Notes under the pieces: model-generated
Database searches by the model: none
What the model was told of the DNA's origin: nothing
The model's input: the letters and a program-made list of their open reading frames with translations, nothing else
Shown: positions 1 through 32,000 of the stretch, piece by piece
Layout: the number at the start of each line of letters is the position of its first letter
How positions within the stretch are numbered: position 1 is the stretch's first letter
Source: Kineococcus radiotolerans SRS30216 = ATCC BAA-149
Lineage (GTDB): Bacteria > Actinomycetota > Actinomycetes > Actinomycetales > Kineococcaceae
DNA: 32,000 nt
NCBI RefSeq assembly: GCF_000017305.1
Contig: NC_009664.2
Span: 2,490,001 to 2,522,000 of the forward strand
Direction of reading: 5' to 3'
Translations under genes and position numbers: made by a program

Positions 1-90
1 CTCGCGGCGCTCGTAGGCACTCAGCGGTGCCGGCGGGGCAGCAGGGGAGACCGCGGCCTGCTGGTCCTGGTTCAACGACCCGTCGTCCAT
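1..90 (-). CDS. 5' end of an unidentified protein-coding gene that continues past the window start
   Basis: The reverse strand reads ATG (88-90) then GAC GAC GGG TCG..., giving MDDGSLNQDQQAAVSPAAPPAPLSAYERRE with G/C-rich third positions. It is too short for the ORF track. An AT-richer divergent intergenic region follows (91-177). No family recognised. Confidence 0.3.
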   Translation of the reverse strand, partial: MDDGSLNQDQQAAVSPAAPPAPLSAYERRE

Positions 91-177
91 GTGGCCCTCT
101 CACTTCGCCCTCTGCAACTTTCTCGGTACTCAAGGTATGCAGATAAGGTAGGTCGCCGCTGGTGATCGGGGACTGCT

Positions 178-462
178 ATGTCCCACCGACCGATCGTCGT
201 GACCCTCGCCGGGCACCTGACCCCGCTGTTGGGGCCCTACGACCCCGCTGCCACCGACAGCCGCCAGATTGCCGTGCGGGGGCGCGTCGGGCACCTGCTC
301 GAAGCGCGCACCGTCCGCCCGGGGCGCCGCCTCTCGACGGCGCTGCTCGATGAGGGCGGCGTCGAGGAACGGCACTTGCCGACCTCGGCGACCGGCGGCG
401 CGGCCGGGTTCGTCGATGACGCGGTGCGCGAAGCGCTGCGTGGGCGGGTCCGCTACAGCTGA
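178..462 (+). CDS. hypothetical protein (94 aa)
   Basis: ATG ORF from the track with G/C at nearly every third codon position. GGGGA lies a few nt upstream of the ATG. A hairpin follows at 495-534. No family recognised. Confidence 0.55.
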   Translation: MSHRPIVVTLAGHLTPLLGPYDPAATDSRQIAVRGRVGHLLEARTVRPGRRLSTALLDEGGVEERHLPTSATGGAAGFVDDAVREALRGRVRYS

Positions 463-494
463 CCCACCCGCCCGGGCTGCCGGGCGCCTGTGAC

Positions 495-534
495 CACCAC
501 CGCCCCGACCGGCTGACGCCTCGGGGCGGTGGTG
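495..534 (+). terminator. candidate intrinsic terminator hairpin
   Basis: Perfect 14-bp inverted repeat CACCACCGCCCCGA (495-508) / TCGGGGCGGTGGTG (521-534) with a 12-nt loop, about 30 nt after the stop at 462. There is no U-tract, which is common in high-GC actinobacteria. Confidence 0.4.
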
Positions 535-729
535 CGTCGTCGCAGGTCAGGTGGGGTGCGTTAGGCCAATGGTGAAGTCAACAGAGGGGTTGTTGCCTGC
601 TATTTCCGATTTAGGGGTGGGCCGTCCGTCGTCCTGGCCGGGATGCGAAGCGGTTACGCCGTTCGAGAAAGGAGTCGGCGCTTGCTCCGCATGACCCATG
701 ACCACACCACCGACCGAAAGTAGGCCCCT

Positions 730-1113
730 GTGCTGATCGTGAAGCTGACCGTCGACGAAGTCACCGCCGACGGCATCGAACTCGACCTCGAGTCAACCCT
801 GACCGTCACCACCAGGGACGTTTTCGCCGACGGCGTCGAGGTGCTGTGCGCTGACGTTCTGCGGCACCTCGGCGCTGGACCTGCTGAGCCGGGCGTGCTC
901 GTCGACGACGCGGCCACCACCGCCGTCGATGTCGCCACCGCTGGCGGGCCGCTCGACACGCTCACCCCCCGCGAACTAGGGCGGCTGCGGATGACCGTCG
1001 AGAACGAGGACATCCGCGACCGACGCCGCCGCTTCGACCCCATCGCGTCCGCCGACGACCTCGCGATGGTGCTGCCGATCCTGCGGAAGCTGCTCGCCGC
1101 GCACCCCAGCTAA
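730..1113 (+). CDS. hypothetical protein (127 aa)
   Basis: GTG ORF from the track with strongly G/C-biased third positions. No family recognised. The start is uncertain: a strong SD plus TTG lies in the same frame upstream, separated by a TAG (see findings). Confidence 0.5.
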   Translation: MLIVKLTVDEVTADGIELDLESTLTVTTRDVFADGVEVLCADVLRHLGAGPAEPGVLVDDAATTAVDVATAGGPLDTLTPRELGRLRMTVENEDIRDRRRRFDPIASADDLAMVLPILRKLLAAHPS

Positions 1114-1146
1114 AGGCGGAGCGTTGTCAACACCCTCAAGCCGAAC

Positions 1147-1640
1147 GTGTTCGACGAGCACGCCGCCTTGGTCAGGCTCGCCGAGGCTCTGACCGGTGCG
1201 ATGGAACGGCGCGCGCTCGTGCTCGAAGCCGACGGGCAGCAGATCGCGCGGTCACCGCGAGCGGGATGCACAACACGGCGGCGTGGCGCTCATCTGAGCG
1301 ATGCCCCCCTGATCGCTTTCCCATGCCGTGCCCACCCCGTGGCGTGGCGACCATCGCGCAACTCCTCGATGAGGTGCTGCCGCAGACACCGATCACGACG
1401 GTGGCCCAGCTGGTCCGGCTCACGGGCCGCTCCCCGCAGGCCGTCAAAGAGGCCGTCGACCGGCTGCACCGGGCCGGTGTTCTGGTGCAGACCACCGCGG
1501 GCCGCCGCAACCGTGCCTTCGAGGTTGACGGGCTCGTCGAGCTCATCGCCGGGTTCGAGCGGTCGCTGGCCTCACCCGTCGGCGACACCGCGGTCGAGTC
1601 ACCCGTCCGGCCCGTGCCGCGGCGCTCGCCCGACCATTGA
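1147..1640 (+). pseudogene. probable frameshifted, 5'-truncated remnant; the 3' part encodes a winged-helix domain like the C-terminus of Fic-family proteins
   Basis: The coding signal is in frame 1 from 1147 to about 1266 (FDEHAALVRLAEALTGAMERRALVLEADGQQIARSPRAG). It switches to frame 3 from about 1344 (VATIAQLLDEVLPQTPITTVAQLVRLTGRSPQAVKEAVDRLHRAGVLVQTTAGRRNRAFEVDGLVELI). About 77 nt, not a multiple of 3, lie between the two parts. The joined pattern matches my recollection of Fic-family C-terminal wHTH regions (...P.vt...la..lgvs..ta.r.l..L...GvL.e....g.rnr.f...el...). No Fic core motif (HPFxxGNGR) is present. Alternatively, 1266/1323/1344..1640 is an independent small wHTH protein. Confidence 0.4.
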
Positions 1641-1809
1641 CATCGATCATCAGTTGATTGCGCGATCCGCGCACCGGGGCTAGCGTGCTTCGTGCGTCCT
1701 GAACGGATCGACGCGCTGCTTTCTGACCAGCACGGCGCCCAGGCAGAGCGACGGTCTCGTCCCGAGATGCGGATGAGCTGTGCGACAGAAGGTCGACGAG
1801 GAGGTCGAA

Positions 1810-3975
1810 GTGGGAGATCTGCTCATCCTCGCCGACGATCTTTCCGGCGCCGCGGAGTCAGCCGCCGCCCTGCGAGTGCGCGGTTCGCGCAGAACGGACC
1901 CGGTCCATGTTGGCTTCTGGCCCACCGACGTCCCAGCGGACGACACCGTCCTCGACCTCCACTGCCGCCACCTGAGCCCTGCCGACGCCGAGCGCCGCGT
2001 CCACGAGGTGCTGGCCGCTGCCCCCGGCCGCACCGTCGTCGCCAAGATCGACAGCCTGCTGCGCGGCAACCTCGTACCCCTCCTGCGCGCCCTGCCCCGC
2101 CCGGTCGTCCTGGCCCCGGCCCTGCCGGTCGCGGGACGCACCGTCGTCGGTGGCCGGGTCCTCGTCGACGGGAACCCGCTGTCCACCACGACCGCTTGGG
2201 CGGCCGAGGGCCGGCCCGCACCGGCGACGGTGGCCGACGCCCTGCCCGGTCTGAGGACCGCTACCGTGCCCTTGGACGTCGTGCGCTCGGCCGGCCTCGC
2301 TGCACACATCGCGCAGGCCCCACCCGGCACGGTCGTCGTCTGCGACGCCGAGACCGACGACGACCTCGACCGCATCGTCACCGCGTCGCCCGGGTGCTTC
2401 CTCGTCGGCTCGGCCGGGTTGGTCGCGGCGGTGGCTCGGGCCCTCCCCGCCGACGGCGACCCCGGTACGACGACGACCCGCCCGTCGCACCACCTCGTCG
2501 TGGTCGTCGGCACCGCGGAACCCACGGCGCAGCACCAGGCCGACCTGCTGGTGCAGATGGGGGCGATCGCGGTCGACCTGCCCTGCGCCGACGTCCTGCG
2601 GGGAACCGTCGACCACCTCACCTGCGCGGTCGCCACGAACCTTCTCACCGTGGTCCGCCTCACCGGCCGCGCCGACGGCCGCGACCTGTCCCGCGCCCTC
2701 GGAAGGACAGTCGCCGACGCCGTCGGTGACGCCGATCTCGTCCTCACCGGCGGGGAGACCGCCCGCCACGTCCTCGACGCTCTGCACGTCCCGTCCCTGC
2801 GCTACGTGGCGCAGATCGAGCACGGCGCCGTCCGCTCCGAGACCCCCGACGGCCGGCACGTCGTCACCCGCCCCGGCAGCTTCGGCGGCCCGGACAGCCT
2901 GCTCCGGATCGTGCGCGCGCTGAACCCCGACCTCCTCCCGCCCCGACCTTCGGAAGGCCTCCCCATGAGCAGCAGCGCGAACCCCGCGATCGCCGTGACC
3001 ATGGGCGACGGGGCCGGGGTCGGCCCCGAGGTCGTCGTCGCCGCACTCCTGCACCCGAGCGTCGTCGAGACCTCCCGCTCCGTCGTCGTCGGCGACGCAG
3101 CCCGGCTGCGCCAGGCCGCGGACGTCCTCGGCGTGGACGCGGAAATCGTCCCGGTGCAGGGGGTCGCGGACGCTGTCTTCGAACCCGGGCGCATCAACGT
3201 CGTCGACCTCGGCCTGCTGCCCGCGGACCTGCCGTGGGGGGAGCTGTCCCCCGTGGCCGGCGACGCGGCCTACCACTACGTGCGGGTCGCCAGCGAGATG
3301 GCGATGCGGGGAGAGGTGCAGGCGATCTGCACCGCCCCGTTGAACAAGGAGGCCCTGCACCTCGGCGGCCACGTCTACCCCGGCCACACCGAACTGCTCG
3401 CCGAGCTCACCAGAACCCCGGAGGTGTCGATGATGCTGTCGACCCCGACGTTGAAGGTCATCCACGTCACCACCCACATCGGCCTGATCGACGCCATCGC
3501 CAAGATCGAACCCGGTCTCGTCGAGCGCACCGTCCGCCGCGGTCACACCGCCCTCGTCGCCGCGGGGAACCCGAACCCCAAGATCGGCGTGTGTGCCATC
3601 AACCCCCATGCCGGGGAGGGCGGGTTGTTCGGCTACGGCGAGGAGGCCGAGAAGATCACCCCGGCGATCGAGGCCCTGCGCGCCGGCGGCATCGACGCCA
3701 TCGGCCCACTGCCCGCCGACACCCTCTTCTTCCTCGCCGGCCGCGGCGACTACGACCTCGTCGTCGCGATGTACCACGACCAGGGCCACGGGCCGGTGAA
3801 GGTCCTCGGCATCGAGGCCGGGGTGAACATCACCGTCGGCCTGCCCGTCATCCGCACCTCCGTCGACCACGGCACCGCCTTCGACATCGCCGGCACGGGC
3901 ACGGTCGATACCCGCAGCATGGTCGAGGCCATGCGGCAGGCCATCGAGGTCGCGCCCCGCCCGACCACGAACTGA
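1810..3975 (+). CDS. fusion protein: four-carbon acid-sugar kinase (DUF1537 / OtnK-DtnK family) N-terminal half plus PdxA-family 4-phospho-(hydroxy)acid dehydrogenase C-terminal half
   Basis: This is a single ORF in the track (1780..3975). GTG 1810 is preferred as the start because GAGGAGG (1798-1804) lies 5 nt upstream. Kinase motifs: LILADDLSGAAE near the N-terminus and LVLTGGETARHVL...TRPGSFGG near the end of the kinase half. PdxA motifs from M at 2965: GDGAGVGPEV, YPGHTELLAE, AMYHDQGHGP, TSVDHGTAFDIAGTG. No stop codon separates the two halves. Confidence 0.8.
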   Translation: MGDLLILADDLSGAAESAAALRVRGSRRTDPVHVGFWPTDVPADDTVLDLHCRHLSPADAERRVHEVLAAAPGRTVVAKIDSLLRGNLVPLLRALPRPVVLAPALPVAGRTVVGGRVLVDGNPLSTTTAWAAEGRPAPATVADALPGLRTATVPLDVVRSAGLAAHIAQAPPGTVVVCDAETDDDLDRIVTASPGCFLVGSAGLVAAVARALPADGDPGTTTTRPSHHLVVVVGTAEPTAQHQADLLVQMGAIAVDLPCADVLRGTVDHLTCAVATNLLTVVRLTGRADGRDLSRALGRTVADAVGDADLVLTGGETARHVLDALHVPSLRYVAQIEHGAVRSETPDGRHVVTRPGSFGGPDSLLRIVRALNPDLLPPRPSEGLPMSSSANPAIAVTMGDGAGVGPEVVVAALLHPSVVETSRSVVVGDAARLRQAADVLGVDAEIVPVQGVADAVFEPGRINVVDLGLLPADLPWGELSPVAGDAAYHYVRVASEMAMRGEVQAICTAPLNKEALHLGGHVYPGHTELLAELTRTPEVSMMLSTPTLKVIHVTTHIGLIDAIAKIEPGLVERTVRRGHTALVAAGNPNPKIGVCAINPHAGEGGLFGYGEEAEKITPAIEALRAGGIDAIGPLPADTLFFLAGRGDYDLVVAMYHDQGHGPVKVLGIEAGVNITVGLPVIRTSVDHGTAFDIAGTGTVDTRSMVEAMRQAIEVAPRPTTN

Positions 3976-3985
3976 CGGGGGACGC

Positions 3986-4774
3986 GTGCCCTCCGCAGCG
4001 ACCGGAACCCGGCGCTCCGCCATCGTCGACCTCGCCCTCGAGGAGGGCCTCGCCCACGTCGAGGCGCTCGCCGCGCGGTTCGAGGTGTCACCCTCGACCA
4101 TCCGCCGCGACCTCGCGATCCTCACCGCCGAGGGGCACATCGCCCGCACCTACGGCGGAGCCATCCCGATCAGCGCGCACTCCGAGACGACGCTGCGCCA
4201 GCGGATGGACGAGGCCCATGGCGCCAAGACCGCGATCGGGCGGTGGGCCGCCACGCAGATCGCCGCCGACGACACCGTCCTGCTCGACGTCGGTTCCACC
4301 GTCGGGGCGCTCGCCGCCGAGCTGCGCGGGGCGCGGGGGCTGACCGTCATCACCGCCAGCCTCACCGTCGTCGGCGCGCTGTCCGACGCCGACGGGGTCA
4401 CCGTCGAGTGCCTCGGCGGCCGGTTGCGCCCCGTCAGCCAGGGATTCCTGGGGCCCCTCACCGAGGCCGCGCTGGAACGGATCAGCGCCGACGCGGTGTT
4501 CCTCGGGACCGACGGGATCTCCGACGAGGGGGAGATCTGCGAAGCGGACCAGCAGCAGGTCCGGCTGAAGGAGCTCATGGCGCGGCGCGCGGACCGCGTC
4601 CACGTGCTCGCGCACGGGGCCAAGCTCGGGGTCCGCCCCTTCCACGCCTGGGTCCGGCTCCCGCTGCCCTGGACGGTCGTCACGGACGCCACCGCCCCGG
4701 CGGAACGCGTCGCGGCGCTGCGGGCGCGGGGCGTGGAAGTCGTCGTCGTCGACGAAACCGTGACCCCCACCTGA
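3986..4774 (+). CDS. DeoR/GlpR-family transcriptional regulator
   Basis: N-terminal HTH (HVEALAARFEVSPSTIRRDLAILTAEGHIARTYGGA) and a C-terminal sugar-phosphate-binding-type domain (LLDVGSTVGALA..., VFLGTDGIS). It starts 10 nt after the kinase-PdxA stop. Confidence 0.85.
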   Translation: MPSAATGTRRSAIVDLALEEGLAHVEALAARFEVSPSTIRRDLAILTAEGHIARTYGGAIPISAHSETTLRQRMDEAHGAKTAIGRWAATQIAADDTVLLDVGSTVGALAAELRGARGLTVITASLTVVGALSDADGVTVECLGGRLRPVSQGFLGPLTEAALERISADAVFLGTDGISDEGEICEADQQQVRLKELMARRADRVHVLAHGAKLGVRPFHAWVRLPLPWTVVTDATAPAERVAALRARGVEVVVVDETVTPT

Positions 4775-4786
4775 CCCGCCGGGCGT

Positions 4787-6505
4787 TCAGCGGGCGCGCG
4801 CCCACTCCTGGAACGCCGCCGCTTCCACCGGCCGCGAGAACAGGTACCCCTGCACGACGTCGCACCCCATCTCGGCGAGCAAGCGCCGCTGCTCCTCCGT
4901 CTCCACACCCTCGGCGACGGTGCGGACCCCGACCGCGCGGGCCAGCTGCACGCACGCCTGCACGATGGCGGTGTCGCTCGCGTTCACCCCGAGGCCGGTG
5001 ACGAACGAGCGGTCGATCTTCAACTCGTCGACGGGGAAGCGCTGCAGGTACGTGAGACTGGCGTACCCGGTGCCGAAGTCGTCGACGGAGACGCCCACGC
5101 CGAGGTCCTTCAACGTCGCCAGCGTCGCCGCCGCCGCGTCGGGATCCACGGCGAGGGCGGTCTCGGTGACCTCCAGGACCAGCAGGTGCGCCGCGAGCCG
5201 GTGACGGGCGAGCGCCCCCGTCACCGCGTCCACGAGACCGGGGTCGGTCAGCTGGCGCGTGGACAGGTTCACCGCGACCTCGACCGTCGCGCACTCCGGG
5301 TCGCGGGCCCAGCGCGCGGCCTGCTCCACGGCCGCGTCCAGCACCCACGCACCGAGTTCACGCACCAGGCCGGACTGCTCGGCGAGGTCGATGAACTCCG
5401 ACGGCGGCAGCAGACCGCGCACGGGGTGCTGCCAGCGCACCAGGGCCTCCACGCCGCTGATCCGTCCGTCGTGCACCCGGACCTGGGGCTGGTGGTGCAG
5501 GCGCAACTGGCCGTCGGGGATGCCGCGGCGCAACTCGCCCAGCAGCCGCAGCCGGTCCGCAGCCCCGTCGTCGGTGCGGGGATCGTGCACCTCGACGCGC
5601 TGCCGGCCCCGGGCCTTGGCCCGCTGCATCGCCACCCCGGCGTCGTGCAGCGCCCGGTCCGCGTGGCCGGGCTCGGGGGCGGCGAGCGCCGCGCCGATGC
5701 TCGCGGAGGTGACGACCTCCAGACCGGCGAGGACGACGGGCGCGGTGAGCTCCTCCAGGAGCCGTTCCGCGAGGGCGCGCGCCGCGTCGAGGTCCTCGCA
5801 GCGGTCGACGACGACGAACTCGTCCGCGGAGGACCGCGCCACGACAGCCCCCTCGCGCACCACCGCGCACAGGCGCTCGGCGACCGTCAGCAGCAGTTCG
5901 TCGCCGGCGGCGACGCCCAGGCTCTCGTTGACGACGGCGAAGTGGTCGAGGTCCACGACGAGGACCCCGACCGAGGTGCCGGTCGCGGACTCCAGGTGCA
6001 CCGACAACCCCGCGCGGTTCGGCAACCCGGTCAGCGGGTCCTGCAGCGCACGACGACGGCTCTCGGTCTCGGCGGCGGCGCGGCGGTCGTCGGACTCCTC
6101 GGCCCGGTGCAGGGCGGCGACGAGTTCCCGCTCGTGCGCGCGCCGCTCCGGCGCGCTGAAGACGACGACGCGCACCTCGTCCGGGACGCCGTCCGTCACG
6201 GGGGCGCGGGTGGCGGTGACGAGCGCCGGACGACGCACGCGGTCCGCGCCGACGATCTCCACGACGACCTCGCTCACGGTCCCCGTCGTGCTGAGCTGGG
6301 GCGCGCTGTGCGTGGACCACAGGATCCGGTCCCCGACGGGCAGCAGCCGGTTGAACGCCGACCCCAGCAGGTCCTCGCGCCGGTGCCCGGACCAGTGCAG
6401 GAACGTGTCGTTGACGCGGGTGACCCGCCCGTCGGCGTCCGTCGTCAGGTACCCGCAGGGGGCCTGCTGGAACAGCGCCTCGAACGCGGACGGGTCGTCG
6501 TTCAC
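4787..6505 (-). CDS. PAS - GGDEF (degenerate) - EAL signalling protein, a predicted c-di-GMP phosphodiesterase
   Basis: The track shows one 910-aa ORF (4787..7519), but only the part from GTG 6505 carries domain signal. PAS: FEALFQQAPCGYLTTDADGRVTRVNDTFLHWSG. GGDEF domain: DPLTGLPNRAG...VVDLDHFAVVNESLG...RSSADEF, with SADEF in place of GGDEF. EAL domain: EALVRW, NLSTRQL, EVTE, DDFGTGYASL, KIDRSF, EGVETEEQ. GTG 6505 overlaps the upstream gene's TGA (GTGA). Confidence 0.85.
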   Translation of the reverse strand: MNDDPSAFEALFQQAPCGYLTTDADGRVTRVNDTFLHWSGHRREDLLGSAFNRLLPVGDRILWSTHSAPQLSTTGTVSEVVVEIVGADRVRRPALVTATRAPVTDGVPDEVRVVVFSAPERRAHERELVAALHRAEESDDRRAAAETESRRRALQDPLTGLPNRAGLSVHLESATGTSVGVLVVDLDHFAVVNESLGVAAGDELLLTVAERLCAVVREGAVVARSSADEFVVVDRCEDLDAARALAERLLEELTAPVVLAGLEVVTSASIGAALAAPEPGHADRALHDAGVAMQRAKARGRQRVEVHDPRTDDGAADRLRLLGELRRGIPDGQLRLHHQPQVRVHDGRISGVEALVRWQHPVRGLLPPSEFIDLAEQSGLVRELGAWVLDAAVEQAARWARDPECATVEVAVNLSTRQLTDPGLVDAVTGALARHRLAAHLLVLEVTETALAVDPDAAAATLATLKDLGVGVSVDDFGTGYASLTYLQRFPVDELKIDRSFVTGLGVNASDTAIVQACVQLARAVGVRTVAEGVETEEQRRLLAEMGCDVVQGYLFSRPVEAAAFQEWARAR

Positions 6506-7350
6506 GCGGAGCGGCGCAGGTGGGCGAGGACCGCGGCGGCGGTCTCGTCGGGGGCGCTGACGTGGGGGCAGTGCCCCGACGCCTGCAGCGCCACCAGCGT
6601 GGCGTGCGGCAGCCGGTCGACGACCTCCTGCACGGCGCTGTCGGGGGCGAGGGCGTCGTCCCGGCACTTGAGGACCAGGGTCGGGGTGGTGACGCGGGTC
6701 AGCAGCTCGCGGGAGTCGGTGTGGAACGTGGCCCGGGCGAAGTCGCGAGCGGTGCCGGGGTGCAGCTGCCGGAACGACTCGGTGAACTCCTCCCCGAGCT
6801 CGGGTCGCTCCGGGTTCCCCATGATCATCGGAGCCACGGTGGCGGTCCAGGACAGGTAGTTGACGTCCAGGGAGTCCAGGAGCTCGGCGACGTCCTCGGT
6901 GGAGAAGCCGCCGTCGTACCCGGTGGCGGGGTCGTCGGTGTAGCGCGCCGACGGGGCGATCATCACCACCTGCGCGAACCGTTCGGGGGCGCGGAGCGCA
7001 GCCCGGGCGGCGATCATGGAACTCACGCTGTGCCCCACGACGACGACGTCGCGCAGGTCCAGCTCCTCGCACAGCTCGACGAGGTCGGCCGCGTACCCGT
7101 CGAGGGTCACGTACTTCTCGCGTTCGTAGGCGGCCGTGTCGAAGCCCCCCGCGCCGGCCAGGTCCAGCAGGACGACGCGGTGCGTGGGCAGGAGGGCGGG
7201 CAGCATTCGGTTCCAGCACTGCTGGTCCGTGCCGAAGCCGTGGACGAGCAGGAGCACCGGACCATCGTCGCGGCCGAGGGAGCGGACGTGGTGACGGGCC
7301 GCCGCGACGCGCGCGACGGTGGTGTCCCCGACGGTGGTGGGAGCAGGCAC
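6502..7350 (-). CDS. alpha/beta-hydrolase of the RsbQ / KAI2 / D14 type
   Basis: Motifs seen: VLLLVHGFGTDQQCWNRMLPALL, nucleophile elbow VVVGHSVSSMIA, acid residue in CRDDALAP, and His in ASGHCPHVSAP. Overall collinearity with RsbQ/KAI2 is as I recall those sequences. The start is refined to GTG 7350 (in frame with track ORF 6502..7542), with GGAAGGA 6 nt upstream. Confidence 0.8.
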   Translation of the reverse strand: MPAPTTVGDTTVARVAAARHHVRSLGRDDGPVLLLVHGFGTDQQCWNRMLPALLPTHRVVLLDLAGAGGFDTAAYEREKYVTLDGYAADLVELCEELDLRDVVVVGHSVSSMIAARAALRAPERFAQVVMIAPSARYTDDPATGYDGGFSTEDVAELLDSLDVNYLSWTATVAPMIMGNPERPELGEEFTESFRQLHPGTARDFARATFHTDSRELLTRVTTPTLVLKCRDDALAPDSAVQEVVDRLPHATLVALQASGHCPHVSAPDETAAAVLAHLRRSA

Positions 7351-7628
7351 GACGAGTCCTTCCGGGAGGTGCCCGGCGCTGGGTCGACGGGTCCATCTCC
7401 TCCTTCGGCAGGTGGACCGGGCGTCTTGAAGCCGCAGGTGCCCGTCCCCGCCGGGGGAATGCCCACGACGCGGGGACGTTGTACTCACTGGCGGCGCTCC
7501 GTACGGCCCCGGGCTCCAAAACCCGTCGCTACGAGCGACCACCGTGCCGTCAGGCGCAGTCGGAGCGTCGCCACCTGACCACTCACTCCCGGCCCCGCCG
7601 GGTCGTCAACCGTCCCCAGGAGGACACC

Positions 7629-7895
7629 GTGAAGGGCGACAGGGTCGAGATCGTCGTGGACGCGAGTGGTGACACCCGCACCTACGAGGTCGAGGCCACC
7701 CGCGCCGGCCGCCGCGTCGACGTGACGCACGGCCGAGGCCTGGTCGAGGTCACCGAGGTCACCCGTGGTGGCACCCCCGTGCGCACGGCCCGGTTCATGG
7801 CCGCGCGCGTCATCGCGCTCGTCGAGCACCCCTCGCCGCGCTCAGCGGCCGAGGACGACGACGAGACCGTGCGTCCGCTGCGCGTCAGCGCCTGA
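7629..7895 (+). CDS. hypothetical small protein (88 aa)
   Basis: GTG 7629 is preceded by AGGAGG (5-nt spacer). Third positions are G/C-rich. A strong terminator hairpin follows. The upstream part of track ORF 7479..7895 lacks coding bias. No family recognised. Confidence 0.5.
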   Translation: MKGDRVEIVVDASGDTRTYEVEATRAGRRVDVTHGRGLVEVTEVTRGGTPVRTARFMAARVIALVEHPSPRSAAEDDDETVRPLRVSA

Positions 7896-7901
7896 GTCGT
7901 A

Positions 7902-7935
7902 CGTCGGTCGGGGTGGTCCGCTACCCCGACCGACG
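7902..7935 (+). terminator. intrinsic terminator hairpin after the 88-aa gene
   Basis: 13-bp perfect stem: CGTCGGTCGGGGT (7902-7914), 8-nt loop, ACCCCGACCGACG (7923-7935). It begins 7 nt after the TGA at 7893-7895. Confidence 0.6.
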
Positions 7936-8061
7936 GGGCTGATCCGGACGAGTGACAGCCGGGACACCGGGCTCAGGGATCGGCTCAGGCCGCCGATGAG
8001 TGGTGTCGGAGCAGGACGCCCGCCCCGGTGAGGGGGTGGCTGCGCAGGGCCCGAGGGCGAT

Positions 8062-8091
8062 TTGCACTGGCCCGCGGGGGCCGCGTACTGT
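8062..8091 (+). promoter_or_regulatory. candidate rrn promoter P1
   Basis: TTGCAC (8062-8067), 18-nt spacer, TACTGT (8086-8091), about 460 nt upstream of the 16S. Motif match by eye only. Confidence 0.3.
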
Positions 8092-8184
8092 TCTTCATGT
8101 CGCCCCGGCGGGGCGGAAAACCTGGGGCTTGTGAGTCTGGGTGGTCCGCGTCTGGGGGTGGTGGTCATCTTGGGCGTCATCGGG

Positions 8185-8214
8185 TTGCAGTTTGGCTTGG
8201 TGTCGGGTTAAGGT
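8185..8214 (+). promoter_or_regulatory. candidate rrn promoter P2
   Basis: TTGCAG (8185-8190), 18-nt spacer, TAAGGT (8209-8214). It has the same architecture as P1. Tandem promoters are usual for rrn operons. Confidence 0.3.
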
Positions 8215-8280
8215 GGGGAAGTTGTCCCTCTTCGGGGGCTCTCCGGTTCGGGGGGTTGTCCGGGTGGGTGCGTCCGGTTC

Positions 8281-8300
8281 TTGAGAACTCAACAGTGTGC
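8281..8300 (+). promoter_or_regulatory. conserved rrn leader box (BoxA/antitermination-like)
   Basis: TTGAGAACTCAACAGTGTGC in the 16S leader. A closely related TTGAGAACTGCACAGTGGACGCGA recurs in the 16S-23S spacer. Such leader/spacer motifs are typical of actinobacterial rrn operons. Confidence 0.4.
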
Positions 8301-8523
8301 CAAAAAGTGTTGATGCCATATGTATCAACCCCCAATGGCTGTTCATGTTCTGCTGCATCGTCTGGTGTGGTGGGGGTGGATGGTCGGGGATTCCTTTGGG
8401 ATTGATCTCCGCCTCTTTCACGCCAGTGGGGGGTGGGGTTTTCGAGTCCAAGGGTCAACTATGAAGTGAAATGATCTACATCGCTGACTGTTCCTTTCGG
8501 GGGTGGTTGGGGGTGGAAGGTTT

Positions 8524-10049
<1,526 letters not shown>

Positions 10050-10425
10050 AGCATCAACCACACCTCACAGACCACCGGCTCCGTCGTGGGTTGGTGGTGA
10101 GGGTGGGTGGGCCGGTTTCTTCGGACGTACGTTCCGGGGCCGGTGCTCAAGGGTGGAACATCAACACGATTCTTTCTGGCTTCTTCTGCTGTCAGTACCT
10201 CCCGCGTGCGGGAGTGGAACGCGGTGGGGAGTTCGGAAAGGGTCTGGCGCACTGTTGGGTCCTGAGGGACCGGCCGGCAACTCCGTCGAGTGATTGACGG
10301 GGTTGCGGGTGGTTTCTTGGTCTGGGCCTGCCTTGGTCATTCACATCGGCTTGCAGAGGGTTGTCACTTCGGTGGTGCTCTGCGGGTGCTGGTGGTGGTC
10401 GTTAGAGGTGGGTGCGGGTTGTCTG

Positions 10426-10449
10426 TTGAGAACTGCACAGTGGACGCGA
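10426..10449 (+). promoter_or_regulatory. conserved 16S-23S spacer box (BoxA-like)
   Basis: TTGAGAACTGCACAGTGGACGCGA in the ITS, paralogous to the leader box at 8281-8300. Confidence 0.35.
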
Positions 10450-10647
10450 ACATCTTTTAGTAGTGGTGTTCGTCGAGTAGATAATCCTCTGATGATCGGA
10501 CCGTTGCGTCCAGGGGCTCCTTCGTGGGTGTCTGGGTGGGTGGTCCGTGTCTTTGTGGTTTGGGTTCAAGTTTATCGCCTTGACCCGCATTGATCGTTCA
10601 TCGCTGTTCTCGCTTCGGCGGGTGTGTGGTGGTGGGTGGTGTGTGGT

Positions 10648-13799
<3,152 letters not shown>

Positions 13800-13994
13800 C
13801 ACGCACCAGTCACCATCACTGCTGAGCAGTGCGGTGGGGTGTGGGGTTGAGGCGAGTACTTGAACGGTTACGAGATCAAGCACCGCTGCTGGTGTTCGCG
13901 TCCATTGTGTGGTTCTCGGGAGAGAACTCGAACACACCACTCTTGCGCAGACTTTCGTCTGTCGGGGGTGGGGTGTGGTTTGATCCTGACCTTT

Positions 13995-14117
13995 GTGGTC
14001 CGGTGGTCATAGCGGTGGGGAAACGCCCGGTCTCATTCCGAACCCGGAAGCTAAGCCCACCAGCGCCGATGGTACTGCTCGGGAGACTGGGTGGGAGAGT
14101 AGGTCACCGCCGGCCAC
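13995..14117 (+). rRNA. rrf: 5S ribosomal RNA
   Basis: GTGGTCCGGTGGTCATAGCGGTGGGGAAACGCCCGGTCTCATTCCGAACCCGGAAGCTAAGCCCACCAGCGCCGATGGTACTG...GAGAGTAGGTCACCGCCGGCCAC. The terminal helix pairs 5' GTGGTCCGG with 3' CCGGCCAC. Ends are within about 3 nt. Confidence 0.9.
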
Positions 14118-14131
14118 TCACACTTGCGAGA

Positions 14132-14220
14132 CGTTGAGGGGATTCCCATCTCCTCCTTCCTGCGGGTGCTGCAGCTTGTGCAGCACCCAGCGGGAAGGAG
14201 AGGCGGGGATCCCCTCAACG
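14132..14220 (+). terminator. rrn operon terminator: long imperfect hairpin
   Basis: Outer stem CGTTGAGGGGAT / ATCCCCTCAACG (12 bp). Middle stem CTCCTTCC / GGAAGGAG (8 bp). Inner stem GGGTGCTGCA / TGCAGCACCC (10 bp) around a 5-nt loop. It starts about 15 nt after the 5S. Confidence 0.6.
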
Positions 14221-14614
14221 CATTCCAGGACCTTTGCCGTGGCCACCACTGGGCTCTGTGGCGAGAAGACCAAACCGGGGGCCCGCCTCTCTGGCGGGGA
14301 TCGATCCGCCTATGTCCTTCTGTCCTTGCCGGCCAGTGCGGCCCTCAGCTCCTGATGTTGCGTCGGTGACTCCGCTGATCGTTCGGGTGGGCTCCTCCTA
14401 GGCGCAAGCAGCCCTCTTCACGCCTTCCCGGCGGCCGCACTTTGAGTTCTGGACGACGCGGCAAGGGTCTACGAGCCTAGGGTCGTAGGACGTCGCTGCC
14501 CTTCTGAGCCACGCCGACTGTTGTTGTCGGGTGGAGGAGTGATCCCCACGTACCTCTGTCCAGCAGCGCGGATCGGTGTGTTCCTACGCAGGTGTAACCT
14601 CGCGGTTCATCGTC

Positions 14615-14650
14615 GATGGAGCCGCTAGTTGCAGGGGGCTGCCCTCCATC
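14615..14650 (-). terminator. weak candidate terminator downstream of the ABC exporter operon
   Basis: GATGGAG (14615-14621) pairs with CTCCATC (14644-14650), enclosing an inner hairpin GCAG-GGGG-CTGC (14631-14642). It lies about 20 nt beyond the minus-strand stop at 14672. The structure is weak. Confidence 0.25.
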
Positions 14651-14671
14651 CCATGGCCGGAGCCGCTCGGC

Positions 14672-16417
14672 TCAGGCGTGCTGGGCCGTCCACGCAGCGT
14701 GCAGCCGGGAGTACGGGCCCCCGGCGTGGGCGAGCTCCGCAGCGGGTCCCACCTCGACGACGCGTCCCGAGTCGACCACGACCACCGTGTCGGCGGCTTC
14801 GGCCGTCGAGAGCCGGTGGGCGATGGCGACGGAGGTGCGCCCGCTGAGCACGCCCTCCAAGGCCCGCTGAAGCCGCACCTCCGTCGCGGGATCGACGGAG
14901 GACGTCGCCTCGTCCAGCACCAGCAGGTCCGGGTCCGCGAGGTGGGCGCGGGCCAAGGCGACGAGCTGACGCTCACCGGCGGAGAGACGCTCACCGCGCT
15001 GACCCACCGGCGTCGCGAGCCCCTCGGGGAGGGCGTCCAGCCAGGAGGACAGCCCGAGGTCGTCGAAGGCGCCGCGCACGTCGGCATCGGTGGCACCAGG
15101 CTTCCCGCGGCGGACGTTCTCGCCGACGGTGGCGTCGAAGAGGAAGCCCTCCTGGGGGACGGCCACGACCCGGCGGTGCAGCTCCCGCGACGGCAGGTCA
15201 CGGGCGTCAACGCCGTTGAGCAGGACCCGGCCCGAGGTCGGGTCGACCAGCCGGGTGACGAGCCGGGACAGGGTCGTCTTCCCTGAGCCCGTCTCCCCCA
15301 CGACCGCCGTGCGGGAACCGGGGCGGAAGTGCAGCGAGACCCCGGCCAGCACGACCTTGTCCGTGCCCGGGTAGGTGTAGGCGACGTCCTCGACCCGGAC
15401 GTCGACGGGCCCGGCGGGCAGGGCCCGGGGTTGCGCGGGCTCGGGGACGGTGACGGGGGTGTCGATGAGGTCGACGACGCGGCGCCAGCCCGCGAGGGCG
15501 TTCTGCAGCTCGTTGAGGACCTCGGTCGCGGCCTGCACGGGGCCCACCCACAGCTGCGCGAGGAACAGGAACGCCAGCAGGCGGCCGAGGGTGATGTCAC
15601 CGTCGAGGCCGAGCAGCGTGCCGACGACGATGACGAGGGCGACGACCAGCCCGGAGACGAAGACGCCCGAGGAGAACGTCACCGCCGTCGCGGTCTGCGC
15701 CTTCACGGCCTGCCGGCGGTGCGCCTCGATCGTGGCGTCGATGCGCCGCCAGGACCGCTCCGAGGCGGCGTGGGCGCGGATCACGTCGGCACCCACGACG
15801 GCCTCGGAGAGCGCGGCCAGCAGGTCGCCCATCCGCACCCGGACCGCCCGGTAGGCCCGGGTCACCGGGCGCTGCAGCCGCTGACGGGCCAGCACGAGCG
15901 GCACGAAGCAGCCCAGCACCACGAGCGCCAGCTGCCAGGAGTAGAAGAACATCAGCGCCGTCGCCAGCAGCACCTGGCCGGCGGACAGGACGAGGACGAG
16001 CATCCCGGTCTGCAGGAACGTCGAGATGGTGTCGACGTCGCTGGTCACCCGGCTCACCAGCGACCCCCGGCGCTCCCCGCCCTGGGTCAGCACCGCCAGG
16101 TCGTGGACGTGACGGAACGCGCGCACCCGCAGCGTCGCCAGCCCCGCCTCGGTGGCCTCGAACAGCCGCACGTTGACGATCCACGCGGTGCCCGCGGTGA
16201 TGACCACGACCAGCGCGGCGAGGGCGCACAGGACGACGATGCGCCCCACGTCCGGCCCGCCCGCCGCCTGCACGCCGCTGTCGATCGTCTGCTGCACGGC
16301 CACGGGGACCGCGAGCTTGCCCAGCGTCGTGGCGGCCGCGATGGCCAGGGTGACGCCGATGCCCTCGGCGAACTCGGGGGTCAGTTCGCGGGAACGGGCC
16401 AGCACTCCGGAGCTCAC
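14672..16417 (-). CDS. ABC exporter, fused permease/ATPase (type I exporter half-transporter)
   Basis: 581 aa with an N-terminal six-helix-type TMD. Walker A GETGSGKTT, signature LSAGERQ, Walker B LLVLDEATS. Its GTG start overlaps the upstream gene's TGA (GTGA, 16414-16417). Confidence 0.85.
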   Translation of the reverse strand: MSSGVLARSRELTPEFAEGIGVTLAIAAATTLGKLAVPVAVQQTIDSGVQAAGGPDVGRIVVLCALAALVVVITAGTAWIVNVRLFEATEAGLATLRVRAFRHVHDLAVLTQGGERRGSLVSRVTSDVDTISTFLQTGMLVLVLSAGQVLLATALMFFYSWQLALVVLGCFVPLVLARQRLQRPVTRAYRAVRVRMGDLLAALSEAVVGADVIRAHAASERSWRRIDATIEAHRRQAVKAQTATAVTFSSGVFVSGLVVALVIVVGTLLGLDGDITLGRLLAFLFLAQLWVGPVQAATEVLNELQNALAGWRRVVDLIDTPVTVPEPAQPRALPAGPVDVRVEDVAYTYPGTDKVVLAGVSLHFRPGSRTAVVGETGSGKTTLSRLVTRLVDPTSGRVLLNGVDARDLPSRELHRRVVAVPQEGFLFDATVGENVRRGKPGATDADVRGAFDDLGLSSWLDALPEGLATPVGQRGERLSAGERQLVALARAHLADPDLLVLDEATSSVDPATEVRLQRALEGVLSGRTSVAIAHRLSTAEAADTVVVVDSGRVVEVGPAAELAHAGGPYSRLHAAWTAQHA

Positions 16418-18255
16418 GCCGCACCTTCCTCGTCCTCGACGGCGCGCGCGGCGGCCGCCCGCGCGTACGCCGTCACCAGTTCCCGGTAGCCCGCGTCGCG
16501 GGCCTCGACCTCAGCGGCCGGGCCGCGGTCCACGACCCGCCCGCGCTCCAGGTGCACGACCTCGTCGGCCAGCGCGATCGTCGCCGGCCGGTAAGCCACC
16601 ACGACCACCGTGGTCCCCAGCCCCGTCTCGGCCAGGCCGTCGAGCACGGCCCGCTCCACGGCCGGGTCCAGCGCGCTCGTCGCGTCGTCCAGCACCAGCA
16701 GCCGGGGGCGGCGCACCAGTGCGCGGGCCAGGGCCAGGCGCTGGCGCTGACCGCCCGACAGCGTCGAGCCGCGCTCCCCGACGAGCTCGTCGAGGCCGCC
16801 GGGCAGGGACTGCACGAAGGCCTCCGCGCGGGCCAGGCGCAGCGCCTGCCACACCTCCTCGTCGGAGACCTCCAGCCCCAGCGCCACGTTGCCGCGGACG
16901 GTGTCGTCGAAGACGAACGTCGACTGCGGCACCAGCGACGCCGCCCCCGCGACCTGCCCCTCCGCCAGCTGCCGCACGTCGACGCCGTCGAGGAGCACCT
17001 CGCCCGTGGAGGGGTCGACGAGGCGCACCAGCAGACCCGCCAGCGTCGACTTGCCCGCGCCGGTGCCGCCCACGACCGCCACCGTCGTCCCCGCGGCGAC
17101 CTCGAGGGTCACGTCGCTCAGCACCGGGGGGTGCTCGACCACGTCGCCCGAACCGTCGCCCAGCAGGTCCGCCGCGGGCGCCGGGTGGCGGTAGGACAGC
17201 CCCGAGGCGGACACCGTCAGCGGCCCGCCGGGCGCGACGGGGCGCGGACCCCACGGGGTCGTCGCGTCCTCCTGCAGCACCGTCTGCACCCGCGCGTCCC
17301 CGGCGACGGTGCGCGGGAGGTCGGCGAGCAGCCAGCCGAAGGACCGCACCGGGAAGGCGAGCAGGCTCAGCAGGTAGGCGATCTGCACCAGGTCGCCGAC
17401 GCTCGTGCTCCCGCTCGCGACCCGGGTCGCCCCCACGACCAGGACGAGGAGGGTGCCCAGGGAGGGCAGCGCCTCGATGACCGGGTCGAACGCGCCGCGG
17501 GTGCGGCCGGCGGCGACGTTCGCGTCGCGCAACCGCTCCGCGTCGTCGCGGAAGCGCTCGACCTCCTCCCCGGCCAGGCCGAGGGTCTTCACGACGAGCG
17601 CGCCCTCGAAGCTCTCGTGCGCGGTGGCCGAGACCTCCCCGCGCAACTGCTGGACGCGGGTGACCAGCGGCGACATGCGGCGCTGGTAGACGACGTTCGC
17701 GGCCAGCAGGGCCGGGACGACGAGCAGGCCCACCGCGGCCAGGACCGGGTCGGCGGCGACCATCGCGATCCCGGCGAAGAGGATGAGGACGGCGGTGCCC
17801 AGCGCGAAGGGCAGCACCATCGTCGCCTGCCACGTCGCCTCGACGTCCGAACCGGCGGTGGCGAGCAGCCGCCCGGCCGGGTGGGCGTGGTGCCAGGACA
17901 GCGGGAGGTCCAGGTAGCGGCGGGCGAGGTGACGCCGGTACCGCGCCTGCAGGGCGAAGGTGAAGGCGCCGCCGAAGATCCGGCGCAGCAGGACCCCGCC
18001 GACGAGGACGACGGTGACCGCCATCAGCGCCGCCCCCGCCAGCCACACCTGCGCGGTGGTGACCGGGCCGCTGCCCGTCACGGCGGGGACGACGACCCCC
18101 TCGGTGACCCGGCCGACGAGGAACCCCGACGCGGCGTTGCCGATGCCGTAGATCACCGAGCCGACGATGGCGATCCGGAACGGTCGGGGTTCCTCGCGGA
18201 CCCCGCGGGCCAGGGTGCGGACCCCGCTGACGAAGGTGCCGCTCACCGCCGCCAC
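16414..18255 (-). CDS. ABC exporter, fused permease/ATPase (probable heterodimer partner)
   Basis: 613 aa. Walker A GGTGAGKST, signature LSGGQRQR, Walker B LLVLDDATSALD, plus an N-terminal TMD. Confidence 0.85.
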   Translation of the reverse strand: MAAVSGTFVSGVRTLARGVREEPRPFRIAIVGSVIYGIGNAASGFLVGRVTEGVVVPAVTGSGPVTTAQVWLAGAALMAVTVVLVGGVLLRRIFGGAFTFALQARYRRHLARRYLDLPLSWHHAHPAGRLLATAGSDVEATWQATMVLPFALGTAVLILFAGIAMVAADPVLAAVGLLVVPALLAANVVYQRRMSPLVTRVQQLRGEVSATAHESFEGALVVKTLGLAGEEVERFRDDAERLRDANVAAGRTRGAFDPVIEALPSLGTLLVLVVGATRVASGSTSVGDLVQIAYLLSLLAFPVRSFGWLLADLPRTVAGDARVQTVLQEDATTPWGPRPVAPGGPLTVSASGLSYRHPAPAADLLGDGSGDVVEHPPVLSDVTLEVAAGTTVAVVGGTGAGKSTLAGLLVRLVDPSTGEVLLDGVDVRQLAEGQVAGAASLVPQSTFVFDDTVRGNVALGLEVSDEEVWQALRLARAEAFVQSLPGGLDELVGERGSTLSGGQRQRLALARALVRRPRLLVLDDATSALDPAVERAVLDGLAETGLGTTVVVVAYRPATIALADEVVHLERGRVVDRGPAAEVEARDAGYRELVTAYARAAAARAVEDEEGAA

Positions 18256-18368
18256 CCGCTCGTCGTCGTGCCCGCGGGGGAGGGGAGTGGCCTGTGAGTG
18301 CTCCGTCGAACTGACATCGAGGACAACCTACGGCGAGGGGGGCGGAGGGCGCTCCCGGGAACCCGTCG

Positions 18369-18394
18369 CCGGGCGGACGCCGCCGCCCGCCCGG
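18369..18394 (-). terminator. candidate terminator between the dehydrogenase and the ABC operon
   Basis: Perfect 8-bp stem CCGGGCGG (18369-18376) / CCGCCCGG (18387-18394) with a 10-nt loop. It lies 8 nt downstream (minus sense) of the dehydrogenase stop at 18402. Confidence 0.35.
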
Positions 18395-18401
18395 CCCCGG
18401 G

Positions 18402-19571
18402 TCAGGGCTGGAAGACGGCCCGCAGGCAGTCGTCCTCCTTCTCCTTGAAGATCCGGTACCCCTCCACGGAGTCCTCCAGCGACATCCGGTGGGTGGCGAG
18501 GAAGGAGGTGTCGAGCTCGCCCGCCGCGAGGTGGGCCAGCAGCCGCGGCACGTAGCGCTGCCCGTGCTGCTGCGCCGCCTTGATCGTGAGGCCCTTGTTC
18601 AGGACGACGCCGGTGGGGAAGGAGTCGGTCAGGCCGTAGACGCCGAGGATCGACACGACCCCGCCCTTGCGGCAGGCGAGCACCGCCTCGCGCAGCGGGG
18701 TGGCGCGGTCGGTCTCCAGCCGCACGGCCTGCTTGGCACGGTCGACCACGTTCTGCAGGCCCGTCCCGTGGCCCTCCATGCCGACGGCCTCGATCACCGC
18801 GTCCGGGCCGCGGCCGCCGGTGGACTCGCGCAGCACCTCCTGCACGCTGTCGACCTCGGAGTAGTCGATCGTCTCCGCGCCGATCCGGTCGCGGGCCAGG
18901 GTGAGCCGGGAGGCGAGGCGGTCGACGACGATGACGCGCTCCGCGCCCAGCAGGCGGGCGCTCGCGGCGGCCATCAACCCGACCGCGCCGGCGCCGAACA
19001 CCGCGACGGTGTCGCCGGGGGTGATGTCGCAGAAGTCCGCGCCCATGAACCCGGTGGGCACGGCGTCGGAGGTGAACAGGGCCGAGACGTCGTCCACGCC
19101 CTCGGGGACGGGGAAGCAGTTCACGTCGCCGAAGGGGACGCGGACGTACTCCGCGTGCGAACCGGCGTACCCGCCGAAGGGGTGGGTGTAGCCGTAGATG
19201 CCACCGGACGGGTACCCCAGCAGCGGCTGCTGGAGCGCGCCGTTGGGGTTCGTGGTGTCGCAGAGGGAGTACATCTCGCGCTTGCAGTACGCGCACGTGC
19301 CGCAGGCGATGAAGGAGGGCACGACGACGCGGTCGCCGACGGCGGTGCTCCGCACCTCCGGTCCGACCTCGACGACGACGCCCATGAACTCGTGGCCGAA
19401 GACGTCGCCGGGCTGCATGCCCGGCAGGTAGCCGTCGATGAAGTGCAGGTCCGAACCGCACGTCGTGGTGAGCGAGACCTTCAGGACCACGTCGTGCGGG
19501 TTGAGCACGGTCGGGTCCGCGACGGTCTCCACCGCGAGGTCGTTCACGCCGTTCCAGACGAGTGCGCGCAT
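18402..19571 (-). CDS. zinc-dependent alcohol/formaldehyde dehydrogenase family protein (MDR superfamily)
   Basis: 389 aa. Catalytic Zn motif GHEFMGVVVEVG, structural Zn Cys cluster CGTCAYCKREMYSLC, Rossmann motif VFGAGAVG. It resembles glutathione-independent formaldehyde dehydrogenase-type enzymes. Confidence 0.85.
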   Translation of the reverse strand: MRALVWNGVNDLAVETVADPTVLNPHDVVLKVSLTTTCGSDLHFIDGYLPGMQPGDVFGHEFMGVVVEVGPEVRSTAVGDRVVVPSFIACGTCAYCKREMYSLCDTTNPNGALQQPLLGYPSGGIYGYTHPFGGYAGSHAEYVRVPFGDVNCFPVPEGVDDVSALFTSDAVPTGFMGADFCDITPGDTVAVFGAGAVGLMAAASARLLGAERVIVVDRLASRLTLARDRIGAETIDYSEVDSVQEVLRESTGGRGPDAVIEAVGMEGHGTGLQNVVDRAKQAVRLETDRATPLREAVLACRKGGVVSILGVYGLTDSFPTGVVLNKGLTIKAAQQHGQRYVPRLLAHLAAGELDTSFLATHRMSLEDSVEGYRIFKEKEDDCLRAVFQP

Positions 19572-20131
19572 CAGTGGTCCTCCGCCCGAGCCGCCGGCTG
19601 GGGACTGATCGTGGGGATCTCGCCGGTCTGCAGCAGGGCGCGCAGCCGGTAGAGCACGGTGAACGCGGGGGCGCCGGTGGGGACGTCCAGCCGCAGCGTC
19701 GCCTCGGTGCCCATGTCGCGCGGGGCGGTGCGGGTGCGCAGCGACACCAGGGCGTCGGCCGGGACGGCCCCGGCCTCGGGGGCCCCGCCCTCGGTGTCCT
19801 GCTCGACGCGCTCGACGGCTTCGGCGGGCCCGCCGCGGAGGAAGTCCACCCCGCCGGGCGTCACCGACAGGCGGGTGGGCACGCCGTCGGCGCCCTCGCC
19901 GAGGGTCCAGGTGAACTCCCCGGGCGCCGGGGACGTCACGGCGCCGACCTCGCCGAGCAGGCGGGAGAGCACCGCGGGGTCCTGGAAGGCCGAGAGCACC
20001 TCGGCGGGGGGACGGTCGATGGTCAGCGTCTGCGGGGAGCGGTCGCCGGCCCCTCCGCGGCCCCCGTGGTGCAGGGCGTGCGGGAGGACCTTCGCGGCCG
20101 CGTCGAGCAGACGGCGGGACGGGTTCGTCAC
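19571..20131 (-). CDS. SRPBCC (cyclase/dehydrase-like) family protein, divergent
   Basis: The start is refined to GTG 20131, in frame with the track ORF, with GGAG 6 nt upstream. The C-terminal YRLRALLQTGEIPT resembles the ...FKQL.E.GEIPT tail I recall for actinobacterial SRPBCC proteins that sit next to Zn-dehydrogenases. Its stop overlaps the dehydrogenase ATG by 1 nt. The family call is tentative. Confidence 0.45.
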   Translation of the reverse strand: MTNPSRRLLDAAAKVLPHALHHGGRGGAGDRSPQTLTIDRPPAEVLSAFQDPAVLSRLLGEVGAVTSPAPGEFTWTLGEGADGVPTRLSVTPGGVDFLRGGPAEAVERVEQDTEGGAPEAGAVPADALVSLRTRTAPRDMGTEATLRLDVPTGAPAFTVLYRLRALLQTGEIPTISPQPAARAEDH

Positions 20132-20322
20132 CTTGGCTCCGGGGTGTGGGTTCCAGGCGCGGCGGGGGCCTGCACCGTTCCGCAGGCTACGACCCGCCAC
20201 CGGGTCCGGCACCTCGCGACCGCGGCCCGCCCGGGCCCTCGTCGGTGCGCCCCGGAGGTGCTCCGCGGCGCCCGGGGACCTCGGTGGTGGTCGTCGCGCC
20301 CGGGGGATGACACCCTGGCGGG

Positions 20323-21543
20323 GTGGCAGCAGCGGACCGGCCCCCCGTCAGTGACTCCTACGAGCTGGGGGAGCGTGCGCTGGGCGACCTGCGCGGCGCC
20401 TTCGCGACGTGGCTCGACGAGAACGTCGAGGTCGACGACGAGGTCGGCGCCGGCGCCGTCGTCGAGGCGCTGACCGTGGGGGCGGGGGGCCTGCTCACCG
20501 TGCGGCCCGGCGCCGTCGTGACCCGGCTGACCCCCGTCGACGTCGAGGCCCTCACCGGCCAGGTCGTCCCGGCCATGGTCGCCGACACCGGCACCCCGGA
20601 GCCGGCGGAGATGCAGGAGGACCTGGAGGCCATCTGGTACCAGTTCCTCGCCTTCCTCGGCGAGACGGGGCGCTGGACGGGTTCCGCGGGCGACCTGGAG
20701 ACCTGCCTCACCCTCCTCCAGGGGGAGCCGCCGGAGCTGGCGGAGGTCTTCGCCGAGGCCGCCGAGGACGTCGACGAGGGCGAGGAGGACGCGACGATCC
20801 TCGCCTCCTTCCCGGTCCGGGCCGCCCGGGCCGTGCTCGAGCACGTCGGGGAGGGGCTGGCCGTCCCCGACGACGCCGAGCTCGCCCCGGACTCGGTGAC
20901 CGCGGTCCTCGCCGCCTTCGAGCACCCGATCCCCATCACCGCCGACCAGGACGGGCAGCCGCAGGACCTGGAGGACGTCCCCTGGCTGCGCCAGGTCGTG
21001 CTGACGATGCTCGACCTGGACCTGCTGGACGGCGAGGACGAGACGCTGCTCGTCCCGGGCGCGGAGGCGGAGCACTGGCTGGAGCCGACGCCGGAGCCGC
21101 GGGAGCTGCGGCGCCTGCTGGTGGGCCGGTTCGTCCTCGACGACCCGGGGACCCTCGACGGCGGCTTCTCCATCACCGAGGCGGTGCTGCCGACCGTGCT
21201 GGCCTCGGCCGCCGCGGGCCGGCCCTTCGACGACGCGGCGCTGGACGACCTCGTCGCCAACGCCGACGTCCTCGGCCCGGCCGCCGGGGTCGCGGTGGAG
21301 GAGCTGCGGGAACGGCTCTCCGACCTCGCCGTCCTCGGGATCGTCAGCGGGTCCGCCCCGTGGACGGTCGCGCGCGGCTACTGGCCGGCCCTCGCGGCCG
21401 CCGCCGCGGAGGAGGGCGACGAGGACCCCCTGGGCGACCTGTTCGGCGAGGGCGAACCGCACTGGCTGGAGAACGTCATGGGGCAGCTCGGCGTGGGCGA
21501 CGACCAGATGCAGCAGATCCGCAACATCCTCGGCGGGCGCTGA
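20323..21543 (+). CDS. hypothetical, strongly acidic protein (406 aa)
   Basis: Long ORF with consistent G/C third positions. D/E-rich runs occur throughout (AEDVDEGEEDA, DLDLLDGEDE, EEGDEDPLGDLFGEGE). No family recognised. Confidence 0.6.
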   Translation: MAAADRPPVSDSYELGERALGDLRGAFATWLDENVEVDDEVGAGAVVEALTVGAGGLLTVRPGAVVTRLTPVDVEALTGQVVPAMVADTGTPEPAEMQEDLEAIWYQFLAFLGETGRWTGSAGDLETCLTLLQGEPPELAEVFAEAAEDVDEGEEDATILASFPVRAARAVLEHVGEGLAVPDDAELAPDSVTAVLAAFEHPIPITADQDGQPQDLEDVPWLRQVVLTMLDLDLLDGEDETLLVPGAEAEHWLEPTPEPRELRRLLVGRFVLDDPGTLDGGFSITEAVLPTVLASAAAGRPFDDAALDDLVANADVLGPAAGVAVEELRERLSDLAVLGIVSGSAPWTVARGYWPALAAAAAEEGDEDPLGDLFGEGEPHWLENVMGQLGVGDDQMQQIRNILGGR

Positions 21544-21553
21544 CCCCGCCGCG

Positions 21554-22048
21554 GTGGACCGGCTGCGTCCCGCGGACGAGGTGCGGGCGACGGCGCTGCG
21601 CGTCCTGGCGGACCAGCGGCGGGTCCTGCGCGCGGCGGGGGTCCCCGGGGAGCTGCTGCTCGTGGGGGGCAGCAGCGTCGCGGGCGGGTTGACCCGCGGC
21701 GACGTCGACCTGCACCTGCGCGTCCCCGTCCCCGCGTGGACGGCGGCGACGACGCGGCTGCGGGAACTGCTGCCCGTGGTGCACCCGGAGATCTGGAAGC
21801 CCACCCTCGCGACGTTCGCGGTCCCCGGGACCCCGCTGCCCACGGGGCTGGCGGCCACCCCGGCGGGTTCGGAGCACGACCTGCGGTTCACCCGCACCTG
21901 GGCGCTGCTGCGGGCCGACCCGCAGCTGCTGGCCCGCCTCGACGCGGTCAAGCGCAGCGCCCGCGCGCAGGACTACGAGCGGGTCAAGTCGGAGTTCTTC
22001 GACGACCTGCTGCGCCGCCGGCCCGACCACCCCGCCGGCGGGTCCTGA
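21554..22048 (+). CDS. GrpB-like nucleotidyltransferase-fold protein
   Basis: Minimal NTase signature GGSSVAGGLTRGDVDLHLRV (G-S ... D-x-D). The C-terminal LRFTRTWALLRADPQLLARLDAVKRSA..DYERVKSEFFDDLL parallels the GrpB pattern (..FRD.Lr..p.l...Y..lK......Y...K..F...). Confidence 0.55.
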   Translation: MDRLRPADEVRATALRVLADQRRVLRAAGVPGELLLVGGSSVAGGLTRGDVDLHLRVPVPAWTAATTRLRELLPVVHPEIWKPTLATFAVPGTPLPTGLAATPAGSEHDLRFTRTWALLRADPQLLARLDAVKRSARAQDYERVKSEFFDDLLRRRPDHPAGGS

Positions 22049-22151
22049 CCGGGCGGCTCGGCGCGGTCCGCAGCGGGGTCCGCGGGTCGCCCGTCGTCCC
22101 CCCCCCGTTCCCGATCGCCCGGAGGTGGCGGCGCAGGCCGTGGAGCACGCG

Positions 22152-23045
22152 TCAGGCGGAGGGGGCGAGGCTGGAGGGGCCGCTGGAGAGGACCGCGGCG
22201 GCCAGGGCGCGGGAGGCGGGCCGGTCCCGCGTCCGGGGGTTGGTCAGCAGCACCAGGTCGATCTGCCCGAGCTCGGGCAGCTTGTGCTGCGGGCCCAGCG
22301 CCACCAGCTGCACCGGCACCAGCGAGCTGGCCAGGCAGGACACCCCGATCCCCGAGGCGACCGCGGCGATGAGGCCGTTCACCCCGCGGCACACGCACGC
22401 CGAGCGGTAGCCGATGCCCACCCGGTCCAGGGCCTCGTGCATCGCGGCCCCGCTGATCGAGGGCGAAGGGTAGACCGCCAGCGGCACCGGCTGGCTGAGG
22501 TCCAGGCGGGTGGAGGAGTTGCCCACCCACACCAGGCGTTCGCGCCGCACCAGCTTGCCCTCCCCCGAGCGGGGCGGGCGCTTGCCGATGAAGATGTCCA
22601 GCCGGTCGTTCTCCAGGCGGCGGTGCAGGGTCCCCGACTGGTCCACCGTCAGTTCGAGGTCGACGCGCGGGTTCTCCCCGCGGAAGTCGCGCAGGATCGC
22701 CGGCAGGCGGGTCAGGGCGAGGTCGTCGGACATCCCGATCCGCAACCGGCCCACCGGGCGCGCCCCGGTGAAGTACGCCGCGGCCTGCTCGTGGGAGGCC
22801 AGGATCGAGCGGGCGAAACCGATCATCGCCTCCCCGTCGGGCGTCAGCGTCACCGAGTGGGTGTCGCGGTGGACGAGCTGGCGGCCCACGGCGTCCTCCA
22901 GCTTGCGCACGTGCTGGCTCACCGTGGACTGGCGGACCCCCAGCCGGGCGGCGGCCTGGGTGAAGGAGTGCGTCTGCGCCACGGCGAGGAAGGTGCGCAG
23001 CTGCACCGGCTCGAACGTCGTCGTGGGGCCCTGGCCCGTGGTCAT
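22152..23045 (-). CDS. LysR-family transcriptional regulator
   Basis: N-terminal HTH LRTFLAVAQTHSFTQAAARLGVRQSTVSQHVRKLE, a typical LysR substrate-binding C-terminal half, and divergence from an MFS gene. Confidence 0.9.
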   Translation of the reverse strand: MTTGQGPTTTFEPVQLRTFLAVAQTHSFTQAAARLGVRQSTVSQHVRKLEDAVGRQLVHRDTHSVTLTPDGEAMIGFARSILASHEQAAAYFTGARPVGRLRIGMSDDLALTRLPAILRDFRGENPRVDLELTVDQSGTLHRRLENDRLDIFIGKRPPRSGEGKLVRRERLVWVGNSSTRLDLSQPVPLAVYPSPSISGAAMHEALDRVGIGYRSACVCRGVNGLIAAVASGIGVSCLASSLVPVQLVALGPQHKLPELGQIDLVLLTNPRTRDRPASRALAAAVLSSGPSSLAPSA

Positions 23046-23074
23046 GGTCTCCGCCCCGTCGCGCGTCCCGGACG

Positions 23075-23095
23075 GTCATCACGACACGTGATGAC
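23075..23095. promoter_or_regulatory. perfect 21-bp palindrome, a candidate LysR operator (contains a T-N11-A core)
   Basis: GTCATCACG-ACA-CGTGATGAC. The inner TCACGACACGTGA fits T-N11-A. It lies 30 bp upstream of the LysR ATG (23045) in the divergent intergenic region. Confidence 0.5.
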
Positions 23096-23186
23096 TGATA
23101 AGCCGTCCACCGAGCTGCAGCGTAGCGGCCGAGGCCCCGATGATGGGAGGACGCAACGAGACGGTCAGCACGAGAGGCACCAGGTC

Positions 23187-24482
23187 GTGACACCGGCAGC
23201 CGCCGACGCAGCAGCGCAGGACACCCCCACCGCCCCGGGCCCCGCGAGAGGACGCGCCACCTTCGCGGCCCTGCGCGTGCGGAACTTCCGGATCTACGTC
23301 ACGGGGCAGCTGTTCGCCAACACCGGCGTCTGGGTGCAGAACATCGCCCTCGACTGGCTGACCCTGGAACTCACGCACTCCCCGGCCGCCGTCGGCATCG
23401 CGATGGCCCTGCAGTTCCTCCCGATCCTGCTGTTCGGGATGCACGGCGGGATGATCGCCGACCGCTACCCCAAGCGGAACATCCTCCTCGTCACCCAGTT
23501 GTGCAGCGCCTCCGTCGCCGCCACCCTCGCCGTGCTCACGATCTCCGGGCGCATCAGCGTCACCGCCATCTACGTCCTCGCCGTCGTCGGCGGGCTCGTC
23601 GTGGCCCTCGACAACCCCACCCGGCAGTCCTTCGTCGGCGAAGTCGTTCCCGCGCAGTACGTCCGCAACGCCATCGCGCTCAACGCGGCCGTCTTCCAGA
23701 CCACCCGCCTCGTCGGGCCGGCGGTGTCCAGCGTCCTCATCGGCACCGTCGGGACGGGCTGGGCCTTCGCCGTCAACGCGCTGCTCTACCTCGGGCCCAC
23801 CGTCACGCTCTCGACGATGCGGACCGCCGAACTGCAACCGGTCCACGCGATCCCGCGGGCCAAGGGGCAGTTGCGCTCGGCGCTGCGCTACGTCGCCGAC
23901 CGTCCCCACGTCGGGTGGACCATCGCCCTCGTGGGGGTGTTCGGCACGTTCGGCCTGAACTTCCCCGTCGTCCTCACCGCCATGGCCTCGGAGACCTTCC
24001 ACGCCGGGGCCGGGTTGTACGGGACGTTCAACGTCGTCCTCGCCGTCGGTTCCGTGGTGGGCGCCCTGATCGCCGGGGGCCGCACCCGCACCCGGCTGCG
24101 GCTCATCCTCGTCCTCGCCGCCTGCTTCGGCGCGGCCCAGACCCTCGCCGCGTTCGCCCCCAACCTCACCGTCTTCGTCGTGGTGCTCGTGGCGATGGGG
24201 GTCAGCAACCTCGCGTTCCAGGCCATCGCGAACTCCTCCGTCCAGCTCTGGGTCGACCCGGAGTACCGCGGGCGGGTCATGGGCCTCTACGTCCTGGTGT
24301 TCATGGGCGGCACCCCGATCGGCGGCCCGATCACCGGCTGGATCACCGAGCACGTCGGTGTGCGCGCGGGCATGGCGGTCTGCGGGCTGGTGCCCCTGGC
24401 CGCGGCCCTGGCCGTGGCCGCGGTGCTCGCGCTGCGCCCCGTCCTCGCCCGGCGCCGGGAGGCCGCGGCGCTCGCCGGCTGA
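23187..24482 (+). CDS. MFS transporter (EntS/'transmembrane secretion effector'-like subfamily)
   Basis: Twelve-helix-type hydrophobic pattern. The N-terminus ALRVRNFRIYVTGQLFANTGVWVQNIALDWL and GMHGGMIADRYPKR are typical of this MFS subfamily. GTG 23187 is preferred because ATG 23091 lies inside the palindrome only 45 bp from the LysR start. Both are in frame with track ORF 22125..24482, whose 5' part is antisense to the LysR gene. Confidence 0.8.
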   Translation: MTPAAADAAAQDTPTAPGPARGRATFAALRVRNFRIYVTGQLFANTGVWVQNIALDWLTLELTHSPAAVGIAMALQFLPILLFGMHGGMIADRYPKRNILLVTQLCSASVAATLAVLTISGRISVTAIYVLAVVGGLVVALDNPTRQSFVGEVVPAQYVRNAIALNAAVFQTTRLVGPAVSSVLIGTVGTGWAFAVNALLYLGPTVTLSTMRTAELQPVHAIPRAKGQLRSALRYVADRPHVGWTIALVGVFGTFGLNFPVVLTAMASETFHAGAGLYGTFNVVLAVGSVVGALIAGGRTRTRLRLILVLAACFGAAQTLAAFAPNLTVFVVVLVAMGVSNLAFQAIANSSVQLWVDPEYRGRVMGLYVLVFMGGTPIGGPITGWITEHVGVRAGMAVCGLVPLAAALAVAAVLALRPVLARRREAAALAG

Positions 24483-24566
24483 ACCCCCTCCGGAGCCCCG
24501 CCCGCGCCACCGCGGCGCGACCCTCCCGGTGACCGTGCGTCCCTGTGGACGGACTCCGCCGCCCCC

Positions 24567-24590
24567 GCCGGAACCGGGTTAGGTTCCGGC
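24567..24590 (+). terminator. hairpin between the MFS gene and the toxin-like gene (terminator or insulator candidate)
   Basis: Perfect 9-bp stem GCCGGAACC / GGTTCCGGC with the 6-nt loop GGGTTA. It lies 85 nt after the MFS stop and ends a few nt before the G-rich SD of the next gene. Confidence 0.35.
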
Positions 24591-24609
24591 GACCGGGAGG
24601 GGGGTCCGC

Positions 24610-25866
24610 GTGGACGAGTTGTCGACGTCGTCGCCGGCGGCGGCCGACGCCGCGGCGCTCACCGCGCGCGCGACCGCCCGCGACGCCACCGCCGTCCGCG
24701 ACCGCGTGGACGTCGCGGTCGCGGCGCTGGAGGGCTGGTACGGCCCCGCCCGGGACGGTTTCTCCGCCCGCGTCTCGCAGGTGCGGGACGAGCTCGACGC
24801 GCTGTCGTCGACCGCGGCGGCCGGGGCGGCGCTGATCGAGGAGCACGCCCGGCGGCTGTCGATGCTGCGCGCGAAGCTGGCGGGGATCGACGCGGAGACC
24901 GCCCGGCTGCAGCGGCGGGTGGACGCCGGCGTCGTCGACCTCGCGGCCTGGCAGGGGGACTGGGCGCAGCTCGAGCGCTGGCAGGACAGCCGGCACCGGG
25001 TGCTGGCGGAGTTCGACCAGGCCACCGAGGAGTTCGCGGCCCGGTTGTTCGCGGTGCTGGACCAGGTCCCGCACCGGCCCCGGCGCCTGGGGGAGCACGT
25101 CGACGACGCCGCGGCGACGGTGGCCGCGTCGGCCGGGGACGCGGCGTTCCTCGCGCTGGGCTGGACCGAGGACGGCCCCGGCTGGCGGGCGGCCTGGCAG
25201 CAGGTGCCGGCCGCCGCGGTGGACGCGGCCACCCACCCCGTGGCCACCCTCGCCGACGCGGTCGCCTGGGACGACTGGACGCAGGGCCGCTACGGCGCGG
25301 GCGCGGCCACGCTGGGGATGGCCGCCGTCGGCCGGGGGATCGGGCGGGGGATCGGGCGGGGCGCTCCGCCGGGCGTGGCGCGCCCGGCGGGACGCCGGTG
25401 GGCGCGCCACCTCGACGCGCGGGGGAACCCGCTCCCGCAGTCGCTGGAGGACCTGCTGGCGGGGGTGGACCTGGAGCGCAGCGAGGTGTTCCCCTCCGCG
25501 CACACGCTGAGCCGGCACGTGGAGGTGGATGATGAGTTCCTGCGGAACCGCCTCAGGACCGGTGAGGTGGAGGGCGGTGCCGTGCGCCGGGCCCCGGACA
25601 CCGTCTCGCGGTGGAAGGACCGGGAGACGGCCGAGGAGGTCGTCACCGCGGCGTTGCGGACCCGCCGGGCCGGCGTCGAGGCCGCGGCGGGCACGGGGGT
25701 GCGCGACGTCCGGGTGGAGGCACCGGCCCCCGCGGACAGCGGGACGATCTGGACGAGGAGCAGCGGTGGCGAAGCGGTCCGCAGGAACCCCTCGAGGGTG
25801 GTCGTGGTCCTGACGCGCGCGGACGACGGGTCGTGGTTCGTGCGCACGTCCTACCTGGAGGTGTGA
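24610..25866 (+). CDS. polymorphic-toxin-like protein: WXG100-like N-terminal helical domain plus C-terminal RNase-A-like (CdiA-CT Y. kristensenii type) toxin domain
   Basis: GTG start with GGGAGGGGGG 5 nt upstream. WXG motif EGWYGPARDGF (W at 24736-24738). C-terminal 123 aa (25495-25863): AHTLSRHVEVDDEFLRNRL...SRWKDRETAEEVVTAAL...RVVVVLTRADDGSWFVRTSYLEV. Domain calls are by motif recollection only. Confidence 0.6.
   Translation: MDELSTSSPAAADAAALTARATARDATAVRDRVDVAVAALEGWYGPARDGFSARVSQVRDELDALSSTAAAGAALIEEHARRLSMLRAKLAGIDAETARLQRRVDAGVVDLAAWQGDWAQLERWQDSRHRVLAEFDQATEEFAARLFAVLDQVPHRPRRLGEHVDDAAATVAASAGDAAFLALGWTEDGPGWRAAWQQVPAAAVDAATHPVATLADAVAWDDWTQGRYGAGAATLGMAAVGRGIGRGIGRGAPPGVARPAGRRWARHLDARGNPLPQSLEDLLAGVDLERSEVFPSAHTLSRHVEVDDEFLRNRLRTGEVEGGAVRRAPDTVSRWKDRETAEEVVTAALRTRRAGVEAAAGTGVRDVRVEAPAPADSGTIWTRSSGGEAVRRNPSRVVVVLTRADDGSWFVRTSYLEV
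25333..25361 (+). repeat. 12-bp tandem repeat (about 2.4 copies) encoding GRGIGRGIGRG in the toxin linker
   Basis: CGGGGGATCGGG (25333-25344), CGGGGGATCGGG (25345-25356), then CGGGG. It is in frame and lies between the N-terminal region and the C-terminal toxin domain. Confidence 0.8.
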
Positions 25867-25867
25867 C

Positions 25868-26743
25868 GTGGGGATCGTGACCTCACCCGTGGCCCACGCC
25901 TACGGCGACGGCGACCCGCGGTTGTGCGCGCGCGACGACCTGGAGTGGGTCCTCACCCACCAGGCCGTCGACCCCGCCCGCGAGCGCGACGCCTGGCGGG
26001 AGGTCCTCCGGGCCGCCCGGGCGGGCGACTACGCGCACGTGGTGCGCACCGCGGGCCGCGTCAACCGGGCCGAACCGCCCGAGGGGAACTCGTGGTCCCG
26101 CTGGGCGCAGTGGGTGGACCTGCGGCTGTCGGAACTGGCCGACGACCCCTCCCGGGTCGTGGACCTCCCCCGCGAGGACGAGCCGTGGCGGCTGCGGGAG
26201 GGGGTCCTGGACCCCGCCGCGCGCGACGTCGTCCAGCGCGCCCTGGCCGCGACGCCGGTGCCGGCGGGGGACTCCCGGCGCGACCACGTCGTCGTCGAAA
26301 CCCCCGCGCCCGTCGGGCTCGCCGTGCGCCTGGACCGCACCACGGGCGACGTCGCGCAGGTCGCGACCGCCCGGCTGGGGGTCGTGCTGGAACGGACCGA
26401 CCGGGTCCGCGTCCTCGGGGTGCACGCCGCGGACGCGGTGGAGGACCCGCGCACGGCGGGGTGGCGGGAGCGGTGGCCGAGCCTGGCCTCCGCCCTGGGG
26501 GGCTGGTTCAGCCAGTCGGGGCTGGGGCGGTACGAGCCGCAGGCGGCGCAGGCGGCCATGCTGCGGCAGGAGAGCGACGAGCGCCTCGAGCGCGTCGCCG
26601 CCGAGGCGGCGGAACTGCTGACCCTCGGCGACGAGGACGTGCGCGCGGTCGTCGTGGCGTTCGGGTGCTGCGTCGAACCGTCCTACCTGCGCTCCTGGCT
26701 GGGGTGGATGGTCTGGCGCATCGGCTACTTCGACTGGAAGTGA
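25868..26743 (+). CDS. putative immunity protein: unknown ~200-aa N-terminal domain plus C-terminal CdiI-like ('CDI system immunity protein') domain
   Basis: The GTG starts 1 nt after the toxin TGA, and GGAGG lies inside the toxin's 3' end, 7 nt upstream. G/C third-position bias runs along the whole ORF. The last ~90 aa are SLASALGGWFSQSG...RVAAEAAELLTLGDED...FGCCVEPSYLRSWLGWMVWRIGYFDW. These resemble the small immunity family I recall with consensus ..LLGAYFHQDW....EI..LL.....LGCYY.P.....WL. Confidence 0.5.
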   Translation: MGIVTSPVAHAYGDGDPRLCARDDLEWVLTHQAVDPARERDAWREVLRAARAGDYAHVVRTAGRVNRAEPPEGNSWSRWAQWVDLRLSELADDPSRVVDLPREDEPWRLREGVLDPAARDVVQRALAATPVPAGDSRRDHVVVETPAPVGLAVRLDRTTGDVAQVATARLGVVLERTDRVRVLGVHAADAVEDPRTAGWRERWPSLASALGGWFSQSGLGRYEPQAAQAAMLRQESDERLERVAAEAAELLTLGDEDVRAVVVAFGCCVEPSYLRSWLGWMVWRIGYFDWK

Positions 26744-26747
26744 CGTA

Positions 26748-26772
26748 CGGCCCGGACCGCGCCGGCGGGCCG
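26748..26772. terminator. weak hairpin between convergent genes
   Basis: 7-bp stem CGGCCCG / CGGGCCG with an 11-nt loop, in the 40-bp gap between the stops at 26743 (+) and 26784 (-). Confidence 0.25.
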
Positions 26773-26783
26773 GGAGGTCGGGT

Positions 26784-27740
26784 CTAAAGGTCGGGGGCGA
26801 CGAGGACCTCGAAGGCGTCGAGCTCGGCGAGGAACTCCTCGCGCACCTGCTCGCCCGCCCACGAGATCTCGATGGCGTTGCGCTGCAACCGGATGATCTC
26901 GTCGAAGGTCAGGTCCGCCTCGCGGGTCAGGGCCACCACGTTCTCCGTCGCGTACCCGCCGGAGCGGGCGGGGCGGCCGGAGCCCACCGCGACCTTCACG
27001 CCGCGGCGCAGCAGGTCGGCGATCACGGGGGCCCGGGAGTCGCCGGTGGCGGCGGCGTTCGACAGCGGGGAGCACGTCAGCCCCGTCCCCCGCTCGAGCA
27101 CCAGCGCCAGCAGTCGCGGGTCCCCGGCGACGTCGGTGCCGTGGTCGAGGCGGTCCACTCCGACGTCCTCCAGCAGCCGGCGCAGGTGCCCGGGGGCGTC
27201 GCCCCGGGCGGGGTCGCCGTGCGCGCTCAGCGCGAACCCGGCGGCGCGGGCCCGGGCGAGCAGGGGCGCGAACGCCGCCGGGGCGTCGTCCCGCGCGCCG
27301 GACCCCAGGCCGACGCCCATGATCTCCTCGCGGAACCCCGTCGCCGCCTCGAGCGCCGCCTCGGCGCTCTCCAGCGGCAGGTCGCGCACCAGGGACAGCA
27401 CCAGGCCCACGCTCAGCCCGAGGTCGCGCCGCGCCTGCGCGGCGGCGTCGTGCAGGCCGAGGACGACGTCCTCGAACGCCACCCCCCGCGCGAGGTGCAC
27501 CTGCGCGTCGAAGGACACCTCGGCGTGCCGGACGTCCTGGGCCGCGAGCCGCCGGAAGCACGCCGCCGCCAGGTCGTGGAAGTCCGCGCGGGTGACCAGG
27601 ACCTCCACCGCCGTCCCCCGGGCGGGGTCGACCCCGTTGCGGCGGGCGAGCTCCCGCTCCAGGTCCGGTTCCAGGGCCCCCTCCAGGTGCAGGTGCAGCT
27701 CGACCTTGGGGATCCCGGCGGTGAAGGCGGCGTGTTCCAC
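26784..27740 (-). CDS. adenosine/adenine deaminase-family protein with degenerate active-site motifs
   Basis: The start is refined to GTG 27740 (in frame with track ORF 26784..27809). N-terminal metal motif PKVELHLHLEG and family-typical blocks are present (VRHAEVSFDAQVH, IMGVGLGSG, DRLDHG, LTCSPLSN, GGYATENVVAL). However, HAGE is AHGD (27213-27224) and (S/T)DDP is SGRP (26970-26981). Confidence 0.75.
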   Translation of the reverse strand: MEHAAFTAGIPKVELHLHLEGALEPDLERELARRNGVDPARGTAVEVLVTRADFHDLAAACFRRLAAQDVRHAEVSFDAQVHLARGVAFEDVVLGLHDAAAQARRDLGLSVGLVLSLVRDLPLESAEAALEAATGFREEIMGVGLGSGARDDAPAAFAPLLARARAAGFALSAHGDPARGDAPGHLRRLLEDVGVDRLDHGTDVAGDPRLLALVLERGTGLTCSPLSNAAATGDSRAPVIADLLRRGVKVAVGSGRPARSGGYATENVVALTREADLTFDEIIRLQRNAIEISWAGEQVREEFLAELDAFEVLVAPDL

Positions 27741-27782
27741 GGACGCATCCTGCCCCGCGCGCCCCGGGGCGGCGCGGCGCGG

Positions 27783-27815
27783 CGCAACACGACCGCAACA
27801 CCGCCGCAACCCGCG
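27783..27815. repeat. three direct repeats with an 11-bp period in a divergent promoter region
   Basis: CGCAACACGAC / CGCAACACCGC / CGCAACCCGCG, with CGCAAC cores at 27783, 27794 and 27805. They lie between the deaminase-like start (27740, -) and the esterase-like start (27856, +). Confidence 0.7.
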
Positions 27816-27855
27816 AGGTCACCCGGGCGCGCAGGATCGGTCCCGAGGAGGTCCC

Positions 27856-28857
27856 GTGACCTGGATCGACGCCCCGGCGCACCGCCCCCGCACCCCCGCC
27901 CCGGTGCCGCGCCACCTGGCGGGGATCTCCGTCGCGCGCGCCCGCGCCCGGGCCCTCGTCGAGCGGCCCGGCCCGTTCGACGACGACGCCGTGCTGGTGC
28001 GGGACACCACCGTGCGCGGGGCGGCGGGCCCGCTGCCCGCCCGCACCTACCGCCCCCGCGCCGGTGGCCGGGGGGTGGTCCTGTTCCTGCACGGCGGCGG
28101 GTGGGCGCTGGGCGACCTGGACACCGACGACGCGGTGTGCCGCCGGATCGCGGCCGACGCCGGGACCGCGGTGCTCGGCCTGGGCTACCGCCTCGCCCCG
28201 GAGCACCCCCACCCCGCGGCCCTGGAGGACGCCTCGGCCGTGCTGCGGGCCCTCGCCGACCGCGGGGCCGGCGGGGTCGGCGGGCCCGGGGAGCCGCTCG
28301 CGGTGGCCGGGGCCGAGGCCGGGGCGCAGCTCGCGGCCGTCCTGGCGCTGCGCTCGCGCGCGGGCTCGGTCCCGCCCCTGGCCCACCAGGTGCTGCTGTG
28401 CCCGGTCCTGGACAGCGACCTGACCCGCCCCTCCCACCGCGAGCACGGGCACGGCCCGGAGCTGACCGTGGAGGACCTGGCCTGGTTCTGGCGGATGCAC
28501 GTGCCCGACCGCGCGGCGCGGCGGCGCCCCGACGTCTCCCCGCTGCGGGTGCCCGACCCCACCGGGCTCGCCCCGGCCACCCTCGTCGTCGCCGGGGCCG
28601 ACCCGCTGCGCGACGAGGGCCTGGCCCACGCCGGTCGGCTGACCGCCGCCGGCGTCGACGCGCACCGCGTCCTCGCCGGGGACGCCCGGCACGGGTTCGC
28701 GACGCGGCCGGGGTCGCCCGACGCCGACGCGGCGCTGCGCGCGGTCACCGACCGCCTCCGCCCGGCGCTGGCCCCGGCGGCCCGGACCGCCGCGGGCGCG
28801 CGCGTGATCGACCTGCGCGCGCCGGTCCGCGTGGCCGGGGCCCGGAGCGCGCCGTAG
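27856..28857 (+). CDS. alpha/beta-hydrolase fold protein of the hormone-sensitive-lipase (HSL/'HGGG') family, lacking the nucleophile serine
   Basis: GTG 27856 has GAGGAGG 4 nt upstream (in frame with track ORF 26872..28857). Oxyanion motif LHGGGWALGD, YRLAPEHPHPAAL, acid motif ADPLRDEG, and His in RHGF. The G-D-S-A-G elbow reads G-A-E-A-G (28309-28323). Confidence 0.75.
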   Translation: MTWIDAPAHRPRTPAPVPRHLAGISVARARARALVERPGPFDDDAVLVRDTTVRGAAGPLPARTYRPRAGGRGVVLFLHGGGWALGDLDTDDAVCRRIAADAGTAVLGLGYRLAPEHPHPAALEDASAVLRALADRGAGGVGGPGEPLAVAGAEAGAQLAAVLALRSRAGSVPPLAHQVLLCPVLDSDLTRPSHREHGHGPELTVEDLAWFWRMHVPDRAARRRPDVSPLRVPDPTGLAPATLVVAGADPLRDEGLAHAGRLTAAGVDAHRVLAGDARHGFATRPGSPDADAALRAVTDRLRPALAPAARTAAGARVIDLRAPVRVAGARSAP

Positions 28858-28866
28858 GGTCCGGGC

Positions 28867-29694
28867 ATGACTCAGGCGACCCCCCAGGTGACCTTGCACG
28901 ACGGCGTCGGGATCCCCCAGCTGGGGTTCGGCGTGTGGCAGGTCCCCCCGGAGCAGACCGCCGAGGTCGTGCTCCGGGCCCTGCAGGCCGGCTACCGCCA
29001 CATCGACACCGCCGCCGGGTACGGCAACGAGGCCGGGGTCGGGGACGCGTTGCGCGCCAGCCAGATCCCGCGCGAGGACGTGTTCATCACGACCAAGCTC
29101 GCCAACAGCGAGCACGGCCGGGACAAGACCCTCGCCGCGTTCGACGCCTCGATGGCCAAGCTCGGCCTGGACTACCTCGACCTCTACCTCATCCACTGGC
29201 CGCTGCAGGCCGACGACTACGTCGAGACCTGGAAGGCGTTCGAGGAGATCAAGGCCTCGGGGCGGGTCCGCACCATCGGCGTCTCGAACTTCCAGAAGAC
29301 CCACCTGCGCAAGCTGCTCGACGAGACCGGCACCGTGCCCACCGTCAACCAGGTCGAGGTCCACCCCTACCTCGTGCAGGAGGACCTGCGCTCCTTCCAC
29401 GCCGAGCACGGCATCGCCACCGAGGCGTGGAGCCCGCTGGCCCAGCGGGCCGGGCTCGTCGAGGACCCCGTCGTCACGGGCATCGCCGAGCAGCTCGGGC
29501 GCACCCCCGCCCAGGTCGTCATCCGCTGGCACCTGCAGCAGGGCAACGTGGTGATCCCCAAGTCCGTCACCCCGGAGCGGATCGTGTCCAACATCGACGT
29601 GTTCGGCTTCGAGCTGCCCCCCGAGCAGGTCGACGCCCTCACCGGGCTCGACCGCGCCGAGCGCACCGGGCCCGACCCGGACGTCCTCGGCTGA
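28867..29694 (+). CDS. aldo/keto reductase (2,5-diketo-D-gluconate reductase-like)
   Basis: 275 aa. Motifs: GFGVWQV, GYRHIDTAAGYGNE (catalytic Tyr), ITTKL (Lys), LIHWP (His), IPKSVTPERI. It starts 9 nt after the preceding stop. Confidence 0.9.
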   Translation: MTQATPQVTLHDGVGIPQLGFGVWQVPPEQTAEVVLRALQAGYRHIDTAAGYGNEAGVGDALRASQIPREDVFITTKLANSEHGRDKTLAAFDASMAKLGLDYLDLYLIHWPLQADDYVETWKAFEEIKASGRVRTIGVSNFQKTHLRKLLDETGTVPTVNQVEVHPYLVQEDLRSFHAEHGIATEAWSPLAQRAGLVEDPVVTGIAEQLGRTPAQVVIRWHLQQGNVVIPKSVTPERIVSNIDVFGFELPPEQVDALTGLDRAERTGPDPDVLG

Positions 29695-29697
29695 CCC

Positions 29698-30066
29698 TCA
29701 GAGCAGGGAGAGCTCGAACCAGACGGTCTTGCCCGTCCCGACCGTCTCCGAACCCCACCGGCGGGCGAGGGTGTCGACGAGCGCGACACCCCGTCCGCCG
29801 GTGGCGGTCACCGGCACGTGCCGCACCTGCGGGAGGCCCGGGCCGCCGTCGCTGACCGAGACCCGCACCCACTCCGCGGCCCGGCGCAGCCGCACCTCGA
29901 TCGGCTCCCCGCCGTAGCGGACGGCGTTGGTGACCAGCTCCGTCGTCAGCAGCTCCAGGGTCTGGCTGACCTGGGTGGGGAGGGTCGTGGAGGCGAACTG
30001 CTCGCGCAACCACGCGCGGGCGCGCCGGGCCGCCGACGGGTCGGCCCGCAGCTCCAAGCGCGTCAT
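29698..30066 (-). CDS. RsbW-like anti-sigma-factor-type serine kinase (HATPase_c fold)
   Basis: The start is refined to ATG 30066 (in frame with track ORF 29698..30468). N-box ELVTNAVRYG, G1 SDGGPG, G2 GGRGVALVDTLA. 122 aa is typical of RsbW/SpoIIAB-like proteins. Confidence 0.7.
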   Translation of the reverse strand: MTRLELRADPSAARRARAWLREQFASTTLPTQVSQTLELLTTELVTNAVRYGGEPIEVRLRRAAEWVRVSVSDGGPGLPQVRHVPVTATGGRGVALVDTLARRWGSETVGTGKTVWFELSLL

Positions 30067-30169
30067 GCCACCCCGTCCGTCCCACCTCGTGTCCTCCCAA
30101 CTGTGGCACCAGGTTCCGCGTCGGCAACCGGGACCCGCCGCCGGGGGCACCGCGAGGCATGATGCACCG

Positions 30170-31900
30170 GTGGACGAACGGGTGCGCGGGCTCAGCAGCA
30201 CGACCCTGCTGCCGGCGCACCCCGACGGCGACTTCGACCGCTTCGCCCGGCTGGGCACCCTCGTCCTCGGCGTGCCCGTCGCGCTGGTCTCGATGGTCAG
30301 CCGCGACGGGCAGGTCTTCCCCGGCGCCGTCGGCCTGCCCGAGCCGTGGCAGACGCTGCGCCGGACCCCGCTGACCCACTCCCTGTGCCGGCACGTGGTC
30401 ACCTCCGGGGAGGTCTTCACCGTCGAGGACGCCCGGCTGGACCCCCTCACCGCGGACTCCCTGGCCATCCCCGACCTCGGCGTCGTCGCCTACGCCGGCG
30501 CCCCCCTGCGGCTGCCCGACCCCCTCACCGGGGTCGCCGACCCCGACGCACCCGTCGTGGGGGTGCTGTGCGCCATCGACGGCCGGCCGCGCCGCTGGAG
30601 CGCCGCTCAGGTCGAGGTCCTGGAGGACCTCGCCGCCGCCTGCTCCGCCGAGCTGGGCCTGCGGGTGCTGGAGGAGCGCAACCGCCTCCTGCTCAGCCTC
30701 GCCGACGCCCTCGTCGGGGCGCGCACCGTCGCCGACGTCGACGCCACCGTCGCGGCCGTCACCCGCTCCTGGCTCGGGGGCGCCTGGAGCGGGCTGGTGC
30801 TGGCCGACCCCGGTCACCGCCGGCTGCGCCGCGCCGCGCCCTCCGCCCCGCCCGCCGGCACCGGCGTGGAGGGGGAGTTCGTCGACCTCGACGACGAGGG
30901 ACCCGTCGCCCACGTCGCCCGCGAGCGCCGCCCGCTGCTCTTCGCCAGCGTGGAGGAGCTGCGCGAGGCGTTCCCGCGGGCCGCGACCGCGGCGGAACCG
31001 GCCTTCGCGGCCTCGGCCTACCTGCCGCTGCTGGTGCAGGAACGCCTCGTCGGGGTCCTGTGCCTGGTCTGGGACTCCGACCGCCTCACCCTCGGCGCCG
31101 AGGCGGACGTGTGGAGCGCCCTGGCCCGCTTCACTGCCCAGGCCCTGGACCGGGCGACCCTCGACTCCGAGCGGCGCTCGCGCGCGGAGGTGCTGCAGCG
31201 CTCGCTGCTGCCCCGGCTGCCCGAGGCGACGGGGGAGCTGCAGGTGCGGGGCCGCTACGTCCCCGCCAGCCGCGAGGAGGAGGTCGGCGGGGACTGGTAC
31301 GACGTCGTCGTGGGACCCGGCGGGGAGACCACCCTCGTCCTGGGCGACGTCGCGGGCCACGACGTGGTCGCCGCGGCGACCATGGGGCAGGTGCGCGGCC
31401 TGCTGCGCGCCTTCACCTGGGACCGGCCCGGGTCCCCCGGCGAGCTGGTGTCGCGGCTGGACTCCGCGATGGCGGGGCTCGGCGTGGACGGGCTCGCCAC
31501 CCTCGTCCTGGCCCGCGTGGAGCGCCGCGCGACGGCGGCGGGCACGCGCTACCGGCTGCGCTGGACCAACGCCGGTCACCCGCCGCCGGTGCTGCTGCAC
31601 CCCGACGGGAGGACCGAGCTGCTCGACGGCGCCTCCGACCTGCTCGTGGGGCTGCTGCCGCGGGTCGAGCGCCACGACCACGTCGCCGACGTCCCGCCCG
31701 GGGCGACCCTGGTGCTCTACACCGACGGGCTCATCGAGCACCGCGGCCGCAGCCTGGCCGGGGGGATCGCGCGGGCCCGCACCACCCTGGAGCGCCACGG
31801 CGGGTCCACCCTCGACGTCCTCCTCGACGACCTGCTGGGCGAGCTCGTCGGCACCCGCGGCGAGGACGACTGCGCGCTGCTCGCGGTGCGCTTCCCGTGA
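30170..31900 (+). CDS. GAF-GAF-PP2C (SpoIIE/RsbU-type) serine phosphatase
   Basis: The start is set at GTG 30170 (in frame with track ORF 29927..31900; codon bias is weak upstream). GAF1: FDRFARLGTLVLGVPVALVSMVSRDGQVF...SLCRHV...VEDARLDP. The PP2C/SpoIIE motifs are GGDWYDV, LGDVAGHD and LYTDGLIEHR. Confidence 0.8.
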   Translation: MDERVRGLSSTTLLPAHPDGDFDRFARLGTLVLGVPVALVSMVSRDGQVFPGAVGLPEPWQTLRRTPLTHSLCRHVVTSGEVFTVEDARLDPLTADSLAIPDLGVVAYAGAPLRLPDPLTGVADPDAPVVGVLCAIDGRPRRWSAAQVEVLEDLAAACSAELGLRVLEERNRLLLSLADALVGARTVADVDATVAAVTRSWLGGAWSGLVLADPGHRRLRRAAPSAPPAGTGVEGEFVDLDDEGPVAHVARERRPLLFASVEELREAFPRAATAAEPAFAASAYLPLLVQERLVGVLCLVWDSDRLTLGAEADVWSALARFTAQALDRATLDSERRSRAEVLQRSLLPRLPEATGELQVRGRYVPASREEEVGGDWYDVVVGPGGETTLVLGDVAGHDVVAAATMGQVRGLLRAFTWDRPGSPGELVSRLDSAMAGLGVDGLATLVLARVERRATAAGTRYRLRWTNAGHPPPVLLHPDGRTELLDGASDLLVGLLPRVERHDHVADVPPGATLVLYTDGLIEHRGRSLAGGIARARTTLERHGGSTLDVLLDDLLGELVGTRGEDDCALLAVRFP

Positions 31901-32000
31901 CCGGCTCCCTCACCGACGTCGCCGGGATCGAGGTCGGGCACGCCACCCGGCGCGGGGACGGCTGGCTCACCGGGGTCACCGCCGTCCTGCTCCCGCCGGG
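31897..32000 (+). CDS. 5' end of a DmpA / P1-family (S58) aminopeptidase-like gene, truncated by the window end
   Basis: The GTG overlaps the PP2C stop (GTGA at 31897-31900). The translation VTGSLTDVAGIEVGHATRRGDGWLTGVTAVLLPP matches the N-terminal ..TDV.G..VGH.t....TG.T.vl pattern I recall for DmpA-type peptidases. Confidence 0.45.
   Translation, partial: MTGSLTDVAGIEVGHATRRGDGWLTGVTAVLLPP

Follow-up and report, generated by a model that had tools for sequence, protein, structure and literature searches.

Organization of the locus

The window, that is, the whole 32-kb stretch of Kineococcus radiotolerans DNA that was analyzed, carries on its minus strand an alpha/beta hydrolase gene (7350..6502, 282 aa) followed by a PAS-GGDEF-EAL gene (6505..4787, 572 aa). 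In the direction of transcription, the features of this gene pair are:

7405..7429, minus strand: predicted sigma-28 (FliA/WhiG-type) promoter, TCAAG-N15-GCCGA, equivalent to T(A/C)AA-N16-GCCGA
7357..7363, minus strand: ribosome-binding site GGAAGGA, 6 nt before the hydrolase GTG, read from the sequence
6502..7350, minus strand: hydrolase CDS, 282 aa, GTG start, alpha/beta hydrolase of the RsbQ/KAI2/D14 family
6502..6505, minus strand: GTGA stop/start overlap, in which the TGA of the hydrolase runs into the downstream GTG
4787..6505, minus strand: PAS-(degenerate GGDEF)-EAL CDS, 572 aa, predicted c-di-GMP phosphodiesterase
6155..6493, minus strand: RsbP-type PAS domain, N-terminal (aa 5-117), from an end-to-end alignment with the RsbP PAS
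6044..6151, minus strand: single predicted helix from PAS to GGDEF (aa 119-154, 36 residues), from DSSP on the AF2 model
5597..6049, minus strand: degenerate GGDEF domain (aa 153-303), with the signature SADEF at aa 226-230 (nt 5816-5830)
4829..5536, minus strand: EAL domain (aa 324-559), complete in its catalytic motifs

An initial annotation of this DNA had placed the hydrolase TGA over the GTG of the PAS-GGDEF-EAL gene at 6502-6505 and had taken the two genes to be co-translated. Coordinates and bases agree with this placement, in that the four shared nucleotides read TCAC on the plus strand and GTGA on the coding strand, and the gene calls and the overlap are the same in the public assembly with the identical protein. 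From the 4-nt overlap we infer that the two genes are translationally coupled. No Shine-Dalgarno-like purine run was found within 20 nt 5' of the downstream GTG, which is directly preceded by CACCTGCGCCGCTCCGC; this fits coupling by reinitiation.

The hydrolase belongs to the RsbQ/KAI2/D14 family

The membership of the hydrolase in the RsbQ/KAI2 group, as opposed to the generic esterases, was assessed by sequence and by predicted structure. The best match in a phmmer search of the PDB is RsbQ from Bacillus subtilis (1wom, E 7e-70), followed by about 55 KAI2, D14, HTL and DAD2 chains with E-values from 1e-50 to 1e-37; the next alpha/beta hydrolase chains appear at E 1e-19 or worse, which leaves a gap of 18 orders of magnitude to the generic esterases. 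The AF2 model (pLDDT 93.3) has a four-helix cap in residues 151-210, with helices at 151-163, 165-177, 183-194 and 198-210. Its top Foldseek matches are 1wom and 1wpr (TM 0.92-0.96, rmsd 1.4-1.5 A; for 1wom, TM 0.92/0.95 and rmsd 1.4 A), and KAI2 and D14 structures come next. That is, the protein belongs to the RsbQ/KAI2/D14 (DKR) family, as had been proposed. JGI and UniRef give homologues the name 'sigma-B regulation protein RsbQ', and PGAP-style annotations the generic 'alpha/beta fold hydrolase'.

The catalytic triad that had been read from the segments GHSVS, CRDDALAP and GHCPHVSAP is indeed intact. Its residues, Ser108, Asp232 and His260 (minus-strand codons 7027-7029, 6655-6657 and 6571-6573, respectively), align with Ser96, Asp219 and His247 of RsbQ, and are invariant across 32 homologues. 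F27, Y125 and L144, pocket residues that RsbQ has in common with eu-KAI2, are also kept. Where the initial annotation speaks of the ligand of bacterial RsbQ-type sensors, this should be read as the endogenous one, since synthetic butenolides that act as ligands have been described, namely GR24 and dGR24, both of which are bound and hydrolysed by B. subtilis RsbQ, whose catalytic His becomes covalently modified (Melville et al. 2023 preprint).

The partner protein opens with an RsbP-type PAS domain

The 572-residue protein encoded downstream was assigned EAL (3e-74), GGDEF (1e-29) and PAS (4e-07) domains by Pfam, and its AF2 model has a pLDDT of 88.4. The PAS domain aligns end to end with that of B. 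subtilis RsbP, at E 2e-13, and none of the PAS domains in the PDB matches it better than E 0.06. An APCG motif is found at aa 15-18, corresponding to aa 8-11 in RsbP. The class of PAS domains that work with RsbQ-type hydrolases has been defined by ten RsbP positions, namely C10, L13, L48, Q53 (basic), F55 (hydrophobic), C56 (aromatic), Y59 (H/Y), P62, E72 and P86 (PMC3183031). In the window protein these positions are occupied by C17, L20, L55, R60, L62, W63, H66, P69, E79 and P93, so that all ten are satisfied; the numbering refers to an RsbP sequence that gives all ten residue numbers of PMC3183031. The same ten columns are conserved over 38 partner proteins. The assignment of an RsbP-type PAS is thus borne out at every signature residue. 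The DIT motif is absent from the C-terminal end of the domain, which reads VRVVVFSAPERRAHERELV (family consensus VFDAxxRRAYExELL).

The segment that joins the PAS to the GGDEF domain has an identical length, without indels, in all eight actinobacterial GGDEF-EAL orthologues. It is rich in Ala and charged residues and has no clear hydrophobic heptad; its prediction as a helix comes from a monomer AF2 model with a low pTM (0.51). In the earlier survey, 36 of 45 proteins had a predicted coiled-coil linker with a length of 21 residues or more, and some GGDEF-EAL members were without one (PMC3183031).

Hydrolase and PAS genes are paired across phyla

Conservation of the gene pair in related genomes, on which the hypothesis had been made to depend, is extensive. 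A hydrolase gene followed on the same strand by a gene with a homologous RsbP-type PAS was found in 39 of 40 related loci, which span Actinomycetota, Proteobacteria and Verrucomicrobiota. Of 39 downstream genes, 37 open with the PAS domain; the two apparent exceptions are frameshifted copies in which the PAS is still there. An NTGA overlap is present in about 26 of 39 related loci, and four more have an overlap of 1 or 8 nt (about 30 overall). The outputs of the window protein and the 37 downstream proteins include 15 PPM phosphatases, about 12 histidine kinases and 10 GGDEF+EAL proteins. When the PAS region was used as the query of an exhaustive search, 1424 cluster representatives reached E<=1e-10; of the window protein and its 101 top matches, 102 scanned proteins in all, 31 have SpoIIE/PPM, 19 GGDEF (9 of them with EAL), 16 HisKA and 2 adenylate/guanylate cyclase domains.

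The notion of hydrolase plus PAS as a bipartite sensing module attached to various outputs fits these data and has already been described by Nadezhdin, Brody and Price (2011; PMC3183031), whose text gives PPM phosphatases and histidine kinases as well as GGDEF-EAL proteins as outputs, with three examples of GGDEF+EAL. Compared with the text of that catalogue, the operon is a further example of the 2011 RsbQ-PAS class. A characterized RsbQ-PAS-GGDEF-EAL pair was not found in the literature searched.

A degenerate GGDEF domain and a complete EAL domain

Several features set the GGDEF domain apart from an active diguanylate cyclase. Its signature is SADEF, as in all seven Kineococcus proteins, and GADEF in Aquipuribacter; both variants have been engineered elsewhere as cyclase-inactive alleles (PMC10402110). 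The DxDxFKxxN motif reads DLDHFAVVN, with Ala in place of Lys, the His of the GH motif is lost, and REGA stands in place of the RxxD I-site. Within the family, the non-canonical motif is found in the lineage with a short-linker PAS-GGDEF-EAL architecture, whereas GGDEF-only relatives retain GGDEF or GGEEF. The EAL domain has the motifs EALVR (EALxR, aa 353-357), VNLS, LEVTE, DDFGTGYAS, KIDRSF, EGVET and VQGY, each of which orthologues have kept. The nearest solved relatives are the GGDEF-EAL phosphodiesterases MorA, MucR and DosP, with an alignment to MorA at 9e-89. Because SADEF equals an engineered cyclase-dead allele and the EAL catalytic motifs are intact, the output is most likely a phosphodiesterase only. 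The initial annotation had named c-di-GMP turnover as the output; judged by motif state, this would hold for degradation and not for synthesis.

A conserved sigma-28-type promoter match precedes the operon

The promoter was sought with published patterns, T(A/C)AA-N16-GCCGA or CTCA-N16-17-GCCGA, within 200 bp 5' of the start codon (PMC12871210). The pattern has one match in the 32-kb window, where 0.04 (strict) or 0.20 (loose) would be expected by chance, and some 51 nt separate the end of its -10 element, GCCGAAGG, from the hydrolase GTG. All eight actinobacterial GGDEF-EAL operons have the motif 5' of the hydrolase gene: those of the window, of six Kineococcus loci and of Aquipuribacter L033, the last with CTCA-N17-GCCGAACC. 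They amount to about two independent lineages, seven of the eight matches being from one genus. None of 31 other related loci has the motif. Both fliA and a motility island are present in K. radiotolerans (PMC2587704), and among the predicted WhiG targets of Actinomycetota, genes for diguanylate cyclases and phosphodiesterases are the most widespread (PMC12871210). Going by this match, a sigma-28-type promoter probably drives the operon. Its conservation 5' of the hydrolase gene also suggests that the operon is co-expressed with motility genes.

Proposed mechanism and alternatives

Both protein families, their conserved pairing, the states of the motifs and the conserved promoter-like motif are matters of observation. 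Together they make it likely, in our assessment, that the locus is a translationally coupled RsbQ-PAS operon of two genes in which the hydrolase gates a c-di-GMP phosphodiesterase, under a predicted sigma-28 promoter. The hydrolase would bind, and probably hydrolyse, a small hydrophobic ligand by means of Ser108, Asp232 and His260 beneath the four-helix cap. In its signalling state, it would touch a dimeric partner at the RsbP-type PAS domain and where the 36-residue linker helix begins. For B. subtilis, contact between RsbQ and the PAS domain has been traced to F55 in the F-alpha helix of RsbP, since the F55A mutation abolishes both interaction and signalling (PMC3183031), and an AF2 model of two RsbP and two RsbQ chains has RsbQ seated on the PAS plus linker (PMC12143880). 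The change would then travel along the helix to the cyclase-dead GGDEF and the catalytically complete EAL domain, and so alter phosphodiesterase activity; our proposal is that an engaged hydrolase would lower c-di-GMP. Transcription by sigma-28 (FliA/WhiG-type) would cause the phosphodiesterase to be made alongside the motility programme.

How far do other explanations account for the same data? That the two genes adjoin by coincidence, the hydrolase being a metabolic esterase or lactonase with no link to the signalling gene, might be argued from the generic PGAP-style names and from an NCBIfam scan, whose sub-threshold scores are to PcaD-, BioH- and BchO-type enzymes only; none of these reaches the cut-off, however, and one class of PAS accompanies the hydrolase across phyla irrespective of the output domain, in most cases with a stop codon that overlaps the start. 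Overlap and order recur over the loci, and the pairing is not a product of chance; its conservation effectively rules coincidental adjacency out. An enzymatic hand-off, in which the PAS domain is the real sensor and takes up, as its ligand or cofactor, the product of the hydrolase or a group transferred by it, is a more serious proposal, to which the invariant triad and the distinctive conserved F-alpha helix of this PAS class, which could line a pocket, both lend themselves. We nevertheless regard it as unlikely, given the physical interaction between RsbQ and the RsbP PAS and its loss, with that of signalling, in F55A, and given that in the relatives D14 and KAI2 it is the hydrolase itself that changes conformation to signal.

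The output and the promoter can likewise be read in other ways. If the SADEF domain were still a cyclase, the module would gate c-di-GMP synthesis or a switch between cyclase and phosphodiesterase. Such outputs were classed as diguanylate cyclases in the 2011 catalogue (PMC3183031), the domain is well conserved overall by its Pfam score, and non-canonical motifs are sometimes active, as SGDEF appeared to be in Vibrio fischeri VF_A0057, so that some residual cyclase or GTP-sensing activity of the SADEF domain is conceivable. Yet here it is the second Gly that is replaced, exactly as in the engineered knock-out alleles, the Lys, the His and the I-site are missing as well, and the degeneracy follows the short-linker lineage; a working cyclase is accordingly improbable. 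We give still less credence to the view that the EAL protein is chiefly an effector that binds c-di-GMP, or a trigger enzyme, signalling by way of a partner, instead of a bulk phosphodiesterase. Many GGDEF-EAL proteins are non-catalytic, among them LapD, FimX and CsrD, to which there are weak NCBIfam scores, but every catalytic and metal-binding EAL motif is intact in this protein and its top-scoring relatives are active phosphodiesterases (DibA, PdeR-like PRK10060, DosP, MorA and MucR). It is conceivable, if doubtful, that TCAAG-N15-GCCGA is the site of another regulator or a lineage-specific conserved sequence, and that the operon uses a different promoter: the -10 region diverges past GCCGA (AAGG, CAC, TGC and GAC versus TAA), few lineages carry the element, and a scan for the sigma-70 consensus gave nothing either way. 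On the other side, the element fits the published criteria exactly, including the spacing and the invariant CGA (PMC12871210), it lies on the correct strand less than 200 nt from the start codon in all eight operons, amid flanking DNA too diverged for blastn, and the Aquipuribacter site is near-perfect with respect to the WhiG1 consensus CTCA-N17-GCCGAAC.

Within the preferred reading, a gated phosphodiesterase in a sigma-28-dependent operon, a further step can be imagined. Zoospore-forming Kineococcus produce flagella and become motile only upon addition of soil extract or certain carbon sources (PMC2587704). The operon might be the sensor of this motility cue, with a soil- or plant-derived butenolide-like molecule engaging the hydrolase, the EAL domain being switched on, c-di-GMP falling, and the motile state being licensed or locked in. 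The loop would be one of feed-forward or positive feedback, because the operon would itself be in the FliA/WhiG regulon. We consider this extension a long shot.

Significance

KL is the presumed endogenous ligand of KAI2 in plants. The read-out of RsbQ-RsbP in B. subtilis is a phosphatase with a partner-switching cascade, and is awkward to reconstitute. An output consisting of a single enzyme, converting c-di-GMP to pGpG, would provide a simple in vitro assay in which to screen ligands of RsbQ-type sensors, and the pair would also allow the signalling route from the hydrolase through a PAS and a linker helix to be dissected. Through the conserved sigma-28-type match, this type of sensor would be linked to the circuitry of motility and c-di-GMP in Actinomycetota; because the hydrolase comes first, the c-di-GMP link would escape regulon surveys in which annotation stops at the first gene past a promoter. 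Should the motility-cue reading prove true, the operon would be a bacterial counterpart of karrikin and strigolactone perception with a direct second-messenger read-out. Nothing in it is categorically new; rather, the class of 2011 is sharpened and extended, here with a predicted c-di-GMP output.

Comparison with known systems

The closest characterized system is RsbQ-RsbP of B. subtilis (1WOM). The hydrolases are about 40% identical, with the same triad, the same four-helix cap and TM 0.92-0.95, and in both systems the hydrolase gene stands directly 5' of a gene for an RsbP-type PAS, with common signature residues, that leads into a long helix. The output, however, is a degenerate GGDEF plus EAL here, whereas RsbP has a PPM phosphatase that acts on RsbV and sigma-B. 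F197, which occludes the pocket of RsbQ, is His in the window protein; this position is L, R, T, H or Q among the aligned homologues and varies within Kineococcus. A sigma-28-type promoter such as that predicted here was not reported for rsbQP in the literature searched.

The GGDEF and GGDEF-EAL modules of the 2011 catalogue, insofar as its text describes them, have in common with this operon the gene order, the class of the most N-terminal PAS and outputs related to c-di-GMP (PMC3183031). In that text the output is taken to be a diguanylate cyclase, whereas with SADEF only the EAL domain looks active here; and Psychromonas A1SX34, the single such example that the text describes, and two betaproteobacterial loci of the present analysis insert a second PAS where the window protein has one 36-residue helix.

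To the plant receptors KAI2 and D14 the hydrolase is related in fold, triad, cap and retained pocket residues (E 1e-50 to 1e-37, TM about 0.88). Their partner is MAX2/D3, an F-box protein that has SMXL substrates; in this operon it is a PAS-domain enzyme.

E. coli PdeH (YhjH) is a FliA-dependent c-di-GMP phosphodiesterase. Like PdeH and the WhiG-dependent cyclase and phosphodiesterase genes (PMC8325347, PMC12871210), the gene described here lies behind a match to a flagellar-type sigma-28 promoter; unlike them, it would be subject to additional gating by an RsbQ-type hydrolase, whose gene is the first after the promoter. Lastly, Caulobacter PdeA (CC3396; Christen et al. 2005) likewise combines a PAS, a degenerate GGDEF and an EAL domain, the last of which is active and stimulated by GTP. 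PdeA differs in having no hydrolase partner and a PAS of another class, and the Lys that contacts GTP is missing from the window protein; by analogy with PdeA, the degenerate GGDEF domain may serve as a regulatory GTP-binding domain.

Organization of the gene pair

Both real genes of the region lie on the minus strand, and the very high G+C content of the DNA gives rise to long spurious ORFs around them in all frames. The first gene encodes the hydrolase, and the second a PAS-GGDEF-EAL protein, referred to here as the partner protein:

6 nt upstream of the hydrolase start, minus strand: ribosome-binding-site-like GGAAGGA (sequence reading)
7350-6502, minus strand: hydrolase, 282 aa, from GTG at 7350 to TGA at 6504-6502
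6505-4787, minus strand: partner protein, 572 aa, from GTG at 6505
Partner protein, aa 8-105: PAS domain (Pfam)
Partner protein, aa 153-303: GGDEF domain (Pfam)
Partner protein, aa 324-559: EAL domain (Pfam)

The stop/start overlap reported in the initial annotation was found as described. On the coding strand, positions 6505-6502 read GTGA, four nucleotides common to the hydrolase TGA and the downstream GTG. A Shine-Dalgarno-like sequence was looked for before this second GTG, and none was found; together with the overlap, its absence would fit coupling of the two genes by termination-reinitiation. An identical hydrolase, with exactly the same two gene calls, is present in the public assembly Logan SRR5887161.

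The hydrolase is of the RsbQ/KAI2 type

Pfam assigns the hydrolase to generic alpha/beta-hydrolase families only, and its NCBIfam hits all fall below the model cut-offs. Its proposed membership in the RsbQ/KAI2 family is borne out by comparison with solved structures. The top match among PDB sequences is B. subtilis RsbQ (1wom, E 7e-70, ~260 aligned residues), followed by Oleispira Olei00960 and about 55 KAI2, D14, HTL and DAD2 chains (1e-50 to 1e-37); for all other PDB chains the score falls to 1e-19. The AlphaFold2 model of the hydrolase (pLDDT 93.3) contains the four-helix cap, and a Foldseek search with this model returns RsbQ first (TM 0.92/0.95, rmsd 1.4 A), then KAI2/D14. More than 3800 homologues were retrieved at E<=1e-20, many of them named 'sigma-B regulation protein RsbQ' (JGI, UniRef), including a K. 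radiotolerans orthologue with 76% identity. The closest named relatives are all from Kineococcus (72-84% identity), which points to a Kineococcus-like actinobacterium as the source of the window.

The Ser-Asp-His triad is likewise intact. The strings GHSVS, CRDDALAP and GHCPHVSAP are all found in the hydrolase, and Ser108, Asp232 and His260 align with Ser96, Asp219 and His247 of RsbQ; all three are invariant in 32 homologues. The hydrolase also keeps the pocket residues common to Firmicute RsbQ and eu-KAI2, namely F27, Y125 and L144 (Melville et al., 2023 preprint). Where RsbQ has the pocket-occluding F197, by contrast, the hydrolase has His, and this position is variable among the aligned homologues (L/R/T/H/Q), even within Kineococcus. 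RsbQ itself binds GR24 and dGR24 and also hydrolyses them, becoming covalently modified at its catalytic His, and both compounds inhibit RsbQ signalling (Melville et al., 2023 preprint).

An RsbP-type PAS domain joined to a probable phosphodiesterase

The PAS domain of the partner protein aligns end-to-end with that of RsbP, with an E-value of 2e-13. The RsbP reference sequence used here reproduces all ten residue numbers of Nadezhdin et al. The residues that define the RsbP PAS class are C10, L13, L48, Q53, F55, C56, Y59, P62, E72 and P86 (PMC3183031). Their equivalents in the partner protein are C17, L20, L55, R60, L62, W63, H66, P69, E79 and P93, each of which fits the class consensus, and the ten columns are conserved across 38 partner proteins. 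The DIT motif is absent from this PAS domain. The PDB holds no solved structure of the RsbP-type PAS class, the best match having an E-value of only 0.06.

In the AF2 model of the partner protein (pLDDT 88.4), residues 119-154 form one continuous helix that leads from the PAS to the GGDEF domain. This helix has the same length in eight actinobacterial orthologues, and no obvious hydrophobic heptad was seen in it. The PAS domain is thus predicted to be joined to its output by a single helix of fixed length. RsbQ touches the RsbP PAS domain via F55 of F-alpha (PMC3183031), and a 2:2 AF2 model by Bradshaw and colleagues (eLife 2025) puts RsbQ on both PAS and linker; these authors propose that partner binding governs the linker and, through it, effector-domain dimerisation (PMC12143880).

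The closest solved relatives of the partner protein are the GGDEF-EAL phosphodiesterases MorA, MucR and DosP. All catalytic motifs are present in its EAL domain (EALVR, NLS, EVTE, DDFGTGYAS, KIDRSF, EGVE, QGY). In the GGDEF domain the signature is SADEF, Ala replaces the Lys of DxDxFKxxN, and RxxD has become REGA. SADEF is found in 7/7 Kineococcus proteins, and the Aquipuribacter protein has GADEF; both are alleles that were made to inactivate cyclases in a study of V. fischeri, where changing SGDEF to SADEF substantially lowered the effects of the protein (PMC10402110). Within this PAS class, the short-linker PAS-GGDEF(-EAL) proteins carry non-canonical motifs (AGDEF, SGDEF, SGDAF, TADEL, SADEF); its GGDEF-only proteins keep GGDEF or GGEEF. 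With a degenerate GGDEF domain beside a complete set of EAL motifs, the output is therefore most likely phosphodiesterase activity only. The initial annotation had the module gating c-di-GMP turnover; as judged from these motifs, turnover would here most likely mean degradation alone.

Conservation of the pairing and diversity of outputs

Scanning one genome per species yielded 40 hydrolase loci. In 37 of the 39 with downstream sequence, the next gene opens with a PAS domain homologous to that in the window (E 1e-62 to 3e-4); the two that seem to differ are frameshifted copies in which the PAS is still there, and the sole locus that shows no PAS gene is on a short Ramlibacter contig. That is, the pairing is conserved in related genomes. 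The NTGA overlap is present in ~26 loci, and four others overlap by 1 or 8 nt. Two loci were considered as natural hydrolase-PAS fusions and rejected: the run-on frame in Streptacidiphilus (L030) comes from a frameshift in the hydrolase gene, after which the PAS gene still follows, and in L013 it is the PAS gene that carries a frameshift. The genes concerned, the hydrolase of Streptacidiphilus sp. 4-A2 (L030, 6001-6781) and the PAS gene of Streptomyces glaucosporus (L013, 6897-7240), are either pseudogenes or assembly errors.

Among the partner protein of the window and the 37 downstream proteins, 15 have a SpoIIE/PPM phosphatase output, 10 have GGDEF+EAL and ~12 a histidine kinase. When the 155-aa PAS region was used as query in an exhaustive HMMER search, 1424 cluster representatives were found at E<=1e-10. 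We carried out a Pfam census of 102 proteins, namely that of the window and the 101 top hits among these representatives, which comprised 31 SpoIIE/PPM, 19 GGDEF (9 with EAL), 16 HisKA and 2 adenylate/guanylate cyclase proteins. The last two carry PF00211, which would constitute a fourth output class, not in the 2011 catalogue.

This catalogue, by Nadezhdin, Brody and Price, drew on 45 pairs, whose outputs fall into three classes, to describe the RsbQ-PAS bipartite sensing module, and three cyclases among those pairs have a C-terminal EAL domain; Kineococcus goes unmentioned in its text and supplement, figure labels aside (PMC3183031). In the literature searched, RsbQ and c-di-GMP are named together only in the 2011 paper and in one unrelated paper, and no experimental work on a member with c-di-GMP output was found. 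The pair in the window is thus a well-supported further member, by homology, of a known module class. To a specialist this is unsurprising; what it offers is an assayable handle on the RsbQ ligand. The initial annotation holds as a whole, both in what it observed and in how this was interpreted, with refinements concerning the output, the linker helix and the promoter.

Neighboring genes

The pair is flanked by the following genes:

1780-3975, plus strand: 731-aa fusion of a DUF1537-type four-carbon acid-sugar kinase (SBD_N + NBD_C) and a PdxA-family dehydrogenase (721 aa in the public gene call)
3986-4774, plus strand: DeoR regulator, convergent, 12 nt from the downstream end of the operon
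7629-7895, plus strand: 88-aa protein, no Pfam match, divergent from the hydrolase
8525-14115, plus strand: complete rRNA operon (16S 8525-10043, 23S 10648-13799, 5S 13999-14115)

The kinase-PdxA fusion and the DeoR regulator look like a fused threonate/erythronate-type catabolic unit. They stand beside the pair in no related locus, and were rejected as parts of the module. The rRNA operon adjoins the 88-aa gene and is missing at the corresponding position of the other Kineococcus loci.

The 88-aa gene is the upstream neighbor in 6/6 Kineococcus loci (87-91% identical), though the outer flanks are non-syntenic. The K. radiotolerans copy is 98% identical and those of Geodermatophilus, Blastococcus, Cryptosporangium and Naasia 76-86%, and the ~8000 homologues are, every one, labelled 'hypothetical'. 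A role as a third component of the module was considered and rejected: the family is huge, members in Geodermatophilus and Cryptosporangium have neighbors with no relation to the hydrolase-PAS module, and in K. vitellinus (L003) another gene is inserted before the hydrolase. Judged by these comparisons, this small protein of actinobacteria is very conserved and lacks conserved neighbors outside Kineococcus. The leader upstream of this gene (7489-7628) is conserved as DNA in L003, L004 and L006, and not in L001, L002 and L005. Within the leader is a short palindrome, GTCGCTCGTAGCGAC on the minus-strand reading and GTCGC...GCGAC in the others, which may represent an operator or a hairpin in the 5'-UTR.

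Other observations concern more distant genes. In Kineococcus gypseus (L006, ~1000-2230), a second GGDEF-EAL paralogue precedes the small-protein/hydrolase/phosphodiesterase block by a few kb. In the window, a 418-aa ORF (24610-25866, plus strand) carries at its C terminus a bacterial CdiA-CT RNase A-like toxin domain (PF18431, E 4e-12); the 291-aa ORF directly after it (25868-26743), with no Pfam match, could be its immunity protein.

A predicted sigma-28-type promoter

The DNA between the hydrolase and its upstream neighbor is poorly conserved among Kineococcus species; one element in it is constant:

7429-7405, minus strand: predicted sigma-28-type promoter TCAAG-N15-GCCGA (motif match)
Ending ~51 nt before the hydrolase start codon, minus strand: its -10 element, GCCGAAGG

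This is the single match to TCAAG-N15-GCCGA in the 32-kb window, with 0.04 expected by chance; for the looser T[AC]AA-N16-GCCGA, 0.20 chance matches are expected. The element satisfies the published actinobacterial search criteria for WhiG/FliA (sigma-28), i.e., T(A/C)AA-N16-GCCGA or CTCA-N16-17-GCCGA at <=200 bp from the start codon (PMC12871210). CTCAAG-N15-GCCGA is found in 6/6 Kineococcus loci, and the Aquipuribacter version is CTCA-N17-GCCGAACC; the matches number eight, seven of them from one genus. Among the other loci, with PPM, kinase or proteobacterial GGDEF-EAL outputs, the motif occurs in 0/31. A scan of 4600-7950 for sigma-70 promoters and intrinsic terminators found nothing. In K. 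vitellinus, the inserted gene (~1.1 kb, opposite strand, L003 ~4800-5900) separates the 88-aa gene from the predicted promoter of the hydrolase, and the sigma-28-type motif is still beside the hydrolase despite it.

Of the predicted WhiG targets in the phylum, genes for DGCs and PDEs are reported to be the most widespread, and the authors imply feedback loops (PMC12871210, 2026 preprint). In K. radiotolerans, fliA lies inside the motility island, FlgM is not recognisable, and cells acquire flagella only when grown on soil extract or when given particular carbon sources (PMC2587704). Given the conserved element and this background of WhiG targets and fliA, we propose that the operon may be a member of the sigma-28 regulon. 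PdeH of E. coli is FliA-dependent, and a sigma-28-driven operon here, if such it is, would parallel it.

Follow-up and report, generated by a model that had tools for sequence, protein, structure and literature searches.

A translationally coupled, predicted toxin-immunity gene pair of Kineococcus radiotolerans with a WXG-like N-terminus, an RNase A-like nuclease domain and a three-domain partner

To our knowledge, antibacterial toxins of type VII systems (T7SS) have been characterized almost entirely in Firmicutes, as LXG toxins, and those of actinobacteria are known to us mostly from domain catalogs. CpnT(TNT)/IFT of Mycobacterium tuberculosis combines an actinobacterial toxin, ESX-dependent export and a cytoplasmic immunity factor, but this toxin is a host-directed NAD+ glycohydrolase with another N-terminal domain, and IFT contains no toxin-like domain, all of which sets it apart from the Kineococcus pair described here. 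Mycobacteria also encode ESX co-substrate pairs of the EspA/EspC and PE/PPE types (PF10824, PF18879). The Kineococcus family resembles these in that an EspC-family YxxxD/E protein of ~91-106 aa is encoded directly 5' of the WxG protein in four related loci, an order typical of bipartite ESX substrates. It differs from these pairs in that the larger partner ends in a nuclease toxin, ESX core genes are not adjacent, and loci of the K. radiotolerans clade are devoid of the small partner.

The nuclease and immunity folds recall CdiA-CT/CdiI of Yersinia kristensenii (5E3E; PF18431 and PF18593; PMC5435912). In both systems an immunity gene lies immediately downstream of a toxin of the same fold (TM 0.82) with a common His-Arg-Thr-Tyr catalytic set, and the immunity folds are alike (TM 0.71). 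In Kineococcus, however, the nuclease domain of a 418-aa Gram-positive protein is preceded by 295 residues of a WXG-type N-terminus, whereas in Y. kristensenii it belongs to a CdiB-exported CdiA of >3000 aa; the immunity protein is 291 aa long with two extra domains, compared to a stand-alone CdiI of 98 aa; and sequence identity between the two systems is only ~20%. The combination of WXG and RNase A-like domains is not in itself new: Batot et al. had drawn attention to it on bioinformatic grounds in 2017 (PMC5435912), and NCBI already names the toxin for its RNase A-like domain. A helical WxG-type N-terminus, a C-terminal toxin and a downstream immunity gene likewise characterize actinobacterial WXG-type T7SS polymorphic toxins (Zhang et al. 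2012, PMC3482391; PF21725) and the LXG toxins of Firmicutes (TelA-C, EsaD, YxiD), and the small helical partner genes upstream in relatives of the Kineococcus pair are a further similarity to both. Unlike these WXG/LXG toxins, the Kineococcus N-terminus is joined in essence to a single kind of toxin domain (35/45), the pair is single-copy, syntenic, core-like and free of orphan cassettes, and the toxin falls below every Pfam threshold for WXG100, LXG and T7SS_signal. RNase A-like lipoproteins of the Bacillus cereus group (NF041883; PMC5435912) are similarly conserved, with low variation and a probable immunity protein, and show that the fold also includes proteins other than competition toxins. 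These proteins are Sec/lipobox-anchored, whereas the Kineococcus toxin has no signal peptide or lipobox, and its match to NF041883 is negligible (12 bits vs. a cutoff of 200).

With two to three genes, one conserved site and clear catalytic residues, the Kineococcus family represents a compact actinobacterial test case. The best explanation for the locus, to which we assign a probability of about 0.6, is a coupled toxin-immunity operon in which an ESX-exported RNase is matched by a three-domain partner containing a dead toxin copy. The toxin would consist of a WxG hairpin (aa 1-150), a central region (aa 151-295) and a metal-independent RNase A-like nuclease (aa 296-418), and the partner of a helical domain, an ancient dead RNase copy without the catalytic helix, and a C-terminal CdiI_2 domain. 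Based on the two matching folds, CdiI_2 would cap the toxin active site in the producer as it does in the 5E3E complex. Homology and the gene context of relatives further suggest that an ESX-type type VII system would recognize the WxG hairpin and export the toxin, and that in these relatives a small EspC-like co-substrate with a YxxxD/E motif would be the counterpart of the WxG. Once exported, the toxin would degrade the RNA of neighboring cells lacking the matching partner.

A coupled gene pair with an RNase A-like domain

Within the 32-kb window, i.e., the whole stretch of K. radiotolerans DNA that was analyzed, both open reading frames put forward in the original prediction are present (Table 1), and a GC3 of 0.98 marks each of them as clearly coding. 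The toxin stop codon (TGA, 25864-25866) is followed by a single base and then by the partner GTG at 25868, and both this 1-nt junction and the Shine-Dalgarno element inside the toxin gene can be seen in the sequence, as claimed. RefSeq uses an alternative GTG at 25877, which gives a 288-aa version of the partner, and tight coupling of the two genes is predicted under either start. Twenty full-length homologs of the toxin were identified, and a partner of 290-340 aa is found downstream of the toxin in all family loci examined. We conclude that the translationally coupled, two-gene toxin-immunity pair is real in K. radiotolerans.

Table 1 Features of the toxin-partner locus, in window coordinates
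Feature	Position	Strand	Basis or remarks
CTGTGGAC motif, putative transcription-factor site	24543..24550	+	~45 nt upstream of presumed transcription start
Candidate -10 hexamer TAGGTT, TAnnnT type	24580..24585	+	fixed ~29 nt after CTGTGGAC in most loci
Shine-Dalgarno-like GGGAGGGGGG of toxin gene	24595..24604	+	read from sequence
Toxin gene (ORF A), 418 aa	24610..25866	+	WP_012085884.1, 'RNase A-like domain-containing protein'; ORF with GC3 0.98
Toxin aa 1-150, WXG100/T7SS_signal-like helical hairpin and third helix	24610..25059	+	AF2, profiles
Toxin aa 151-295, conserved central region	25060..25494	+	RPRRxGEHVDDA, GWxxDxxGW, HPV, GRYG, GRGI repeat, GVDLxRSE
Toxin aa 296-418, RNase A-like nuclease domain	25495..25863	+	PF18431, fold, catalytic mapping
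Toxin H303	25516-25518	+	predicted catalytic residue
Toxin R314	25549-25551	+	predicted catalytic residue
Toxin T413	25846-25848	+	predicted catalytic residue
Toxin Y415	25852-25854	+	predicted catalytic residue
Shine-Dalgarno GGAGG of partner gene	25857..25861	+	within toxin coding sequence; translational coupling; read from sequence
Partner/immunity gene (ORF B), 291 aa	25868..26743	+	100% identity with Krad_4352 (K. radiotolerans); ORF with GC3 0.98
Partner aa 1-105, helical N-terminal domain	25868..26182	+	AF2 helices 7-92
Partner aa 106-190, truncated, predicted inactive RNase A-like paralog (pseudo-toxin domain)	26183..26437	+	hhalign
Partner aa 191-291, CdiI_2-type immunity domain	26438..26740	+	PF18593, Foldseek

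The toxin C-terminus, which starts SAHTLSRHVEVDDEFLRNRL and ends SWFVRTSYLEV as previously read, matches PF18431 well above the cutoff (47.3 bits vs. 27, E 4e-12), with residues 297-415 covering profile positions 1-112 of 113. The AF2 model of this domain has a pLDDT of ~90, its top Foldseek matches are 5e3e_B and 5e3e_D (TM 0.82, rmsd 2.7, probability 1.00; E 2.6e-6 for 5e3e_B), and a profile search against the PDB also recovers 5e3e_B (E 4.7e-11). In the profile-to-PDB alignment, H303, R314, T413 and Y415 fall on His175, Arg186, Thr276 and Tyr278 of CdiA-CT(Ykris), which are catalytic by mutagenesis (PMC5435912). Conservation of these positions across the family is high, with H303 and R314 found in 34/34 sequences, T413 in 31/34, and Tyr or Phe at Y415 in 29/34. 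Profile, fold and catalytic residues all bear out the RNase A-like assignment of the original prediction, and we conclude that the toxin C-terminus is a CdiA-CT-type domain of this family with an intact predicted active site.

The region ahead of the nuclease (aa 151-295), previously described as an Ala/Trp-rich linker, is more than a linker. Among orthologs, no other part of the toxin is as well conserved (mean 61% identity), and it includes a proline, P210, that is invariant in 34/34 sequences. AF2 confidence is <50 over residues 154-262, and the region was assigned to no family.

The WXG-like N-terminus and the question of export

The EGWYGPARDGF motif noted earlier is present in the toxin, with the WxG itself formed by W43-Y-G45 (24736-24744). 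Helices are modeled by AF2 at residues 9-40, 46-105 and 111-150, which places WxG in the first turn, where pLDDT is only 50-70, and both W43 and G45 are invariant across 34/34 family sequences. In profile alignments to structures of ESAT-6-like proteins and EsxA, the WxG motifs coincide; these WXG100 matches in the PDB have the correct WxG register, but their E-values are marginal (0.005-0.03) and they occur among coiled-coil noise. With hhalign, the toxin N-terminus aligns to PF21725-bearing (T7SS_signal) proteins at probabilities of 80% (E 1.4e-5) and 90.6% (E 1.3e-6), an exhaustive N-terminal profile search reaches PF21725 proteins at E 4e-5 to 6e-4, and other RNase-bearing members of the family show sub-threshold matches to WXG100, EspA_EspE and T7SS_signal, some of them close to the EspA_EspE threshold (26.5 bits vs. 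a cutoff of 27). For the window toxin itself, the Pfam models WXG100, LXG and T7SS_signal yielded no match even at E<=1, and a Foldseek search with the N-terminal region yielded no significant match. The original assignment as WXG-type is supported for the motif and for a probable WXG100/T7SS_signal-like hairpin.

Small EspC-family genes are located directly upstream of the toxin gene in four loci (L004, L017 from K. glutinatus, L024 and L025), and all four products match PF10824 with an invariant YxxxD/E. No such EspC-like gene is found in the K. radiotolerans-clade loci. Together, the WXG100/T7SS_signal-like hairpin and the EspC-like genes in these four related loci make it reasonable to infer that the toxin is exported by a T7SS. 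As claimed earlier, the neighborhood is of a housekeeping type and the 32-kb window contains no secretion genes; T7SS genes were detected neither in the window nor within ±10 kb of the related loci examined, and we found no literature on a T7SS in Kineococcus.

A fixed chromosomal position amid housekeeping genes in at least 18 species, with secretion genes absent nearby, would also suit an intracellular, non-exported module akin to toxin-antitoxin (TA) systems, in which the partner restrains the RNase until its release under stress or phage attack leads to growth arrest or abortive infection, and in which the WXG-like N-terminus is a relic or has another role such as oligomerization. The loss of the EspC-like co-substrate gene from the locus in the K. 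radiotolerans clade, the near invariance of the pair within K. radiotolerans, and a translational coupling as tight as that of type II TA pairs all point in the same direction, and the tethered pseudo-toxin domain could then be a sensor or regulator. We nevertheless consider such a module unlikely. An invariant WxG within a 295-residue N-terminal part that is conserved as much as the enzyme would be difficult to account for in a TA toxin of the cytoplasm, and this N-terminus is probably homologous to T7SS_signal proteins. The toxin-first gene order and the protein sizes are likewise atypical of type II TA systems, the partner lacks an antitoxin-type DNA-binding domain (HTH, RHH or similar domains were found in neither the toxin nor the partner), and PADLOC defense models gave no match.

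The three-domain partner

The CdiI-type end proposed for the partner proved real, being weaker by sequence and confirmed by fold. PF18593 scores 23.7 bits in Krad_4352, below its cutoff of 26.7, and matches 8 of the 11 close orthologs, with scores of 27.6-42.4 bits in distant ones. Among 350,542 chains, Foldseek ranks 5e3e_A first for the partner C-terminus (TM 0.71, probability 1.00, rmsd 2.5 over 94 columns, E 0.07), and this domain displays the all-helical fold of CdiI(Ykris). Based on these models, the partner C-terminus has the cognate CdiI_2 immunity fold, and would neutralize the toxin.

The original prediction had missed that the 200 residues ahead of the CdiI domain include a dead copy of the toxin domain. 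The helical N-terminal domain has no match in Pfam, NCBIfam, the PDB or PADLOC. For the middle domain, an hhalign comparison of the partner family to the toxin family (probability 96.8%, E 2.3e-10) aligns partner residues 108-187 with toxin residues 329-416 at ~19% sequence similarity, and PF18431 itself scores above cutoff in the partners of three loci (L023, L027 and L025), where it covers only profile positions ~23-113. The order of secondary-structure elements is that of the toxin RNase domain; the segment corresponding to His175/Arg186 is missing, and the Thr/Tyr positions are occupied by G184/H186. From these alignments, the partner holds a paralog of the toxin RNase domain, predicted to be catalytically dead, between its helical domain and CdiI_2. 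We found no earlier description of a dead toxin-fold copy fused to an immunity domain. This three-domain architecture is kept in 23/23 partners examined, which span Kineococcus genomes and MAGs labeled Kineosporiaceae, Jiangellales and Actinomycetota, and the fusion is thus shared by the Kineococcus genomes and several more distant actinobacterial MAGs.

Such a domain could be a fossil, left when an orphan toxin fragment was long ago fused in frame to its immunity gene, and act as a spacer or folding scaffold only. CDI and Rhs loci are well known to harbor truncated toxin/immunity modules as orphans, and the low similarity of the middle domain to the toxin domain, the lack of any preferential similarity to its own toxin, and its place among the fastest-evolving segments (48% mean identity) are all in line with this origin. 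Conversely, the architecture is maintained in every partner examined, G150 of the middle domain is invariant family-wide, and the AF2 model of the partner is compact and confident (pLDDT 84.7, pTM 0.77), which argues for a folded and selected middle domain. A fossil is a possibility that we take seriously yet regard as doubtful.

A functional alternative, which we put forward tentatively and consider somewhat unlikely, is that the partner represents a single-chain mimic of the toxin-immunity complex, in an operon with an ESX-type toxin signal and its own CTGTGGAC, and that it works by decoy displacement. The tethered dead RNase domain, which lacks the catalytic helix and thereby a part of the interface seen in 5E3E, would occupy the CdiI_2 binding surface in cis and, being a weaker binder, would give way to the real toxin. 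During secretion, the tethered decoy would assist in detaching the immunity domain from the toxin at the secretion machine, so that the toxin can be exported. If true, this would constitute a previously undescribed regulation of immunity-toxin exchange, derived from a duplicated toxin domain and associated with its own promoter element and an ESX-type WxG/YxxxD-E co-substrate signal. More broadly, the dead toxin copy bears on how tightly bound immunity proteins leave their toxins before export.

Conservation, divergence and upstream elements of the locus

The toxin-partner pair is single-copy and syntenic at one site in at least 18 Kineococcus species, with one locus per genome, and two K. radiotolerans strains share it at 97-98% identity. 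An exhaustive search of 1.84 billion proteins with the profile of the 290 N-terminal residues of the toxin returned only 44 clusters. When these were scanned together with the window protein, 45 sequences in all, PF18431 was identified in 35, the few sequences without it being fragments, coiled-coil noise or distant T7SS_signal proteins. No orphan toxin/immunity cassettes were found downstream of the pair, where an adenosine deaminase gene in convergent orientation begins 40 nt past the partner stop codon. Given this fixed architecture with the same RNase domain, single syntenic site, high identity between strains and lack of orphan cassettes, the earlier designation as a polymorphic toxin with swappable C-termini is not supported. 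The original prediction had also named strict conservation of the pair as a core gene in genomes without any T7SS as an observation that would speak against it, and core-like conservation, one half of this, is what we found.

Divergence between species is markedly uneven along the locus. Across the same loci, the neighboring LysR and MFS genes retain 83-92% and 74-85% identity, respectively, whereas identity drops to 41-58% in the toxin and to 34-52% in the partner, and such an acceleration of toxin and immunity relative to their neighbors is a trait of polymorphic toxins. The toxin family is vertically inherited with a fixed architecture at one chromosomal site in Kineococcus, and its fast divergence fits between-species toxin-immunity co-evolution rather than cassette swapping. 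A fixed, core-like locus that diverges two to four times faster than its surroundings would make this co-evolution visible without the confounding effect of cassette exchange.

The same contrast bears on whether the enzyme is a weapon at all. An exported RNase might instead scavenge nucleotides from extracellular RNA, or act on biofilm or eukaryotic RNA, in which case the only task of the partner would be to protect the producer until the enzyme is exported. Batot et al. argue likewise for the B. cereus-group lipoproteins, which show low strain-level variation (PMC5435912), and the Kineococcus pair is similarly core-like and nearly identical between strains. However, the two- to four-fold excess divergence of toxin and partner over flanking genes between species is not expected of a scavenging enzyme, and divergence of the partner is as fast as that of the toxin or faster, suggesting that their interface co-evolves. 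We judge an exported RNase with a role outside of interbacterial competition to be improbable, and retain an exported, interbacterial RNase with its immunity partner as the preferred reading.

Strain-level diversification is considered a hallmark of competition toxins by Batot et al. (PMC5435912), and the low variation seen between the two K. radiotolerans strains counts against a competition toxin.

Conservation at the locus extends upstream of the coding sequences. The CTGTGGAC motif, of which the window contains one copy, shows no variation among the Kineococcus upstream regions aligned (10/10), while the flanking intergenic DNA is not conserved. In ~22 of 26 loci, an exact copy on the + strand is found just 5' of the gene that opens the operon, and these loci include distant ones from MAGs whose proteins are ~30% identical. 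CTGTGGAC is thus a conserved promoter-proximal motif that accompanies the operon family-wide, reported here for the first time, and may act as a transcription-factor site. Since a scan for consensus sigma-70 promoters gave no match, the candidate -10 hexamer TAGGTT is proposed from conservation. In six loci (L012, L015, L023, L026, L004 and L025), the start codon comes ~7 nt after the TAnnnT-type hexamer, which suggests a leaderless mRNA, and in the K. radiotolerans-clade loci a GGAGG-type element is aligned with GGGAGGGGGG.

The toxin–immunity gene pair

The toxin gene (ORF A) and the partner gene directly after it (ORF B) encode a genuine RNase A-like toxin and a CdiI-type immunity partner on the chromosome of Kineococcus radiotolerans SRS30216. 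Third-position GC is 0.98 in both ORFs vs. 0.72 in the window, which indicates that both are coding, and the following sequence features on which the original prediction had drawn were confirmed: the two ORFs themselves, the EGWYGPARDGF motif, the quoted C-terminal sequences, the 1-base gap between stop and start, and the GGAGG inside the toxin gene. The partner start is ambiguous, with one GTG at 25868 giving 291 aa (GenBank Krad_4352) and another at 25877 giving 288 aa (later RefSeq), and ortholog N-termini differ in length in the alignment.

Toxin residues 297–415 form an end-to-end match to the bacterial CdiA-CT RNase A domain (Pfam PF18431, 47.3 bits vs. a curated cutoff of 27). In an AlphaFold model built with 20 homologs the RNase domain was confidently predicted, and its best Foldseek match among PDB chains was Yersinia kristensenii CdiA-CT (5E3E chain B, TM 0.82, probability 1.00). 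Single-sequence phmmer searches of toxin or partner against the PDB returned noise only, so that profiles were needed; a profile built from 34 diverse members of the family reached the same chain at E 4.7e-11. This alignment places H303 on His175, R314 on Arg186, and T413/Y415 on Thr276/Tyr278, four residues for which mutagenesis shows a role in RNase activity (PMC5435912). H303 and R314 are conserved in all 34 family members and T413 in 31, while the Y415 position holds Tyr or Phe in 29 of the 34, a pattern of variation also given for homologs in PMC5435912. Since the four catalytic residues are kept, including this Tyr/Phe pattern, we predict that the C-terminal domain is an active, metal-independent RNase.

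The last ~90 residues of the partner scored 23.7 bits against CdiI_2 (PF18593), just below the cutoff of 26.7, and 8 of 11 close orthologs likewise gave sub-threshold matches; partners of more distant family members scored 27.6–42.4 bits. For the partner model (pLDDT 84.7, pTM 0.77), the top match across the entire PDB was 5E3E chain A (TM 0.71, rmsd 2.5 Å, probability 1.00), the cognate CdiI crystallised together with the chain that the toxin domain matched. Two independent models matching the two chains of one complex are strong evidence for a toxin–immunity pair of the Y. kristensenii type, and the domain calls of the original prediction, an RNase A-like C-terminus followed by a CdiI-type immunity protein, were right. 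The fold match had no equivalent in a PDB search with a profile built from the 11 close orthologs of the partner, and a word-indexed homology search yielded almost no further members of the partner family. Pfam scans at E ≤ 1 did not bear out the label "DUF4253" that UniRef gives to the partner.

The combination of WXG and RNase A-like domains is already in the literature and in NCBI annotation, where the toxin is named "RNase A-like domain-containing protein". What makes the pair worth experimental follow-up is the pseudo-toxin domain of the partner, the core-like locus with its accelerated divergence, and the family-wide promoter motif.

Features of the window (bare coordinates) and of related loci in other Kineococcus genomes or actinobacterial MAGs (L-prefixed, own coordinates)
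Feature	Position	Description
rRNA operon, complete	8525-14115	16S 8525-10043, 23S 10648-13799, 5S 13999-14115
213-aa gene	19574-20212	GC3 0.94
406-aa gene	20323-21543	GC3 0.98
LysR regulator and MFS transporter		Directly upstream of the pair
CTGTGGAC motif	24543-24550	Invariant among aligned Kineococcus upstream regions
Inverted repeat	24566-24591	Perfect, 10 nt: CGCCGGAACC N6 GGTTCCGGCG
TAGGTT	24580-24585	Candidate -10 hexamer, conserved layout
Toxin gene (ORF A)	24610-25866	418 aa, GTG start; WP_012085884.1
Central region of toxin	25060-25494	
GRGI tandem repeat	25327-25365	VGRGIGRGIGRGA, in central region of toxin
Partner gene (ORF B)	25868-26743	291 aa; 100% identical to Krad_4352
Adenosine deaminase, alpha/beta hydrolase, aldo-keto reductase		Downstream of the pair
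Two ABC transporter genes; PdxA-like fusion; DeoR regulator; hydrolases		Further window genes
Other CTGTGGAC sites	L001:9934; L012:9920/9936/9952; L023:3389; L024:8728; L025:97; L026:7012 and 1638; L004:220	
Second, degraded family copy	L026:1638-2600	Jiangellales MAG
306-aa gene with motif	L005:534-1523; L008:501-~1480	Two Kineococcus genomes
Perfect palindrome	L010:1339-1398	Motif in each arm (CTGTGGAC...GTCCACAG)

A predicted inactive toxin-domain copy in the partner

Distant partners match CdiI_2 (about aa 220–306) and, just before it, PF18431 itself (30–31.5 bits vs. a cutoff of 27), with only profile positions ~23–113 covered. A 23-member alignment bridges these distant proteins to the Kineococcus partners, and hhalign between the broad partner and toxin alignments paired partner 108–187 with toxin 329–416, which covers all of the RNase domain from the first strand on, at 96.8% probability (E 2.3e-10). 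An earlier comparison of narrow alignments, which were too shallow, had given 3% and is superseded. The order of secondary-structure elements in the AlphaFold models agrees between the two domains. No partner has a counterpart of the His175/Arg186 segment, and the Thr/Tyr positions read T-x-Y in distant partners and G184/H186 in K. radiotolerans. As judged from these alignments, the partner is composed of a helical domain (1–105), a truncated RNase A-like domain that is predicted to be catalytically dead (106–190, the pseudo-domain), and CdiI_2 (191–291). We found no description of an inactive toxin domain within an immunity protein in the literature, of which our coverage was incomplete.

Our preferred hypothesis is that the pseudo-domain would serve as a tethered placeholder on the immunity surface, from which the toxin would displace it, and that it would aid toxin release before export. 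At 0.77, the pTM of the partner model is high, a hint that its domains are packed together. The helix missing from the pseudo-domain forms part of the 5E3E interface (PMC5435912), so that the interaction in cis would be weaker than that of the real toxin. While we infer a placeholder role, the reading of the pseudo-domain as a fossil is a live rival. When gene conversion was tested for, the pseudo-domain proved no more similar to its own toxin than to others, which points to an old duplication rather than ongoing conversion.

On the contig of L026, from a Jiangellales MAG, the family occurs a second time as a degraded copy with the same promoter layout. It runs from a WXG domain through the central region to a frameshift, followed in another frame by a partner-type pseudo-RNase segment, and from the junction it seems that a deletion took place between the toxin RNase domain and the homologous pseudo-domain of the partner. 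L028 is a third locus in the same MAG, which thus has several copies of the family, whereas Kineococcus has one.

The N-terminal and central regions and a possible link to type VII secretion

For the family as a whole, the assignment to type VII secretion (T7SS) in the original prediction is reasonable; in K. radiotolerans it is unproven. In the toxin model W43-x-G45 sits in the turn joining two long helices, and both residues are invariant in 34 of 34 family members at identities down to 22%. A profile of residues 1–155 matched an ESAT-6-like protein (12fa_A, E 0.005) and Staphylococcus aureus EsxA (E 0.03) in the PDB, in end-to-end alignments of low compositional bias that set W-x-G-x-A on W-x-G-x-A; interleaved tropomyosin matches in the same search were high-bias and multi-stretch. 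An exhaustive N-terminal profile search extended to proteins with a Pfam T7SS_signal domain, two of which hhalign paired with the toxin family at 80% and 91% probability, WxG in register. Pfam scans of the window toxin found no WXG100, LXG or T7SS_signal match, and Foldseek with the N-terminal helical region gave non-significant matches only, to EspB and BAR domains.

Four family loci (three MAGs and Kineococcus glutinatus) carry a gene of 91–106 aa directly upstream of the toxin. Each of the four products is matched by the T7SS EspC family model, with 25 bits as the best score (cutoff 23.5), and a Y-x-x-x-D/E close to the C-terminus is invariant among them. In ESX substrates, YxxxD/E on one partner and WxG on the other make up a composite secretion signal. 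On this basis the family resembles a pair of ESX-type co-substrates, the larger of which carries a C-terminal toxin. The geometry and conservation of WxG, the matches to WXG structures and T7SS_signal proteins and the co-substrate genes are indirect lines that agree on a T7SS link. At this locus the K. radiotolerans clade has no EspC-like small gene, a serious caveat for this genome. A literature search linking Kineococcus to T7SS, ESAT-6 or EccC found nothing relevant, and an EccC-sized ORF of 1313 aa adjoining the toxin in one related locus (L027) proved to be a DUF4011/AAA helicase-type protein.

The central "linker" is the most conserved part of the toxin (61% mean identity, P210 invariant in 34/34); it has AlphaFold pLDDT <50 and no family match, and includes a Gly/Ala-rich hydrophobic stretch (aa 226–252). 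This region probably constitutes a functional module not yet recognised as such, with a role perhaps in entry or membrane interaction. A second K. radiotolerans strain has one GRGI unit less (a 4-aa deletion), hence the repeat is length-variable.

A fixed locus, its divergence and its upstream motif

When all of 1.84 billion representative proteins were searched with a profile of toxin residues 1–290, no more than 44 clusters emerged, nearly all of 390–450 aa. Together with the window protein, 35 of the 45 scanned sequences carry the same RNase domain, the rest being fragments, coiled-coil noise or distant T7SS_signal proteins. One toxin copy per genome was detected in at least 18 Kineococcus species and a few related actinobacterial MAGs (one genome per species), in a scan for the single peptide pattern HT[LI]xRHV[DE]VD, so that absence from a genome is uninformative. 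In most Kineococcus genomes the locus directly follows the LysR–MFS pair. Between two K. radiotolerans strains, the toxin differs by only 3% and the partner by 2%, and a convergent gene starts 40 nt past the partner stop codon, leaving no orphan cassettes. With a fixed architecture, a single syntenic copy and near-identical strains, the label "polymorphic" therefore does not apply. Strict core-gene conservation in genomes lacking any T7SS had been named as an argument against the original prediction; of this, core-like conservation is what we observed. Identity to the window ortholog at the same loci is 83–92% for the LysR regulator, 74–85% for the MFS transporter, 41–58% for the toxin and 34–52% for the partner, with divergence spread over all three parts of both toxin and partner. 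This pattern fits vertical inheritance with rapid toxin–immunity co-divergence between species. PADLOC returned no matches. A full-length family member (45% identity) on a contig labelled "MAG: Janthinobacterium lividum" (L011, JBPBQU010000176.1) has 69% GC and Kineococcus-like neighbours, and is most likely a mis-binned actinobacterial contig.

The description of the neighbourhood as housekeeping holds across the rest of the window, where no secretion machinery was found among the other genes. The rRNA operon, with a spacer lacking a tRNA, lies ~10 kb upstream of the pair. The 406-aa and 213-aa genes are clearly coding, and neither falls into a Pfam family; among Kineococcus species the product of the former is 72–77% identical.

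Upstream of the toxin, the invariant CTGTGGAC motif stands out against intergenic DNA that shows little conservation among Kineococcus species. In about 22 of 26 loci, including loci from other orders at ~30% protein identity, an exact copy in the same orientation closely precedes the first operon gene. A TAnnnT-type hexamer follows at a fixed ~29 nt, and in many loci the start codon comes ~7 nt after it, a distance suggestive of leaderless transcripts. In the K. radiotolerans clade, by contrast, the spacer is ~24 nt long and includes a Shine-Dalgarno sequence. One locus (L012) has three tandem motif copies, and two others (L019 and L021) an additional inverted copy. The position at about -45 suggests that CTGTGGAC is a putative transcription-factor site. 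Scans for consensus sigma-70 promoters and intrinsic terminators found nothing.

Several minor features accompany this layout. The start of the toxin gene itself (GTGGACGAG) resembles the motif (GTGGACG). The inverted repeat lies in the gap that separates the MFS stop from the start of the toxin, where it overlaps the candidate -10 hexamer. Not conserved in the loci of other species, it was dropped as a family feature and may be a species-specific MFS terminator or an operator. In two Kineococcus genomes, CTGTGGAC, 29 nt and TACGGT precede a 306-aa gene ~9.5 kb upstream of the toxin, unrelated to it, with no window counterpart and no Pfam family; this gene may share the regulon of the toxin operon. 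Finally, a long perfect palindrome with the motif in each arm (L010) sits upstream of a homolog of the 406-aa gene of the window.
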